This document shows, one piece after another, positions 1 to 64,000 of a stretch of 64,000 bases of DNA. Position 1 is the stretch's first letter. Each line of letters opens with the position of its first letter. The notes under the pieces are model-generated. The model saw only the letters and a list, made by a program, of their open reading frames with translations. It made no database searches and was not told where the DNA came from. A program made the translations under genes and the position numbers. The stretch comes from an uncultured bacterium (GTDB taxonomy: Bacteria; Patescibacteriota; Saccharimonadia; UBA4664), in NCBI GenBank assembly GCA_963740635.1, contig CAVUEQ010000001.1, positions 17,026 to 81,025 on the forward strand, read 5' to 3'.

Positions 1-59
1 AGAGCTACAACGACTACCTGCGCCAAAAGTACTACAACCTTTAGGCCCCGCAAACAGCA

Positions 60-88
60 TTGACACTACCTGGGTGTTCCAGTAGAAT
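60..88 (+). promoter_or_regulatory. Candidate sigma70-type promoter for the 16S rRNA transcription unit
   Basis: TTGACA (60-65), 17-nt spacer, TAGAAT (83-88), about 260 nt upstream of mature 16S. Confidence 0.5.
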
Positions 89-168
89 ACCTAGGTCTTG
101 AAATGATCTTAGGTAGCAGGCCTGCATTCTTATCAGAAGGGGCTGGCTATTATTTTTGACCCAAGACA

Positions 169-206
169 GGTAACTTGAAATCGTTAATCGTGCAGTGCAA
201 TGATGG
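169..206 (+). other. 5' strand of the 16S precursor processing stem (RNase III-type)
   Basis: Reverse-complementary to 1947-1982: 20 bp perfect (cattgcactgcacgattaa core) plus about 12 further pairs; the two strands bracket the 16S. Confidence 0.6.
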
Positions 207-350
207 TTAGCTTTCCCGTCAGCGGGAGCTAACTTTCGGTGCCACGGTTTCGGCCGTGAGCAACCAAAAATTTTTTTGAATGAGCGCCAAGCTCAAACGA
301 ACCCAAAGCCCCGTCTTCGGATGGGCATGCCAGCTCAACGAGCAAGCATA

Positions 351-1823
<1,473 letters not shown>

Positions 1824-1946
1824 TAGGGAGAAACAGCTCAGTAATGAGCTCCGAGTGCTCGACATTCGGCCGTCACGACCGCTCTCGTCGATCTGCCAGC
1901 TTGCTGGATGTGATCCGGGATGTCGGACGCGGTACTTCTAGGTCGG

Positions 1947-1982
1947 TCATTGCACTGCACGATTAAGGTTTCAAGTTTAACC
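1947..1982 (+). other. 3' strand of the 16S precursor processing stem
   Basis: Pairs with 169-206. Confidence 0.6.
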
Positions 1983-1985
1983 AAA

Positions 1986-2017
1986 CAAAAACACCAGCTC
2001 CAGGGCTGGTGTTTTTG
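1986..2017. terminator. Bidirectional rho-independent terminator
   Basis: aaaaacaccagc-tccagg-gctggtgttttt: perfect stem with A-run and T-run on either side. It lies after 16S on + and after the 2031-2309 gene on -. Confidence 0.6.
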
Positions 2018-2030
2018 TGCGCGGATAGGA

Positions 2031-2309
2031 TTATTGGCCGGAGCCGGGAGCGTGGGTGAAGATATTGAGGAATGGAGCGAAAATGAATTCCAGCACGTTG
2101 TGGCCGAAGCCGGTGGCCCACAGTATGCCGATGATTACCAGGAAGACCGAAAGTATTTTGTAGACGCCATAGGTCGAGCCGGAGCCGGTGTATTTTTCGA
2201 TGAAGCCAACGGGGCCGGTCTGGTTGTGGATCCAGAAGGTGTATTTGATGCCTAGGATTCCCAGGCCGACCATGGTGGCGCCGATTAGTAATCCGGAGAG
2301 GGAGAACAT
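2031..2309 (-). CDS. Small membrane protein (about 92 aa, 2-3 TM), hypothetical
   Basis: Internal Met of the 154-aa track ORF. The MFSLSGLLIGATMVGLG... part is hydrophobic and protein-like, whereas the upstream part is R/P-rich and overlaps the next gene. Confidence 0.5.
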   Translation of the reverse strand: MFSLSGLLIGATMVGLGILGIKYTFWIHNQTGPVGFIEKYTGSGSTYGVYKILSVFLVIIGILWATGFGHNVLEFIFAPFLNIFTHAPGSGQ

Positions 2310-2388
2310 AAGCGCATTATAGCATGAGAATTTGGGCGCCCCGCCACTGACGTGACGGGGCGGTAGAGCGGCTGTAACGGTGTTGCCG

Positions 2389-3063
2389 CTATGCCCTGGA
2401 GCGAACGGGGGAAGTGGCCGGAACCTTCTGAGCTGCCCCGGGGAGCGACGAGGGGAGCATGAACCCGATGACCGGAATCCAAAGGGCAAACACAAGCAGT
2501 GCGAACGGACCCACCGGGGTAACGAGGGCCACGAATAGCACGAGCGAGATCCAGCCCAGGACGGTGAGCTTGCGGGCCGGCGCCGCTAGGCGGCTGCGGC
2601 CCAACAGGCAGCAGGCGGTGGCGCCTGAAATGATGATCGCGCCCACGACAAACCCGATGGGTATAGCGTTGTTGAGCGCATTCATGGCCTCGGCTGCGGC
2701 CGGGGACATGTGATTGTGTGAACCGTCCAGCAGTGCCAGTCCGGCATACCCCCCCGTGGCTGAGGCGGCTAGGAAGACCACGCCACCGCCAAACACCACC
2801 GCCGGGAATATGCGCTGGCCGGTAATTGATACCAGTGCCCGATGTAGCACGGCGCAGAACACCATTATCGCAATGAGGAGCAGGATGATGAAATAGGTAT
2901 TCGCGATTTCGGCGCCGGTGTGGTGGCGGTAGTACGCGATGACGGTAGCGCCTGAGGCGCCATAGCCCGGCTCGTTGAGGCCTAGCCCGAACGCGTCGAT
3001 GAGGAGCAGGGCAGGGATGGCTAGGCCGATCCAGCCGAGCCGGTGGATGAGTCGCAGGTCCAT
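2389..3063 (-). CDS. Polytopic integral membrane protein, hypothetical
   Basis: 224-aa ORF with about 6 hydrophobic segments; AAGGAG Shine-Dalgarno 7 nt upstream of the ATG. Confidence 0.65.
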   Translation of the reverse strand: MDLRLIHRLGWIGLAIPALLLIDAFGLGLNEPGYGASGATVIAYYRHHTGAEIANTYFIILLLIAIMVFCAVLHRALVSITGQRIFPAVVFGGGVVFLAASATGGYAGLALLDGSHNHMSPAAAEAMNALNNAIPIGFVVGAIIISGATACCLLGRSRLAAPARKLTVLGWISLVLFVALVTPVGPFALLVFALWIPVIGFMLPSSLPGAAQKVPATSPVRSRA

Positions 3064-3268
3064 TTCTTCTCCTTGTGGGTAGTTTGGGTTTTGGGTGCGA
3101 TTTTCAAGCTAAGGCCAGAGTTAGGGCGGCATAGTAACTCCCGATTGTCAGAGGGCGGCTGGTTTTAGCTAAGGCTAGGCCTATTTACGCCTCAGTACAT
3201 CGGGTATTCCAACCAAAAAACCGGCCTGGATAGCCGTCGCGTTAAATAAGTTGTACTTGATAAATTCA

Positions 3269-3344
3269 TGGTGGAGATGACAGGAGTCGAACCTGCGACA
3301 TCCTGCTTGCAAAGCAGGCGCTCTACCAACTGAGCTACATCCCC
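3269..3344 (-). tRNA. tRNA-Ala (UGC), CCA encoded
   Basis: Sense strand ggggatgtagctcag...ttTGCaa...ggttcgactcc...tctccacca; G3:U70 Ala identity pair present. Confidence 0.95.
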
Positions 3345-3488
3345 GTATGTCGAACGGCTGCCGAGTGCGCATTGCTTCGTCAGGCCTTGCGCTTCGCACT
3401 CAGCGTACGTCTGTGTACGCTTCGTTTACGATGCTCGGCTATCCTTGTACTGCATCACTCGGCAGCCGTTCTAACCTAAATAATTACA

Positions 3489-3565
3489 ATGGTGGGCTTG
3501 GCAGGACTCGAACCTGCGACCTCGTCATTATCAGTGACGCGCTCTAACCAGCTGAGCTACAAGCC
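3489..3565 (-). tRNA. tRNA-Ile (GAU), CCA encoded
   Basis: Sense strand gggcttgtagctcagctggttagagc...ctGATaa...ggttcgagtcc...agcccacca. Confidence 0.95.
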
Positions 3566-3703
3566 CGCGGGTGGCCACGGGTACAATTAACCCTGGTATT
3601 TAAGCATAAACAGGGCATGTGGGCAAGCAGCATATTAGGCTTGCGCGGGGCGAGCGTGTGGCCGACAATAGGCGTACGAAATTATGCCAACGGGAGCCTC
3701 GGA

Positions 3704-4342
3704 ATGAAGATTACGAAACTCGGACACGCCTGCTTGCTGATCGAAGAGGACCGGGCGCGGATTTTGATTGATCCGGGGGTGTATTCGCAGGGGTTTGAGG
3801 GCATGCGTGATCTGGACGCGGTACTGTTGACGCATCAGCATCCCGACCATATCACTAAGGACAATTTGGCCAAAGTGCGGCAAAACAACCCGGGGGTGAT
3901 GGTGTATGCCGACGAGGGTACGGTGCGGATGCTGGGTGAGGGCGGCGATGCCGACGTGAAGGCGGTGCACGCCGGCGAGGAATTTGCGGTGGAGGGAGTG
4001 AAAGTCAGCGTGCACGGGACCGACCATGCCGTGATTCATCCGACGATTCCCGGGATTGAGAACGTGGGCTACATGGTAGCCGACCGGCTATTTGTGCCGG
4101 GCGATAACTTCACGCAGCCAGGCGTCCCGGTGGAGATCCTGGGGTTGCCATTGGGGGCGCCGTGGCTGAAAGTGAGCGAGGTGATCGACTACGTGATGGC
4201 GGTGAAGCCGGCGGTGGCCATACCGGTGCACGACGCGGTGCTGGCGATTCCGGAGATGAACGTAGGCATCGTGAAGCGGTTCACGGAGCCGGCCGGCATC
4301 GAGCTGCGGGTGGTGCCAAACGGTCAGACTACCGACGTGTAA
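3704..4342 (+). CDS. MBL-fold metallo-hydrolase
   Basis: HQHPDH (HxHxDH) motif and downstream His/Asp ligands. Start placed at MKITKLGHACLLIE with a GGGAG RBS; the track ORF starts further upstream at 3617. Confidence 0.85.
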   Translation: MKITKLGHACLLIEEDRARILIDPGVYSQGFEGMRDLDAVLLTHQHPDHITKDNLAKVRQNNPGVMVYADEGTVRMLGEGGDADVKAVHAGEEFAVEGVKVSVHGTDHAVIHPTIPGIENVGYMVADRLFVPGDNFTQPGVPVEILGLPLGAPWLKVSEVIDYVMAVKPAVAIPVHDAVLAIPEMNVGIVKRFTEPAGIELRVVPNGQTTDV

Positions 4343-4346
4343 TACT

Positions 4347-5230
4347 GGTTCTGTCCACTAAACCGGAACAGCCATACTCTTAAGTAATGTGAATGGGTCT
4401 CGAAATAGTTCAGGGTGGCTCCTCCGTGCCTGAAACTCCTGCAGTATGCCGGACAAGAAGCGCTTCAAGAAGCGGTCGCGGGTTCGGATGACAAACCGGT
4501 CCAGGCAGCTCCAGACATTCTCGGCCCGGTTGGTTGGCCCGAAGTGCCCCCGGTCATGGTTGCAGACGACGAGTCCGTAGCCGACGTCCTCGAGCCCCAG
4601 ATGGGAAGCGTGGGCGTCAGCATGAATGAGGCTGCCGACCTCAGCGTGACGGTCAAGGAAGCCCTCAACGGTATCTTGGGCTACATCCGGAATGACCTCT
4701 AGTCGCACTTTGTTTGTTTCCCGGTCGACCACCCCCATGACAATAGCTTGGTTGCCATATTTCTGGTGACCCAGGAAGGACTCGTCAATCTCCAGGAGGC
4801 CAGCCAATGGGTCGCCCTCACTGCGGGGCAACCGGGACCGGAGCCGTTCCAGCCACCGCTGCACCGTCGGGTAGCTGAGGCCGGTCGCCACCACAATGTC
4901 GCCTGGAGAGTGCTTGCCCTGCCAACAGATGACGAGGGCCAGGATCTTGACCCAGGACAGCTTCGAGAACCCGAATCCCAGGTTGCGCTTGAGGCTCCAT
5001 TTCCGGCGGCAGGTACCGCACCACAGGTATTTCTCCCGTACAAGTATTGTCTTGTGGCTTTGCCAAGGGCAAACCAGGCCATTGGGATATATTTCCCGGA
5101 CCACCAGCTCGACACACTCCTGGTTATCCCGGGGCAGATTTATTAAGGTATACATTGGAACAAGTCTCCTTGCTTTAAGTTATTGCCGTAACTTAAGTGT
5201 AGAACTTGTTCCGCTTTAGTTTAGAGAACC
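4347..5230 (-). mobile_element. IS1595-family (ISXO2-like) insertion sequence, copy A, 884 bp
   Basis: Imperfect terminal inverted repeats ggttctgtccactaaaccggaaca / ggttctctaaactaaagcggaaca (20 of 24). Flanked by the direct repeat TGTAATACT at 4338-4346 and 5231-5239. Single transposase ORF. Confidence 0.85.
4358..5155 (-). CDS. IS1595-family transposase (N-terminal zinc ribbon plus ISXO2-like DDE domain)
   Basis: CPW..H...CGTCRRKWS zinc ribbon, then LEIDESF..., VMGVVDRET, IHADAHASH blocks; AAGGAG RBS; paralog of 55320-56114. Confidence 0.85.
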   Translation of the reverse strand: MYTLINLPRDNQECVELVVREIYPNGLVCPWQSHKTILVREKYLWCGTCRRKWSLKRNLGFGFSKLSWVKILALVICWQGKHSPGDIVVATGLSYPTVQRWLERLRSRLPRSEGDPLAGLLEIDESFLGHQKYGNQAIVMGVVDRETNKVRLEVIPDVAQDTVEGFLDRHAEVGSLIHADAHASHLGLEDVGYGLVVCNHDRGHFGPTNRAENVWSCLDRFVIRTRDRFLKRFLSGILQEFQARRSHPELFRDPFTLLKSMAVPV

Positions 5231-5244
5231 TGTAATACTAGGCC

Positions 5245-5273
5245 TTGACCAGTATGCACGCATCTGTTAAATT
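5245..5273 (+). promoter_or_regulatory. Candidate promoter of the 23S-5S transcription unit
   Basis: TTGACC (5245-5250), 17 nt, TAAATT (5268-5273). Confidence 0.5.
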
Positions 5274-6178
5274 GATTTAGTTACTTCGAGGGCTCATATG
5301 AGTAGACAACTAGTTTTACGCGGAGGAATCCACTAGGAACGACGTTGTCACTTCTTCATGTGAGCTCCGCTGAATCGGAAGGGTTTCGCGGAGTAGTTTT
5401 TTTGAAAACCGAAGATGAATGGGTAAGGTCTGACGCCGCAAGGCGTGAGATCTACAAACAATTTCACCATTTTTCTATTTGCCGCCGAGGTAGATAGGAA
5501 ATGGCGATTAGCAGCTGCAAACTGCTAGTCAAACATGGTTCCGGATAGTTCCTTAAGCTGTCCGGGCCAACGTAAGAAAGTTACTTAAGGGCACATGACG
5601 GATGCCTTGACGTAAGAGTACCGATGAAGGACGTAGAAGGCTGCGATAAGCCTCGGTGAGCTGCCAATCAAGCTTTGACCCGGGGATTTCCGAATGGGGC
5701 AACCCAGCCGTGGTTATACACGGTTACCACTGCCTGAATATATAGGGTAGTAGGAGGGTACGCTGTGAACTGAAACATCTAATTAGCAGCGAGGAAGAGA
5801 GAGTAAACCTCAATTCCCTAAGTAGTGGCGAGCGAAATGGGAAGAGCCAAAACTTTAATGATTTTCGCGTGTTCGCACGCGAATAAGCTGGCAGACGAAT
5901 ATCATTAAGGGGTTGTGAGATATAGATGACCAATAAAGAGCGCTTCTGGTTAAACTCAAGAGCACTCTTTATTGCGACGGATGCGCTGCCAAGGCTCCGG
6001 TAAGGTAAGAAAGTTACAAGGTGAGTGGAACAAGCCGGAATGCTTGGCCAAAGAGGGTGAAAGCCCCGTACGCGAAAATCTTTAGCCCTTATATCTGTAT
6101 TCTCGAGTAGGTCGGGACACGTGAAACCCTGACTGAATCCGGAAGGACCACCTTCCAAGGCTAAATATATCTTACGAT

Positions 6179-6209
<31 letters not shown>

Positions 6210-7649
6210 TAAAAGAACCCCGGAAGGGGAGTGAAATAGAACCTGAAATTATGTGCGTACAAGGAGTCGGAGCCGCGCTTCGGTTCGGTGACGGCGTGCT
6301 TTTTGTAGAACGATCCAGCGAGTTAATTTGCATGTGCAAGCTTAAGTCATTTGGCGGAGGCGTAGTGAAAGCGAGCCTGAATAGGGCGACATAGTACGTA
6401 GTGAATAGACCCGAAACCGGGTGACCTAACCATGGGCAGGCTGAAGCGTGGGTAAAACTGCGTGGAGGGCCGAACCGTAGCAGAATTGCAAAACGCCCGG
6501 ATGACCTGTGGTTAGCGGTGAAATGCCAATCGAACTCGGAGATAGCTGGTTCTCCTCGAAATAGCTTTAGGGCTAGCGTCGTACGGTAGCTGCTGGGGGT
6601 AGAGCTCTGTTTCGGACTGGGGCCAGTAATGGTACCCACCCTTGACAAACTACGAATACCGTCAGTGGAACTACGGCAGTCAGAACGGCGGGGCTAAGCT
6701 CGTCGCTCGAAAGGGAAACAGCCCAGACCACCATCTAAGGTCCCTAAATATATGCTAAGTGGGAAACGAGGTGGAGATTTCTTAAACAACCAGGATGTTG
6801 GCTTAGAAGCAGCCATTCATTTAAAGAGTGCGTAACAGCTCACTGGTCAAGAGATCCTGCGCGGAAAATGTAACGGGGCTAAGCATAGTACCGAAGATGG
6901 ACTGCAGCACGACTAGTCAGTAATGCGAAATTCTAAATCTAATCATTACTCGATAAAAGACGTTCTGCTCATGTGGTAGAGGAGCGTTGATATCGCGTCG
7001 AAGCTGGACTGTGAGGTCTGGTGGAGCGTTATCAAGTGAGAATGCTGGAATGAGTAACCATAAGGCAGGTGAGAATCCTGCCCACCGAAAGAGCAAGGTT
7101 TCCTGGGCCACGATAATCGTCCCAGGGTTAGTCGGTCCTAAGCCGAGGCGAGTAGCGTAGGCGATGGACAACGGGTTAATATTCCCGTACCGGTGTATGT
7201 TTGTTTGATGTGCGCGGCATGAGTAGCAGGAGCGGATTCATGGTTATATCCGTCTAAGCAGGTAGTCCGGTGCAAATCGGGTGAGACGCGAATGAAAGGC
7301 CCTAACGGGTTGATTCTAGTGAGCCAAGCTGACAAGAAAAGCTAATGGAGTTAATAGGCATAGCCGACCGTACCGCAAACCGACACAGGTGCTCAGGTCG
7401 AGTAGACCAAGGTGTACGAGTGAATCTTCGTTAAGGAACTCGGCAAACAGCGACCGTAACTTCGGGATAAGGTCTGCCTCCTTCGTGGAGGCCGCAGCAA
7501 AAGAACCCATGCGACTGTTTACCAAAAACACAGGTCTCTGCTAACACGAAAGTGGATGTATAGGGGCTGACGCCTGCCCGGTGCTGGAAGGTTAAGGGGA
7601 GGGGTTTAAGCTCTGAACTGAAGCCCCAGTGAACGGCGGCAGTAACTAT

Positions 7650-8342
7650 TGGATATCAGTAGTTGTAAAACTGGCTATATGCTGGAAACCCCGTGCCTTC
7701 AATGGCTGTAGAATCCTGCGCTAGTAATATTGCGTGTACGGTATACGTTCGGTATACTAGTAATATGACTGAAAATGCGTCAGGTGCGGAAAATCAGCAG
7801 GAAAGGCTGCAACCCATATCTATCGAACTTGGACATTACTTATCCGGCTTTGCCGATGGTGAAGGGAGTTTTAATGTTTCGGTGGTGCTGAGAAATCAGG
7901 ACTATCGTAACAAGTGGAAGATCGTAGCGAGCTTCAATGTCTCGCAGCGTGATTCGCAAATCCCTAAGCTGTTTAAGCAAGTGCTAGGATGTGGAACGAT
8001 CAGGTATCGAAAGGATGGTGTCTGTTACTTTGAAGTGCGAACGCCGACTCTCATCGACTCAGTGGTTCGAGAATTCTTCGCCCGATTCCCTTTGCGTTCG
8101 GATCGCCAATCAATGCGACTGCGCTGCCTCTTGGAGGTAGTCGATATCATGTTGAGCGGTGAGCATACGAGCGCGGATGGATTGGAGAAGATCCTCGTTA
8201 TCAGAGAGAAAATGGTAGTTAGCAGAAAGCGCAAGTACTCGATAACAGATGTGTTGCAGAATCCTCAGAGACTATACGCCGGGACCGCGTGAGCGGTATG
8301 ATATGGTCCGTTCTGCATGGCGACATGCAGCTAACACTCAAG
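7650..8342 (+). mobile_element. Group I intron inserted after E. coli U1917 (helix 69), carrying a homing endonuclease gene
   Basis: Exon junction aactat|...|aactgtcctaagg matches AACUAU|AACGGUCCUAAGG. The 5' exon ends in U and the intron ends in G. R (cctcagagactatacg) and S (gatatggtcc) core elements present. Confidence 0.85.
7765..8292 (+). CDS. LAGLIDADG homing endonuclease (single-motif, about 175 aa)
   Basis: LSGFADGEGSFNV motif; lies inside the intron. The ATG at 7765 is preferred over the track start at 7693. Confidence 0.85.
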   Translation: MTENASGAENQQERLQPISIELGHYLSGFADGEGSFNVSVVLRNQDYRNKWKIVASFNVSQRDSQIPKLFKQVLGCGTIRYRKDGVCYFEVRTPTLIDSVVREFFARFPLRSDRQSMRLRCLLEVVDIMLSGEHTSADGLEKILVIREKMVVSRKRKYSITDVLQNPQRLYAGTA

Positions 8343-8376
8343 AACTGTCCTAAGGTAGCGAAATTCCTTGTCGGGT

Positions 8377-8698
8377 GAATAACTTGCCCGAGTAATCCGT
8401 AAGGATTATGTACTGAGGAATACCAAACAGTCGACAAAAAGTTTACCAATCGTGCCAGTGCAAAACATGGCTTATATGCTGGAACATCCGAGAATGAAGC
8501 AGTACTCGCTCGAAAGAGCAGTGACAATCTGACTTCTGCGGACAATCAGCAGGGAAGGAAGGCAACTTTACGACCCTCAGAGACTACACGCCATGCCCCA
8601 CCTATGGTGGGTGATGATATAGTCCGATCTCCATGGCGACATGGAGTGCGCGCAAATCGCAGTGCAGTAACAACAAGCGATTGAAATAGATGAACATG
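8377..8698 (+). mobile_element. Group I intron inserted after E. coli U1951, ORF-less
   Basis: Junction cttgtcgggt|...|aagttctgacccgcacgaatgg. P/Q (ttctgcggacaatcagcagg), R (cctcagagactacacg) and S (gatgatatagtccg) elements. 5' exon ends in U, intron ends in G. Confidence 0.8.
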
Positions 8699-8794
8699 AA
8701 GTTCTGACCCGCACGAATGGCGTAACGATATGGGCACTGTCTCAACGAAGAGCTCGGTGAAAGTGCATAGACGGTAAAGATGCCGTCTGTCCGC

Positions 8795-8826
<32 letters not shown>

Positions 8827-8947
8827 ACAGCTTGGCATTGGGCCAGGTTATAACATGTGTAGGATAGGTGGGAGACTTTGAAGCTTTGGCGCTAGCTGAG
8901 GTGGAGCCGCCATGTGAAATACCACCCTTGTTGTAACTTTGTTCTTA

Positions 8948-9158
8948 CCAGCACCGCAATTTGCGGACAAACTAAGTTGAAGCTCGATGAAATACGTCTC
9001 TTGCGCAATAAATTCTCACTTGCCGCCACAACTGGCCGCAAGCAGACTCAGACACTGTCGTGGCCTTCGGAATTCATTGCTGCATAGAGAAGATGATCTT
9101 TTTTTCCGAGCTTCTACAAAGAAACTTCAGTTTGTTTGCCCGCAGGTTCCGGTGCTGG
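8948..9158 (+). other. About 190-nt hairpin expansion or intervening sequence in the 23S helix 78/79 region
   Basis: ccagcaccg...ccggtgctgg closes a long imperfect hairpin (gcggacaaactaagttgaagctcg / cgagcttc...cagtttgtttgcccgc) where E. coli has about 20 nt. Confidence 0.6.
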
Positions 9159-9525
9159 AACAGTGTCTGGTGGGTAGTTTAACTGGGGCGGTTGCCTCCT
9201 AAAGAGTAGCGGAGGCGTTCAAAGGTTGGCTAGGTACGGATGGAAATCGTAGTCGATAGTGTATACGCATAAGCCAGCTTGACTGTGAGGCCTACAAGCC
9301 GAGCAGGTACGAAAGTAGGAGTAAGTGATCCGCTGTCAATACATTCGTACATGAGTGTGGTATCGGCAGCGCTCAACGGATAAAAGTTACCCTGGGGATA
9401 ACAGGCTTATAGCGCCCAATAGTTCACATAGACGGCGCTGTTTGGCACCTCGATGTCGGCTCATCTCATCCTGGAGGGGGAGCACCTCCCAAGGGTCCGG
9501 CTGTTCGCCGATTAAAGAGGTACGT

Positions 9526-9559
<34 letters not shown>

Positions 9560-9957
9560 TTATATCCGCTGTGGACGTAAGGAAATTTGAGAGGATTGGC
9601 TCCTAGTACGAGAGGACCGGAGTGAACGAACCTCTGGTGTATCGATTGTTCTGCCAAGGGCATTGTCGAGTAGCTACGTTCGGTCGGGATAAGCGCTGAA
9701 AGCATATTAAGCGCGAAACTCACCTCAAGATGAGATTTCCCCATTAGACCCCAGAAAGACTATCTGGTTGATAGGCACAAGGTGTAAGCGTAGCAATACG
9801 TTTAGCCGAGGTGTACTAATCGGTCGAATGACTTTCTTGTATGTTTGACTAGCAGTTTGTGGCCACTAATATGGCCTGCACCCATCATCTTCGACACATC
9901 CGGACGCTCTGTAATAAGAGCTTCGGTATGGCACTACCAGAAAGTGGTCGTGCCATA

Positions 9958-10062
9958 CCGGTGCTTTTAGCGCGGGGGATACACTGGTTCCCATCCCGAA
10001 CACCAAAGTTAAGACCCGCTGCGGCGATGATACTCCTATGGGGGAAAGTAGCACGGTGCCGG
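9958..10062 (+). rRNA. rrf: 5S ribosomal RNA
   Basis: agcgcggggga...cccatcccgaacaccaaagttaag...gcgatgatactcc...gggaaagtagcac; helix I ccggtgc / gtgccgg. Confidence 0.8.
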
Positions 10063-10148
10063 ATTATCATAGAACTTTCGCGAAAGCGGAAGTTTTATGC
10101 GTTTTCGGCCACCGGGTTGGTTTTTGCGCTATACTTCGAATAATTGTT

Positions 10149-11177
10149 ATGTTTGGCGCCTGGATAAAACGTAGTTCGTTGAAGCGGCCCATCAAGGGTT
10201 TTATGCTGGCGCGGACGGATGGACTTCGCGGGATACGGTTGGTATCAATAGCCGGTGTGTTCGTGGTTTTTGGAACGGTGGTGATTTTGGGGAGCCGGGC
10301 CGCCTGGCCTGTGACAGCGTTTGAGCTGGAGAGCGGGACGTTGACGAGTCCGGCCAGCGTGGTGATGCCGTCCGGCGCCAGTGGCACTGGGGCGGTGAAG
10401 TTTGGCGGTTCCGGCGTAGGGACGATAACCAACGGACAGCAAATCAACCCTGGAAACGTGGGCTGGCAAGCGTATCCGGCGGGATGCCCAGGTGGGCTCA
10501 CCATTTACAATTCGCAGGTCAGCACCTCGAGTATGCCTGGGCACGCGTCGACTTGCGGCTGGTTTAAGGCTGGCATAAACGTTGACTCGAACGCGAGCAT
10601 AACGGCGGCGCGAATAGATTTGACCAATATTGATACGCATGGATATACGCTGAACATTAGCTGGTCCAATCTCGACTCCATCACCCAGTGCGACGAGCCG
10701 TTGCATGGCGAGGGTGTCTTTAATGTCTACCGCTCCTCAACCACCGGCTGTAGCGACGGCCCGCGCATGGACGGCGACTCGGTCATCGAATCCTATGTCC
10801 GAACCCATGCCTGGTCCACCCTCGACCACAATGACGGTATGCAGGCCTACCTGGCCTCCGCCGGTTCCACCATCCTGCGCAACAACATCGACGGCCGGCC
10901 CGACAACGGCGCTGCCATGGGCGTTGCCTGGGGCAACTCAGCGATCTTCATGGCCGATGACAGCCAGGGTACCACCAAGATCCGTGACAACTACCTGGCC
11001 GGTGGCGGCTATACCTTGCGAATGCATGAGTCGCAGCTTTACCGCGTGACCGGTAACATCATCGTCAAAGATTCGTGGGCGTTTGGGCCCTTATCCACAA
11101 GCAATGCTGTATCAGGCGCATTTCTGGAGTGGAGCAACAATACTATCTCTGATGGTACCGTTTTGCCCCATCCGTAG
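10149..11177 (+). CDS. Secreted or anchored right-handed beta-helix-like protein, hypothetical
   Basis: ATG at 10149 gives a basic N-terminus plus TM (MFGAWIKRSSLKRPIK...VFVVFGTVVILG). ELESGTLTSPA...GAVKFGG and NNIDG../IRDNYLAGGGYTLRMH repeats. The track ORF upstream part overlaps the 5S. Confidence 0.7.
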   Translation: MFGAWIKRSSLKRPIKGFMLARTDGLRGIRLVSIAGVFVVFGTVVILGSRAAWPVTAFELESGTLTSPASVVMPSGASGTGAVKFGGSGVGTITNGQQINPGNVGWQAYPAGCPGGLTIYNSQVSTSSMPGHASTCGWFKAGINVDSNASITAARIDLTNIDTHGYTLNISWSNLDSITQCDEPLHGEGVFNVYRSSTTGCSDGPRMDGDSVIESYVRTHAWSTLDHNDGMQAYLASAGSTILRNNIDGRPDNGAAMGVAWGNSAIFMADDSQGTTKIRDNYLAGGGYTLRMHESQLYRVTGNIIVKDSWAFGPLSTSNAVSGAFLEWSNNTISDGTVLPHP

Positions 11178-11256
11178 TGGGATCGGCGCGGTGCCGAGCC
11201 GTAATTGTCGCCCGGCTGCTGGACGCGATTGGGATAAGTAGTATAACGTAAGTACA

Positions 11257-11427
11257 ATGTTTAACTCCTGGGTCCGGCGAAAATCACTGAAGAAGGCCAA
11301 CAAAAGCCGGTTCCTCGTATCCAATGGAGTGATGAGCCCGGTGATGCTTCTGAGCATGGTTGGGCTGTTGATTCTTATCGGTGTCTTTGTGGTGAGCTAC
11401 TCGATAGCAGCGCAGATCGGAAAATGA
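11257..11427 (+). CDS. 56-aa signal-anchor-only mini-protein (not in the ORF track, under 60 aa)
   Basis: MFNSWVRRKSLKKANKSRFL...LLILIGVFVV; paralog of 11424-11630 and of the N-terminus of 10149-11177; stop overlaps the next start (ATGA). Confidence 0.4.
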   Translation: MFNSWVRRKSLKKANKSRFLVSNGVMSPVMLLSMVGLLILIGVFVVSYSIAAQIGK

Positions 11428-11630
11428 TGATTAATTCATGGGTCCGCCGCAAATCGCTGAAAAAGCCTAGCAAAAATCGGTTTCTGGAGAGTGACCGGGC
11501 GATTAGTCCGGTGATGCTGCTAAGCCTTATTGGAATACTGGTTTTGGTTGGCATATTTGTGGTGCAGCATTCGTTGGCCGCTTCGCACCCTTCGCAAAAG
11601 CCGCCGCCAACCGGGCCGGCAAACCCGTAA
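11424..11630 (+). CDS. 68-aa signal-anchor mini-protein
   Basis: MMINSWVRRKSLKKPSKNRFL...ILVLVGIFVV, followed by a short P-rich tail. Confidence 0.45.
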   Translation: MMINSWVRRKSLKKPSKNRFLESDRAISPVMLLSLIGILVLVGIFVVQHSLAASHPSQKPPPTGPANP

Positions 11631-11705
11631 ACTCGATAAATCGCTTGGGCTGGACAAAGTTCTCGGGGAGTGTATTCTGGATATAAATAAGCATAGGCAT
11701 TATGC

Positions 11706-13211
11706 GTGAGCAGTAATCAGCATGAATCACTTGTGACTCGCAAAACACCGTTTGCGAAGCCGCAGCTTCTGGTGGTGGCGGCGGTAGCGGTATTGACCGG
11801 GGTGTATGTAGTGAGCCGGATTTATGCCGCTTCCGGATCGCTGACAATGGTGGCTAGTACAACTGCGGTCAATATTGGCAGCACAGTGACGGTGCAAATT
11901 CGGGAAAACAGCGGCACTGATACGGTGAACGCGGTGCAGGCCAACGTGGCTTTTGATTCGACTAAGCTACAGTATATGAGCGTGGACGAAACCGGCTCGG
12001 CTTTCGGGTTGGTGGCGGCGACGCAGGTAACTTCCGGGCAAGTCCAGCTAGCGCGCGGGACTTCGGGTGGCAGTCCGGCGGTTTCGGGGGACCAGTTGGT
12101 GACCACGTTGACGTTTAAGGCGCTGGCGGCCGGCCCGGTGCCGTTAACCTTCGCGGCCGGCTCGGTGCTGGTGCGCAGTACAGACAACGTGGACATCTTG
12201 GCGGTCAAGAATGGTGTGACGCTCAATCTCGCGGATTTGGCGGCTCCGACGGTTCCCGCGGGGCTGGCGTCGACTCAAGTCAGCGTGACGACCGCAACTT
12301 TGGGTTGGTCGGCCTCGACCGACAACATTGGAGTGACCGGCTACCATGTGTACCGGAATGGCACGCAGGTGGGGACGGTGCTGGCGCCGACGCTGGTCTT
12401 CAGCGACTCCGGGTTGACTCCAAATACCCAGTATATTTACCGGCTAACGGCTTATGATGCGGCCGGGAATGTGTCGGCCCAGACCGGCCCGGTGACCGTG
12501 ACAACCCCGCCCGATACCACGGCGCCGACATTGCCGGGTAAGCCCACGTCGGCGACGCAGACGATGACCTCGATCAGCCTGAGCTGGGCAGCGGCGACCG
12601 ATAACGTCGCGGTGACGGGCTACCGGGTTTACCGGAATGGAACGCAGGTGGGGGCCCCATCTACCACGAGCTATACGGATACGGGACTCGCGGTTAACAC
12701 GACCTACACATATACAATCGCGGCCGTGGATGCGGCGGGCAACGTGTCGGCTCTATCGTCGTCGACGGCGGTGAAGACCCTGCCCGACACCGCCGCGCCG
12801 ACCGTCCCGACTGGCTTGAGCGCGACAGCCTCGGGATTGAGCGTGGCGATGACCTGGACGGCATCGACTGACAATGTGGCTGTTACCGGCTATGCGGTGT
12901 ACCAGGACAACGTGCAGCTAGCAACCACAGCAACGCTTACGTATACGGCCTCAAATGTGGCGCCGGGAAACCACGCCTATGCGGTGCTGGCGTACGACGC
13001 GGCCGGCAACCGGTCGGCACTCACAACTGCCCAGACTGTCTCGGTATTTATCACCGGCGACATTAACCGTGACGGCAAGGTTGACGTGTTTGACCTGTCG
13101 ACATTACTGACCAACTGGTCACGCACCGGCACCAGCACCAGCGACTTAAACGCTGACAGTGTGGTGAACATCTTTGACCTGTCTATACTATTGTCCCGCT
13201 GGACCGGATAA
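11706..13211 (+). CDS. Cohesin - 3x fibronectin type III - dockerin protein (adaptor scaffoldin-like)
   Basis: N-terminal TM. Cohesin-like block (VTVQIRENSGTDTVNAVQANVAFDSTKLQY...LTFKALAAG). Three repeats of ...W.ASTDN..VTGY.VYRNG.Q... C-terminal duplicated Ca-loop DINRDGKVDVFD / DLNADSVVNIFD. Confidence 0.85.
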   Translation: MSSNQHESLVTRKTPFAKPQLLVVAAVAVLTGVYVVSRIYAASGSLTMVASTTAVNIGSTVTVQIRENSGTDTVNAVQANVAFDSTKLQYMSVDETGSAFGLVAATQVTSGQVQLARGTSGGSPAVSGDQLVTTLTFKALAAGPVPLTFAAGSVLVRSTDNVDILAVKNGVTLNLADLAAPTVPAGLASTQVSVTTATLGWSASTDNIGVTGYHVYRNGTQVGTVLAPTLVFSDSGLTPNTQYIYRLTAYDAAGNVSAQTGPVTVTTPPDTTAPTLPGKPTSATQTMTSISLSWAAATDNVAVTGYRVYRNGTQVGAPSTTSYTDTGLAVNTTYTYTIAAVDAAGNVSALSSSTAVKTLPDTAAPTVPTGLSATASGLSVAMTWTASTDNVAVTGYAVYQDNVQLATTATLTYTASNVAPGNHAYAVLAYDAAGNRSALTTAQTVSVFITGDINRDGKVDVFDLSTLLTNWSRTGTSTSDLNADSVVNIFDLSILLSRWTG

Positions 13212-13281
13212 TACAATGACAAACTTGACCAACCAGCATCCCATTCGGCATACTAACCATAAGGATTCTAAAGTCATAAAA

Positions 13282-13962
13282 ATGCTACGGAAACAGGTTA
13301 ATCTCGCAGTGATCGCAGTAGTACTCGCCGGTTTGGTGGTGAGCGCGGGGGCCAAGCCGGCTGAGGCGGCCTGCACGAATCCGGCTTCGACATATGGCAC
13401 CAACACAGTCACTTATAACGTGCCCACAGCCGGGACCTATCGGGTTTGGAGCCGCATTCAGGCGCCCGACGCTACCAACAACTCTTACTACCTGCAGGTT
13501 GACGGTGGCTGTGCCATTACGGTGGGGGATGCCACGATCGCTTCGGGATCTTGGGTTTGGGTGGACTACCAAGACGGCCTTAGTACATCCAAAACGAACC
13601 TGACGCTGACAGCCGGCAACCATACATTTGTGCTAACCGGCCGGGAGCCGGATGTGATGGTGGACCGGGTGGTGTTTGCGGCGGATACCGCCTGTGTGCC
13701 GACCGGTACCGGGGATAACTGCGCCACGGCCCCGACTCCGACGCCGACGGCTACCCCGACTCCCACGCCCACTGGCACGGTTTCGCCGACCCCTACCCCC
13801 TCGCCAAGTTCGGCTGACCTGAACAACGACACCAAGGTGAACGTGTTTGACCTATCGATACTGCTCAGCCACTGGGGAGGCTCAGGTACCGGTGACATCG
13901 ACGGCAATGGAACAGTGAACGTATTTGACCTCAGCCGGTTGCTGGCAGCGTGGACGGGTTGA
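13282..13962 (+). CDS. Secreted CBM6/35-like (galactose-binding-like) domain protein with C-terminal dockerin
   Basis: Signal peptide MLRKQVNLAVIAVVLAGLVVSAGAKPAEA. YRVWSRIQAP...YYLQVDG...LTAGNHTFVLTGRE block, PT linker, DLNNDTKVNVFD / DIDGNGTVNVFD. An alternative start at 13216 is possible. Confidence 0.8.
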   Translation: MLRKQVNLAVIAVVLAGLVVSAGAKPAEAACTNPASTYGTNTVTYNVPTAGTYRVWSRIQAPDATNNSYYLQVDGGCAITVGDATIASGSWVWVDYQDGLSTSKTNLTLTAGNHTFVLTGREPDVMVDRVVFAADTACVPTGTGDNCATAPTPTPTATPTPTPTGTVSPTPTPSPSSADLNNDTKVNVFDLSILLSHWGGSGTGDIDGNGTVNVFDLSRLLAAWTG

Positions 13963-13970
13963 TACGGGTC

Positions 13971-15566
13971 ATGCGAGGCATTCAAGACAGTCTGATATCG
14001 TCCAAGGTCAGTATCCGAAGTCCTAAATCAATGATGACTGCAGTGGTGGCCGTGGTGTTGGCGGTATCCGTGGGGACAGCACTGGTGGTCTCGAGCTTTG
14101 CATCAAACGAGCAGTTGTACCTCTCGCCGGCTACCGGTTCAGTACTGGTGGGCAACACTATCGCGGTCCAGATCCGGGTGAACTCAGGCACCAACGCCGT
14201 GAACGCGGTGCAGGCAAACCTGACCTATGACCCCGCCCAGCTCGAGTACCAGAGCACGGATGCCACTGGTACGGCTTTCGCGCTGGCCGCGGCGAGCACG
14301 ATCTCCAGCGGCAGCATTCAGCTGGCCCGGGCTACAGCGGGCGGTGACCCGGCGGTCACGGGTGACAATTTGTTCGCGACGGTGACGTTTAAGGCTTTGG
14401 TGGGCACAGGGACGGCCTCGATTGCGATTGCCGCGGGCTCACACGTAGTGCGGGCGAGTGACGCGGTGGACATCTTGGTGAACTCGGCCGGGGCGGACTA
14501 CACACTGACATCGCCGGTGCCGACTCCAACGCCCTCACCAACCCCTACTTCCACCGCCACCCCAACTCCGACGGCTACCCCCACGCCGACCCCGACAGCC
14601 ACACCGACGCCCACGCCGACTCCCACCCCCGCACCTACGCCGGTGGCGGTGAGCGGCGAGCTGCTGCTGTCGCCCGCAACGGCCAGCGTGACATCGGGTG
14701 CGAATGTGAGCTTCGAAGTACGCGAGAACTCTGGTACGACCCCAGTCAACGCGATTCAGGCCAACTTGGTGTATGACCCGGCTAAGCTGCAATACGTCAG
14801 CAATGACAGCAATGGTGCGGACTTCGGCTTGAGTGCCATCACTGATGCGACGAGCGGCAGCCTGAAGCTCACCCGGGCGTTGAACGGCGGCGACCCGCCG
14901 GTTACCGGTGATAAGCTCGTTGCCAACGTGACCTTTAAGGCCATTGCCGCCTCGGGATCCGCAACCATCAACTTTGACTCGGGGTCGGCGATAGCAACTG
15001 TGACGGGTACCGATGCGTTGCAGCAGACCGCCGGGGCGACGGTGGAAATTACGGCTGTGCAATCGGGCGGTGGTACTACGCCCACGCCTACCCCAACTCC
15101 GGCGCCGGTGGTGGTAACCCCGGTCGTGGGGGCCAAGAAGCCGCTGAAGGTGACAGGGACTACCCAGCTAACCACGCCGTCGATTAGCCAAGGTGCAGAC
15201 GTTAATTACGCGATTGACGATAAGCCGGTGAATACCACGGTCGACACAACCACATTGAGCAACGGTGAGCACACGGTTACGGCTACCACAACGGATAGTA
15301 ACGGCTCTACACAGGAAGTTAAACAACAAGTTGTCGTTACCAACAAGCAGCCGCTCTGGGCAACAATAGTGGCAGACGCCAAAACCTCTGGACCCCTCCT
15401 GGCTGTCGGCCTTGGCATTATGGTGGTAGTCGGCTTGCTCTGGTTCTTCGCCCACAAGTTCTTCCTGGGAACCGGTGCGGTCGCAGGCGGCGTACGGACC
15501 AATCTTGAATCACCGGTGGGCCCCGATGCAATTGACCTCGATCCAAAAAAGCCCACTGAAAGCTAA
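13971..15566 (+). CDS. Membrane-anchored scaffoldin-like protein with two cohesin domains
   Basis: Two cohesin-like blocks (IAVQIRVNSGTNAVNAVQANLTYDPAQLEY...; VSFEVRENSGTTPVNAIQANLVYDPAKLQY...) separated by a long PT linker, then an Ig-like segment and a C-terminal TM (LLAVGLGIMVVVGLLWFFAHKF). Start could be 13950, 13971 or 14031. Confidence 0.85.
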   Translation: MRGIQDSLISSKVSIRSPKSMMTAVVAVVLAVSVGTALVVSSFASNEQLYLSPATGSVLVGNTIAVQIRVNSGTNAVNAVQANLTYDPAQLEYQSTDATGTAFALAAASTISSGSIQLARATAGGDPAVTGDNLFATVTFKALVGTGTASIAIAAGSHVVRASDAVDILVNSAGADYTLTSPVPTPTPSPTPTSTATPTPTATPTPTPTATPTPTPTPTPAPTPVAVSGELLLSPATASVTSGANVSFEVRENSGTTPVNAIQANLVYDPAKLQYVSNDSNGADFGLSAITDATSGSLKLTRALNGGDPPVTGDKLVANVTFKAIAASGSATINFDSGSAIATVTGTDALQQTAGATVEITAVQSGGGTTPTPTPTPAPVVVTPVVGAKKPLKVTGTTQLTTPSISQGADVNYAIDDKPVNTTVDTTTLSNGEHTVTATTTDSNGSTQEVKQQVVVTNKQPLWATIVADAKTSGPLLAVGLGIMVVVGLLWFFAHKFFLGTGAVAGGVRTNLESPVGPDAIDLDPKKPTES

Positions 15567-15585
15567 ATTCCGAGCATAAAAACTA

Positions 15586-15614
15586 TTGACAGCATAAGCC
15601 GTTTATGCTAGTCT
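15586..15614 (+). promoter_or_regulatory. Candidate promoter of the KGG stress-protein gene
   Basis: TTGACA, 17 nt (containing the inverted repeat AGCATAA-N5-TTATGCT), TAGTCT. Confidence 0.5.
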
Positions 15615-15746
15615 AGTGAGCGCTAGTAGCATTTCAGCTATTCTACCAAGACAGTTATGTTCATTTGACGAACTTTTGGCGGAAGAGCTAAAGCTGCTAC
15701 GGACCGGATTTGAGAAAATCTGAACAACTAACTGAGGAGTGTAGCC

Positions 15747-15950
15747 ATGGCTGGTACCCAGAGTGGTGGCCGGAAGGCCGCCGCAACTAACAAGCAACGC
15801 TACGGTCTCAATTTCTACGAGCAGATTGGCCGCAAGGGCGGCAAGATATCTCGTGGCGGTGGGTTTGCGACAAACCGCAACCTCGCTGTTGAGGCCGGCC
15901 GCAAGGGCGGCAAAGCGTCTCGCCGCACCAAGTCCAACGCGGCCGCGTAA
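15747..15950 (+). CDS. KGG-repeat general stress protein (YciG/GsiB-like)
   Basis: Repeated GGKxS/RKGG motifs (IGRKGGKISRGGGFA...EAGRKGGKAS); GAGGAG RBS. Confidence 0.75.
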   Translation: MAGTQSGGRKAAATNKQRYGLNFYEQIGRKGGKISRGGGFATNRNLAVEAGRKGGKASRRTKSNAAA

Positions 15951-16003
15951 TTACGCTTAAAAAACGTAACCAAGGGGATACCGAAAGGGGTCTTTTTTGG
16001 TGT

Positions 16004-16486
16004 TTAGGCAGGTTTAGTGGCGGCCTCGGACATGCGTACGAAGCGGCTGGTGATGGTGCGCTTCACGCGGCGGTCCTTACGCCAGTTGACCACCCATTTG
16101 GCGCCGCAAGCGAAGCAGCCATAGGCGTCGCGGCCGCGCTGGAGGCTGAAGTTGTGGCAGTCGGGGCAGGTGGCGCGCTTGGTCAGCCAGTCGTCGTAGC
16201 TGGAGATGGTACTGGCGATGTGGGCCTCATTGATTTTGACGCCGAACTTTGGCGCGAGGTTACGGGCGATGTCCCAGGCTTCCATCTCCATGCGCAGCAG
16301 CTCCATGTCGTATTTATAAATGCGGTGGCCGAGGCGGGCGTGGCCGAGCTCGTGGAGGAGGGCCAGGCGGCCGTTGTTGGTGTCGATGCGGCGGGTGTCG
16401 ATGGTGATGGTGCGGGTGGCGGGGGACCACATGAAGTATCTTCCAGGAACAAAAGTTTGATCCGTAAAATTCTTCAGAAACTCCAT
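16004..16486 (-). CDS. HExxH zinc metallopeptidase-like protein (ImmA/IrrE-like) with C-terminal zinc ribbon
   Basis: LHELGHARLGH motif; CPDC...CFAC ribbon. Start at MEFLKNF behind a GGAGGG RBS; the track start at 16516 lacks an RBS. Confidence 0.65.
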   Translation of the reverse strand: MEFLKNFTDQTFVPGRYFMWSPATRTITIDTRRIDTNNGRLALLHELGHARLGHRIYKYDMELLRMEMEAWDIARNLAPKFGVKINEAHIASTISSYDDWLTKRATCPDCHNFSLQRGRDAYGCFACGAKWVVNWRKDRRVKRTITSRFVRMSEAATKPA

Positions 16487-16514
16487 GCTCACCCTCCTGA
16501 TAGACCTACCAAAC

Positions 16515-16543
16515 ACTATAGTGCGTTCGTGATTTTGGGTCGA
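16515..16543 (-). promoter_or_regulatory. Candidate promoter of the metallopeptidase-like gene
   Basis: On the minus strand: TCGACC, 17 nt, TATAGT; a CTTATGCT motif abuts the -35. Confidence 0.4.
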
Positions 16544-16599
16544 GCATAAGCGTTTTGGTTGGGCAATCGGCTGGCAAGGCTAAATTTTTGTATTTACGG

Positions 16600-16628
16600 T
16601 TGACTTTGACTGATGAATGTGTTAAATT
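16600..16628 (+). promoter_or_regulatory. Candidate promoter preceding a ~280-nt leader of the MPETG protein gene
   Basis: TTGACT, 17 nt, TAAATT. Confidence 0.45.
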
Positions 16629-16911
16629 AGATGGCATCGATCATGTGAGGGTGATGAGCGGTGTTGGGGTTTTGACCCATCCTGGAAGTGAGTGCTCACC
16701 TCCTTACTATCTGGATTGTGGACAAAGCCCCTACACCGCACGTGCGAGCGGTGAATGGTCCGGTGTTGCTTGGGTTTCGGCTCCTCCAAGGGTGTCCACT
16801 CCTCGGCAACACCGGGCCATTGTTGTTTGCGCCAATGCTTGATTTTTGTGGTTATGCTTGCTATTACCGGGTTCGAAGCGTACAAAGGTGTATGGACTTA
16901 AGGAGTGCAAC

Positions 16912-17400
16912 ATGAACCGCGACACAGTAAAGACATTTGCGGGTCTGATTATCATCGGCGGCATTGTGGTTGCGACGTTTATGTACGGCGATTCTCAGCG
17001 CAAGGCTCAGATTCAGCATGACCAGGACGTGAAGAAGCAGCAGGAGGCCAAGGTGGCGGCAGCGTCGACCTCGCCGACGGCCACGGCCAAGGCTACGGCA
17101 TCGGCGTCGCCTGCCCCGACGGCTACGGCCAACACCGCCCCGGTGAAGAGCCCGGGATCGAACAACATCCAGGGAGCTGGCACCAGCCCCACGCCGACTC
17201 CCAGTGCCAGCCCCACGCCGACCCCGACCGCCACGCCGGTGGCTGCGGCTGTGCCCCTGGCAGGCGGCAGCGGAACCTCAATGCCCGAAACCGGACCGGA
17301 GATGGCCGGCGCATTGGGATTGGGGTCTATTACGGCCATGGTTATTGCTGTCCGGCGTTCGCGCAAGGCTATGCTCAATGCCGCTCGCGGGCGGCGTTAG
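16912..17400 (+). CDS. Sortase-substrate-like surface protein (PT/A-rich) with an MPETG sorting signal
   Basis: AAGGAG RBS; N-terminal TM. C-terminus is MPETG (17281-17295), then a hydrophobic stretch and an RRSRK tail. Confidence 0.7.
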   Translation: MNRDTVKTFAGLIIIGGIVVATFMYGDSQRKAQIQHDQDVKKQQEAKVAAASTSPTATAKATASASPAPTATANTAPVKSPGSNNIQGAGTSPTPTPSASPTPTPTATPVAAAVPLAGGSGTSMPETGPEMAGALGLGSITAMVIAVRRSRKAMLNAARGRR

Positions 17401-17525
17401 CTGTTTACGGCCGCCAGTTTTTAGGGTAAAATTGGGACTAATCACTCTGTAGCTCGCAGGAGCAGAGAGTGAAATCTTTTTTCGAAGGAGAAGTACTTCG
17501 CCCGCGGGCGGAGGAAACGAACAAT

Positions 17526-18687
17526 ATGGCACAAGCGACAGAAATGACTATGGAGCAACTGCTGGCAGAAGCTCCAGTTGCCGGCATGAGCGCCGGCGAT
17601 GTAGTGGAAGGGACCGTGATCGCGGCCGAGAAGCACGAAGTGTGGCTCGACCTGGGGGCGCGCGGCACCGGATTGGTAGTGGGCCGCGAAATTGAGCATT
17701 CGCAGGACATTCAGCCGGGCGACACCATTTCGGCCTCGGTTCTAGACCCGGAGGACGACCGCGGATACGCGATCCTGAGCCTCAAGAAGGTGGCCAAAGA
17801 GAAGGGCTGGGAAAGCCTGGAAGAGCGCTTTAATAAAGGCGAAGTCTTTGGCGTGAACGCATTTGACGCCAACAAGGGCGGTTTGCTGATTGAAGTGGAT
17901 GGCATTCGCGGCTTTTTGCCGGTTTCTCAGCTGTCGGCTGAGAATTACCCGCGTGTATCCGGGGCCGACAAGGACGAAATTTTGCACCGGCTTAACTCGT
18001 TGGTGGGCAAGCAGCTCGACGTGCGCGTGCTTGACCTGAACCGCCGCGATAACAAGCTGATCTTGAGCGAGAAGGCGGCCAAGCGCGAAGACACCGAGAG
18101 CAAGGTGAGTAAGATGAAGGTCACAGACGTCGTAGAGGGCGTGGCGACCGGCGTGGTGGACTTCGGCATCTTTGTGAACGTCAATGGCGTTGAGGGCCTC
18201 GTACACATCTCTGAGATTGCCTGGGACCGCGTGGACAACCCCGCCAGCTACGTGAAAGTGGGCGACAAGGTGAAGGCCAAGATTATCTCGATTGACCGCG
18301 ACAAACTGAGCCTGAGCATGAAGCAGCTGATCCCAGACCCCGTGGATCAAGGACGCAGCCAAATACAAGGTGGGTGACGAGGTAGAGGGCAAGATTACCC
18401 GCATCACGCCGTTTGGAGCCTTCGTGCAGGTAACCCCGGCGATTGAGGCGCTAGTGCACATTAGCGAACTCTCGGACACCCACGTGGAAGATCCGTCGAC
18501 GTTGGTGAAGCTGGGCGAGACCAAGAAGTTCAGGATTATTGCGATCGACCCCGAATCGCACAAGCTCAGCCTGAGCCTCAAGAGCCGCAAGAAGGCCGAA
18601 GCCGGCGAGAAGGCCGAGAAGGACGCGCCGGCTGAGAAGAAGACCGCGGCCAAGAAGTCCGAGAAGACCGAGGCGGACGAGAAGTAA
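17526..18687 (+). pseudogene. rpsA: 30S ribosomal protein S1 (4 S1 domains), interrupted by a 1-nt frameshift
   Basis: Track ORFs 17469-18377 and 18370-18687 are two halves of one S1. Joining them by removing one C from the C4 run (18338-18341) gives ...KQLIPDPWIKDAAKYKVGDEVEGKITRITPFGAFV. GGAGGA RBS before the ATG at 17526. Confidence 0.8.
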
Positions 18688-18884
18688 TGCCTCACCAGCC
18701 GATGCGGCGGTGCCGGGTTTGCCGCACACCGCATACCAAGGCTGAAATGACGCGCTGGACTCTGGTTGCGGGCCGTTTGGTTGCGGATGAGGCCCAAACG
18801 GCCGCCGGAAGGGGTTACTATAGTTGCAGTGAACGTTGCGCCGAGATATTGCCCAAGACAGTGAAGGGCGTAAAGAAAGAGTAG
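18687..18884 (+). CDS. ylxR: YlxR/DUF448 family RNA-binding protein
   Basis: RRCRVCR motif near the N-terminus, about 65 aa, immediately upstream of infB. Confidence 0.7.
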   Translation: MPHQPMRRCRVCRTPHTKAEMTRWTLVAGRLVADEAQTAAGRGYYSCSERCAEILPKTVKGVKKE

Positions 18885-18888
18885 GAAA

Positions 18889-20658
18889 ATGGTCGACAGA
18901 GCTCCCCAAACGCAAGAACCAGTCACTATCCCCGAGGTAATCGGGGTGGGCGAGTTTGCGACGCGGCTGGGGTTGCCGGTGACGCGGGTGATCGGCGAAT
19001 TGATGAAAAACGGCGTGATGGCCACCATCAACGAGCAAATCGATTTTGACACGGCGGCGATTATTGGCGCCGAGCTGGGATTTGATGTGACGGCGGAGGT
19101 GGTGGAGGAAGAGGCCGGCGCAGAGAAGACGAAGCTGGCGGATGGCGAGGGCGTGGCGCGGCCGCCGATTGTGGCCGTGATGGGCCACGTGGACCACGGC
19201 AAAACCTCACTGCTGGACGCTATCCGCAGTACGCACGTGGCCGAGAAGGAGGCCGGCGGCATCACTCAGCACATTGGGGCCTACCAGATTAAGCGCGGCG
19301 AGCGGTGGATTACGTTTATTGACACGCCGGGCCACGAGGCGTTTTCGGCGCTGCGGCAGCACGGGGCGCGCATGACTGACGTGGCCATCATCGTGGTGGC
19401 AGCTGACGACGGTGTGAAGCCGCAGACCAAAGAGGCGATTCGGCACGCGCAAGAGGCCAAGGTGCAGCTGGTGGTGGCCGTCAACAAGATCGACAAGGAA
19501 GGGGCCGACCCGGTCCGGGTGCGCCAGGAGTTGAGCGAGCTGGGTCTTACCCCCGAGGAGTGGGGCGGTAATACCGTGATGGTGGATGTGTCGGCCAAGG
19601 CCGGGACCGGCATTGATAAGTTGATCGACGTGGTGCTGCTGGTGGCGGACATCGAAGAGCTGCGGGCGCGGCCGGACGGCGTGGCGGATGGGCAAATTGT
19701 GGAGTCGCATTTGGACCCGGGCAAAGGGCCGGTGGCCACGGTGTTGGTGCAAAACGGGCGGTTGGCCATGGGCGACTATTTGGTGGCCGGCTCGACTTAT
19801 GCAAAAGTGCGGTCGCTCGGTGACTTTCGGGGCAAGCGCATCCAGCACGCTGACCCGGGGATGCCGGCGGTAGTGATGGGCTTTAAGGCAGTTCCGTCGT
19901 TTGGCGATTTGTTTAGGGCTGTGGGGAGCGACAAAGAGGCCCGTGATGGAGCGGCTGCGGTATTGCGCCGGGAACAAACCAAGAGCCTCGGTATTAAGAA
20001 GATCGACGCTTCTCAGCTCAACGCGGCGATCGTGGCCGGCAACGTGCAAGAACTCAACGTGGTACTGAAGGCCGACACGCAGGGCTCGCTGGAGTCGCTG
20101 CTCGAGAGCCTGGAGACGCTGCGCAATGATGAAGTGGCGGTGAAGGTGGTGAGCTCGGCGGTGGGTGACATCTCCGAGAGCGACATCGCCTTTGCCAAAA
20201 CCGCGGGCGCGGTGCTGATCGGGTTTAACGTCGCGCTGCATTCGAGCCTGAAGGCGCTGGCTAACCGCGAGAAGGTGCAAGTGCGCCTGTACAAAGTAAT
20301 TTATGAATTGACCGATGACCTGCGTGACGCTTTGAGCCAGATGCTTAAGCCGGAGGTGGTGGAAACCGTGGTGGGCGAGCTCGAAATCAAAGGTGTGTTT
20401 AAGAGCACGAAGACCAATGTGGTGTGTGGCGGGACCGTTACCAGCGGACACATCGAGCCCAAGCTCAAGCTGCGGATCAAGCGCGCGGGTGAGGTGCAGG
20501 GTGAAGGTGAGCTGACGAGTTTGCAGAAGGACAAGCAGGTGGCCAAAGAGGCTTTTGAGGGCGACACTTGCGGTATGAGCGTGTCTACTGGGATGGGGAT
20601 TGAGTTGGGCGATACGCTAGAGTTTTACACGACTGAAACTAAAGCCCGCTCGCTGTAG
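18889..20658 (+). CDS. infB: Translation initiation factor IF-2
   Basis: GTPase motifs GHVDHGKT, DTPGH, NKID; full C-terminal domains. Confidence 0.97.
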   Translation: MVDRAPQTQEPVTIPEVIGVGEFATRLGLPVTRVIGELMKNGVMATINEQIDFDTAAIIGAELGFDVTAEVVEEEAGAEKTKLADGEGVARPPIVAVMGHVDHGKTSLLDAIRSTHVAEKEAGGITQHIGAYQIKRGERWITFIDTPGHEAFSALRQHGARMTDVAIIVVAADDGVKPQTKEAIRHAQEAKVQLVVAVNKIDKEGADPVRVRQELSELGLTPEEWGGNTVMVDVSAKAGTGIDKLIDVVLLVADIEELRARPDGVADGQIVESHLDPGKGPVATVLVQNGRLAMGDYLVAGSTYAKVRSLGDFRGKRIQHADPGMPAVVMGFKAVPSFGDLFRAVGSDKEARDGAAAVLRREQTKSLGIKKIDASQLNAAIVAGNVQELNVVLKADTQGSLESLLESLETLRNDEVAVKVVSSAVGDISESDIAFAKTAGAVLIGFNVALHSSLKALANREKVQVRLYKVIYELTDDLRDALSQMLKPEVVETVVGELEIKGVFKSTKTNVVCGGTVTSGHIEPKLKLRIKRAGEVQGEGELTSLQKDKQVAKEAFEGDTCGMSVSTGMGIELGDTLEFYTTETKARSL

Positions 20659-20665
20659 GTTCGAT

Positions 20666-20995
20666 ATGTCGCAGCGCGTAGCCAAAATCGAGAGTTTGAT
20701 TCAGCAAGTGGTGGCGACGGGGTTGGGGACGCAGCTGGGCGAAGATTCCGCCGCGGCCACGGTGACCCGGGTGGATGCAGCGCCTGATTTGCGCAATGCC
20801 ACGGTGTGGATTGGCCTATTGGGCAACGCGCAGGTGCAGAACGAGCTGTGGGTGCGCATCGAAGGTATGCAACATGAACTGCAGCGGGAGCTCGGAAAAA
20901 AACTGACGACAAAATTTGTTCCGCGGCTGCACTTGGCGCGCGACACCGGGGGTGAGTACGCCGCTGAGATCGACCGGTTGCTGCGCGGTTTGTGA
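20666..20995 (+). CDS. rbfA: Ribosome-binding factor A
   Basis: About 109 aa, R.A.IESLIQQ...VTRVD..PDLR.A.VW pattern, follows infB. Confidence 0.85.
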   Translation: MSQRVAKIESLIQQVVATGLGTQLGEDSAAATVTRVDAAPDLRNATVWIGLLGNAQVQNELWVRIEGMQHELQRELGKKLTTKFVPRLHLARDTGGEYAAEIDRLLRGL

Positions 20996-21045
20996 CCCAC
21001 ATGCCGCTTATGGTATATTTGGCCCAGATAAGGGCCTGATTTTGT

Positions 21046-24000
21046 ATGAGTGAATTTGGCGGCGGTCCGGGAGAACCGGGTCAACCTGGTGGACCGGGGG
21101 AAATAACTCCAGATGAGGCGCAGGGAAGGTCTGACCCTGGGCGCCATCGTGCAGAGACTTGGTGGGATCGCCGCAAGGCTAGGTCAGAACAGAAACTGGC
21201 CCAGCGGTTTGACGCCGAAGAAGCGCAGCGAGACCCCCAGGCACTCGCCACGTTCGACACGATTGAACTTCCGCAGCTCGGAGCGACACCCGAACAACTA
21301 GCGGAAGGGGAGCAGCGCTTTACCGACGAAGAACGCAAGCGTGCTCATTTGGCCGTCTATGATGCCGTGCCGGAAATTCCGCCCGGCCTTCAGGGAGAGG
21401 CAAAAAAGGCAGCCGAAGAGAGCAGGAACAATGAAGCCTGGCGGCGCGCGTGGCATCCTGCCGAGCAAGAGATATCTGCCGAGCTGGACTCTCGGCAGTC
21501 TGCCCGCACCTCGGAGGTGATCGCCAAGGCGGAATCCGACATGCAGCAGCAGGCAATCAAAGCCCGGCAAGCCATAGATGCTATCGAAATGCCACCAGAA
21601 GAGACTCCACCGGGTAGCGGGCCCGGTGAGCGCCAAGCCTTCTCGCGCGACGCACAACTCATCATGGATATGATCGGGAAGAAAAATCCTGTGCCAGGCG
21701 AGGCTCCGATGTTGTCTGACCGAACCGGAAAGGCATTCGAACAGATGATTGGTGAGTTGGAGAGGCAAGGAATAATTGGCCAACCGGTGGAAGTGTTGGA
21801 GCATGTTCGAGACCTGCGGTCTCCAACGGCAAGCCGCTTCGGGAAGGATGCGAAGCAACTGTGGCAGAATTTTCCGCTTGGCATTCTGACCGCTCCGAAG
21901 GCGCTGGCGGGGGAGCCCTTTAAGGTGTTTATGGATCGCAGGCGCTTATTTACGGGTAAAGGTATCCGGACCCGTTTGGCAGTGTCCCAAGTTACACATG
22001 GCGACCATCCGGATATGGCGGTAGTTGTTCGCTATGACCCTCAGGTAGTGAAAGATGACAAGGGTAAAGAGAAGACCCGGTTGGGCGGCTGGTGGCCCGC
22101 AAAAAAAGAAAATACGCCGGTGGCTATACAAGTTGTGCGGACAGAGAAAGATAAGAAGACGGGAGAGGGCAAGCCGGCGTTTGAGAAAAAAAGGGGGAAG
22201 GTGAAGGTAACTGCGGCTTTGCGGGCGGCTATTGATGCTGGCGATATCCAGACGGCGATTGTGCGGGCTCCGGGCAATAAGGTGCCTGATGTTGGGCCTG
22301 AGTGGGAAGGTCCAGAAGCAAGGCAGCCCGTAGCTTACGAAACCCATCTGGCCCGGATGGCGGACGAGGTGAGGCAGGACGACCCGGATTCTGATCCCCG
22401 GGCTTATCCGCTGGGAATGCTTCCCAAGGCCGGAAGCGAGGCTGATTTTGAGTCGATCGGGGCGCAAGTGTATGTGAATGCTCAGGGGAAAATGCAGGCG
22501 GCTAGTGATGATGAGCGAGCGGCGATAGAAGCGCGTCTTGGTCGCGACATGAAACGTATCAGACGGGATTATCTGGCCTGGAATGAAGCGAGGGGAAGCC
22601 AACAAGAGCACTTTACGGGGCCGCATGCGGAGGTGCAGCGGGCCGCGGCTACTTTGCCCGAGCTGGCGCCGATGGAGCAGGTTACGCCTTGGGTGCGGCC
22701 TCCCGATCCGGAGCCGCCGGCAGCCCCTGCCCCCGCTCCGGCGCCGCCGGTTGCGGATTCTCCGGATGTCGAGGCAGAACGTGAGCAAAAGCGGGCCGAG
22801 CGGATAGAAGACAGGAGGATTCGGCGGGAGCGGCTGCGTGAAGAGCGCGAATTGGACGCGAGAATCCGGGGTGAGGTCGAAGCTGCGGCGCAAGTCAATC
22901 GCGAGGCTGAACGCGTGGACACGGCCGGCAATACGACACTAGCTGGCGGGGGCGAAAGGGCACTGCCGACCGAGGGCCGGGTGAGTTGGACGGCGAGGCG
23001 GCCGGAAAAACTGGCCGAAGGGAAGTTCACCGGGTTTGACGATCTGGTGGAGACCGTGAGGCTTGACGATACCAATTTTGGCGTGCCGCCGGGTGGGCAA
23101 CTCTTGGATGGCCAGTTCGACCGGCTGTTGGCCGCAGCTCCGACAATTCAGGGTTTGGGCGAAATTGAGCGGGAAATGTGGATACGGGACGATATGGCTA
23201 AGAAAGCGGCCGAACTTCAAGGTGAGGTGGTGCCGGAGGATGAGGCCAGGCGCCGGGAGGCCAAGCTTGAGTCCTGGGTGCAGCGAATCAATGCCAAGCG
23301 GGCAGATTTGCGCACCGGCACCCGCCGCGAGCGCCGGCGCATCTGGGGCGAAGCGCATCCGGAGGCTGTCGCAGCTTCTGTTGCCCGGGCTGCCGCGGCC
23401 CAGCCCCCTCCGGATGCCGGTCAAGCGGCTCCAGACACCGGCCAAGCCGGGTCCACGCCGTCCATTGAGCCGCCCGAAGGGGGGGGTACTGGGCCGGCTC
23501 CAGGGGAGCGGCCATTACAGCCGGGAGCTATCCCTGAAGGCGAGGATCTGGCGCGTGAGCTTACGCCGGGTGAACGGGTGATGTTTGAACGTGTCAGGCG
23601 GGCACGTTCGGCGCAGCAACTGCGAGTTGTGGTCGAGGATGCGGCGGCAGGTGCTATGTTGGCCCGGGCTGATGTGACTGTGCCGGCTGGGGCGAGAGGG
23701 CTGGATCCCGACCAAATCGTAGCGCCTAAAGACGATTACATCTCGCGGAATTATCACGAACTGATTCGTGAACAGATGAGTGTCATTAATTCATACAAAA
23801 GGATGCGCGGTTATTTGATGCGGATCAAGGCAGATCGCGGGACTGAACTTGACAGGATGAAGGCGGCGTATGAGCCGGCAAACCTGCCGGAAGAACAGTT
23901 TGAGTGGAACGCCCGGGCCGTGGAAGATTTTTTGGATACAAACCCCCGTCGAGATATCAAAAACGAAATGCTGCGCCAGCTCGTTACCGCCGGCCACCTC

Positions 24001-24654
24001 GAAACTCGCGCATTGACTGAGGAGGAGGCTGCCCGTAATGCTCCTTACGATTTGGAGTACGCTCGAGAGCGCGTGCTGTTGTCTCCATCTGATCTCGGCG
24101 AGAAGGGTGAGGATCCGGTTGGGTTGGCGGTGCTGGGCAGGGTTGCTAGCTCCGAAGCTCCCCAAACGGATGAGCCCGCGGGTGGAAATATGCCTGAATC
24201 CGCGCTAGCCGGCGAGCGCGATGAGGTTGTGCCCGAAGCGGCAGCGGAACTAAGTCAGGAACCGGTCGAGAACCCGAGTGAGGCGAGCGAAAGAATCTTG
24301 AGGGAGGTTGAGGGGGCCTTCGGTAGCGGCGATCAAAAGCAGTATGAAGCCGCGTTGGCCGAGGCTGAAAGGCTGGGGCTATGGAGGTTCGTACCGGATT
24401 CCGACTTGCCATACGACATGGGGAGCACGGGTGATGATAGATCCGATGATTTCGTGAGGCGGGTGGTGGAGATGAACCAGCGCCATTCGTCCGCGCGGGA
24501 GCCAGTCGAGGATGAAATATCTGATGAGGGTGGAGAAGTTGATGATGAGCGGGCGAGGTCCGGGCGGCGTGAACGGGCCGAAAGCGGCGAAGAAGGTGGC
24601 CGGCGCCGGCGAAAGAAGCAAAAGCGTGACCGCCGGGGAGGAGGCGACCGCTAG
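21046..24654 (+). CDS. Large (1202 aa) highly charged E/R/A/P-rich protein of unknown function
   Basis: Long uninterrupted ORF with protein-like composition. No signal peptide, TM or catalytic motif recognised. Poly-basic C-terminus (RRRRKKQKRDRR). Confidence 0.75.
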   Translation: MSEFGGGPGEPGQPGGPGEITPDEAQGRSDPGRHRAETWWDRRKARSEQKLAQRFDAEEAQRDPQALATFDTIELPQLGATPEQLAEGEQRFTDEERKRAHLAVYDAVPEIPPGLQGEAKKAAEESRNNEAWRRAWHPAEQEISAELDSRQSARTSEVIAKAESDMQQQAIKARQAIDAIEMPPEETPPGSGPGERQAFSRDAQLIMDMIGKKNPVPGEAPMLSDRTGKAFEQMIGELERQGIIGQPVEVLEHVRDLRSPTASRFGKDAKQLWQNFPLGILTAPKALAGEPFKVFMDRRRLFTGKGIRTRLAVSQVTHGDHPDMAVVVRYDPQVVKDDKGKEKTRLGGWWPAKKENTPVAIQVVRTEKDKKTGEGKPAFEKKRGKVKVTAALRAAIDAGDIQTAIVRAPGNKVPDVGPEWEGPEARQPVAYETHLARMADEVRQDDPDSDPRAYPLGMLPKAGSEADFESIGAQVYVNAQGKMQAASDDERAAIEARLGRDMKRIRRDYLAWNEARGSQQEHFTGPHAEVQRAAATLPELAPMEQVTPWVRPPDPEPPAAPAPAPAPPVADSPDVEAEREQKRAERIEDRRIRRERLREERELDARIRGEVEAAAQVNREAERVDTAGNTTLAGGGERALPTEGRVSWTARRPEKLAEGKFTGFDDLVETVRLDDTNFGVPPGGQLLDGQFDRLLAAAPTIQGLGEIEREMWIRDDMAKKAAELQGEVVPEDEARRREAKLESWVQRINAKRADLRTGTRRERRRIWGEAHPEAVAASVARAAAAQPPPDAGQAAPDTGQAGSTPSIEPPEGGGTGPAPGERPLQPGAIPEGEDLARELTPGERVMFERVRRARSAQQLRVVVEDAAAGAMLARADVTVPAGARGLDPDQIVAPKDDYISRNYHELIREQMSVINSYKRMRGYLMRIKADRGTELDRMKAAYEPANLPEEQFEWNARAVEDFLDTNPRRDIKNEMLRQLVTAGHLETRALTEEEAARNAPYDLEYARERVLLSPSDLGEKGEDPVGLAVLGRVASSEAPQTDEPAGGNMPESALAGERDEVVPEAAAELSQEPVENPSEASERILREVEGAFGSGDQKQYEAALAEAERLGLWRFVPDSDLPYDMGSTGDDRSDDFVRRVVEMNQRHSSAREPVEDEISDEGGEVDDERARSGRRERAESGEEGGRRRRKKQKRDRRGGGDR

Positions 24655-25571
24655 AGCTGGTGGCCGCGGAGGAAGTCCCGGCCGGACATTTCGCGCTTAC
24701 CGGCGGGCTTGAGCGCATCGATGATGAGGCTGCCGGTGCCCGCGTAGGCGGCCAGGTCGCCGCCGGGGGTGGTGTAGGCGGAACCAGGCGGGCCCGAGGC
24801 GGTGCCGGTGTGAGCAGCTGTAATGGTGACCGGGGTGCCGGCCAGCTCGGTGCGGCTGCCGGGCCAGCCGAGGTAGGCCCGGACCTCGCGGGCCAGGAGG
24901 TCGGCCGGCTTGCTCCAGTCAATGTCGCCGTCGGATTTGCGGAGGCGGCCGGTGGTGGTGGCGTCGGCTACATCTTGCGGAATTGCTACTACCTGGCCGC
25001 TGAGGATAGCCGGCAACAGGGTGGTGAGCAGGTCGGCGCCGGTTTCGGCCAGGCGCTCGTAGAGTTGGGGGCGGGTTTCGGTGCCGTCGAGCTGAATTTT
25101 GGTGCTGTCGTAGGTGGGGCCGGTGTCGAGGCCGGGCTCGATTCGCATGAGCGTAACGCCGGTTTCATCGTCATTTGCGAGGATGGCCGACTCGATGGGC
25201 GAGGCGCCGCGGAAGCGCGGCAGCAGTGAGGCGTGGACGTTGATGAGGCCTTTGGGGAACAGCTCGAGGATGGCGGCCGGGATGATTTTGCCGTAGGCCA
25301 CAACCACGCCGGCGGTGGCGCCGGTGGCCGCGAGCTCGGTCTGGGCCGCTTCGAGGTTGTGGGGCTGGAGCACGGGGATGCCGGCGGCCGTTGCCAGGCG
25401 CTTAACGGCCGGTTCGCTGACCTGGCGGCCGCGGCCGGTCGGCGAATCGGGCTTGGTGACCACAGCGGCCACTTGCCAGCCGCCGGAGATGAGCGCTACC
25501 AGCGACGGCACGCTGAAGGCATCGGTGCCAAAAAAAACTACCTGGCCGTGGGGGGCGTGCCGCTGGCTCAC
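24651..25571 (-). CDS. fmt: Methionyl-tRNA formyltransferase
   Basis: VVFFGT..F, INVHASLLPRFRGASPI motifs; 4-nt overlap with def. Confidence 0.95.
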   Translation of the reverse strand: MSQRHAPHGQVVFFGTDAFSVPSLVALISGGWQVAAVVTKPDSPTGRGRQVSEPAVKRLATAAGIPVLQPHNLEAAQTELAATGATAGVVVAYGKIIPAAILELFPKGLINVHASLLPRFRGASPIESAILANDDETGVTLMRIEPGLDTGPTYDSTKIQLDGTETRPQLYERLAETGADLLTTLLPAILSGQVVAIPQDVADATTTGRLRKSDGDIDWSKPADLLAREVRAYLGWPGSRTELAGTPVTITAAHTGTASGPPGSAYTTPGGDLAAYAGTGSLIIDALKPAGKREMSGRDFLRGHQL

Positions 25572-26125
25572 GCTTGCCCAGCCGCTTCGAGCGGGTTAAG
25601 CGGTGTGAATTTGCCGTCGGCGCCGAGCTTAAACAGCTTGCGCGGGTTATCAACCCGGTCCACGAATACGATGCCGTTGGTGTGGTCGATTTCGTGCTGG
25701 AACACCCGGGCGAGGAAGCCGGTGGCGGTCACGCGTACCGGCCGGCCGTCGAGGTTAAGGGCCTTGACCTTGACCTTGGGGTAGCGCATGACGGCGCCGT
25801 AAATATCCCTCACGCTGAGGCAGCCTTCCAGCTCCTCGCTGGGCTCGCCCTCGGCCTTGGCGATTTCGGGGTTGATGAACACGCTGAACGACTTGTTGGC
25901 TTTGTCGTCGAAGTCGTCGCGAATGACGACCACCCGGAAGGCCTTGGCGACTTGGATGGCGGCCAGGGCGGCGCCAAATTCATGCTCGCGGGTGGCTTCC
26001 CAGTCCAGAGTGGCTGAGATCATGCCGGCGGCCAGCGCCCGGATTTCCGCGTCGATATGGCCGATGCGCTTGGACCGCGTGCGCAGGAGGGGGTTAGGAA
26101 TGGTGATGATATCTTTCAGCGTCAT
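25568..26125 (-). CDS. def: Peptide deformylase
   Basis: GAALAAIQV, EGCLS and HEIDH motifs. Confidence 0.95.
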   Translation of the reverse strand: MTLKDIITIPNPLLRTRSKRIGHIDAEIRALAAGMISATLDWEATREHEFGAALAAIQVAKAFRVVVIRDDFDDKANKSFSVFINPEIAKAEGEPSEELEGCLSVRDIYGAVMRYPKVKVKALNLDGRPVRVTATGFLARVFQHEIDHTNGIVFVDRVDNPRKLFKLGADGKFTPLNPLEAAGQA

Positions 26126-26160
26126 TTGGAGGCTATTTTACAGGAGTATTCTGGCTAGAG

Positions 26161-28128
26161 CTACAGCAGGTTGACCGGGTCGAGGTCGGCGCTCCATGGT
26201 TCATGCAATCCGGCGGCAATGCCGGCCAGTGGTGGGCGGGATTTGGACCTGACCGTGATCACCCAGTGGTACTTGCCGGATGAGCGCTCGATGAAGGCCG
26301 GTGCGGGTCCGGTCACGGATATGCCGGCGCGGGTGCGCAGATCGGCTGCCACGCGGCCGGCTTCGGCGCTAGCCTCAGCCTGCGTGGCCAGGGCGACGGT
26401 GAGCTTGAGCAGGAAGACGTACGGGGGATAGTTTAGGGCTCTGCGCTCACGCATTTCGGCTTCCGCGAAGGTGTCGTAGGCGCTGTTGGCGGCTGCCACG
26501 ATGGCTGCGTGCCCGGGGGAATAGGTCTGGATGAAGACCTGGCCCGGCCGGTCGCCGCGGCCGGCCCGCCCCGAGACCTGGCTCAGCAACTGGAAGGCGC
26601 GTTCGGCGGCGGTGAAGTCGGGCAGATGGAGCATGGTGTCGGCCGAAATCACTCCGACAGTGTCGATGGCCGGCAAATCCAGCCCCTTGGCCACCATTTG
26701 GGTGCCGATCAGGATATCGAGCTCGCCGGCACCCAGTTGCTTAAAGACGGATTTGACGAAGGGCAGGGTGGCGCTGTCGTGGTCGAGGCGGGCGATGCGC
26801 GAGGTAGGCCACAGGTGTTGCGCCTCGGCCTCGATGCGTTTGGTGCCGCCGCCCAGCAGCCGGAGGTTGCTGCCGCCGCACTCAGGGCACACCGCAGGGC
26901 TGACAGTGCGGTAATTGCAGTGGTGGCAGACCAGGCGCATGAGGTCGGCGTGAAAGGTGAGAGGTAGCGCGCAGTGGGGGCAGACGCTGACGCGGCCGCA
27001 ATCGCCGCAGATTTGGCTGGAGGCGCTGCCGCGCCGGTTGATGTAGAGCAGAGTTTGGCGGCCGGCGGCCATGGTATCACTCACGGCATCGACCACTGGC
27101 TGAGTAATAAATTTGCTCATCTTGAATAATTCTTTTTCCCGCAAGTCAATGATTTTGGCTTGGGAAAGCACTATTTGATTTGTACGTTGTGTTAGAATTA
27201 TGTGCTCAATCCGGCCGGTTTGGGCGAGGTAGAGCTCTTGTAAGCGGGGTGTGGCAGAGCCCATAACCAGCCGGGCGGAACATGCTCGTGCGAGGTAGGC
27301 GGCGGCTGTGATGGCATGGTATTTGGGGTGCTGCTCCTGCTTGTAGGCGCTTTCGTGGCACTCGTCGACGACAATTAGGCCCAGATTATGCATGGGCAGG
27401 AACAAACAGCTCCGCGGGCCGATAATTACCCGCGGCTGCTCCGCGGCGGCTGAGGCGGCGGCCTCGGTCCAGATGGTATGGCGTTTGGCTTCGGTGAGCT
27501 TGGAATGGGTGGTGAGAACGGCATCGCCGAACGCGGATTCAAATTGAGCGACTACCTGCTGGGTGAGGGTAATTTCGGGCACCAGGATGATGGCGGAACG
27601 GCCCGAGGTGAGGGCTTCGGCGCTAAGCTCCAGATAGATCCGGGTTTTGCCCGAGCCTGTGACCCCCTGGATGAGATGGGTAGTGTGCGAGGATTTCCGG
27701 ATGCGCTGTAAAGCATCCGCTTGTTCGGGAGTGAGAGTCTGGCTGGGGAGGCCGGCGCCGATGCGGGGAGCTGTGGGCTCGGCCGCCGGGGTGCGCCGGT
27801 TTTTGGTAAGGCCGGCGGGCAGGAAGGTGGTGTAGACCACCCCGGGGCTACAGGCATAGTAGGCGGCCATCCAGGCGGCTAAGTCACGGAGTTCGGGGCT
27901 CAATGGCGGTTGTGGCAACACGAGAGCCAGCGGCTTGGTAGCGAAGGCGGGCGGACTGGGGAGGTGTTCGTGGATAATGCCGGTGACTAGCCGCCGCCCA
28001 ATCGGGATTTGGACGATTTGGCCTTCGGGGAGCCGGTCCCCGTCGTGGTGGTACGTGAAGGCCTGGGCCCGGCCGGTGTAGGCGAGCGGGACTACCAGAT
28101 AGTATTGACGCGCCACCACTTGATCCAT
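26161..28128 (-). CDS. priA: Primosomal protein N' (replication restart helicase)
   Basis: GVTGSGKT, VVDECHES, and a Cys-rich zinc-binding insertion (CGDCG...CPHC...CHHC...CPEC). Confidence 0.95.
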   Translation of the reverse strand: MDQVVARQYYLVVPLAYTGRAQAFTYHHDGDRLPEGQIVQIPIGRRLVTGIIHEHLPSPPAFATKPLALVLPQPPLSPELRDLAAWMAAYYACSPGVVYTTFLPAGLTKNRRTPAAEPTAPRIGAGLPSQTLTPEQADALQRIRKSSHTTHLIQGVTGSGKTRIYLELSAEALTSGRSAIILVPEITLTQQVVAQFESAFGDAVLTTHSKLTEAKRHTIWTEAAASAAAEQPRVIIGPRSCLFLPMHNLGLIVVDECHESAYKQEQHPKYHAITAAAYLARACSARLVMGSATPRLQELYLAQTGRIEHIILTQRTNQIVLSQAKIIDLREKELFKMSKFITQPVVDAVSDTMAAGRQTLLYINRRGSASSQICGDCGRVSVCPHCALPLTFHADLMRLVCHHCNYRTVSPAVCPECGGSNLRLLGGGTKRIEAEAQHLWPTSRIARLDHDSATLPFVKSVFKQLGAGELDILIGTQMVAKGLDLPAIDTVGVISADTMLHLPDFTAAERAFQLLSQVSGRAGRGDRPGQVFIQTYSPGHAAIVAAANSAYDTFAEAEMRERRALNYPPYVFLLKLTVALATQAEASAEAGRVAADLRTRAGISVTGPAPAFIERSSGKYHWVITVRSKSRPPLAGIAAGLHEPWSADLDPVNLL

Positions 28129-28168
28129 AGGGTTTAAGTATAGCGCGGCCCTCTGCTATGCTTGAGGC

Positions 28169-28825
28169 ATGTATTTCCACGACCGGGCAGAGGCGGGAGA
28201 CAGGCTGGCAGACGAACTATTGGAGTACCGCTACGAGAACACGGCGGTATTGGCATTGTCGCCGGGCGGCGTAGCCGTGGGCGAGCAAATCGCCCGGCGG
28301 CTGCACTGCGCGCTGTCGCTACTTTTGACCTCGCGCATTACCGCGCCGGGTGATGAGAGCCTGGTAATCGGGAGCGTCGACCAGACCGGCGGGTTTACTT
28401 ACAACTCCATGATCGCGGCCGGAGAAATGGAAGAGTATATGGAGGATTTGCGCGGGTATGTCGAAGAGGAGAAAATCCGCCGGTTGTACACGATGACGGC
28501 GGTGGTGGGGGACCATGGCCTGGCGGACCCGGCCCAGCTGACCGGGCGCAACATTATCATTGTGACCGACGGTGTAAAGAACGGCATTTCGTACGATGCG
28601 GCGGTGCATTATCTGTCCCGGGTGCAAGCCGAGAAGACGATCGCGGCCATACCGGTGGGACCGGCGGAAGTGATTGAGCGCATCCATGGGATGGTGGACG
28701 AGTTGCACTACCTCTACATCCCGGAGAATTTTCTGTCGGTGAAGCATTATTACACTGACGAGCCGGTGATTGACCCGGATACGGTGGTGTCCCGGATTGA
28801 TAATGTGGTAGCCAACTGGATCTAA
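28169..28825 (+). CDS. Phosphoribosyltransferase-family protein
   Basis: PRPP-binding-like IIIVTDGVKNGIS motif, about 218 aa. Confidence 0.75.
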   Translation: MYFHDRAEAGDRLADELLEYRYENTAVLALSPGGVAVGEQIARRLHCALSLLLTSRITAPGDESLVIGSVDQTGGFTYNSMIAAGEMEEYMEDLRGYVEEEKIRRLYTMTAVVGDHGLADPAQLTGRNIIIVTDGVKNGISYDAAVHYLSRVQAEKTIAAIPVGPAEVIERIHGMVDELHYLYIPENFLSVKHYYTDEPVIDPDTVVSRIDNVVANWI

Positions 28826-29021
28826 GGTTTACTGCGCCGGAACATTCGCCACTCCTACTCAGCGAATGTGGAACCCCTGCCCTCTGGGATCCCTATCGCA
28901 CACCCCGCTTCGGGCGTCGGGCAAATATTCCTCCGCAGTGCGCGGGAGAAGGATTTCGAGCGCCATCGAGCCTCGTTGAATTGACGCTTGAGGTTGATCT
29001 GGGATATAGTGCTCTTCAGAT

Positions 29022-30338
29022 ATGAGTTTACGGCTGAAATTCGGACTAATTCTAGCCTTGGCTGTGGTGACGGCGATACTGGCGTATCCGAAAGAGGATA
29101 CGATACTGCACGCGATTGGGATTAAGAAATCCAAGCTGCATGTGCAACAGGGGCTGGATTTGCAAGGCGGGGCGCAGCTGGTATTCCAGGCTGATTTGAG
29201 CAAGACCCCGCCCGGGCAGCGGTCGCAGGCAGTGGATTCGTTGATCGTGGTGATGACCAAGCGGGCCAACTTTGGCGGCACCAGTGAGACGATCGTGCAG
29301 CGCCAGGGCAGTGACAAGGTGAGTATTAGTTTGCCAGGCGTGAAAGACGTGAACGAGGCCATCGACCGGATCGGTAAAACGGCCAATCTGGAGTTTGTGG
29401 AGGTTAATTCGCAAACCAACCAGACCACGCCGACAGACCTAAGCGGCAAGGACGTGGAGAGTGCCACGGCTGACTACGACCCGCAGAAGGCACAGCCGGA
29501 TGTGCGGCTGAAACTGAAGGCGGGGGACTCGACCAAGAAGTTCGGCGATCTCACCACCAAGCTGTCGCAGAGCGGAAACTTTCTGCTGACATTGCTTGAT
29601 GGGGAGCCGACATTTGGACCGGCGCGGACCGAGCCGATCACCGACGGCACCGCGATCCTCACCGGCAACCTGGACATCCAGGCGGCCAAGAAGATTGCCG
29701 ACGAGATTACCGCCGGCGCGCTGCCGGTACCGGTGACGTTGGTAGAGCAGCGCAGTGTGGGCCCGACTCTGGGCCGCGAATCGGTGCAAGCGTCGCTGGT
29801 GGCAGGCGCGATCGGGCTCGGGGTGGTGGCGCTGTTTATGATTTTGTATTACCGGCTGGCGGGAGTGTTGGCGGTATTGGCGCTGGCGGTGTACACCACG
29901 ATCACGCTGAGCCTCTACAAGCTCAGCGTGCTACTGCCGGGGTACACGATTGTGCTGACGCTGGCCGGAATCGCGGGATTCATCTTAAGCATTGGGATGG
30001 CAGTGGACGCCAATATTTTGATTTTTGAGCGCATGAAGGAAGAGCTGAGGGCCGGCAAGAGCTTCGTGGCGGCTACGGAGGCGGCGTTTGACCGGGCCTG
30101 GACCAGTATCCGGGACTCGAACGTGTCCACCCTGATTACGTGCGCTATCCTGTTTATGACCTCAAGCGCCACGCCCATTATCCGGGGGTTTGCGGTGACG
30201 CTGGGGCTGGGAGTGATCGTGTCGCTGTTTACGGCGGTGGTGGTTACCCGGACGCTGCTGCGGCTGACAATCCGGCGCAAGTGGGGCCGGCACCCCAAAT
30301 GGTACGGCGTGAGAATGCCGTCGGAGGAGGCGGAATGA
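29022..30338 (+). CDS. secD: Protein translocase subunit SecD
   Basis: LGLDLQGG motif, periplasmic domain, C-terminal 6-TM block. Confidence 0.92.
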   Translation: MSLRLKFGLILALAVVTAILAYPKEDTILHAIGIKKSKLHVQQGLDLQGGAQLVFQADLSKTPPGQRSQAVDSLIVVMTKRANFGGTSETIVQRQGSDKVSISLPGVKDVNEAIDRIGKTANLEFVEVNSQTNQTTPTDLSGKDVESATADYDPQKAQPDVRLKLKAGDSTKKFGDLTTKLSQSGNFLLTLLDGEPTFGPARTEPITDGTAILTGNLDIQAAKKIADEITAGALPVPVTLVEQRSVGPTLGRESVQASLVAGAIGLGVVALFMILYYRLAGVLAVLALAVYTTITLSLYKLSVLLPGYTIVLTLAGIAGFILSIGMAVDANILIFERMKEELRAGKSFVAATEAAFDRAWTSIRDSNVSTLITCAILFMTSSATPIIRGFAVTLGLGVIVSLFTAVVVTRTLLRLTIRRKWGRHPKWYGVRMPSEEAE

Positions 30339-31255
30339 ACCTGATTGGGAAGCGCCGCATCTGGTATACGATTTCGCTGGTCATGATAGTGCCCGGGCTG
30401 ATCTCGCTGATTTTGTATGGGCTGAAGCTGGGGATTGATTTTAGCTCCGGACAGCTGCTGGTGGCGCGGGGGAATGTGTCGGTGGCGGCTGTGAATGACG
30501 CTGCCAAGGGCTTAAGCTTCCAGGATGTCCAGGTGGTACAAAGCGGTGCCGACCAGACTCAGATTCGCTTCCGCGACCCCTCGCCGCAGGCTCAGCATGA
30601 GGCCAACCACCAGAAATTCAAGGCGGCGCTGGAGAAAGAGAACATTTCGGAGCTGTCGTTTGACAGTGTGGGGCCGACGGTTTCGAGCACCATTGCCCGC
30701 AATGCCATCGTCAGCCTGATTTTGGTGTCACTGGCGATCGTGCTCTATATCGCCTGGGCGTTTCGCAACGCACCGCCGCCGGTGTCGCCGTGGAGCTTCG
30801 GGTTTATGGCCATTGTGGCACTGCTGCACGACGCGTTCTTCGTGCTAGGCGTGTTTTCGCTGCTGGGGCATTTCTTCGGGGTGGAGATTGACGCGCTGTT
30901 TGTGACGGCCATATTGACCGTGATTGGCTTCTCGGTGCACGACACGATCGTGGTGTTTGACCGGATTCGCGAGAATCTGCGCCGCGAGAAGGGCAGCTTT
31001 GAGACCATTGTGAACCACTCGATACTGGAGACGATCGCCCGGTCCATTAACACCTCGCTGACTGTTTTGCTAACTCTGCTCGCGCTGTATCTTTTCGGGG
31101 GCCAGTCGATCCGGTTGTTTGTGCTGGCGCTGCTGATCGGGATCGCGTCCGGGACCTATTCGTCGATCTTCAATGCGTCGCCGTTGTTGGTGACGTTCCA
31201 CAACTGGCGGCTCAAGCGGCGCGAGAAGGCCAGACTGAAGCCCAAAAAGGCCTAA
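30335..31255 (+). CDS. secF: Protein translocase subunit SecF
   Basis: Start MNLIGKRRIWY overlaps the secD stop (ATGA). GIDF.SG motif and C-terminal TM block. The track ORF (30140) extends spuriously upstream. Confidence 0.92.
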   Translation: MNLIGKRRIWYTISLVMIVPGLISLILYGLKLGIDFSSGQLLVARGNVSVAAVNDAAKGLSFQDVQVVQSGADQTQIRFRDPSPQAQHEANHQKFKAALEKENISELSFDSVGPTVSSTIARNAIVSLILVSLAIVLYIAWAFRNAPPPVSPWSFGFMAIVALLHDAFFVLGVFSLLGHFFGVEIDALFVTAILTVIGFSVHDTIVVFDRIRENLRREKGSFETIVNHSILETIARSINTSLTVLLTLLALYLFGGQSIRLFVLALLIGIASGTYSSIFNASPLLVTFHNWRLKRREKARLKPKKA

Positions 31256-31375
31256 TTGAGGCCGATCAGGCCTCCGTTGTAAAAAAGACTTGCATTCCGG
31301 TTATGGCTGGAGTACTGTGAATTTAACAACAGCTTGCGCTGCTGCTAAACAAATATCCCCTAAACAAAAAAACAC

Positions 31376-31657
31376 ATGCTTGAACTTTTCATTACGTCGA
31401 AAACCAGACGAAAAATCATCGTAATATATACGAAATATCCCGACTTCCGGATGCACGTCCGAGGCCTTGCCAAGATGATCAAAGAAGATCCCGGCAACGT
31501 GCAGCGAGAGCTTAAGAGGCTCGCCGAGGTCGGTTTTGTGACTGTTACCAACGAAGGCAACTCGAAAGTTTACGCGGCCAACCCGAAGTTCGCGCTCTAC
31601 CGCGAACTACAGGGGCTAGTGCTGAAGAGCCAGGCCCGCCGGGGGAACCACTCATGA
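31376..31657 (+). CDS. Winged-helix (ArsR/MarR-like) transcriptional regulator
   Basis: 93 aa; ...VRGLAKMIKEDPGNVQRELKRLAEVGFV... HTH plus wing. Confidence 0.65.
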   Translation: MLELFITSKTRRKIIVIYTKYPDFRMHVRGLAKMIKEDPGNVQRELKRLAEVGFVTVTNEGNSKVYAANPKFALYRELQGLVLKSQARRGNHS

Positions 31658-31800
31658 TGAGGTTGCTTGAATCGCTTTTGGTGCGCAATACGCGGCGCAG
31701 TGTTCACCGGCCGCGGGTGCAGTACCGGGCGCCGGAGCCGCCTATCGGGTTTGTGCGCCGCAGTGACCCGAATTTCTTCTTTTTGGCACGGAAGTTCTAG
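31654..31800 (+). CDS. Possible 48-aa basic mini-protein, translationally coupled to the wHTH gene
   Basis: ATGA overlap with the upstream stop; MMRLLESLLVRNTRRSVHRPRVQYRAPEPPIGFVRRSDPNFFFLARKF; followed by a terminator at 31829. Weak call. Confidence 0.3.
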   Translation: MMRLLESLLVRNTRRSVHRPRVQYRAPEPPIGFVRRSDPNFFFLARKF

Positions 31801-31828
31801 AGATATTCTTTTAAGTAAACAATTTACT

Positions 31829-31859
31829 GTGCGCCCAGTTTTAGCTGGCGCATTTTTTT
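31829..31859 (+). terminator. Rho-independent terminator
   Basis: tgcgcccag-tttta-gctggcgca followed by T7. Confidence 0.6.
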
Positions 31860-32048
31860 CGAACTACCGCAGACAACAGGTAGTCTTAACTTTAGACTTT
31901 TCGAAATTTATTGAGCGTGGGAAGCCGCTTATGGTCTTAAGTTAAGACTACCCTGCGGGAGGAATTGATAAGAAAGCTTGCATGGGCGTGATGATGTACA
32001 TCTTTGCGTATAAGTAGAAGCCATAGTTTGGCTGATATACTTAGGTTT

Positions 32049-33719
32049 ATGGCAGATGGGGTGAAGCAAGTCGCAGATCAGACAATTCCGGGGGTGGTGG
32101 CGAAGATTTTGGCCGGCCGGGGGATGACGCCTGAGCAAATGGGCGGCTTTTTGTATCCGGATTATGAGCGAGACCTGCATGACCCGATGCTGATGACTGA
32201 TATGGTAGTGGCGGTGGAGCGGATTATGGCGGCGGCCGCGGCGCAAGAGCGGGTGGTGGTGTACGGCGACTATGACATCGACGGGATCACCGCCGGCGCG
32301 GTGCTGATAGAGGCGCTGAGGGACCTGGGGCTGGAGGTCTCGAGCTATATCCCGGACCGTTTCGAGGAAGGCTACGGGATCAACCAGCGTGCGCTTGCGC
32401 GGTTGCAGCTTGAGGGCGCGCAGCTGGTGATAAGCGTTGACTGCGGAGTGACGAGCGTGGAGGAGGCCGCGTGGGCGCGCGCGAACGGGCTCGACCTGAT
32501 TATTACCGACCATCACACGCCGGGCGAGGTGATCCCGGAGGCGGTGGCGGTGATTAACCCGAAGCGGCCTGGTGACGCTTACCCGTTTAAGGAGCTGGCG
32601 GGAGTGGGGGTGGCATTTAAGCTGGTGCAGGCGCTGCAGGCGGCGGCCGGCAAGCCCGGTGCGGGCCAGGAGAAGTGGCTGCTGGACCTGGTGGCGATGG
32701 GGACGATTTGTGACGTGGTGCCTTTGGTGGGCGAGAACCGGGTGTTGGCGAGCTACGGATTGCGGGTGCTGCGGCGGACCCGGCGGGTGGGGCTGCGGGC
32801 CCTGGCCGAAGTGGGGGGCGTAGAGTTGGCGCGCCTGAGTGCACACGAGGTGGGTTTTGTGCTGGGGCCGCGTCTAAATGCGGCCGGCCGGCTCGAAAAC
32901 GCCGCCCAGAGCCTGGAGCTGGTCCTAACGGACGATGCAGCGCGGGCTCGGGAGATTGCGGCGGATCTGGAGCGCCTCAACCGGCAGCGCCGGGCCGACC
33001 AGGCAACGATTTTGGCTGAGGCAGAGGCGATGGCAGAGGCGCGACTCGACGACAAGGTGCTGGTGCTGGCGGATGCGGGCTGGTCGCATGGAGTAGTGGG
33101 GATTGTGGCTTCGAAGCTGGCGGAGAAGCTGCAGCGGCCGGTGCTCCTGGCCCAAGTGCTGGGGACGGAGGTCAAAGGTTCGGCCCGCAGCGTGCCCGGC
33201 TTTAATATGGTGGAGGCGCTAAAGTCGCAGGAGCACTTGCTCAGCCGGTTTGGCGGACATTTCTTCGCGGCGGGCTACACCTTACCTGTGGGCAAGCTGG
33301 ATGATTTGAGAAGGGGGCTGGGAGAATATTTTGACCAGGTGTCGGCTGCTCCCACCGCCGAGGCGACGCACCTGGCAACTGAGATTAGCTGGAGCGGGCT
33401 GGCGGAAGTGGGTGAAGACTTGCTGGCGTTGCTGGAGATGCTCGAGCCATTTGGCAGCGAGAACCCCCGGCCGGTCATTGGCCTGGGTGGATTGGAGGTC
33501 GTGGGGGTACGCAAAGTGGGGGCCGATGCCAAGCACCTGAGCCTGCGGGTACGCGACGAAGCCGGCAAAACGCTCGGCGCCATCGGCTTTGGCTTGGCAC
33601 GCAGGTATGAGGACTTGGCAATGGGCCATCGGGTGACCTTGAAGGGTACGTTGAATAATAATGAATTTCAGGGCAAAAATTCAGTACAAATGGTAATATC
33701 AGGGATCAGCTATGAATAA
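32049..33719 (+). CDS. recJ: Single-stranded-DNA-specific exonuclease RecJ
   Basis: DHH motifs (YGDYDIDGITA, SVDCG, ITDHH) and DHHA1 (GGH..AAG). ATG at 32049 preferred over the TTG at 32004. Confidence 0.9.
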   Translation: MADGVKQVADQTIPGVVAKILAGRGMTPEQMGGFLYPDYERDLHDPMLMTDMVVAVERIMAAAAAQERVVVYGDYDIDGITAGAVLIEALRDLGLEVSSYIPDRFEEGYGINQRALARLQLEGAQLVISVDCGVTSVEEAAWARANGLDLIITDHHTPGEVIPEAVAVINPKRPGDAYPFKELAGVGVAFKLVQALQAAAGKPGAGQEKWLLDLVAMGTICDVVPLVGENRVLASYGLRVLRRTRRVGLRALAEVGGVELARLSAHEVGFVLGPRLNAAGRLENAAQSLELVLTDDAARAREIAADLERLNRQRRADQATILAEAEAMAEARLDDKVLVLADAGWSHGVVGIVASKLAEKLQRPVLLAQVLGTEVKGSARSVPGFNMVEALKSQEHLLSRFGGHFFAAGYTLPVGKLDDLRRGLGEYFDQVSAAPTAEATHLATEISWSGLAEVGEDLLALLEMLEPFGSENPRPVIGLGGLEVVGVRKVGADAKHLSLRVRDEAGKTLGAIGFGLARRYEDLAMGHRVTLKGTLNNNEFQGKNSVQMVISGISYE

Positions 33720-35871
33720 ACTTAGTATTCAATATGATAGTAAACGCTTTAACAAAGCCGAAAATGCACTGATAGAGAAGGCCCTGGACTTTGCGATCCG
33801 GGCCCATGGTGACCAGTTCCGGGCCTCGGGGGGACCGTATGTGGACCATCCGATTGCGGTGGCGGAGATTGTAGCGGACTGGGGAATGGACTGTGAGGCG
33901 GTGCAAGCTGCCTTGCTGCACGATGTGGTAGAAGACACGCCGGTGACACTGGAAGAGCTAACCAAGGAATTTGGCAGCACAGTGAGTGAGTTGGTCCAGG
34001 GTTTGACGAAGCTAAAACTGTCGGCCACACCGCGCCTGCCCGCCGACAGCACGCGGCAAGAGCTCAACAACGAAAACCTGCGCAAACTGCTTTTGGCCAC
34101 CACCAAGGATTTTCGGGTAATTTTGATAAAACTGGCCGACCGGCTGCACAATATGCGGACGCTGGGCGCCTTGCCGGAGGATAAGCGGCTGAGAATCGCT
34201 CGGGAGAGCCTGGAGGTGTTCGCGCCGCTGGCCGACCGGCTGGGGATGGGCCAGCTCAAATGCGAACTGGAGGACCTGGGGTTTGCAGAGGTGATGCCAG
34301 GGGAATACAAGGACCTGCGGCGGCAGGTGGAGCGGGCGACTGCGGGGGCGGCCAAATATCTGGCGGGTCTCAAGCGGGCAATTGTGCGCCACCTCAAGCA
34401 CGAAGGGGTGGAGATTATCAAAATTGAGGCCAGGCAGAAGCACTACTTCAGCATCTACCGAAAACTGGTGAAGACCGGTGACATCGATAAAATTTATGAC
34501 CTGGTGGCCGTGCGGATTATCGTTGCGGACGTGGCGGCTTGCTACCAGGCACTGGGCATTCTGCACCAACACTACAAGCCGCTGATCTACCGCATCAAAG
34601 ATTACATCGCGGTGCCCAAGCCAAATGGTTACCAGAGCCTGCATACCACGGTGTTTGGCGAATCGGGGCGGATTTCGGAGATCCAAATTCGTACTCCCCA
34701 GATGCATGAAGCGGCTGAATTTGGCTTGGCAGCGCATTTTTATTACGACTCCCACAAATCGAGCTCGTCGTATGTCAAAGGCCGGAGCGCGAGCGCCCTG
34801 CCTGCCAACATGGAGTGGGTGAAGGACGTGGCGCATCTCCAAACCATGGCGCCGGGCGGACAGGAATTTGCCGACGGTGCCAAGCTGGAGTTGTTTTCGG
34901 GCCGCATTTTTGTGTTCTCGCCCAAGGGCGACCTCTATGACCTGCCGGAAGGCTCCACGCCGCTGGATTTTGCCTTCGCGGTGCATTCGGATATTGGCTT
35001 GCGGACTCAAGGCGCCAAGGTAAACGGCCGCATGGTGCCGCTGAGCACGCCGCTGGAAAACCGGGATGTGGTGGATGTGGTGACACGCCGGGAGCCGGCT
35101 CCGAGCCGTGATTGGCTGAGCCTGGTGGTGACCAGCCACGCCAAGAGCCGCATCCGGTCCTGGTTTAGGGCCTCCAGCCGGGAGGCCAATATCGTATTGG
35201 GGCGTCAGGCACTGGAGGTTGAGCTGCAGACTTGGGGCATCAAGCGATTGGAGGAGATCCCCAAGCGGACACTGGGTGAGGCGCTTGATGCGCTGCATAT
35301 CAAAAGCGCGGATGACCTGTTTGCTTATGTGGGGGACGGTACCCTAACGCTGGCGCAGGCGATCCGCCGGCTAGTACCGAACGCGGCCAAGCCGACGGGC
35401 GTGAAGGTGGTGAAGCGCAAAGAGCCGACCGGGCGAGTGTTGGTGGAGCAGAGCGACCTGCCGTACTCGCTGGCGCCATGCTGCAACCCGCAATACCCGA
35501 TGGTGCTGATCGGGTATGTCACCCGCGGCAAGGGCGTGACGGTGCATGCGCTGGGCTGCCGCAACGTGCCCGCTGACTATGAGCGCTACGTGACTTGCCG
35601 GTGGGAAACGGCCGAGAGCGGCCAGGAAATGCTGGCGTGTGTGGTGTTGGTGAAGTCGGTGAACCGGCTGGGGTTGCTATCTGATCTCACTGGAACCGTG
35701 GCCAAGCGCAATCTCAACATGGCCAACATACGCTCCCAGGTGTCGGAGCAGGATGGCACCAGTACGATAGAATTCACGGTCGAGGTTCCCGACTTCTTCG
35801 TGTTCGCGAATTTGGTGCGCGATTTGAGCAAGATACCGGGCGTGAGCCGGGTAAGTAGGATTTCCACGTAA
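33712..35871 (+). CDS. relA: Bifunctional (p)ppGpp synthetase/hydrolase (RelA/SpoT homolog)
   Basis: HD domain (HPIAVA..LHDVVEDT), synthetase block (YQSLHTTV), TGS and ACT regions. Confidence 0.95.
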   Translation: MNKLSIQYDSKRFNKAENALIEKALDFAIRAHGDQFRASGGPYVDHPIAVAEIVADWGMDCEAVQAALLHDVVEDTPVTLEELTKEFGSTVSELVQGLTKLKLSATPRLPADSTRQELNNENLRKLLLATTKDFRVILIKLADRLHNMRTLGALPEDKRLRIARESLEVFAPLADRLGMGQLKCELEDLGFAEVMPGEYKDLRRQVERATAGAAKYLAGLKRAIVRHLKHEGVEIIKIEARQKHYFSIYRKLVKTGDIDKIYDLVAVRIIVADVAACYQALGILHQHYKPLIYRIKDYIAVPKPNGYQSLHTTVFGESGRISEIQIRTPQMHEAAEFGLAAHFYYDSHKSSSSYVKGRSASALPANMEWVKDVAHLQTMAPGGQEFADGAKLELFSGRIFVFSPKGDLYDLPEGSTPLDFAFAVHSDIGLRTQGAKVNGRMVPLSTPLENRDVVDVVTRREPAPSRDWLSLVVTSHAKSRIRSWFRASSREANIVLGRQALEVELQTWGIKRLEEIPKRTLGEALDALHIKSADDLFAYVGDGTLTLAQAIRRLVPNAAKPTGVKVVKRKEPTGRVLVEQSDLPYSLAPCCNPQYPMVLIGYVTRGKGVTVHALGCRNVPADYERYVTCRWETAESGQEMLACVVLVKSVNRLGLLSDLTGTVAKRNLNMANIRSQVSEQDGTSTIEFTVEVPDFFVFANLVRDLSKIPGVSRVSRIST

Positions 35872-35930
35872 ATGGAGTCCGATATGTTATACTCACACGC
35901 GGAATTCAGTTATAATTACAGCAAGAGACT

Positions 35931-36431
35931 ATGAAAATATTATTCGTTCAAAGTGGCGGGACGATCGACAAAGAGTACCAAAACGGCGCCGAGGCCTACA
36001 ACTTTATTATCACCACGCCGTCGGTTGAGCGCATTTTGGCGCAGATACAGCCGACTTTTGAGTACCGGATCTTGAGCGTGGTCAAGAAAGACAGCATGGA
36101 TCTGACGGACGATGACCGCCGGGCGATAGTACAAGCGTGCAAGAAGGCGGACGAGAAGCGCATCGTGATAACGCATGGCACCAATACAATGGCGGCGACC
36201 GGCAAGGCACTGAGCGGAATTACCGACAAAGTCATTGTGCTTACCGGTGCATTGCGGCCGGAGCGCTTTTACAATTCGGATGCTAGCTTTAACGTGGGTT
36301 CGGCCATAGGCGGTGTCCAGACGCTGGAAACGGGGGTTTATATCGCCATGAGCGGACGCATATTACCTTGGGACCAATATCTGAAGCATCCGGACACGGG
36401 CCGGTTTTGGGCCAGGGACGAGCAGTCTTAG
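35931..36431 (+). CDS. Short asparaginase-like protein (N-terminal domain only), paralog 1
   Basis: SGGTIDK, THGTNTM, VLTGALRP motifs; 166 aa. Confidence 0.75.
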   Translation: MKILFVQSGGTIDKEYQNGAEAYNFIITTPSVERILAQIQPTFEYRILSVVKKDSMDLTDDDRRAIVQACKKADEKRIVITHGTNTMAATGKALSGITDKVIVLTGALRPERFYNSDASFNVGSAIGGVQTLETGVYIAMSGRILPWDQYLKHPDTGRFWARDEQS

Positions 36432-36476
36432 CGCTCCCGGTTGATATGGCCCTATAGAAAGGGATATCCTTAGGGC

Positions 36477-36980
36477 ATGAAGCTAAGACTGATCATTGCG
36501 GGTGGAACAATCGATAAGCAATTTAACCAAGTTACGGGCGACTTGGCGTTTGGTGATACGCATTTGAACGAAATGCTGAAACAGGCCCGGTTTGAGGGCG
36601 AGCTCACAATCGAACATATCCTGATGAAGGACAGTTTGGATATGACTCAGGGAGATCGCGATAAGCTGGCCGAGGCTTGCCAGGATGCCCCGGAAACCAA
36701 GATCGTCGTGACGCACGGGCTCGACACGATGATCGAATCTGCCCGGACGATCGATAAGGCGCTCGACGGCAAGGAGAAGACCGTGGTGCTGACGGGCGCG
36801 ATGGTGCCTTACAGCTTGGGTATGAGTTCGGATGCACTGTTTAATCTCGGGACGGCGCTGGCTTTTGCCCAATCGTTGCCGGCCGGAGTATACGTGGGCA
36901 TGAACGGTCATTATTTTGCCAGCGATAACGTGGCGCGGGATACGGCGAAGGGCAGTTTTAAACCGGCCGGCGCTCACTAG
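36477..36980 (+). CDS. Short asparaginase-like protein, paralog 2
   Basis: AGGTIDK, THGLDTM, VLTGAMVP motifs; 167 aa. Confidence 0.75.
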   Translation: MKLRLIIAGGTIDKQFNQVTGDLAFGDTHLNEMLKQARFEGELTIEHILMKDSLDMTQGDRDKLAEACQDAPETKIVVTHGLDTMIESARTIDKALDGKEKTVVLTGAMVPYSLGMSSDALFNLGTALAFAQSLPAGVYVGMNGHYFASDNVARDTAKGSFKPAGAH

Positions 36981-37091
36981 CCATTCCACGCAGCCATCCT
37001 GGAGTGGCATCGTGGAGCTTGCCTGGCGGATTGTTACGGATTTGCCGGAGCGCAAACCTCGTGTTACGCTCCTGGGGAGCAAAGGTGCGTG

Positions 37092-38369
37092 ATGGCTAAG
37101 CAACAGATACAGAGCTTAAGAGGAATGTACGACCAGCTGCCGGAGCAGACCGCGGCCTACGATTTCCTGGTGGGAGCTTTCCGGTCGGTAGCCGAGGCGG
37201 CCGGTTATGGCCGCATCGAGACGCCGCTGCTGGAGGACAAGGCGCTGTTTGAGCGCGGGGTGGGCACCGATACAGATGCCGTCTCGAAGGAAATGTACGT
37301 GTTTGCGGACCGGTCAGACCATCAGGTGGCATTGAGACCGGAGTTTACGGCCGGGGTGGTGCGGGCATTTATTGAGCACGGCATGAACTCGTTGCCCCAA
37401 CCCGTGAAGCTGTACAGTTACGGGTCGTTGTTTCGCTACGACCGGCCGCAAGCGGGCCGTCAGCGCCAGTTTAACCAGGTGAACATCGAGGTACTGGGGG
37501 ACGCCGCGCCCAGTACTGACGCGCAGGTGATAATGCTGGCGCAGCGGTTTTTCCGACGGATCAGGCTGGCCAATGTGTCGTTGCAGCTTAATAGCATCGG
37601 CGACGGGGCTTGCCGGCCGAAGTACAAGAAAGTGCTGACCGAATATCTGGAAGCAAATGTGAAGAAGCTGGCAGCGGTGGACCGGGACCGGTTTGCCAAG
37701 AACCCGCTGCGGGTGCTCGACTCGAAGGAGGTGGCCACTGCGGCCGTGCTGGCGGAGGCGCCGCAGACCCTGAACTTCCTGTGCGAGGCATGTCAGAAGC
37801 ACTTCGCGGGGGTGTTGGAATATTTGGATGATCTGGGGGTGGCTTATGAGCTCAATCCGCTGCTGGTGCGGGGCTTGGATTACTACACCCGCACGGTGTT
37901 TGAATTTTATGGCGAGCGTGAGGGTGCGCAGGCCAGTTTGGGTGGCGGCGGACGGTATGACTTGCTAGTGGAGACATTGGGCGGCCAGCCGACGCCGGCT
38001 GTCGGCTTCGCGCTAGGGTCCGAGCGAATTATGCTGGAACTGGAGGCGGCGGGGGCTTTGCCTCAACCGGCTGGACCCAAGCGGGTGTACGTGGCCAGCC
38101 TGGGCGAGCCGGCGAGGCTGGCGGCATTCCGCCTCATTGAGCAACTGCTCGACGGGGGCGTGGGCGCGCTGGGAGCGGTGGACCGGGATGGCATTGGTAC
38201 GCAGCTGGCGCGGGCTGACCGGCTGGGGGTGCCGTTTGCGATCATCATCGGGCAAAAGGAAGTGCGCGAGGACACGGTGATTCTGCGGGATATGACATCG
38301 GGCGCTCAGGAAATTATTCCGCTCGACACGATCGTGCCGGAACTGCGCACTAGATTTGGCATTGCGTAG
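37092..38369 (+). CDS. hisS: Histidine--tRNA ligase
   Basis: Class II motifs (GMYD..P, FRYDRPQAGRQRQF, GGGRYD) and anticodon-binding domain. Confidence 0.95.
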   Translation: MAKQQIQSLRGMYDQLPEQTAAYDFLVGAFRSVAEAAGYGRIETPLLEDKALFERGVGTDTDAVSKEMYVFADRSDHQVALRPEFTAGVVRAFIEHGMNSLPQPVKLYSYGSLFRYDRPQAGRQRQFNQVNIEVLGDAAPSTDAQVIMLAQRFFRRIRLANVSLQLNSIGDGACRPKYKKVLTEYLEANVKKLAAVDRDRFAKNPLRVLDSKEVATAAVLAEAPQTLNFLCEACQKHFAGVLEYLDDLGVAYELNPLLVRGLDYYTRTVFEFYGEREGAQASLGGGGRYDLLVETLGGQPTPAVGFALGSERIMLELEAAGALPQPAGPKRVYVASLGEPARLAAFRLIEQLLDGGVGALGAVDRDGIGTQLARADRLGVPFAIIIGQKEVREDTVILRDMTSGAQEIIPLDTIVPELRTRFGIA

Positions 38370-38411
38370 GAAATAGGCGCATAATTGCTCCACAAATAGC
38401 GGGAGGCTGAT

Positions 38412-39170
38412 ATGGGACTTCTAAACACCCTGATTGTTTTGGTGGTTCTGGGTATTTTGTTTGGGTTGCGGATTGTGCAGCAATACGAGCGCGGGGTGGT
38501 GTTCCGGTTTGGCCGCGTGGTCGGCGAGAAAGGGCCGGGGCTGAGGGTGATTATTCCGCTGGTGGACGTGCTGCGCAAGGTGAATATGCGCATTATTACC
38601 ATGCCGATTCCGTCGCAAAACGTGATCACGAAGGACAATGTGTCGATCGATGTGGCGGCGGTGGCGTACTACAACGTGGTGGATGCGACCAAGTCGCTGG
38701 TGGCGATCGATAACGTGCTGATGGCGATCAACCAGATTTCGCAGACCACGGTGCGCAATATCGTGGGCCAGCATGCGATGGACGAGGTGCTGAGCAATAC
38801 CAGCAAGATCAACCTGCTGGTGATGCAGATTTTGGAGAGCACGATCGAGCAGTGGGGGATTGAGCTGACGCGGGTGGAGCTCAAAGATATCCAGCTGCCG
38901 GACACGATGCAGCGGGCGATGGCGCGGCAGGCCGAGGCGGAGCGCGAGAAGCGGGCCAAGATAATTGCGGCCGAGGGTGAATTTCAGAGCGCCGAGAAGC
39001 TGGGCCAGGCCGCGGATATTATCCAGGCCCACCCGGTGGCGCTGCAGCTGCGGAACTTGCAGGTTTTGACCGAAATCGCGTCGGAGAAAAACTCCACAGT
39101 CATCTTTCCGGCCCAGTTTATGGATTCGATGCGCAGCGTGAAGGAATTCTTGGAAAAGGAGACCACGTAG
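38412..39170 (+). CDS. SPFH/Band-7 (stomatin-like) membrane protein
   Basis: N-terminal TM; [11 protein letters not shown], and a C-terminal [12 protein letters not shown] coiled region. Confidence 0.9.
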
Positions 39171-39278
39171 GTCTCCTCAGTTGTCGAAAAAAATATCTTT
39201 CCGGAGGGATTTTTCGGCAAATAGCACCATGACCGCGTTGCTGGTGAGGGCCAGAATTTATAGTGATGGGAGTGGCCT

Positions 39279-40532
39279 GTGGAGACCGAAAGCAAACCCA
39301 GCTATGAAGAACTCGAGGCCGAGGTGGCGCGGTTGCGCGCCCAGGATACAGCCAGGCCGGCCAAAGCGGGGCGGCATCTGTGGCGGTCGTTTGGGATTGG
39401 CCTGCTGATAGTGCTGGGCTGCGTGGGCCTGGTGGCGGCTGATTTGTCACTGTGGGCCAACCGGACCGTAATGAGCACGGACGGATTTATGAAGGTAGTG
39501 GGGCCGCTGCCGCAGCAGCCGCCGGTGCAGGCGGCGTTGGTGAAGGCGGCCAACGACGGGCTCACAAGCAATGTGGATATTCCGGCGGCGGTGAAGGATG
39601 CGTTGCCGGAAAAAGCCGCATTTTTGGCAGGGCCGATTGCGGACCAGATTGCGAGTGCGATCCAGCGGGTGCTCACGAAGGTGGTGTCGTCGCCCCGGTT
39701 TGAGGATGTGTGGTCGAATGTGGCATCCAGGGCGCACACCCGGGTAATTAATGTGGTGGCGAACTACCAGGGCGACGGGCAGGTTGACCTGCAAGATGCG
39801 TACAAATACCTGGGGGCGCAGCTGGCAGACACGCCGCTGGCGGCCGTGGCTAACACGTCGCTGCCCGACAAATACGGCAGCATCGAGCTGATAAGCGCGC
39901 GGTGGGTGCCGGCGGCGCACCAGGCCTACGAGACGGTGCGGTGGGCGGTGCCGGTGGGGTTTGCATTGGTGCTGGCGTGCCTGGGAGGGGCGATAATGTG
40001 GTCCCGGCGCCGCCGCCGCACGCTGATGCAGATAAGCGTAGCGGCAGCGCTGAGTGTGATGCTTACGGCGGTGGTGTTGCGGGTGGCGCGGGAAGTGCGG
40101 CTGGGCCAAATTCAAGATCCCACATATCATGCGGCAGCCGCGTCGGTGTGGCACGCGTTCTTGGTGCCAATGTTTACGCAGACCGGTGTGTGGCTGGTGA
40201 TTATTGGGTTGGTGCTAGTGGGCGCGTGGATTACGGGCCCGTACCGCGCCGCAGTGGGCACGCGGGCGCGGCTGGGGCGCGGTAGTGGCAACGTGTACCG
40301 GGCCTTGGGCAGCTTCGGGGCGGGTTCGCCGGCAGTGGGTTGGCTGCGGCGCCGCCGCCGGACGGTGGAGTGGCTGCTGGTGGGTCTGACGATTGTGGTT
40401 TTGATGTTCCTGACGCCGCTGACATTTGCAATTGTAGGCTGGTCGGTGGTGATATTGGTGGCGGCCGTGGTAGTGGTGGAGATTTTGTCGAGCGGCAACG
40501 GCGCTGGCGTCGCAGTCCGGGGCAATAAGTGA
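39279..40532 (+). CDS. Integral membrane protein, hypothetical
   Basis: 417-aa ORF (GTG start): N-terminal coiled segment, about 5 TM segments separated by RRRRR loops. Confidence 0.6.
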   Translation: METESKPSYEELEAEVARLRAQDTARPAKAGRHLWRSFGIGLLIVLGCVGLVAADLSLWANRTVMSTDGFMKVVGPLPQQPPVQAALVKAANDGLTSNVDIPAAVKDALPEKAAFLAGPIADQIASAIQRVLTKVVSSPRFEDVWSNVASRAHTRVINVVANYQGDGQVDLQDAYKYLGAQLADTPLAAVANTSLPDKYGSIELISARWVPAAHQAYETVRWAVPVGFALVLACLGGAIMWSRRRRRTLMQISVAAALSVMLTAVVLRVAREVRLGQIQDPTYHAAAASVWHAFLVPMFTQTGVWLVIIGLVLVGAWITGPYRAAVGTRARLGRGSGNVYRALGSFGAGSPAVGWLRRRRRTVEWLLVGLTIVVLMFLTPLTFAIVGWSVVILVAAVVVVEILSSGNGAGVAVRGNK

Positions 40533-42130
40533 TGAGCGGGAAACTCAAAAAGATTTTGATATTGCTGGCGTCGGTCCAGTTTATTTTTACCCTCGACACC
40601 ACATTTATGAACGTTTCGATCAGCACTCTGGTGAAGGATCTCAATACAACGGTGACTGCCATTCAGACAGCGATCACGTTTTATACCTTGGTGATGGCGG
40701 CGTTTATGATCGCCGGCGCGAAGGTGGGGGATATTATCGGGCGTAAACGGGCGTTTGTTCTGGGGCTGTCGATCTACGCGGCCGGGTCGTTCATTACGAG
40801 CATTAGCCCTAATATCGGTGTGCTGATGTTTGGCTGGTCATTCTTGGAGGGAGTCGGGGCGGCGCTGGCGATCCCGGCCATGTTTTCGCTAATCACGGGC
40901 AACTTTGAGGCCGGCGAGTCACGGGCTAAGGCGTACGGAACGCTGGCAGCGATGGGGGCCATAGGGGCGGCGGCCGGGCCGATCGTGGGAGGGCTGCTCA
41001 CTACTTACGCGTCCTGGCGGCTGGGATTTGCGGCTGAAGTGGTGATTGCCGGGGCGGTGCTGCTGCAGCGCAAGGCGATACAGGACGCGCCGCTGGGCGC
41101 CGCCAAGCCCAAGTTCGATTTCGGGGGATTTGTGTTGTCCGCACTGGGGTTGACAGTGGTGGTATCGGGTATCTTGCTGGCCAGCACGTACGGCATCTTC
41201 GTTGCCCGGGATAATTTCAGTATTTTTGGCGTTCAAATCGCCCATGCGGGGGGAGTGTCGCCGACGGTGGAATTTGTGATCGTGGGGTTGCTAATCCTGG
41301 CGGGGTTTGTGGGGTGGCAGGTGCGTCAGACCAAGCGTGACCGGCCGGTGCTGATCGAGCCGGTGCTATTTAAGAGCCGGACGGTGCGGGCCGGAGTGTC
41401 GAGCACGTTGGTCCAATACCTGCTGATGGCGGGCATGATGTTCTCACTGAGTTTGTACCTGCAACTGGCGCTGGGGTATACGGCGTTTCAGACCGGCCTG
41501 ACGCTTTTGCCGATGTCGGTGGCGGTGTTGATTTTCGCCAACCTGGGGGCCAAGTTGACCGATACGTTTGCCCCGCGCAGTATGGTGATTTCGGGTTTCG
41601 CGGTATTGCTCACGGGTGTGGCGTTTTTGGGAGTGCGGGTGGGGCACTTGGATTCGGGCATGCAATTCTTCCTGCCGCTGGCGATCGTCGGCGCCGGGTT
41701 GGGTTTGACGGCTTCCCAGCTCGCCAATATGGTGCAATCGGCAGTCAAGGCCGATCAAACCAGCGAGGCCTCAGGACTCAATTCGACGTTTCAGAATCTG
41801 GGCAGTTCGCTGGGGACGGCGCTGGCGGGGTCGATTGTGATTTCCATAATCATTGGTACGACCCAAACGCTAATTAGCGACAATACCGTTCTGAATTCCA
41901 GCCAAAAGGCTCAGTATTCGGAGGCGCTGACCGGAAGCGTGCAAGTGCTGAGCAACGCCCAAGTGGAGGCAAAGCTGGAGGGTCAGCCGGCGGATGTAAC
42001 GCACGCGGTGGTGTCGATAAATTCTGAGGCGCGGGATAAAGCGCTGAGCGACGTGATGATCGCGCTGGCGGCGATCGGGTTCCTGGGTGTGGTCACGGGG
42101 TGGAGGCTGCCGAAGCCGTTAAAGACCTAG
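40532..42130 (+). CDS. MFS transporter (14-TMS DHA2/EmrB-like)
   Basis: GKVGDIIGRKRAF motif A, about 14 hydrophobic segments. The ATG overlaps the upstream stop. Confidence 0.9.
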   Translation: MSGKLKKILILLASVQFIFTLDTTFMNVSISTLVKDLNTTVTAIQTAITFYTLVMAAFMIAGAKVGDIIGRKRAFVLGLSIYAAGSFITSISPNIGVLMFGWSFLEGVGAALAIPAMFSLITGNFEAGESRAKAYGTLAAMGAIGAAAGPIVGGLLTTYASWRLGFAAEVVIAGAVLLQRKAIQDAPLGAAKPKFDFGGFVLSALGLTVVVSGILLASTYGIFVARDNFSIFGVQIAHAGGVSPTVEFVIVGLLILAGFVGWQVRQTKRDRPVLIEPVLFKSRTVRAGVSSTLVQYLLMAGMMFSLSLYLQLALGYTAFQTGLTLLPMSVAVLIFANLGAKLTDTFAPRSMVISGFAVLLTGVAFLGVRVGHLDSGMQFFLPLAIVGAGLGLTASQLANMVQSAVKADQTSEASGLNSTFQNLGSSLGTALAGSIVISIIIGTTQTLISDNTVLNSSQKAQYSEALTGSVQVLSNAQVEAKLEGQPADVTHAVVSINSEARDKALSDVMIALAAIGFLGVVTGWRLPKPLKT

Positions 42131-42784
42131 GCGGTTGGTGATCCACAGGACCTTGGTGACGTAGGCGTCGGAATGGTTGTAGTTGTAGAGAGCGTTGCGG
42201 TAGTTGCCCTTGTCGGCGCCGCCGGCGGCCAGGTAGCGGCCGGCGGTGAGCAGGGCATCGTCGAGGTCGGAGATGGTGGCGGTGCCGTCGCCGTCGCCGT
42301 CGAGGGCGTAGTGGGCGAAGGTGGCGGGCATAAATTGCATGGGGCCGGTGGCGCCGGCTGAGCTGGTGCGGGTGGTGTCACCGGATTGGCCGGTTTCCAC
42401 GGAGTGGACGGCGGCCAGGAGCTGCCAAGGCGTGCCGGTCCTGGCCTGCACGGCGAGGTAATTGGCGGCGAAGGTGGGCTTGAGACCGGCGGCCGTGAGC
42501 TTGGTTTGGGCGGCCAGGACCGGATCGGGGGCGGTGAGGTTGGGGGTGGGCTCGGCCGCCGGCTGGTCAGTAGTGGGTGCAGCGTCTGATGGCAGGGAAG
42601 TTGCCGGCGTGGCTTGGGTCACGGTTGCCGGGCCGGGACTGGACTTAGCCGAGACGGTTTCGGCCCAGCCGGGCGCAAATGAAGCCTGGGCGTGCTGGTT
42701 GTAGGTGGCCGCGAAAGTGAAGAGATTGAGCAAGCCCATGATCGACAGGCTGGCTATGAGGGTGGTTTTGAGTCCGGTGGTCAT
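42119..42784 (-). CDS. Lytic transglycosylase (SLT/MltB-like), secreted
   Basis: Signal anchor; GATGPMQFMPATF and YNHSD.YV motifs. Confidence 0.8.
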   Translation of the reverse strand: MTTGLKTTLIASLSIMGLLNLFTFAATYNQHAQASFAPGWAETVSAKSSPGPATVTQATPATSLPSDAAPTTDQPAAEPTPNLTAPDPVLAAQTKLTAAGLKPTFAANYLAVQARTGTPWQLLAAVHSVETGQSGDTTRTSSAGATGPMQFMPATFAHYALDGDGDGTATISDLDDALLTAGRYLAAGGADKGNYRNALYNYNHSDAYVTKVLWITNRLGL

Positions 42785-42886
42785 GAGCGGGAAATATTTA
42801 AGAATTGGCTATTTTGCGCTGATTCCGTGCAGCCGTCAACCATAAGAGGCTTGGCAGAGGCAAAATCCGAGTGCTATAATTGCGTC

Positions 42887-43210
42887 ATGGAAGACTGTAT
42901 TTTCTGCTCAATCGTTTCGGGAAAGACCGGTCAGTTGATATGGGAAAATGACGTGGCCGCAGCTTTTAAGTCGATTTCACCCCAGGCGCCGGTGCATATT
43001 TTGGTCGCGACCAAGCAACACATCGAGAACCTCGATCACCTGGACGACCCGGAGTTGGCCGGTAAGGTGCTGCTGGCTGCTCGGGAGGTGGCCCATGGAG
43101 CGGGGATCAAAGGCGGTTGGCGGCTACAAGTTAATAATGGTGCTCGTGGGGGTCAGACAGTGAACCATTTGCACCTTCATGTGTTGGGTGGTAGGCAGCT
43201 GGAAGAATAG
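42887..43210 (+). CDS. HIT-family nucleotide hydrolase
   Basis: CIFC..., HLHLHVLGG histidine triad. Start at MEDCIF; the upstream part of the track ORF is antisense to the previous gene. Confidence 0.9.
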   Translation: MEDCIFCSIVSGKTGQLIWENDVAAAFKSISPQAPVHILVATKQHIENLDHLDDPELAGKVLLAAREVAHGAGIKGGWRLQVNNGARGGQTVNHLHLHVLGGRQLEE

Positions 43211-43337
43211 AAAGTACCCGCATGTTTGCAGCCGTCTTTTGCGTAGGCGTCTTTATTGCGCGGTGAGGCTAAATCTGGTAGGATACCTGGGCAATTCTTA
43301 ATGTCCCCAACGCCAGCCGAAAGGAGGTGATTTCTAC

Positions 43338-43547
43338 ATGCTTCAAGTAACACGCAAAGACGACAAAGAGTCGTTGGAAAACATGATCCGCCGCTTTAAC
43401 AAGAAAGTGCAGCAGAGCGGCGTGCTCGGTATTGCCCGCCGCGGCAAATATTTCGAGAAGGACCTGACCAAGCGCGCCCAGCGCGAAATCGCCATCCGCA
43501 AATCGGCGCGCAAGGCAGCCAAAGCTAAAGCCTATTTGGGACGTTAA
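43338..43547 (+). CDS. rpsU: 30S ribosomal protein S21
   Basis: 69 aa, SLE.MIRRF.KKV...G.....R...FEK.....R pattern; AAGGAGG RBS. Confidence 0.9.
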   Translation: MLQVTRKDDKESLENMIRRFNKKVQQSGVLGIARRGKYFEKDLTKRAQREIAIRKSARKAAKAKAYLGR

Positions 43548-43553
43548 TTTCTA

Positions 43554-44000
43554 GTGTCTATCACGCAGCAGATAACTGAAGACATGAAAACCAGCATGAA
43601 ATCCGGTGACGCCGAGCGCACCGGAGTCTTGAGGCTGCTGCGGTCGGCCTTTAAGAACGAGGAAATCAAGATCGGGCACGAGCTGGATGAGGCCGAGGCT
43701 ATGAAGGTGCTGCAGCGCGAGGCCAAGCAGAGGCGGGATTCGATTGCGGCCTACCAGAGCGCTGGCCGCGCGGATCTGCAGGCGACCGAGGAGGCCGAGC
43801 TGGAGGTGATTTCGGCGTACCTGCCGGCGGCGATGAGCGAGGAAGACCTGACGAAACTGGTGGATGAAGTGGTGGCGGAGACCGGCGCGACCAGTCCGGC
43901 CCAGATGGGTCAGGTGATTGGCGCGGTGATGAAGCGGGCCGGGGCGGCGGCTGACGGCGCGATGGTGGCCAGGGTGGTGAAGGGCAGGTTGAGCGAGTGA
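43554..44000 (+). CDS. GatB/YqeY domain protein
   Basis: I.EDMK.SMKSGD..R..VLRLL..A.KNEEI; follows rpsU as in many bacteria. Confidence 0.85.
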   Translation: MSITQQITEDMKTSMKSGDAERTGVLRLLRSAFKNEEIKIGHELDEAEAMKVLQREAKQRRDSIAAYQSAGRADLQATEEAELEVISAYLPAAMSEEDLTKLVDEVVAETGATSPAQMGQVIGAVMKRAGAAADGAMVARVVKGRLSE

Positions 44001-44482
44001 GCGAGCACGAGCCTGGCACCGGCGACGACCATTATCCGAGCGCGGCCGCGCGCCACGAAGCGGCTGAGCGCCACGCGGCGGCCGACGACCACACCCGGCG
44101 CGTTCATCCGCAATCGCAGCAAAATTTCATAGAGGGCATGGTGCACGCTCTGCACGGGGTGCGGCACGTGTTTCAGCACGAGCGCAACGCGCGGGTGCAC
44201 CTGGCGTTTGCGATCCTGGCTTTCTTGCTGGGGGTGCTGCTGAAGTTGTCCCCGGCTGAGCTGGCGGCGGTGTTTTTCGCGGTTATCATTGTGTTTTTGA
44301 GCGAAATTTTTAATACGGCTATCGAGCGGACGCTGGATTTGATAGATATCGAGGAAAATCCGCGGATCAAGCTGATCAAGGACATGGCGGCCGGAGCGGT
44401 GTTGGTGGCGGCGGCGGCGGCCATCATGATCGGCGTGGCCTTGTTTGTGCCGCGGATCGTGGAGACGCTGTGGCCAAAATAA
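43997..44482 (+). CDS. dgkA: Diacylglycerol/undecaprenol kinase (DgkA family)
   Basis: ERNARVH...EIFNTAIE..LD motifs, 3 TM. The N-terminal extension makes the start uncertain. Confidence 0.8.
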   Translation: MSEHEPGTGDDHYPSAAARHEAAERHAAADDHTRRVHPQSQQNFIEGMVHALHGVRHVFQHERNARVHLAFAILAFLLGVLLKLSPAELAAVFFAVIIVFLSEIFNTAIERTLDLIDIEENPRIKLIKDMAAGAVLVAAAAAIMIGVALFVPRIVETLWPK

Positions 44483-45000
44483 TTTTGTTGATGGGGCCGA
44501 CCGGCGCGGGTAAATCGGTGCAGGGAGACTTGTTGGCGCGGGAGCTGGACGGCGTGCATTTGTCGAGCGGCAATTTGCTGCGCGAGGATCCGGCGGCGGC
44601 GGCCGTGATTGCCGATGGGCGCCTGGCGCCGGCGCCGGAGGTGGAGCGGATTGTGGGTGAAGCGATGGCGAAAGTGCCCCCGGAACGTCCGATAATTTTG
44701 GATGGATTTCCGCGCACCCGCAGCAACGTGCGCTGGATGGACGAAAATCTGGACAAATATGGGCGTGAGGTGACCGACGTGATCTTGATTGAGCTTGATT
44801 TTGAGACCCGGATGAAGCGGCTGGGGCTGAGGGAGCGGGCGGATGACAGTCCGGAGGCCTTGCGCAAAAAATGGGATGAGTACGCCGAGAAGACCCGCCC
44901 CGTGATTGAGCATTACGAGAAGCTGGGGGTGGTGAAGCGAATTGACGGCAGCGGCAACCCTGGGCAGGTGCAGGCGCTGCTGCGAGCGGCCCTGTCGTGA
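44470..45000 (+). CDS. adk: Adenylate kinase-family nucleotide kinase (short, lid-less)
   Basis: P-loop GPTGAGKS and LDGFPRT motif. Confidence 0.8.
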   Translation: MAKIILLMGPTGAGKSVQGDLLARELDGVHLSSGNLLREDPAAAAVIADGRLAPAPEVERIVGEAMAKVPPERPIILDGFPRTRSNVRWMDENLDKYGREVTDVILIELDFETRMKRLGLRERADDSPEALRKKWDEYAEKTRPVIEHYEKLGVVKRIDGSGNPGQVQALLRAALS

Positions 45001-45764
45001 TGAACCAGGTGAAGACGGCCGCCGAGACGCAGCGCCTGCGGACGAGCGGCGGAATTTTAGCCGAGGTGTTGCGGAGGCTATCGGCCGCGCTCGAGCCAGG
45101 CGTTACCACGGGCTATTTGGGTGACATGGCCGCGCGTGAGCTTAAGGCGTTGGGCGGCATGCCGGCCTTTTTGAATTACCGGCCTGATGCCAGGTCGAGG
45201 CCGTTCCCGTCGACCATCTGTATTTCGGTGAACGATGAGATCGTGCACGGCATACCCGGCCCACGGGTGATTGGGGCCGGTGATTTGGTGGGCCTGGATT
45301 TTGGGGTGAATTATGAGGGCATGATCACCGACGGGGCGGTGACCGTGGTGGCGGGCGGGCGGGCGACGCCGGCTCAATCCAGGCTCCTCAAGGCTACGAG
45401 CCAGGCGCTGGAGGCCGGGATTGCACAAGTTCACGACGGGGCCCGTGTGGGTGACGTATCGCATGCGATAGAACAGCGGCTGCGTCGTGACAAGCTAGGC
45501 ATCGTGGAAGAGCTGAGCGGTCATGGTGTGGGCCATAACGTGCACGAGGACCCGCTGGTGCTAAACTACGGGCGGGCTGGGACAGGCCCCCGGTTGGTGG
45601 CCGGGATGTCGATTGCGATCGAGCCCATGGCCACACTGGGCCGCCGCGAAATTTACGTGGATGACGATGGCTGGACCATCCGGACACGCGACGGCAGCTT
45701 GGGGGCGCAGTTCGAGCACACCGTGCTGGTGACCGAGAACGGCTTCGAAATTATGACGAAATAG
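45000..45764 (+). CDS. map: Methionine aminopeptidase, type I
   Basis: Metal ligands in DLVGLDFG, HGVGH, IEPM, FEHTV. Confidence 0.95.
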   Translation: MNQVKTAAETQRLRTSGGILAEVLRRLSAALEPGVTTGYLGDMAARELKALGGMPAFLNYRPDARSRPFPSTICISVNDEIVHGIPGPRVIGAGDLVGLDFGVNYEGMITDGAVTVVAGGRATPAQSRLLKATSQALEAGIAQVHDGARVGDVSHAIEQRLRRDKLGIVEELSGHGVGHNVHEDPLVLNYGRAGTGPRLVAGMSIAIEPMATLGRREIYVDDDGWTIRTRDGSLGAQFEHTVLVTENGFEIMTK

Positions 45765-46057
45765 CCTCGCCAATCCGTCACGCCGATATTTTCTCGCAGG
45801 AGTCGCACATAGTGTAACCATACCGGATTCCGGAGACCACACGAAAAACTGCGCTCAAAAATACCGGAGGTGTCCGGATTTCGGTATAGTCACAATAAAA
45901 TGATGATACTGGTAGTTCATGCCATTGAGCACGGGATTGAATAAACTTTGTGTTCATGCTTCACAACCATTATGAGAATCGGCGAACGGGTATATACAAT
46001 ATTGCGAAATAAGCTTCACAAGAACTATAATGGGCTACAGTTGGGAGCACTGCCATT

Positions 46058-47293
46058 GTGGCCGGAAAAACTACAGAACAAATCTATATCGGGCTAGACA
46101 TTGGCAGCACTAAGGTCTGCTGCATAGTTGGACTCCACGAAGAGGGCGCGGCCCTCCCGAGCGTTATTGGAGTAGGGACGGCGCCCACGAGCGGTATGCG
46201 CAAAGGCGTGGTGGTGGATGTGGAAGAGACGGTATCGGCCATTACGGCGGCGGTGGATGAGGCCGAGCGCATTTCAGGGGTGGCGATAGACCAGGCGACG
46301 ATTTCGATCGACGGCGCTCACGTTTCGAGCCTGAACTCCAAGGGCGTGATAGCAGTCGGCCGGGCCGACCAGGAGATAATGGTCGAGGACCTGGTGCGGG
46401 TGGAGGAGGCGGCAACGGCTATCCAGCTGCCGCCCAACCGTGAGATCATCCAGGTATTTCCGCGGTCTTATTCGGTCGACGGCCAGACCAACATCAAGGA
46501 TCCGGTGGGGATGCATGGGGTGCGGCTGGAGGTGGAGTGCCACATAATCAGCGGGTCGATGCCGGCCATCAAGAACCTGGACCGCAGTATTCACCAGGCC
46601 GGGATCGCGATTGCCGGGCAGGTGCTGGTGCCGCTGGCGGCCGCGCGTGCCGTACTGACCAAGCGCCAGAAGGAGCTGGGGGTGGCTTTGGTGGACATTG
46701 GGGCCGGTACGACCGGCATTGCCGTATATGAGGAGGGTGACATCCTGTACTCGAGCGTGATTCCGGTGGGGGCCGGGCACGTGACGAATGACCTGGCGAT
46801 TGGTCTGAAAACCAGCGTGGATACGGCCGAGAAGATCAAGCTGAAATATGTGCGGGCGCATACCAGCAAGGCGGCCATGGCCGAGAAGATTCGGATTGAG
46901 GAGCTGGAGAGTGACGACAACGTGGTGACCCGGCGCGAGTTGGCCAACATTGCCGGCGCGCGGCTGGATGAGATTTTTCAGATGGTGCGGGCTGAGCTGC
47001 GCAAGGTGGGCAAAGACGTGATGCTACCCGGCGGCGTGGTGCTCACGGGCGGCGGCGCCAAGATGACGGGAATCGAAGAACTGGCCAAGGAAGCGCTGCA
47101 ATTGCCGGTGACCGTTGGTAAGCCTGAGGGTTTTACCGGCATTGTGGACCGCATAAATGACCCGGCGTTCGCGGCGCCGGTGGGGCTGATGCTCGAGAAC
47201 ATGACGCACACCGAAGCCGAAGCGGCTCCTGGGGCCGGAATTGGCCAGACGGTGGACCGGATCAAGAAGACCCTGCGCAACTTATTGCCGTAA
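46058..47293 (+). CDS. ftsA: Cell division protein FtsA
   Basis: Actin-fold motifs GLDIGSTKV, VDIGAGTT, VLTGGGA; GTG start. Confidence 0.92.
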   Translation: MAGKTTEQIYIGLDIGSTKVCCIVGLHEEGAALPSVIGVGTAPTSGMRKGVVVDVEETVSAITAAVDEAERISGVAIDQATISIDGAHVSSLNSKGVIAVGRADQEIMVEDLVRVEEAATAIQLPPNREIIQVFPRSYSVDGQTNIKDPVGMHGVRLEVECHIISGSMPAIKNLDRSIHQAGIAIAGQVLVPLAAARAVLTKRQKELGVALVDIGAGTTGIAVYEEGDILYSSVIPVGAGHVTNDLAIGLKTSVDTAEKIKLKYVRAHTSKAAMAEKIRIEELESDDNVVTRRELANIAGARLDEIFQMVRAELRKVGKDVMLPGGVVLTGGGAKMTGIEELAKEALQLPVTVGKPEGFTGIVDRINDPAFAAPVGLMLENMTHTEAEAAPGAGIGQTVDRIKKTLRNLLP

Positions 47294-47411
47294 AGAAGCT
47301 AGTTGTGGAAAACTATTTCGCTTAATCCGAAGGCTACGTTAAGGGAAAAAATGCGAATATTGCGCATATATGTTGCGCAAATTCTTAACCTCTTTGAGCC
47401 GAATAAAAAAT

Positions 47412-47440
47412 TTGCATTCAAGAATGTGTGCAGTTATAGT
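47412..47440 (+). promoter_or_regulatory. Candidate ftsZ promoter
   Basis: TTGCAT, 17 nt, TATAGT in the AT-rich ftsA-ftsZ spacer. Confidence 0.5.
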
Positions 47441-47492
47441 CAGGCATGTACTCGTTTCGAGAAAGCGAGTCCTGGTGGTAAGGAGTTAATGC

Positions 47493-48896
47493 ATGGCTGA
47501 GATTATGCCCGACGTTGATACGTCAGCCCGAATTAAAGTGATAGGCGTGGGTGGCGGCGGCAATTCGGCAGTGAACCGCATGATTGATTCAAGGTTGCGG
47601 GGAGTCGAGTTCGTAGTCATTAATACGGATGCGCAGGCCCTGTTGCACGCCAAGGCCCAAAATAAGGTCCATATCGGCCGCGAAACGACCCGCGGCCTGG
47701 GGGCAGGCGCTGACCCCGAGGTGGGCAAGCGCGCCGCCGAAGAAAGCGAAAAGGAAATATACGAAGCCGTAAAAGGCGCCGACATGATTTTCATAACCCT
47801 GGGCCAGGGCGGCGGCACCGGTACCGGCGCGGCCCCGCTGATCGCCTCGGCGGCGCGTGAGGCCGGTGCGTTGGTGGTGGCGATTGTGACGAAACCGTTT
47901 ACGTTTGAAGGCGAGCGGCGCCGGCGGAGCGCCGATGCGGGAATCGTGGAGCTGAAGGACAATGTCGATACCTTAATTACGATCCCGAACGACCGGTTGC
48001 TCCAGATGATCGACCGCAAAACCAGCCTCGTGGACGCGTTTGGGATTGTGGATGAGGTGTTGCAGCAAGGTGTGCAGGGAATTTCGAGCCTCATTACTAT
48101 TCATGGCTTGATCAACCTCGACTTTGCCGATGTGAAGGCGATCATGAGCAATGCGGGCTCGGCGCTGATGGGCATCGGCCGGGCGTCGGGCGACAACCGG
48201 GCGGTGGAGGCCGCGCGCCAGGCGATTGACTCGCCGCTGCTCGAAACCAGCATCGAGGGCGCGCGCGGGGTGCTGTTTAACATTACCGGCGGCCGCAACA
48301 TGACGATGCATGAGATTGACGAGGCGGCTAAGACCGTCACCAATGCGGTTGACCCCGATGCCAACATCATCTTTGGGGCGGTGCTCGACGATCAGCTCGA
48401 CGATGATTTGCAGATAACCGTGGTGGCAACCGGATTTGAGGTTAGCAAGCGGTTGGTGCACCCGCGGCCGAGTATTACGCATGAGCCGGTGAGGCAGGTC
48501 CAGGAGCTGGAGCCTGAGCCCGGCTCGGAGCCCGAACCAGAACCGGTGTTGCCATATTCGTCGGAGGTGGTGCCGGCGCCCCGCCAGCCGTTTATTAACG
48601 AGCGGCCGCAGTCTGAGCCGGAGGTGGAGGTCGTGCCGATAGAGGTGCCGCCGGTGGAGGCAGCCCCGCCGAGGCGGTTCGCGTCGCTGGCGTCGATTGA
48701 GCCGGCGGAAGAGGAGCCGAAGCCCAGGCATCGGTATGAACAAGCGCCGGCGGAAGCGGCCGCATCTGAACCGGCCTACGAGGACACCGTGGAGGAGCCG
48801 GCGGCGGTTCATCAGCGGGCTGCCGAGCAGGATATGGGAATCCCGGAGGAAGATGATCTTGACGTGCCGGCGTTTATCCGCCGAAAGGTTGATTAG
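47493..48896 (+). CDS. ftsZ: Cell division protein FtsZ
   Basis: [20 protein letters not shown] tubulin signature; long acidic/P-rich linker; C-terminal [10 protein letters not shown] peptide. Confidence 0.97.
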
Positions 48897-49157
48897 ATGA
48901 TAACGTATGTGCTCTTCAATAAAGATACGCCGGCGGAGCGCCAAGCCGGTGAGCTGGTGGAGCGCTTCAAGGCCGACCAGGTGGATGCTGAGCTGCTCGA
49001 CGCCGACAGCCCGCGGGGCATCCAACTAGCCGAAACCTACGACATCATGGGCCGCCCAGCGGTGATCCTCCTGAAAGCTGACGGTGCGCCGGTGAAAGTG
49101 TGGCAGGGCGAGGATATTCCGACGGTGGCCGAGGTGGGCTATTTGTCCCGGCAATAG
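48897..49157 (+). CDS. Small thioredoxin-fold-like protein without CxxC, hypothetical
   Basis: 86-aa ORF in the division cluster; the fold assignment is tentative. Confidence 0.55.
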   Translation: MITYVLFNKDTPAERQAGELVERFKADQVDAELLDADSPRGIQLAETYDIMGRPAVILLKADGAPVKVWQGEDIPTVAEVGYLSRQ

Positions 49158-49188
49158 GCGCGTGGTGAGCTTATGGTAGCATAGGTTT

Positions 49189-49446
49189 ATGCTTACGCTC
49201 GTAGTGGTCACGTTTGTGGATTTGTTTGTGCCGTTTTTTTCGGGCGTGTTGCTGTTGCGGGTAATCCTGAGCTACCTGATGCGTCCGGGGAGCCGGCTGA
49301 TGGAGGCACTCGTAGGCCTCACCGATCCATTGCTGGCCCCGCTGCGGAAGATTTTGCCGCCGGCCGCGGGTGTGGATTTTTCGCCGCTGGTGGCGTTGCT
49401 GCTGCTCCAGGGCCTGCAGACGCTGGTTGATAACCTCGTGCACTAG
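49189..49446 (+). CDS. yggT: YggT-family membrane protein
   Basis: LLRVILSYL....L..LTDPLL.PLRKILP..GVDFSP pattern. Confidence 0.85.
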   Translation: MLTLVVVTFVDLFVPFFSGVLLLRVILSYLMRPGSRLMEALVGLTDPLLAPLRKILPPAAGVDFSPLVALLLLQGLQTLVDNLVH

Positions 49447-49700
49447 CGGTTTTGAGCGTCGCCAGGTATAATAAGCTGACAATTTGGCAAAGCACTCCCA
49501 TCCCAATTCTGCAGTGGTAATTACGATGGGATAAGCGGCTATCATCCGCGACGCTGCTCGAAGAACGGCCCCAGTGGCCGACTAGACCGGGACGTTGGCA
49601 ACTGGCGACAGCAGTTGAAATGAAGTGTCCATCTGGAAAGCAGGGTGGTACCGCCCGCTCCGAGTGTGAGAGGGTCCCTGCAATGTCAGATGGTTTTTTG
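49447..49700 (+). promoter_or_regulatory. T-box riboswitch leader (Ile) with intrinsic terminator
   Basis: T-box core AGGGTGGTACCGC at 49642-49655. Stem I base agcgtcgc / gcgacgct. Candidate specifier AUC-A at 49541-49544. Terminator ccatctg...cagatgg plus T6 (49629-49699). Confidence 0.75.
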
Positions 49701-49712
49701 ATTAGGAGACGC

Positions 49713-52640
49713 ATGAAGAAAGCTGTTACCCCCGATTTTCCGCAGTTTGAAGCCGAAATGCTCAAGGCTTGGGATAAAGAGAAGACATTCGAGAAAAGCC
49801 TGGAGCAACGCAAGGACGCCAAGCGCTTTAGTTTTTATGACGGCCCGCCGTTTGCGAATGGCTTGCCGCATTACGGGCACGTGGTGGCATTGACCGAAAA
49901 AGACGCGGTAACACGCTATAAGTCGATGCGCGGATACTACGTGCCGCGCCGCAATGGTTGGGATACGCATGGTTTGCCGGTGGAGTACGAGGTAGAGAAG
50001 CAGCTCGGGATCTCCGGAAAACGCCAGATCGTGGATATGGGGGTCGACAAGTTCAATCAAGCCGCGCGGGCTAGCGTATTCAAGTATCAGGGTGAGTGGG
50101 AAGAACTGATGCGGCGCATCGGGCGCTGGGCTGATTTTGAGAATTCGTATGCGTCGCTTGATGACAATTACATTGAGAGCGTGTGGTGGGTGCTTAGCGA
50201 ATTGCACAAAAAAGGGCTGGTTTACCGGGGATTCCGCAGTAACCCGTATTGTCCGCGGTGCGCTACGCCGCTGAGCAACTTCGAGGTCAACCAGAACTAC
50301 AAGGACGACGTGCCTGACCCGAGCGTGTACGTCAAGTTCCAGGTGGTGGGCCGCCCCGACACCTCATTCCTGGTGTGGACGACCACGCCATGGACGTTGC
50401 CGGCCAACGCGGCACTGGCGGTGGCGGCCGATGCCAAGTATGTGACCGTGCAGCTGACACATGATTCTGATTACGGTAAGGCAGGCGAGAAACTGGTACT
50501 GGCCGAGTCGAGGGTTGGCGAGCTGCGGTTGCGAAATGTCGATTTTCGACATTTGGAGAACGCGCAGGGATCGGAGCTGGCCGGACAGGAGTATGTGCCG
50601 TTGTACAAGGGCCTGATGGAGCTAAATGATGCAGCTCACAAGGTATACATGGACGAATCAGTGAGCCTGGAGGATGGCACCGGTATCTTGCACGTGGCGC
50701 CGCGGTACGGCGAGACCGACCTGGCGCTGGGGTTGCGGGTGGGGCTGCCGCTGATCGAAAGCGTGAACGGATATGGCAAGATGGTGGACGGATTTGCGGA
50801 GGTAGATGGCCTGGGTGAGATCGCGGGCATGTTCTTTAAGGAGGCCGACCGCCACATTATCGCTGATCTGGGGCGCCGTGGCCTGATATTCGCGGCCGAG
50901 ACGTTTAAGCACACCTATCCGTTTTGCTGGCGCTGCGAGACGCCGCTGCTGTACTTCGCGATGCCGAGCTGGTTCGTAAAGGTGACGGACCTGCGCGACC
51001 GGTTGGTGGCCAATAACGAGCGGATCCATTGGGTGCCGGGGCATATCAAGACCGGCCGGTTTGGCAACTGGCTGGCCGAGGCGCGGGACTGGAACTTTTC
51101 TCGCAACCGTTTCTGGGGTGCGCCGCTGCCTATATGGGTGAACACCGAGGATGAAAATGATTTGCTCGTGGTGGGCTCGCTGGAGGAATTGCGGGAGCTG
51201 ACCGGTCACAAGGGCGAATTTGACCTCCACCGGCCGGCGGTGGACAACCTGGAGATCAAGCGGAATGGCAAAACCTACCGTCGCGTCGAGGAGGTGTTTG
51301 ACTGCTGGTTTGAGAGCGGGGCGATGCCTTATGCCCAGGACCATTTTCCGTTTGAGCATAAAGGGGCTTTTGACCAGGCGTTTCCGGCTGAGTTTATTGC
51401 GGAGGGTCTGGACCAGACACGCGGGTGGTTTTATACCTTGCATGTATTAGGGACGGCGCTGTTTGATAAGCCGGCCTTTAAGAATGTGATCGTGCATGGG
51501 ATGGTGCTGGCGGCGGATGGCAAGAAACTGAGCAAGCGGCTTCGCAATTACCCGGATCCGGGCGAGATTTTTGAGAGCACAGGCGCCGACAGCCTGCGGT
51601 TTTTCCTGATGAGTAGCCCGGTGGAGAACGGTGAGGACGTGCGGTTTAGTTTCGACGCGGTTAATGAAGTGAAGCGCAACGTGTTTATGACGTTGTGGAA
51701 CACTTATTCGTTCTTGAGCACGTATGCGGAGATCGACGGGTGGAATCCTGGCAAAAGCTTGGAAGAGCCACATAGTGACAATCTGCTGGACCGCTGGCTG
51801 TTAGCGCGGCTGAACGAAACGATTGCCGAAGCGACCAAGCAGGCCGACAAGTACCAGATCGCGCGGGCGGTGCGGCCGCTGCGGGAGTTGATCGATGATT
51901 TGTCGAATTGGTACGTTCGCCGAAGCCGCCGGCGGTTTTGGAAGAGTGAACAAACGACAGATAAGAATAATGCCTATGGGACTTTGCACTACGTGCTTTG
52001 TAGAATTGCACAGCTGATGGCTCCGTGGGCGCCGTTTGCTTCGGACAAGATGTGGCGGGAGTTGACGGCCGGGATGGACGAAGCCCGGAGCGTGCATTTG
52101 AGTGATTGGCCGGAGGCCGGGAAGGTTGATGCGGAGCTGCTGGGGCAAATGGCCGAAGCGCGCAACGTGGTGAGCGAAGGATTGTCGGTGCGCGGTGAGC
52201 ATAAGATCAAAGTGCGGCAACCCTTGGCGAAGCTGGCGTATGGCACGGACGGGCGGTTAGACGAGGAGCTTGAGCGGATAATAGCCGAAGAGGTGAACGT
52301 GAAGGCAGTAGTTTGGGGTAAGGATTTGGGCGAAGACAAGGTGATGCTCGATGTGCAACTGACGCCCGAACTGAAGGCCGAGGGGCTGATGCGCGAAATA
52401 GTGCGGCAGGTGCAGAGCGCGCGCAAGGCGGCCGGCCTGGAGGTGGACGACCGGATAGTGCTGACGCTTGCGACGAGCTCGAAGGAGCTGGCGGCGGCGG
52501 TTGAGGCGCATGGGCATGTGATTGCAGCCGAGACCCTGGCCCGCGAAATCAACACCGAGGGCGCCGAAGGTGAAGTGCCGGTGCGGATTGACGGCGCCGA
52601 GCTGTATATCGGGATCGAGAAGGCGAAAAAAGCCGCGTAG
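49713..52640 (+). CDS. ileS: Isoleucine--tRNA ligase
   Basis: HYGH and KLSKR class I motifs, CP1 editing domain; AGGAG RBS before the ATG at 49713. Confidence 0.97.
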   Translation: MKKAVTPDFPQFEAEMLKAWDKEKTFEKSLEQRKDAKRFSFYDGPPFANGLPHYGHVVALTEKDAVTRYKSMRGYYVPRRNGWDTHGLPVEYEVEKQLGISGKRQIVDMGVDKFNQAARASVFKYQGEWEELMRRIGRWADFENSYASLDDNYIESVWWVLSELHKKGLVYRGFRSNPYCPRCATPLSNFEVNQNYKDDVPDPSVYVKFQVVGRPDTSFLVWTTTPWTLPANAALAVAADAKYVTVQLTHDSDYGKAGEKLVLAESRVGELRLRNVDFRHLENAQGSELAGQEYVPLYKGLMELNDAAHKVYMDESVSLEDGTGILHVAPRYGETDLALGLRVGLPLIESVNGYGKMVDGFAEVDGLGEIAGMFFKEADRHIIADLGRRGLIFAAETFKHTYPFCWRCETPLLYFAMPSWFVKVTDLRDRLVANNERIHWVPGHIKTGRFGNWLAEARDWNFSRNRFWGAPLPIWVNTEDENDLLVVGSLEELRELTGHKGEFDLHRPAVDNLEIKRNGKTYRRVEEVFDCWFESGAMPYAQDHFPFEHKGAFDQAFPAEFIAEGLDQTRGWFYTLHVLGTALFDKPAFKNVIVHGMVLAADGKKLSKRLRNYPDPGEIFESTGADSLRFFLMSSPVENGEDVRFSFDAVNEVKRNVFMTLWNTYSFLSTYAEIDGWNPGKSLEEPHSDNLLDRWLLARLNETIAEATKQADKYQIARAVRPLRELIDDLSNWYVRRSRRRFWKSEQTTDKNNAYGTLHYVLCRIAQLMAPWAPFASDKMWRELTAGMDEARSVHLSDWPEAGKVDAELLGQMAEARNVVSEGLSVRGEHKIKVRQPLAKLAYGTDGRLDEELERIIAEEVNVKAVVWGKDLGEDKVMLDVQLTPELKAEGLMREIVRQVQSARKAAGLEVDDRIVLTLATSSKELAAAVEAHGHVIAAETLAREINTEGAEGEVPVRIDGAELYIGIEKAKKAA

Positions 52641-52649
52641 ACAGCAATC

Positions 52650-52687
52650 GACCCCCTTGCCGCCCGTGAAGGCGCGGCGAGGGGGTC
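52650..52687. terminator. Bidirectional hairpin terminator between ileS and a convergent small gene
   Basis: 14-bp stem gacccccttgccgc / gcggcgagggggtc with a 10-nt loop. Confidence 0.55.
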
Positions 52688-52722
52688 TGATTGGACCTGC
52701 GGAGACTGGAGCCTCCTGGAGG

Positions 52723-52914
52723 TCAGGCGGCGCTGGTCGCCTGCACGGAGAGACAGGTGACGCGGGTGCGCCGTGGGATGCCGCCGACGACGGTGGTACG
52801 TCGTGACGCCATGATGGGCTCGCCCTTCGCGTTGTGTCGGAGCACGGGTCGTGCCGAGGGCACGTGACCGGTGTTCAACATCGCATCGAGGAGCTTCTTT
52901 GCAGGCTCGAGCAT
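52723..52914 (-). CDS. 63-aa basic protein, hypothetical
   Basis: AAAGGAG RBS plus ATG (MLEPAKKLLDAMLNTGH...), own promoter and terminator. No family recognised. Confidence 0.4.
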   Translation of the reverse strand: MLEPAKKLLDAMLNTGHVPSARPVLRHNAKGEPIMASRRTTVVGGIPRRTRVTCLSVQATSAA

Positions 52915-52987
52915 TGCTCGCTCCTTTGTGATAGGTCCGATGCGGTATGAGACCGCGGGCAACGACCGGGTGTCGCTGCTAGAAATT

Positions 52988-53015
52988 ATCATACCACCTA
53001 TTGACAAAATGTCAA
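52988..53015 (-). promoter_or_regulatory. Candidate promoter with a palindromic -35 (TTGACAAAATGTCAA)
   Basis: On the minus strand: TTGACA, 16 nt, TATGAT. The -35 lies within the perfect palindrome at 53001-53015. Confidence 0.45.
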
Positions 53016-53075
53016 GCAGATTTTGTGACTATGGTCACTGCAAAAAGGCGGTGTTTGTGAAGGGGGAAGCCACTT

Positions 53076-54239
53076 ATGGCTTGGGGAAAAATCGGACACT
53101 TCCGATACGTTATGATATGGGCAGTGTTAAAATCGCGCTTCTGGAAAAATTTCGACTGGGTATTGTTGGCCGTGATGGTGCTGCTGGTGGCGCTGGGGTT
53201 GTTGGTGATTTATTCGACATCATTTAAGGCTACCAAACTGATCAGTCTCACGGATGTGTGGCACCAGTTGGTGTTTGCGGTGGGCGGTCTGGGGGCGTTT
53301 TTCTTCATGGCCCGGGTGGATTACCGCACGTGGTTTAAGCTCACGCCGTGGATCTATGGCGTGACATTGCTGCTGCTCGTGATCGTGATTTTGTCGTCGC
53401 GGGCCGTGCTGGGGGCTCAGAGGTGGATTGACCTGGGGTTCTTCCAGTTCCAGCCGTCGGAGTTTGCGAAGCTGGTGTTGATAATTGGGCTGGCGAAGTT
53501 TTTTTCTGACCATTACGACCAGATGCACCGGGTGCGGTACCTGGCGCTGTCGCTTGGGTACGTGGCGGTGCCGGTGGCGCTGGTGATGCGGCAGCCCGAC
53601 CTCGGTACTGCGCTGGTGCTGGTGGCGATTTGGCTGGCGATGGCGCTGGTGAGCCGCGTGCGCAAGCTGCATTTGCTGGTGCTGGGCCTGGCGGGGCTGG
53701 CGCTGATGCCATATATTCTGAACCATCTCAAGGCCTACCAACGCGACCGGCTCACCAGCTTCCTGAACCCGCACGCCGACCCGCTGGGGGCCGGCCACAA
53801 TGTGATCCAATCCACCATTACGATCGGGAGCGGGCAGGTGTTTGGGCGCGGACTTGGGGCTGGGTCGCAGAGCCAGCTGAATTTCCTGCCGAGCCTGGCA
53901 CAGCACACGGACTTTATTTTTGCCGTCCTGAACGAAAAATTGGGCTTTGTGGGTGGCATGTTGGTGCTGGCGCTATTTGGGGTGCTGCTGTACCGCGGCG
54001 TGCGCATCGCCTACATCGCGGGCGACCGGTTCGGGATGTTTTTGGCCGTGGGGGTGACCGCCATGATTTTATTCCACGTGTTTATTAACGCGGGCATGAA
54101 TATGGGCATCGCGCCGGTGACGGGCATTCCGCTGCCGTTTGTGAGCTACGGCGGCACGGCGCTGATAGTGGCGATGGCAAGCCTCGGGCTGCTCGAAAGC
54201 ATTACGGTGCGCCGCAAGAAATTGCAGTTCGAGGGCTAA
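53076..54239 (+). CDS. SEDS-family peptidoglycan glycosyltransferase (FtsW/RodA)
   Basis: About 10 TM; QPSEFAK, RQPDLGT and PLPFVSYGG motifs. Confidence 0.9.
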   Translation: MAWGKIGHFRYVMIWAVLKSRFWKNFDWVLLAVMVLLVALGLLVIYSTSFKATKLISLTDVWHQLVFAVGGLGAFFFMARVDYRTWFKLTPWIYGVTLLLLVIVILSSRAVLGAQRWIDLGFFQFQPSEFAKLVLIIGLAKFFSDHYDQMHRVRYLALSLGYVAVPVALVMRQPDLGTALVLVAIWLAMALVSRVRKLHLLVLGLAGLALMPYILNHLKAYQRDRLTSFLNPHADPLGAGHNVIQSTITIGSGQVFGRGLGAGSQSQLNFLPSLAQHTDFIFAVLNEKLGFVGGMLVLALFGVLLYRGVRIAYIAGDRFGMFLAVGVTAMILFHVFINAGMNMGIAPVTGIPLPFVSYGGTALIVAMASLGLLESITVRRKKLQFEG

Positions 54240-54291
54240 TCTGGGATAATTTGGGCGTCCTGTCGTGCCTGTCCGAAGGTGGCTGATCCAG

Positions 54292-54726
54292 ATGATGATA
54301 GTTGTAACGTGGCCGCATTTCGCGGCGGTTGTGGGCTTTGAGCCAGGCCGGGGGTCGCGCCTGAATTTGGCGGAGAGGATCTACGCCTGGCTGCGCCATC
54401 CCAGCATGAACCAGAATGTCCAGCTTGTGGCGGTCCCCGGCAGTATGGCCGACGGCCGCGAGATCGGGGTGACCCTGTCGAGTCTCGGCAGGCTGACGGA
54501 AGACGCATTCTGGATGCGACAGCTGGCCAGCCGGCATGGCGGCAAAGCGGCCAGAATGCTGAACAACGTGGTAACCCACGTCCGCTCAGCAGCGCTCGAT
54601 GTTCCCCCGGATATTGCCATGGATGACGACCGGCGGTGCGCGTCGTGCAAGAACCTGCTGTGTCTAGCGCCGCCGGATGTTTTCTGTCCGCGCTGCGGAA
54701 AACATTTTCCCGCGCGGGAAGCCTAG
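54292..54726 (+). CDS. Hypothetical protein with C-terminal zinc ribbon
   Basis: GAAGGTGG RBS about 10 nt before the ATGATG; CASC...CPRC at the C-terminus. The antisense ORF looks non-protein-like. Confidence 0.4.
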   Translation: MMIVVTWPHFAAVVGFEPGRGSRLNLAERIYAWLRHPSMNQNVQLVAVPGSMADGREIGVTLSSLGRLTEDAFWMRQLASRHGGKAARMLNNVVTHVRSAALDVPPDIAMDDDRRCASCKNLLCLAPPDVFCPRCGKHFPAREA

Positions 54727-54880
54727 CCGGCGGGGGACGGCGGACATAAGACGAAATTTTGCCCCGGATGGCTTCCCGTGTGGGTTGCTATCCGGGCGCA
54801 AAGCTGTTAATATCGTCAAGTTAAGCCAAAATAATGCAATGCACGCCTGCTAGACCCAGGCACGAAAGGGGCAACGCAAA

Positions 54881-55201
54881 ATGCAAGCAGTGATCGCTTC
54901 CGGTGGGAAGCAGTATCTGGTGGAGAAGGACCAAGTGCTCGAGATCGAGCTATTGGGCGACGCCAAAAAGGCGGAAGGTGCGCCGCGGCGGGCGGAATTT
55001 GACGTGTTGCTGTTGATCGACGGTGACAAGGTGCAGGTGGGCGCGCCGCACGTGGCCGGCGCCAAGGTGCACGCGGAAGTGCTGGACGAAGTGAAAGGTG
55101 AGAAGCTCAAGGTGCTGAAATTTAAGCCCAAGAAGCGCATTAAGCGCCTGACTGGTCACCGGCAGCATTACTCGAGGGTCAAGATCACGAAGATCGGGTA
55201 A
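54881..55201 (+). CDS. rplU: 50S ribosomal protein L21
   Basis: MQAVIASGGKQY.V...........KFK.KKR..R..GHRQ.Y..V.I. Confidence 0.95.
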   Translation: MQAVIASGGKQYLVEKDQVLEIELLGDAKKAEGAPRRAEFDVLLLIDGDKVQVGAPHVAGAKVHAEVLDEVKGEKLKVLKFKPKKRIKRLTGHRQHYSRVKITKIG

Positions 55202-55246
55202 ATTTTGTTTTTTAGCGGAAGGCCCCGCGGTTGCGGGACTTTGCTA

Positions 55247-56138
55247 GGCTCATTCAACTAAAACGGAACAAGCACTAGAATCAAGTTGCGGAAACAACTA
55301 AAGCTAGGAGGCCTGTCCCGTGTATACGGTACTCGATTTACCCGTAGATGACTACGGATGCGTCCAAATAATCATCAATCATATCTTTCCTGAGGGCGCC
55401 CGGTGTCCCTGGAAGCATCACCCAGGTATTTGCCTGAGAGAGAAGTATCTGTGGTGCCGAAGCTGCCGTCGCAAGTGGAGCCTCAAAAAGATGCTGGGCT
55501 TTGGGTACGCCAAGCTCAGCTGGCGGCAGATCCTGGCGCTTGTCCTGGGCTGGGTGCGTAAACTTTCACCGGGTGACATCCTGGGCATGGTAGGCACCAG
55601 CTACGAAACCATCCAGCGGTGGTTGGAACGGCTGCGCAAGCGATTGCCAGAGGATGCCGGCAAGCTGGCCGGATTGGTCGAAATAGACCAATCATATCTG
55701 GGGCGCAAGAAGCACGGCAACCAAGTGCTCGTCATGGGCGTGGTGGACCGCGAGACTGACGAGGTTCGCATCCGCGTCATCCCCGACATGGAGCAAGACA
55801 GCGTCGAGGGCTTCCTAGACGACTGGGTCGAGCCGGAAACCTTGATTCATGCCGACGCTCACGCCTCACATTTAAGCCTGGAGGACGTGGGTTACGGCCT
55901 CGTGTTGTGCAACCACGACCGAGGCCACTTTGGTCCCACGAACCGGATTGAGGGTGTCTGGAGTAGTTTTGACAGGTTTGTTATTCGTACCCGGGTCCAA
56001 TTCCTAAAGCGATCCTTGCCTGGGTTACTGCAGGAGTACTGTGCGCGGAGAAACCGCCCAGAACTCTTTACGGACCCGCTAACATTCCTTACCCTTACAA
56101 GTAACTTGACCTAGTGTTCCGTTTTCGTGGAATGAGCC
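55247..56138 (+). mobile_element. IS1595-family insertion sequence, copy B (diverged), 892 bp
   Basis: Terminal inverted repeats ggctcattcaactaaaacggaaca / ggctcattccacgaaaacggaaca (22 of 24). 8-bp direct repeat CTTTGCTA at 55239-55246 and 56139-56146. Confidence 0.85.
55320..56114 (+). CDS. IS1595-family transposase
   Basis: Colinear with 4358-5155 (same zinc ribbon and DDE blocks; roughly 60% identical by eye); AGGAGG RBS; GTG start. Confidence 0.85.
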   Translation: MYTVLDLPVDDYGCVQIIINHIFPEGARCPWKHHPGICLREKYLWCRSCRRKWSLKKMLGFGYAKLSWRQILALVLGWVRKLSPGDILGMVGTSYETIQRWLERLRKRLPEDAGKLAGLVEIDQSYLGRKKHGNQVLVMGVVDRETDEVRIRVIPDMEQDSVEGFLDDWVEPETLIHADAHASHLSLEDVGYGLVLCNHDRGHFGPTNRIEGVWSSFDRFVIRTRVQFLKRSLPGLLQEYCARRNRPELFTDPLTFLTLTSNLT

Positions 56139-56187
56139 CTTTGCTAGTTGGACGACCTCGGGCTCGGGATGTGTTAATATCCAGATA

Positions 56188-57135
56188 ATGCTTGTGTTTC
56201 CGAAGTACAGCCATCATTCGTTGACCGGCCGCTTGGTGCATCACAGGGAAACGTCGTATGCCCTGCTGATGTTTATGGTGCTGGGAGTGGGGCTGTTGCT
56301 CGGGAGTGTGACCTGGTCGGGGGCGCAGGCGGCGGCCGATGGCAGCGGCTCCTACACGGTGAACGCAGTCGTCCCGCCGCCGAGGCCTGATAAGCCGGTG
56401 ATTATTACCGCGCCGGCTAGCGGGCAAGTATTTAATACTAATCCGGTGACGGTGGAGGGGACCTGTCCGTCGGGGGCGATCGTGAAGGTGTATAGCAACG
56501 GGATTTTGGTGGGGAGCATAATTTGCGGCGCGAACGGGCGGTTCAGTATTCAGGTGGACCTAGTGATTGGCACCAACGATTTGACGGCGGTGGCAGTGAA
56601 CTCCATCGACCAGGAAGGACCGCCAGGCAATAAGGTGAGGGTGACGTTGAATGAGCCGCCCGGCGGCCTGGGTTTTTCGACTGAGTTGATTCTGCAGTCC
56701 GAGAACTATTTCCGGGGGACGAAGCCGGGGCAAGAAATAGTCTGGCCGATTGAGATAATCGGCGGCCAGGCTCCCTATGCGGTGAACGTGGACTGGGGTG
56801 ACGGCACGAGCGACCTGATTACGCGGCTGGCGCCGGGGCCGTTCACGGTGAAGCACACTTACGAGAAGGTGGGGACGGGGTACCTGAGTTCGTTCCCGTT
56901 GATTATCCGGGCAACCGATGCGGCGGGGCATACGGCCTTCCTGCAACTGACGACGATCGTAAACGCGGTGACAGGGGCGACTTCGAGCGCGGGCAACACA
57001 CCCAATGGCACGGTGAGCAACGTGCTGGTGCTATGGCCGTTGTGGATTGTGCTATTGCTGCTTCTGGTGGCGTTTTGGCTGGGTGAGTGGCGCGAGAAGC
57101 ACAAGCTCGAGAAACGGTTGGCGGCGCTGGCGTAG
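56188..57135 (+). CDS. Surface protein with Ig-like and PKD domains, N- and C-terminal TM segments
   Basis: VDWGDGT PKD hallmark; an Ig-like segment (PVTVEGTCPSGAIVKVYSNG); C-terminal LWPLWIVLLLLLVAFWL anchor. Confidence 0.75.
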   Translation: MLVFPKYSHHSLTGRLVHHRETSYALLMFMVLGVGLLLGSVTWSGAQAAADGSGSYTVNAVVPPPRPDKPVIITAPASGQVFNTNPVTVEGTCPSGAIVKVYSNGILVGSIICGANGRFSIQVDLVIGTNDLTAVAVNSIDQEGPPGNKVRVTLNEPPGGLGFSTELILQSENYFRGTKPGQEIVWPIEIIGGQAPYAVNVDWGDGTSDLITRLAPGPFTVKHTYEKVGTGYLSSFPLIIRATDAAGHTAFLQLTTIVNAVTGATSSAGNTPNGTVSNVLVLWPLWIVLLLLLVAFWLGEWREKHKLEKRLAALA

Positions 57136-57146
57136 TTTGACCGGGG

Positions 57147-58268
57147 TTATTGCGCTACCCAGTAATTAAATGAATAGCTGGTGGCGTTGCCGTTGCCCGC
57201 GATAGTGGCGGCGCCGACGGTGAAACTGTTGGCGCTGGCGGTGACGTACGGCTGCAAGACGGCGGCGCCCCGGCCGACCGGAGTAATGACGACGGTGGGC
57301 GCGACCGGGTAGTTGGTCCGGAAGTTGACAGTGACCAGGTTGGCGCCGCCGGATAGGGGACCGGTAGGCTTGATGGTAATGGTGACCGTGCCCGATGAGT
57401 CGGTGCCGGATACCGAGGCGCTTTCGGTGAAGCTGGAGGCGGGGGCGGCGGTGGAGTTGGAGCCGCCGATATTGACGTGGCCGTTGAGGTTTAGCGTGCC
57501 GGTGACCGACAAGTTGGTGACGGTGATAGCGCCTGCGGATACCGAGCCGCCGAAGCTGCCGTTGCCGGTGGCGGAGAGGTTGCCCTTAAAGGAGCCGCCG
57601 GAGTTGAAGAGCGCCGGGCTCTGGACGGTCAGCGGGCCGTCGACCGTGAGCTGGCCGCGGACATTGGTGACGCCGAGGGTAGAGGTCTTGTTGACGGTGA
57701 GGTCGCCGAGCTGGGAGGAACCGGTGACCTCGAGGCCGCCGGTGACTTTGAGGTCGGACGAGACGGCGACCCGGTTCTTAAATAATGAGGATGAGCTAAT
57801 GGTGAGGACTTCGGATGAGTTGCCGGCCGTGTTGCCCTGGAAGAACGCGCCGAGTTTATCGAGGTCTGACTTATCAAGTGTAGTGACTTTGGGCGCTGGT
57901 GCGGGTTTGGCGTTGTTTTTGGTGACAAAGTAATAGCCGCCGGTGACGACCGCCGCGGCCACTACGGCGCCGAGGGCGGTGAAGAGAGTGGTCATGATGT
58001 CGGCGCGGCGGTAGATGGAGGTGAGCGAGGACTTGCCCTTGGGAACGGAGAGGTGGGTTTCGCCGCGCCTAAGCACCGTGGGGACCGTGCCGTCGGAGAG
58101 CGCCTCGGCTTGGATTTTGCCTTCGGCTTGGTCCCCGGCCGCCTTGCCGTCGCCGGTCTTGACGTCGGTGACGTCCGTGACTGCCGGCGAGATGCTGGCA
58201 GCTGAAGGCGGTTGCTCGGACGGCTTTTGTGTAGCCGGATCGGGATTGGGTTTGGGGTCGTCGGCCAT
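57147..58268 (-). CDS. Membrane-anchored protein with an extracellular beta-helical G/T/S-rich repeat region
   Basis: P/acidic cytoplasmic N-terminus, one TM, then repeats such as LKVTGGLEVTGSSQLGDLTV / LSATGNGSFGGSVSAGAITV. Confidence 0.75.
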   Translation of the reverse strand: MADDPKPNPDPATQKPSEQPPSAASISPAVTDVTDVKTGDGKAAGDQAEGKIQAEALSDGTVPTVLRRGETHLSVPKGKSSLTSIYRRADIMTTLFTALGAVVAAAVVTGGYYFVTKNNAKPAPAPKVTTLDKSDLDKLGAFFQGNTAGNSSEVLTISSSSLFKNRVAVSSDLKVTGGLEVTGSSQLGDLTVNKTSTLGVTNVRGQLTVDGPLTVQSPALFNSGGSFKGNLSATGNGSFGGSVSAGAITVTNLSVTGTLNLNGHVNIGGSNSTAAPASSFTESASVSGTDSSGTVTITIKPTGPLSGGANLVTVNFRTNYPVAPTVVITPVGRGAAVLQPYVTASANSFTVGAATIAGNGNATSYSFNYWVAQ

Positions 58269-58343
58269 GGGATCCTAAATGCTCACAACTTTACCCATGT
58301 ATCATACCGCTTGTGGTTGACGGGTACAAACACTATCGTAATC

Positions 58344-59096
58344 ATGATACTGTTTATGGTATATGGAGAAGCGATTGGAGGCCTTGGCGTGAGGGATGAC
58401 CAGGTGCGCCGGCAGATTGAGTATGCGGCTCGTGTGAACGGGGAGACCCCGGCTGAGGTAGTAGCCGAGGTGGAAGACGATGATGTGTGGCAGGGAGACG
58501 ACGGCGAGGGCAAGACCCGGGGATGGCCGCACCTCATTGCCCGGTACACCTCGCTCGTGGCGGTAGGAGCCATGCTCGGGTTTACGATCATCGGCACGAT
58601 GAAGTTCGTGAATGATCCGGTGGTGGCGAAGGGCACGTCTTTGGGGGCAGCGACGGCTTCGGTGGCGCCGGCGCCTGGGACGGCTCAGACGAGCGTGCTG
58701 CAGGGGCTGAATTTCCAGTTTTCGTATTCTTCGATGTTTGACCAGGTGGCCCAGCAAAAAAGCGGCGCGAACTTTATCGAGCAATACATGCTGAGCTCGA
58801 AGGTGACGACCGCTCACCAAGTGGCGGTGGGGCTGGAGAATTTCAAAGGAAGTTCATTGAACGACTTATCGGACTGGGAGCTGCGCAAGAACCAGCCAAA
58901 CGTCTACACCGAGCGGCTCGACAAAAGCGGCAGCGACCCGATCGGGATAATGACAAAGAGCGATAAGACTGAGCAAAGTATGTTTTGGATTCACGGCGAC
59001 AAGGTGCTCGAGATATCCGTGACAACCTCTGATCCCAAAGACAACGTTGAGTCGATAATGACCGTCATCAAAGGGTCACTGAAATGGCGCAGGTGA
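58344..59096 (+). CDS. Membrane-anchored hypothetical protein, first gene of the surface operon
   Basis: Acidic N-terminus, one TM (LVAVGAMLGFTIIGTM), about 170-aa ectodomain. Start could be 58344 or 58356. Overlaps the next gene by 13 nt. Confidence 0.6.
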   Translation: MILFMVYGEAIGGLGVRDDQVRRQIEYAARVNGETPAEVVAEVEDDDVWQGDDGEGKTRGWPHLIARYTSLVAVGAMLGFTIIGTMKFVNDPVVAKGTSLGAATASVAPAPGTAQTSVLQGLNFQFSYSSMFDQVAQQKSGANFIEQYMLSSKVTTAHQVAVGLENFKGSSLNDLSDWELRKNQPNVYTERLDKSGSDPIGIMTKSDKTEQSMFWIHGDKVLEISVTTSDPKDNVESIMTVIKGSLKWRR

Positions 59097-60148
59097 CGTG
59101 GCCGTGGGTGACGGCATCGGTGCTGAGCTTGCTGGTGGCCTCACTGCCGGCTAGCTATAACTTCAAACTGAATTCGTACGGGTTTGGCAACGGCGGGACG
59201 GCAGGGAGCGGGTCAACCACCTACAAAGTGAACGGTTTGGCCGGCGAGGTGGCGGGCTCGTCCTCCTCGACAAACAAAAAGGTGGGGGCCGGCGAGAACT
59301 ATGAAAAGCAGGCCAACGTGCCGACGATCACAATTTCCAATGACGACAACTGGTATAACAAGCTAAAGATTGTGATCGGCCCCGAGGGTAATCCCACTGA
59401 CGCCAAGTTTGCCGTGGCCATTTCCACCGACAATTTCGCCAGCGATACCCGGTATATCAAGAGCGACTTGTCGATAGGCAGCAGTTTGAGCTTTAGCGAC
59501 TACCTGACGTATGCGGCATGGGGCAGCGGCACCGGGTCGATGATCCGGGGGCTGAGCCGCAGCACCGTTTACTCGGTGAAGGCGAAGGCCTGGCGCGGGC
59601 AGTTTACCGAGAGCGGCTGGGGGCCGGTGGCCAGCGCCAGCACGGTGGATCCGCAAATTTCGTTTGATATCGATGTGGCAGCAACTGATATCAGCACAAA
59701 TCCGCCGTATGATGTGGATTTCGGCAATCTGGCGGTCAACACCGTGAATGACTCGCCTGAGCGGGTGTGGATAAGTCTGTCGACGAATGCCGAATCGGGT
59801 GGCAAGGTGTATGTGAGCGGGCAAAACGCCGGGCTCAAGAGTGACTCGGCGTCGCACACGATTGCGGCTTTGACAGGGGATTTGGCGGCCCAGAGCGAGG
59901 GCTTTGGGGCGCAGGATGCGAGCGTGAGCCAGACGTCCGAGGGTCCGCTGGCGATGTCGTCGCCCTACGACGGCACGGCCGATAACGTGGGCACGGTGGA
60001 CGGGGTGATACGCGAGATCTTCACCACGCCGGGGCCGATCGTGGGGGGCCGAGGGTCATTTATTTTAAAAGCAAAATCACAATTCTTAACTCCGGCATCC
60101 AGTGATTACCAGGAGGTGTTGACCGCCATTGCAAGCGCTAGTTTCTAG
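59084..60148 (+). CDS. Secreted FN3 plus WxL-like beta-sandwich protein
   Basis: Signal peptide. SYNFKLNSYGFGNGG motif. FN3-like block (KFAVAISTDNF...TVYSVKAKAWRG). ISFDIDV...VDFGNL...VWISLSTNAESGGKVYVSGQNAGLKS block. C-terminal ...SDYQEVLTAIASASF. Confidence 0.75.
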   Translation: MAQVTWPWVTASVLSLLVASLPASYNFKLNSYGFGNGGTAGSGSTTYKVNGLAGEVAGSSSSTNKKVGAGENYEKQANVPTITISNDDNWYNKLKIVIGPEGNPTDAKFAVAISTDNFASDTRYIKSDLSIGSSLSFSDYLTYAAWGSGTGSMIRGLSRSTVYSVKAKAWRGQFTESGWGPVASASTVDPQISFDIDVAATDISTNPPYDVDFGNLAVNTVNDSPERVWISLSTNAESGGKVYVSGQNAGLKSDSASHTIAALTGDLAAQSEGFGAQDASVSQTSEGPLAMSSPYDGTADNVGTVDGVIREIFTTPGPIVGGRGSFILKAKSQFLTPASSDYQEVLTAIASASF

Positions 60149-60206
60149 TCTAGGAGCCATTTTTCGCTCGTTTATGTTGTTGTGGAAAACACATGTTGTA
60201 AAAGTG

Positions 60207-60236
60207 TTGACAAGCATAAGCAGTGTCTTGTACACT
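60207..60236 (+). promoter_or_regulatory. Candidate internal promoter
   Basis: TTGACA, 18 nt (containing AGCATAAG), TACACT, in an AT-richer spacer. Confidence 0.5.
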
Positions 60237-60317
60237 GGTGACAAATCCGTAATAACCAAAAAGTCTGCGGTCTACAAACAAACAGACCAAAGAGAAAAAG
60301 TAAAAGAGAGATCAAAA

Positions 60318-61586
60318 GTGAAAGCGAAAAGAACTGGATATTTCAAACGACGGCTTGTTATAGCTGCTGTTATCGCTACGTTGATGCAGCTGCTGGCGCC
60401 GTCATTTTCGAATAACGCAAACGCTGTTGCTGGCGAGCAGTTCCAGGAATTGTTCCTCCGTCCAGACCGCTTGCAGGCGGCTTCGGTAATCGGCGTGCTG
60501 GTGTGTGCTTTGCCCTCGCCGCAGACCAACACTGACACTGAAGCAACCGTGGACGTGACCTTCCCGACAGACAGCACCACGGACTTCACTGTGAGTGCAG
60601 TGGCCAACATCTTTGACGCCAGTACTGCGGCGAACGACTTGCCGCCGGACATCGACTCCAACGCGGACCCGAACTCGTATGCTGCGGGTGACCGCAACTA
60701 CGAGATGTGGCCTGGACCAGTGACGGCAGGCGTATTGCCTGAAGCTTCGCAGTCGGGTAAAACTGTCACCTTCACCTCCGGCGACCTGCCAAACATTCCC
60801 GTTAAGACATTGTCGTCATTAACCGGCGCTGACGCCGACCCGATTGTGTACTGCTTCCACACCGGCGCGGGTCTGACTGTCGGTGGTGCGACCGGGGCCG
60901 AGAACATCTCGGGTGCTAGCGTGACGACCAAAACCAGCACGCCGACCGACATTAACTCAACCAACTGGGCCTTCACGCCGGTGACCAACGATCACATCGA
61001 CGTTTCCGCTACCGTGCCTCCGAACTTCACCCTGTCGCTGGGCGCTAACACCAACACGTTCGGCACGCTCTCAACGACCGCGGTAACGTCCACTGCTGGA
61101 GTGGCAGCCACGATTTCGACCAATGCCAAGTCCGGATGGATAGCGTGGGTGAAAGATTCCAATACTGGCATGCACTCCACCACAGCCAACTACACTATCG
61201 ATTCGGGACTCAAGACCGACAGCCCGGTCTTCCCGACCCAGCAATATACAGTTACTAGTAATGCCTTCCAGCTGGTGCCAAGCGCCTTGGGTCCGCCGGC
61301 CCATCCGACCGAAGGCTACGCCCTGGACATTGACCTCACGAGTGCGAACAGCGGTGGCTGCACCCCGGCAATCGACCCGCTCTACGACTACTCGGCCGGT
61401 ACTGACGGCGGCGGCTTCCTCACCAGCAGCTACTATAAGCGGGCGGCCAGCTGCACCGGTGCGGTGCCTGCCACCTCCGACGGTGACACCCTCACGCTAA
61501 TTGAGCGGGCGGTGATCCGGCCGGGAACTCCAGCCGCGTCCGACTACAGCGACACCATCTACGTCGTAGGCGCTGGCAACTTCTAA
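60318..61586 (+). CDS. Secreted two-domain surface protein, WxL-like C-terminal domain (paralog 1)
   Basis: GTG start gives the signal peptide VKAKRTGYFKRRLVIAAVIATLMQLLAP...ANA. Blocks FLRPDRLQA, VTFPTD, VSATVPPNFTLSLGANTNTFGTL, ISTNAKSGWIAWVKDS. C-terminal SDYSDTIYVVGAGNF. Confidence 0.75.
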   Translation: MKAKRTGYFKRRLVIAAVIATLMQLLAPSFSNNANAVAGEQFQELFLRPDRLQAASVIGVLVCALPSPQTNTDTEATVDVTFPTDSTTDFTVSAVANIFDASTAANDLPPDIDSNADPNSYAAGDRNYEMWPGPVTAGVLPEASQSGKTVTFTSGDLPNIPVKTLSSLTGADADPIVYCFHTGAGLTVGGATGAENISGASVTTKTSTPTDINSTNWAFTPVTNDHIDVSATVPPNFTLSLGANTNTFGTLSTTAVTSTAGVAATISTNAKSGWIAWVKDSNTGMHSTTANYTIDSGLKTDSPVFPTQQYTVTSNAFQLVPSALGPPAHPTEGYALDIDLTSANSGGCTPAIDPLYDYSAGTDGGGFLTSSYYKRAASCTGAVPATSDGDTLTLIERAVIRPGTPAASDYSDTIYVVGAGNF

Positions 61587-61652
61587 AAATCCGTACCCAA
61601 GAATAGCGCTTCCTCCTGGCATCACCCGGGGGGAAGTTTTTTCCCCGCATGT

Positions 61653-61680
61653 CTTGCAAGGTTCTTATGCTTCGTATAAA
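61653..61680 (+). promoter_or_regulatory. Candidate internal promoter
   Basis: CTTGCA, 16 nt (containing CTTATGCT), TATAAA. Preceded by the hairpin ggggaa-gttt-ttcccc (about 61633-61648). Confidence 0.4.
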
Positions 61681-61713
61681 CTGGTTCTAAATAGTAGTTG
61701 CGCTGGAGAATTT

Positions 61714-62811
61714 ATGCAAAATCGTCTGCATGTCCCGTTGAGGATGGCAGTATCAGTAACAGTTGTATTGTGTGCGGTGGCGCAGTTTCTCCCTATGCCG
61801 GCCAGCGCGGTGTTTACTCAGGCGTATGTGCGGCTGGACCGCATGAAGGCCTCGACGGCATCAGGCGGGTTGGTGTGCGCCAAGCCGGCGACTGTGGGCA
61901 CTGAGGACCATGTAATCATTACGTTCCCGACCGACTTTACGTTGGATACTACAATCACGGCGGGCCACTGGACTGTGGATACATCGGCTGCGGCACTGTC
62001 CGGCACCGGTGCGACTGCCTGGCCTGGGCCTACAACCGATCCGGTAGCTACGGCGGTGGTGGACGGCTCGGGTACTGAGAGCGTGACGTTCTCATCCGGA
62101 GACTTAACAGTGGGCACGTTGTACTGCTTTGCATTCACGGCCGGGATTACCTCGACGGGTGCAGCAGCAAACAGCAAGCAGGGGAGCATTGAAAACCAAA
62201 CCTCTGGCAACGCTGCCATTGACCACACTGATTTGGCCTGGTCGATCATAACGGATGACCAAGTGGTCGTGTCGGCTACGGTACCGCCGATCTTCAGCCT
62301 GACGCTGCAGAGCAATGCGGATGCCTTTGGCAATTTGGATCCTACGGCCGTTTCGGTAACCACTGGTAATTACGCGGAAATAAGTACTAACGCGAAAGGC
62401 GGTTGGATCACCTGGGTGAAATCGGCTCAGCAGGGGTTGCATTCAACCAACGCGTCGAAAACTATCGCTACCACCGGGACGTTGAGCTCAGGCACCTATG
62501 CCAATGGAGTGCCGGATGGAACAGTTAACACTCTGACTGCCGGTGCGGAAGGCTACGCCATCAGCGCGAGTAATGACGGCTACGGTGGAGGCGGCAGCAG
62601 TACGTGCACGATATCGGTTGCCAGCGAATACAGCGGATCGGCCACAACCGGCGGCAGTGCGATGGGTAATTACCAGCCGGTGGGATCATGCAACTCGCCG
62701 ACCGACAAGACGCGTATCAGGGTGAAGGAGCTGGCATCAATCGGCTACACTACGCCGGCCAGTTCCGATTATGGCGACACCTTGACGATCGTGGCGGCTG
62801 GTAACTTCTAG
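61714..62811 (+). CDS. Secreted two-domain surface protein, WxL-like C-terminal domain (paralog 2)
   Basis: GGAGA RBS; signal peptide ...FLPMPASA. Blocks YVRLDRMKA, ITFPTDFT, VSATVPPIFSLTLQSNADAFGNL, ISTNAKGGWITWVKSA. C-terminal SDYGDTLTIVAAGNF. Confidence 0.75.
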   Translation: MQNRLHVPLRMAVSVTVVLCAVAQFLPMPASAVFTQAYVRLDRMKASTASGGLVCAKPATVGTEDHVIITFPTDFTLDTTITAGHWTVDTSAAALSGTGATAWPGPTTDPVATAVVDGSGTESVTFSSGDLTVGTLYCFAFTAGITSTGAAANSKQGSIENQTSGNAAIDHTDLAWSIITDDQVVVSATVPPIFSLTLQSNADAFGNLDPTAVSVTTGNYAEISTNAKGGWITWVKSAQQGLHSTNASKTIATTGTLSSGTYANGVPDGTVNTLTAGAEGYAISASNDGYGGGGSSTCTISVASEYSGSATTGGSAMGNYQPVGSCNSPTDKTRIRVKELASIGYTTPASSDYGDTLTIVAAGNF

Positions 62812-62812
62812 A

Positions 62813-63868
62813 ATGACCAAGGCAACGAGACGGTTCTGGCTGGCGGCATTAGCTGTGGTGATGGTGTGGGGGATGGGCCTGCCGCAAGCCGCGGTGGCTG
62901 CAGATGTCCCGACCCAGTTGCAGCTAACCTCGTCACCGCTGCCGGTGGACTTGGAGGTGCCGCCCGGCCACTCGGTTTCGACGGATCTGCGGGTGAAGCA
63001 AAGCAGTACCGATACGGCGAAGTTGAAGGTATCCCTGATGAAGTTTGGGGCCTATGGGGATACCGGCCAGCCGGAAATTATGGACCGGGAGCCCGGTGAT
63101 GATTATTTTGACTGGGTGAAATTCGATAAGACGACGTTCGACGCTCCGAGAGATGTTTGGCAAACCGTCAAAATGACGATAAATGTGCCCAAGACGGCGG
63201 CGTTTGGCTATTACTATGCGGTGGTCTTTTCCCGGGTTGGCGACGACGTGAAGCGGGGCAACCGGACCAACTCCATATCCGGCCAGACGGCGTCACTGGT
63301 ACTACTGGATGCGGTATCGCCCAATGCTAAGAGGATCCTGCAGGTGGAATCATTTACTGTGGCGCATAGAGTGTACGAGTTTTTGCCGGCTGAATTTGAC
63401 GCCAAGCTGGCTAATAAAGGCAATGTCCATGCGGTGCCGCATGGCGACGTTTTTGTGTCGAAGGGTGGCAAAACGGTGGCGGTTTTACCGATCAACGGCG
63501 GGTTTGGGAATGTGTTGCCAAATAGCAAGAGGATTTTTTCGATCGATTGGGACACTGGCTTCCCCGTATACCAGAAAACTAACAAGATGGACAAGAAGGG
63601 CAACCCGGTGATGAAATTGAACTGGGATTGGTCAAAGGCCAATACATTCCGCATGGGGTATTACAAGGCCCATTTGCTGGCGGTGTATGACGATGGCAAG
63701 CGGGATGTTCCTATGGAAGCGGAAGTGAACTTCTGGGTGCTTCCGTGGAGAATCCTGGCGGTGATACTGCTAATATTGCTCGCGATCGGAGTCCTGGTGT
63801 ACACCTCGGTGCGCAGGACGGTGGGCGAGGCAATGCGGCTGGGCCGTCGCGGCCGTCCGCGGAGGTAG
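62813..63868 (+). CDS. DUF916/DUF3324-like (WxL-interacting-protein-like) surface protein with C-terminal TM anchor
   Basis: Signal peptide. Two beta-rich domains (YFDWVKFDKTTFDAP...MTINVPKTAAFGYYYAVVF; ...GYYKAHLLAVYDDG). C-terminal TM plus RRGRPRR tail. Starts 2 nt after the upstream stop. Confidence 0.7.
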   Translation: MTKATRRFWLAALAVVMVWGMGLPQAAVAADVPTQLQLTSSPLPVDLEVPPGHSVSTDLRVKQSSTDTAKLKVSLMKFGAYGDTGQPEIMDREPGDDYFDWVKFDKTTFDAPRDVWQTVKMTINVPKTAAFGYYYAVVFSRVGDDVKRGNRTNSISGQTASLVLLDAVSPNAKRILQVESFTVAHRVYEFLPAEFDAKLANKGNVHAVPHGDVFVSKGGKTVAVLPINGGFGNVLPNSKRIFSIDWDTGFPVYQKTNKMDKKGNPVMKLNWDWSKANTFRMGYYKAHLLAVYDDGKRDVPMEAEVNFWVLPWRILAVILLILLAIGVLVYTSVRRTVGEAMRLGRRGRPRR

Positions 63869-63889
63869 CGCGTGAGAGCGAGGGGGGTT

Positions 63890-64000
63890 ATGGCCGGTGC
63901 CTGGTTGGTTGCGGCTGTGATGTGGCCGGGCCAGATTGGCGCCGAGGGGGGTACCGGGGTGGCCGTTTCGCCGGCATACCAGGAGCTGGAGATACCGGCC
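63890..64000 (+). CDS. Partial ORF (5' end) of a further secreted protein, truncated by the window edge
   Basis: GAGGGGGG RBS plus ATG; MAGAWLVAAVMWPGQIGAEGGTGVAVSPAYQELEIPA; open to the window end. Confidence 0.4.
   Translation, partial: MAGAWLVAAVMWPGQIGAEGGTGVAVSPAYQELEIPA

Follow-up and report, generated by a model that had tools for sequence, protein, structure and literature searches.

Predicted group I introns at L1917 and L1951 of a bacterial 23S rRNA gene, one with a LAGLIDADG endonuclease gene

The 23S rRNA gene in the window, the whole 64-kb stretch of DNA analysed here, is interrupted by two large insertions with 34 nt of rRNA between them. Sequence analysis makes it very probable that the insertions are independent group I introns, one at L1917 and one at L1951, both predicted to splice and the former predicted to encode an active endonuclease. 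The L1917 intron would thus be mobile, and the L1951 intron would be a derivative without a gene of its own.

Position and boundaries of the two introns

Alignment of the gene with an E. coli 23S copy (L001 892-3794, 2903 nt) using MAFFT places the two insertions as the largest in the gene (Table 1). This E. coli copy lacks one base relative to the standard length of 2904, so that the insertions, which follow its positions 1916 and 1950, lie after the standard U1917 and U1951. The offset was verified against the H69 uridines, which lie at 1911, 1915 and 1917 in the standard E. coli 23S numbering. The positions, the sizes of 693 and 322 nt and the 34-bp exon, all proposed in an earlier note on this DNA, turned out to be exact to the base. 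The boundaries are unable to slide because the first and last bases of each intron are unlike the adjoining exon bases, and both 5' exons end in U and both introns in G, just as the note had read them.

The R and S core elements that the note had recognised in both introns were located at 8265-8274 and 8300-8309 in the L1917 intron and at 8577-8586 and 8616-8625 in the L1951 intron. The combined R...S pattern occurs twice in the 64-kb window, compared with 0.00 occurrences expected from 100 shuffles. In addition, the twin layout recurs in independent assemblies (L002-L004, L126/L127, L124, L132 and L135) and is therefore not an assembly artefact.

Table 1. Features of the rRNA genes and of the two predicted introns, in window coordinates
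Feature	Position	Strand	Remarks
16S rRNA gene	349-1822		Rfam
23S rRNA (host gene)	5574-9840	+	4267 nt against a 2925-position model; RF02541, 2340.6 bits, full length
L1917 group I intron	7650-8342	+	693 nt; after U1917; last base omega-G 8342
P1, L1917 intron	7644-7664	+	CM alignment, RNAalifold, pair counts
LAGLIDADG homing endonuclease ORF	7765-8292	+	175 aa from ATG 7765; stop TGA 8290-8292
P6, L1917 intron	7807-8259	+	CUGCAAC 7807-7813 / GUUGCAG 8253-8259; ORF body inside; read from sequence
3' core, L1917 intron	8265-8330	+	R, P7, P3', P8, S, P9; CM alignment and pair counts
P7, L1917 intron	8270-8276/8302-8308	+	
P3', L1917 intron	8278-8282	+	Partner 7671-7675
P8, L1917 intron	8284-8297	+	
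P9, L1917 intron	8313-8330	+	
34-nt exon	8343-8376	+	23S 1918-1951: 3' strand of H69 through part of H71
L1951 group I intron	8377-8698	+	322 nt; without ORF; after U1951; last base omega-G 8698
P1/P10 guide region, L1951 intron	8372-8390	+	
3' core, L1951 intron	8577-8666	+	R, P7, P3', P8, S, P9, P9.1; CM alignment and pair counts
P7, L1951 intron	8582-8586/8620-8624	+	
P3', L1951 intron	8590-8595	+	Partner 8466-8471
P8, L1951 intron	about 8596-8611	+	
P9, L1951 intron	8629-8646	+	
P9.1, L1951 intron	about 8647-8666	+	
5S rRNA gene	9957-10064		Rfam
Intron-less 1917 site sequence			GGCAGTAACTAT/AACTGTCCTAAGG

Fold and covariation

The L1951 intron matches the full RF00028 model at 8367-8646 (70.8 bits, E=5.8e-16), above the gathering score of 50. 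Using relaxed filters, the L1917 intron is also recovered at full length (7640-8330, model 1-253), but with 23.9 bits (E=0.0012) it falls below the gathering score, a low value explained by the ~440 nt ORF-bearing P6 loop that must be absorbed by the model. The group I nature claimed in the earlier note is thus backed by the RF00028 match for the L1951 intron and by covariation of the fold for both.

Covariation was assessed by pair counts on hand-drawn structures including the P3/P7 pseudoknot, using 10 L1917 sequences and 5 L1951 sequences, all from one clade; the ORF-bearing P6 loop of the L1917 introns was removed by hand before alignment. For the L1917 intron, 99.6% of the cells are paired and 19 pairs have changed on both sides, against 0-3 in slid controls, in which the partners were displaced by 1-3 columns. 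The corresponding values for the L1951 intron are 98.5% and 27 pairs, against 1-5 in the controls. None of 500 shuffles matched the observed values, and every core helix (P3-P4-P6, P7-P3'-P8 and the P3/P7 pseudoknot) is 95-100% paired in both introns. RNAalifold recovered P1, P2, P2.1, P3, P4, P5, P5a, P6, P8, P9 and P9.1 of the L1951 intron de novo and, once the P6 loop was left out, P1, P4, P5, the P5 extensions, P6, P7, P8 and P9 of the L1917 intron. The U.G wobble at the splice site is invariant in all sequences of both sets (10/10 for L1917 and 5/5 for L1951). Finally, the H69 stem contains a pair bridging the 693-nt intron that shows covariation in relatives (GC:7, AU:3), as would be expected of a mature rRNA with joined exons. 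The maintenance of core, guide, U.G and terminal G by compensatory change points to selection on catalysis and, judged by fold and covariation, both insertions are group I introns.

The L1917 intron lacks P2, has an extended P5 and carries its ORF within the P6 loop. In its P1, the exon bases AACUAU and the intron bases UG (7644-7651) pair with the guide CAGUAGUU (7657-7664), placing U1917 (7649) in a wobble with G7659. P6 (helix 9) is 97% paired and includes one compensatory pair, while P8 and P3 contribute three and two, respectively, and the P7 pair 235/267 is found as UA:7, CG:2 and UG:1. P10 is weak in this intron, amounting by eye to 3-4 bp offset from the splice site.

The L1951 intron consists of P1, P2, P2.1, P3-P9 and P9.1. 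Its P1 pairs the exon bases CGGGU followed by GA (8372-8378) with UUGCCCG (8384-8390), and the splice-site wobble is formed by U1951 (8376) and G8386. A possible P10, read directly off the bases, would join AACUU (8381-8385) to AAGUU of the 3' exon (8699-8703). The ligated junction UCGGGU/AAGUU is complementary, apart from the wobble, to the guide region AACUUGCCCGA (8381-8391), which would thereby supply both P1 and P10; AACTTGCC is kept in 7/7 relatives. The guide also follows changes in the exon, as G1948 to A in the exon is matched by C to U in the guide of L1951 relatives (AU:3, GC:2), so that relatives with the exon GUCAGGU instead of GUCGGGU have the guide GCCUGA instead of GCCCGA.

The endonuclease gene of the L1917 intron

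Absent from the earlier reading of this DNA was the ORF of the L1917 intron, which by its domain match and homologues is a LAGLIDADG homing endonuclease gene, intact and conserved. The protein matches Pfam PF00961 (LAGLIDADG_1) at 1e-14, with 55.7 bits against a cut-off of 23.1, and its endonuclease motif is LSGFADGEGSF. Among 1859 homologues, the best ~90 are 59-82% identical over the full length, and one recorded sequence, from a contig of 828,923 bp, is identical to the window enzyme. The ATG at 7765 is kept in relatives, whose proteins are 175-180 aa long, and relatives in the PDB include I-PanMI (1.5e-23), with other solved LAGLIDADG enzymes aligning as well. The contigs of the closest homologues carry the same intron at the same site, and a metagenome search with the endonuclease returned 5 loci. 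A related CPR enzyme at site 23IS7, I-ShaI, cleaves its insertion site (PMC11270868).

The ORF runs into the ribozyme core at both ends. Its first ~16 codons overlap the P5'/P4'/P6 5' strand and its last ~14 codons overlap P6', J6/7, P7, P3' and the P8 5' strand, with the stop codon sitting in the GUGA loop of P8. The L1917 intron of Synechococcus C9 is a published case of such an overlap (PMC1995217).

Proposed splicing and mobility

After transcription of the 23S gene, each ribozyme would fold independently, and its internal guide sequence would pair with the last bases of the upstream exon to place a U.G wobble at the 5' splice site, where an external guanosine would then attack. The exon released in this way would in turn attack just behind the final G of the intron. 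Splicing of both introns would restore a normal H69-H71 from exon 1, the 34-nt exon and exon 3. The exon bases needed are 1912-1917 (and perhaps 1922-1925) for the L1917 intron and 1947-1951 together with 1952-1956 for the L1951 intron; as these do not overlap, splicing is possible in either order. The L1917 intron would be mobile, its single-domain endonuclease acting as a homodimer that cuts intron-less 1917 alleles, whereupon repair would copy the intron into them. The L1951 intron is most likely a vertically inherited derivative that has lost its endonuclease gene.

Distribution among genomes

L1917 introns were sought in one genome per species by taking a non-T base followed by an intact 34-nt exon as the L1917 3' junction, and they were found at no fewer than 119 loci. 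The hosts include Solirubrobacterales, Gammaproteobacteria, Nitrospirota, Acidobacteriota, Bacteroidota, Dormibacteria, Aminicenantes, Thermotogaceae and several CPR groups. With at least 119 species, L1917 introns are abundant beyond the few classical bacterial examples, chiefly in metagenome-assembled soil Solirubrobacterales and Gammaproteobacteria. An L1951 insertion lies beside the L1917 intron at at least 37 loci and is absent from at least 75, with 7 not scorable. The likeness to the Coxiella pair drawn in the earlier note stands for the sites and the 34-nt exon, but the pair is far from unique, occurring at 37 of the 112 scorable loci among the matches listed. Likewise, the recurrent targeting of these sites or horizontal spread that the note suggested fits the data and is already the established view for these sites.

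Among the matches listed, the commonest twin combines a short L1917 intron (~260-350 nt) with a long L1951 intron (~690-760 nt) and is seen at 23 loci; two long introns occur at 11 loci, and the long and short order of the window at 2. A terminal G is found in 109/111 L1917 introns and in all 41 L1951 insertions extracted among the matches listed. The two other L1917 introns, those of L015 and L021, end in A, which recalls the Coxiella intron reported to be without a canonical terminal G.

Within the window clade, the 1917-1951 region is an intron hot spot: relatives carry introns at 1917 and 1951 in five cases, at 1917 and 1931 in two, at 1917 alone in one and at all three sites in L133. In the latter (2379-3719), introns at L1917 (700 nt), L1931 (308 nt) and L1951 (299 nt) share a 34-nt stretch of rRNA and reduce it to exons of 14 and 20 nt. 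The L1951 intron of L133 is of another type than that of the window, and LAGLIDADG_2 ORFs further downstream point to more introns.

Two classes of L1951 intron

The motif chain of the window L1951 intron (UAUGCUGGAA, AAUCAGCAGG, UCAGAGACUA and GAUAUAGUC) is that of nearly all L1917 introns. Among the matches listed, L1951 introns of this type are confined to the window clade and three Peregrinibacteria (L026, L109 and L114). The L1951 insertions of 33 other genomes among the matches listed showed no such motif chain, and their alignment to the window L1951 intron was at noise level.

These common insertions (L046 and 32 other loci, e.g., L033, L006, L028 and L025) are found in non-CPR and some CPR genomes. 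They are 250-280 nt long where no ORF is present and ~700 nt where a LAGLIDADG ORF is included, and carry a GATATAGTC element ~38 nt from the 3' end. The LAGLIDADG_1 proteins of the long L1951 insertions have 154-167 aa and are ~35% identical to the window enzyme, and the insertions are similar in size to the L1951 intron of Coxiella (720 nt, 157 aa; PMC1995217). When the 272-nt ORF-less L1951 insertion of L046 (3305-3576) was searched with RF00028, no match was obtained even at E<=1; as seen on this example, RF00028 misses the common class, and surveys based on it would under-count. Size and ORF suggest that the common class is presumably IA3, the type of Coxiella and organelles. A tentative proposal, possible though not favoured, is that the L1951 site was colonised by two unrelated ribozyme lineages, the presumed IA3 type and one with an L1917/L1931-type core plus P2 and P2.1, and that the ORF-less copy may persist by co-conversion with the L1917 endonuclease.

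Alternative explanations

The cores of the two window introns are identical over long stretches and have the A/B/R/S motif chain in common, a chain lacking from the 33 other L1951 insertions among the matches listed, and it could be speculated that the introns are recent copies, arisen by intragenic duplication or by reverse splicing of the L1917 ribozyme 34 nt downstream. Such an origin is highly improbable. Over 112 anchored core positions the two introns are 74% identical to each other, whereas identities are 80-86% between the L1951 intron and L1917 introns of unrelated phyla, and 87-95% between the L1917 intron and those of its relatives. Moreover, P2 and P2.1 are present in the L1951 intron and absent from the L1917 intron, and the same core type is found in relatives at L1931 and in 9 loci at further 23S sites, meaning that it marks a broad family and not L1917 as such. 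Intragenic duplication is rejected on the core identity of 74% together with the occurrence of the core type elsewhere; by these comparisons the two window introns belong to one broad family as separate members. It is also conceivable, but rather unlikely, that the ORF-less L1951 intron has been kept or spread by hitch-hiking, through co-conversion with L1917 homing 34 bp away. The twin layouts among the matches listed, which mostly pair one short with one long intron, would agree with this, as would the ORF-less L1931 and L1951 introns that come and go among close relatives in the window clade and the fact that both introns and the flanking H69 pair state are nearest to L002 while the conserved 23S regions are nearer to L124. 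Yet this mosaic could also arise if variable regions have changed faster in the L124 group, and vertical inheritance with losses fits equally well.

The other question is whether the insertions are spliced. They might persist as expansion segments in the mature rRNA or be excised without ligation, like intervening sequences processed by RNase III, and other insertions of that kind are present in the same 23S gene, namely at the H45 site (6926-6974) and as a long hairpin (8956-9142, z=-5.5). There is also a precedent in Simkania, where a 23S group I intron was reported as unspliced according to the title of Everett 1999 as cited in PMC11270868, and a good fold is thus not strict proof of removal. 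Nevertheless, this explanation is highly improbable, given that ribozyme cores, guides, U.G and terminal G are maintained by compensatory change and that neither insertion is a simple long hairpin typical of an intervening sequence. H69 forms the intersubunit bridge B2a, and a 693-nt insert in its loop would be hard to tolerate. Two independent introns that are both removed by splicing therefore remain the preferred reading.

Comparison with known systems

Paired 23S group I introns at these sites are already known, and the window is a further instance. The experimentally studied example is the pair of Coxiella burnetii, for which the L1917 and L1951 sites and a 34-nt exon have been reported (Raghavan 2007, by its title as cited in PMC11270868; PMC10136302) and for which skipping of the 34-nt exon has been seen (PMC10136302, citing Hicks 2011). 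Compared by way of secondary citations and not by sequence alignment, Coxiella and the window share two group I introns at the same E. coli sites, the 34-nt exon, a single-copy 23S gene and an H45 intervening sequence (PMC4990558, PMC10136302 and the reference list of PMC11270868). The parallel made in the earlier note thus holds for sites and exon but not for the endonuclease gene, as the LAGLIDADG gene of Coxiella resides in L1951 (720 nt, 157 aa; PMC1995217 Table 1) and that of the window in L1917, so that the Coxiella layout of an ORF-less L1917 intron followed by an endonuclease-bearing L1951 intron is reversed. Furthermore, the Coxiella introns are given as IB2 and IA3 in PMC10136302, whereas the two of the window share one core family, and one Coxiella intron lacks the terminal G according to a paper title, whereas both window introns have it.

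In CPR bacteria, a survey of 348 23S genes found insertions in 82%, with 45% of the insertions being group I, and counted 222 ORF-less group I introns in 23S (Tsurumaki 2024, PMC11270868). Recurrent LAGLIDADG_1 sites were designated 23IS6 (1917), 23IS7 (1931) and 23IS8 (1952) (PMC11270868), and Brown et al. 2015 were the first to note them. The window provides a further example of such group I introns, many with a single-domain LAGLIDADG_1, at exactly these sites; however, this genome and the pairing of 1917 with 1951 as such were not described in that survey, and the two L1951 classes were not separated.

The L1917 introns of Synechococcus sp. C9 and Thermotoga subterranea (Haugen et al. 2007, PMC1995217; Nesbo and Doolittle 2003) resemble that of the window in lacking P2, in having a complex P5 and in carrying in P6 an ORF that runs into P7/P3/P8. 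They measure 743 and 774 nt compared with 693 nt in the window, and their endonucleases 181 and 168 aa compared with 175 aa (PMC1995217). The Synechococcus ORF stops in P9, whereas that of the window stops in the P8 loop and its first codons also overlap P5'/P4'. Neither Synechococcus sp. C9 nor Thermotoga subterranea has an L1951 partner, in contrast to the window. Similar introns around a short exon, in that case of 23 nt, are also known from introns 2 and 3 of Twort orf142 (Landthaler and Shub 1999, via PMC10136302), and a very short exon between similar introns, in Twort as in the window, would carry a risk of exon skipping. However, the Twort introns are described in PMC10136302 as IA2 introns of a protein-coding phage gene, whereas those of the window lie in a 23S rRNA gene.

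Host, rRNA operon and other 23S insertions

In an NJ tree of the 3' third of 23S, the window and its relatives form a clade with 100% bootstrap that is sister to Gracilibacteria plus Peregrinibacteria at 60% bootstrap, while the loose cluster of all named CPR loci that contains the window clade reaches 43% or less. A CPR origin of the window, which the earlier note had taken for granted, is therefore plausible but only moderately supported.

The 16S and 23S genes lie ~3.75 kb apart. Between them, tRNA-Ala(UGC) and tRNA-Ile(GAU), the tRNAs usual for this spacer, are located on the minus strand (3269-3344 and 3490-3566), as is an ORF of 265 aa (4358-5155). The wide spacing and the opposite strand of the tRNAs indicate that the rRNA operon is rearranged or unlinked.

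Four further insertions relative to E. coli are present in the 23S gene and are probably intervening sequences or expansion segments, not introns. They comprise 187 nt near 2207 (8956-9142), the long hairpin with z=-5.5 that among relatives is shared only by L002 and L125; 150 nt near 294 (5874-6023), not unusually stable (z=-1.5); 49 nt near 1185 (6926-6974), at the H45 intervening-sequence site; and 14 nt near 2396 (9333-9346). As examined by sliding identity and quartet site patterns, the similarity of the gene to its relatives is mosaic, its introns, variable regions and H69 pair being nearest to L002 and its conserved regions (6474-7273 and 8724-9673) nearer to L124. This could reflect lateral transfer of an intron cassette with flanking exons, or merely uneven rates.

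Implications

With two introns to be removed, rRNA annotation and rRNA-based phylogeny need the spliced sequence of this gene. The L1917 intron adds an intact predicted LAGLIDADG endonuclease to a family of genome-engineering interest. For the field of intron mobility, the finding that L1917 and L1951 twins are, among the matches listed, widespread in metagenome-assembled genomes of many phyla may be of modest value, as may the presence of two structural classes at L1951, one of which would be missed entirely by RF00028.
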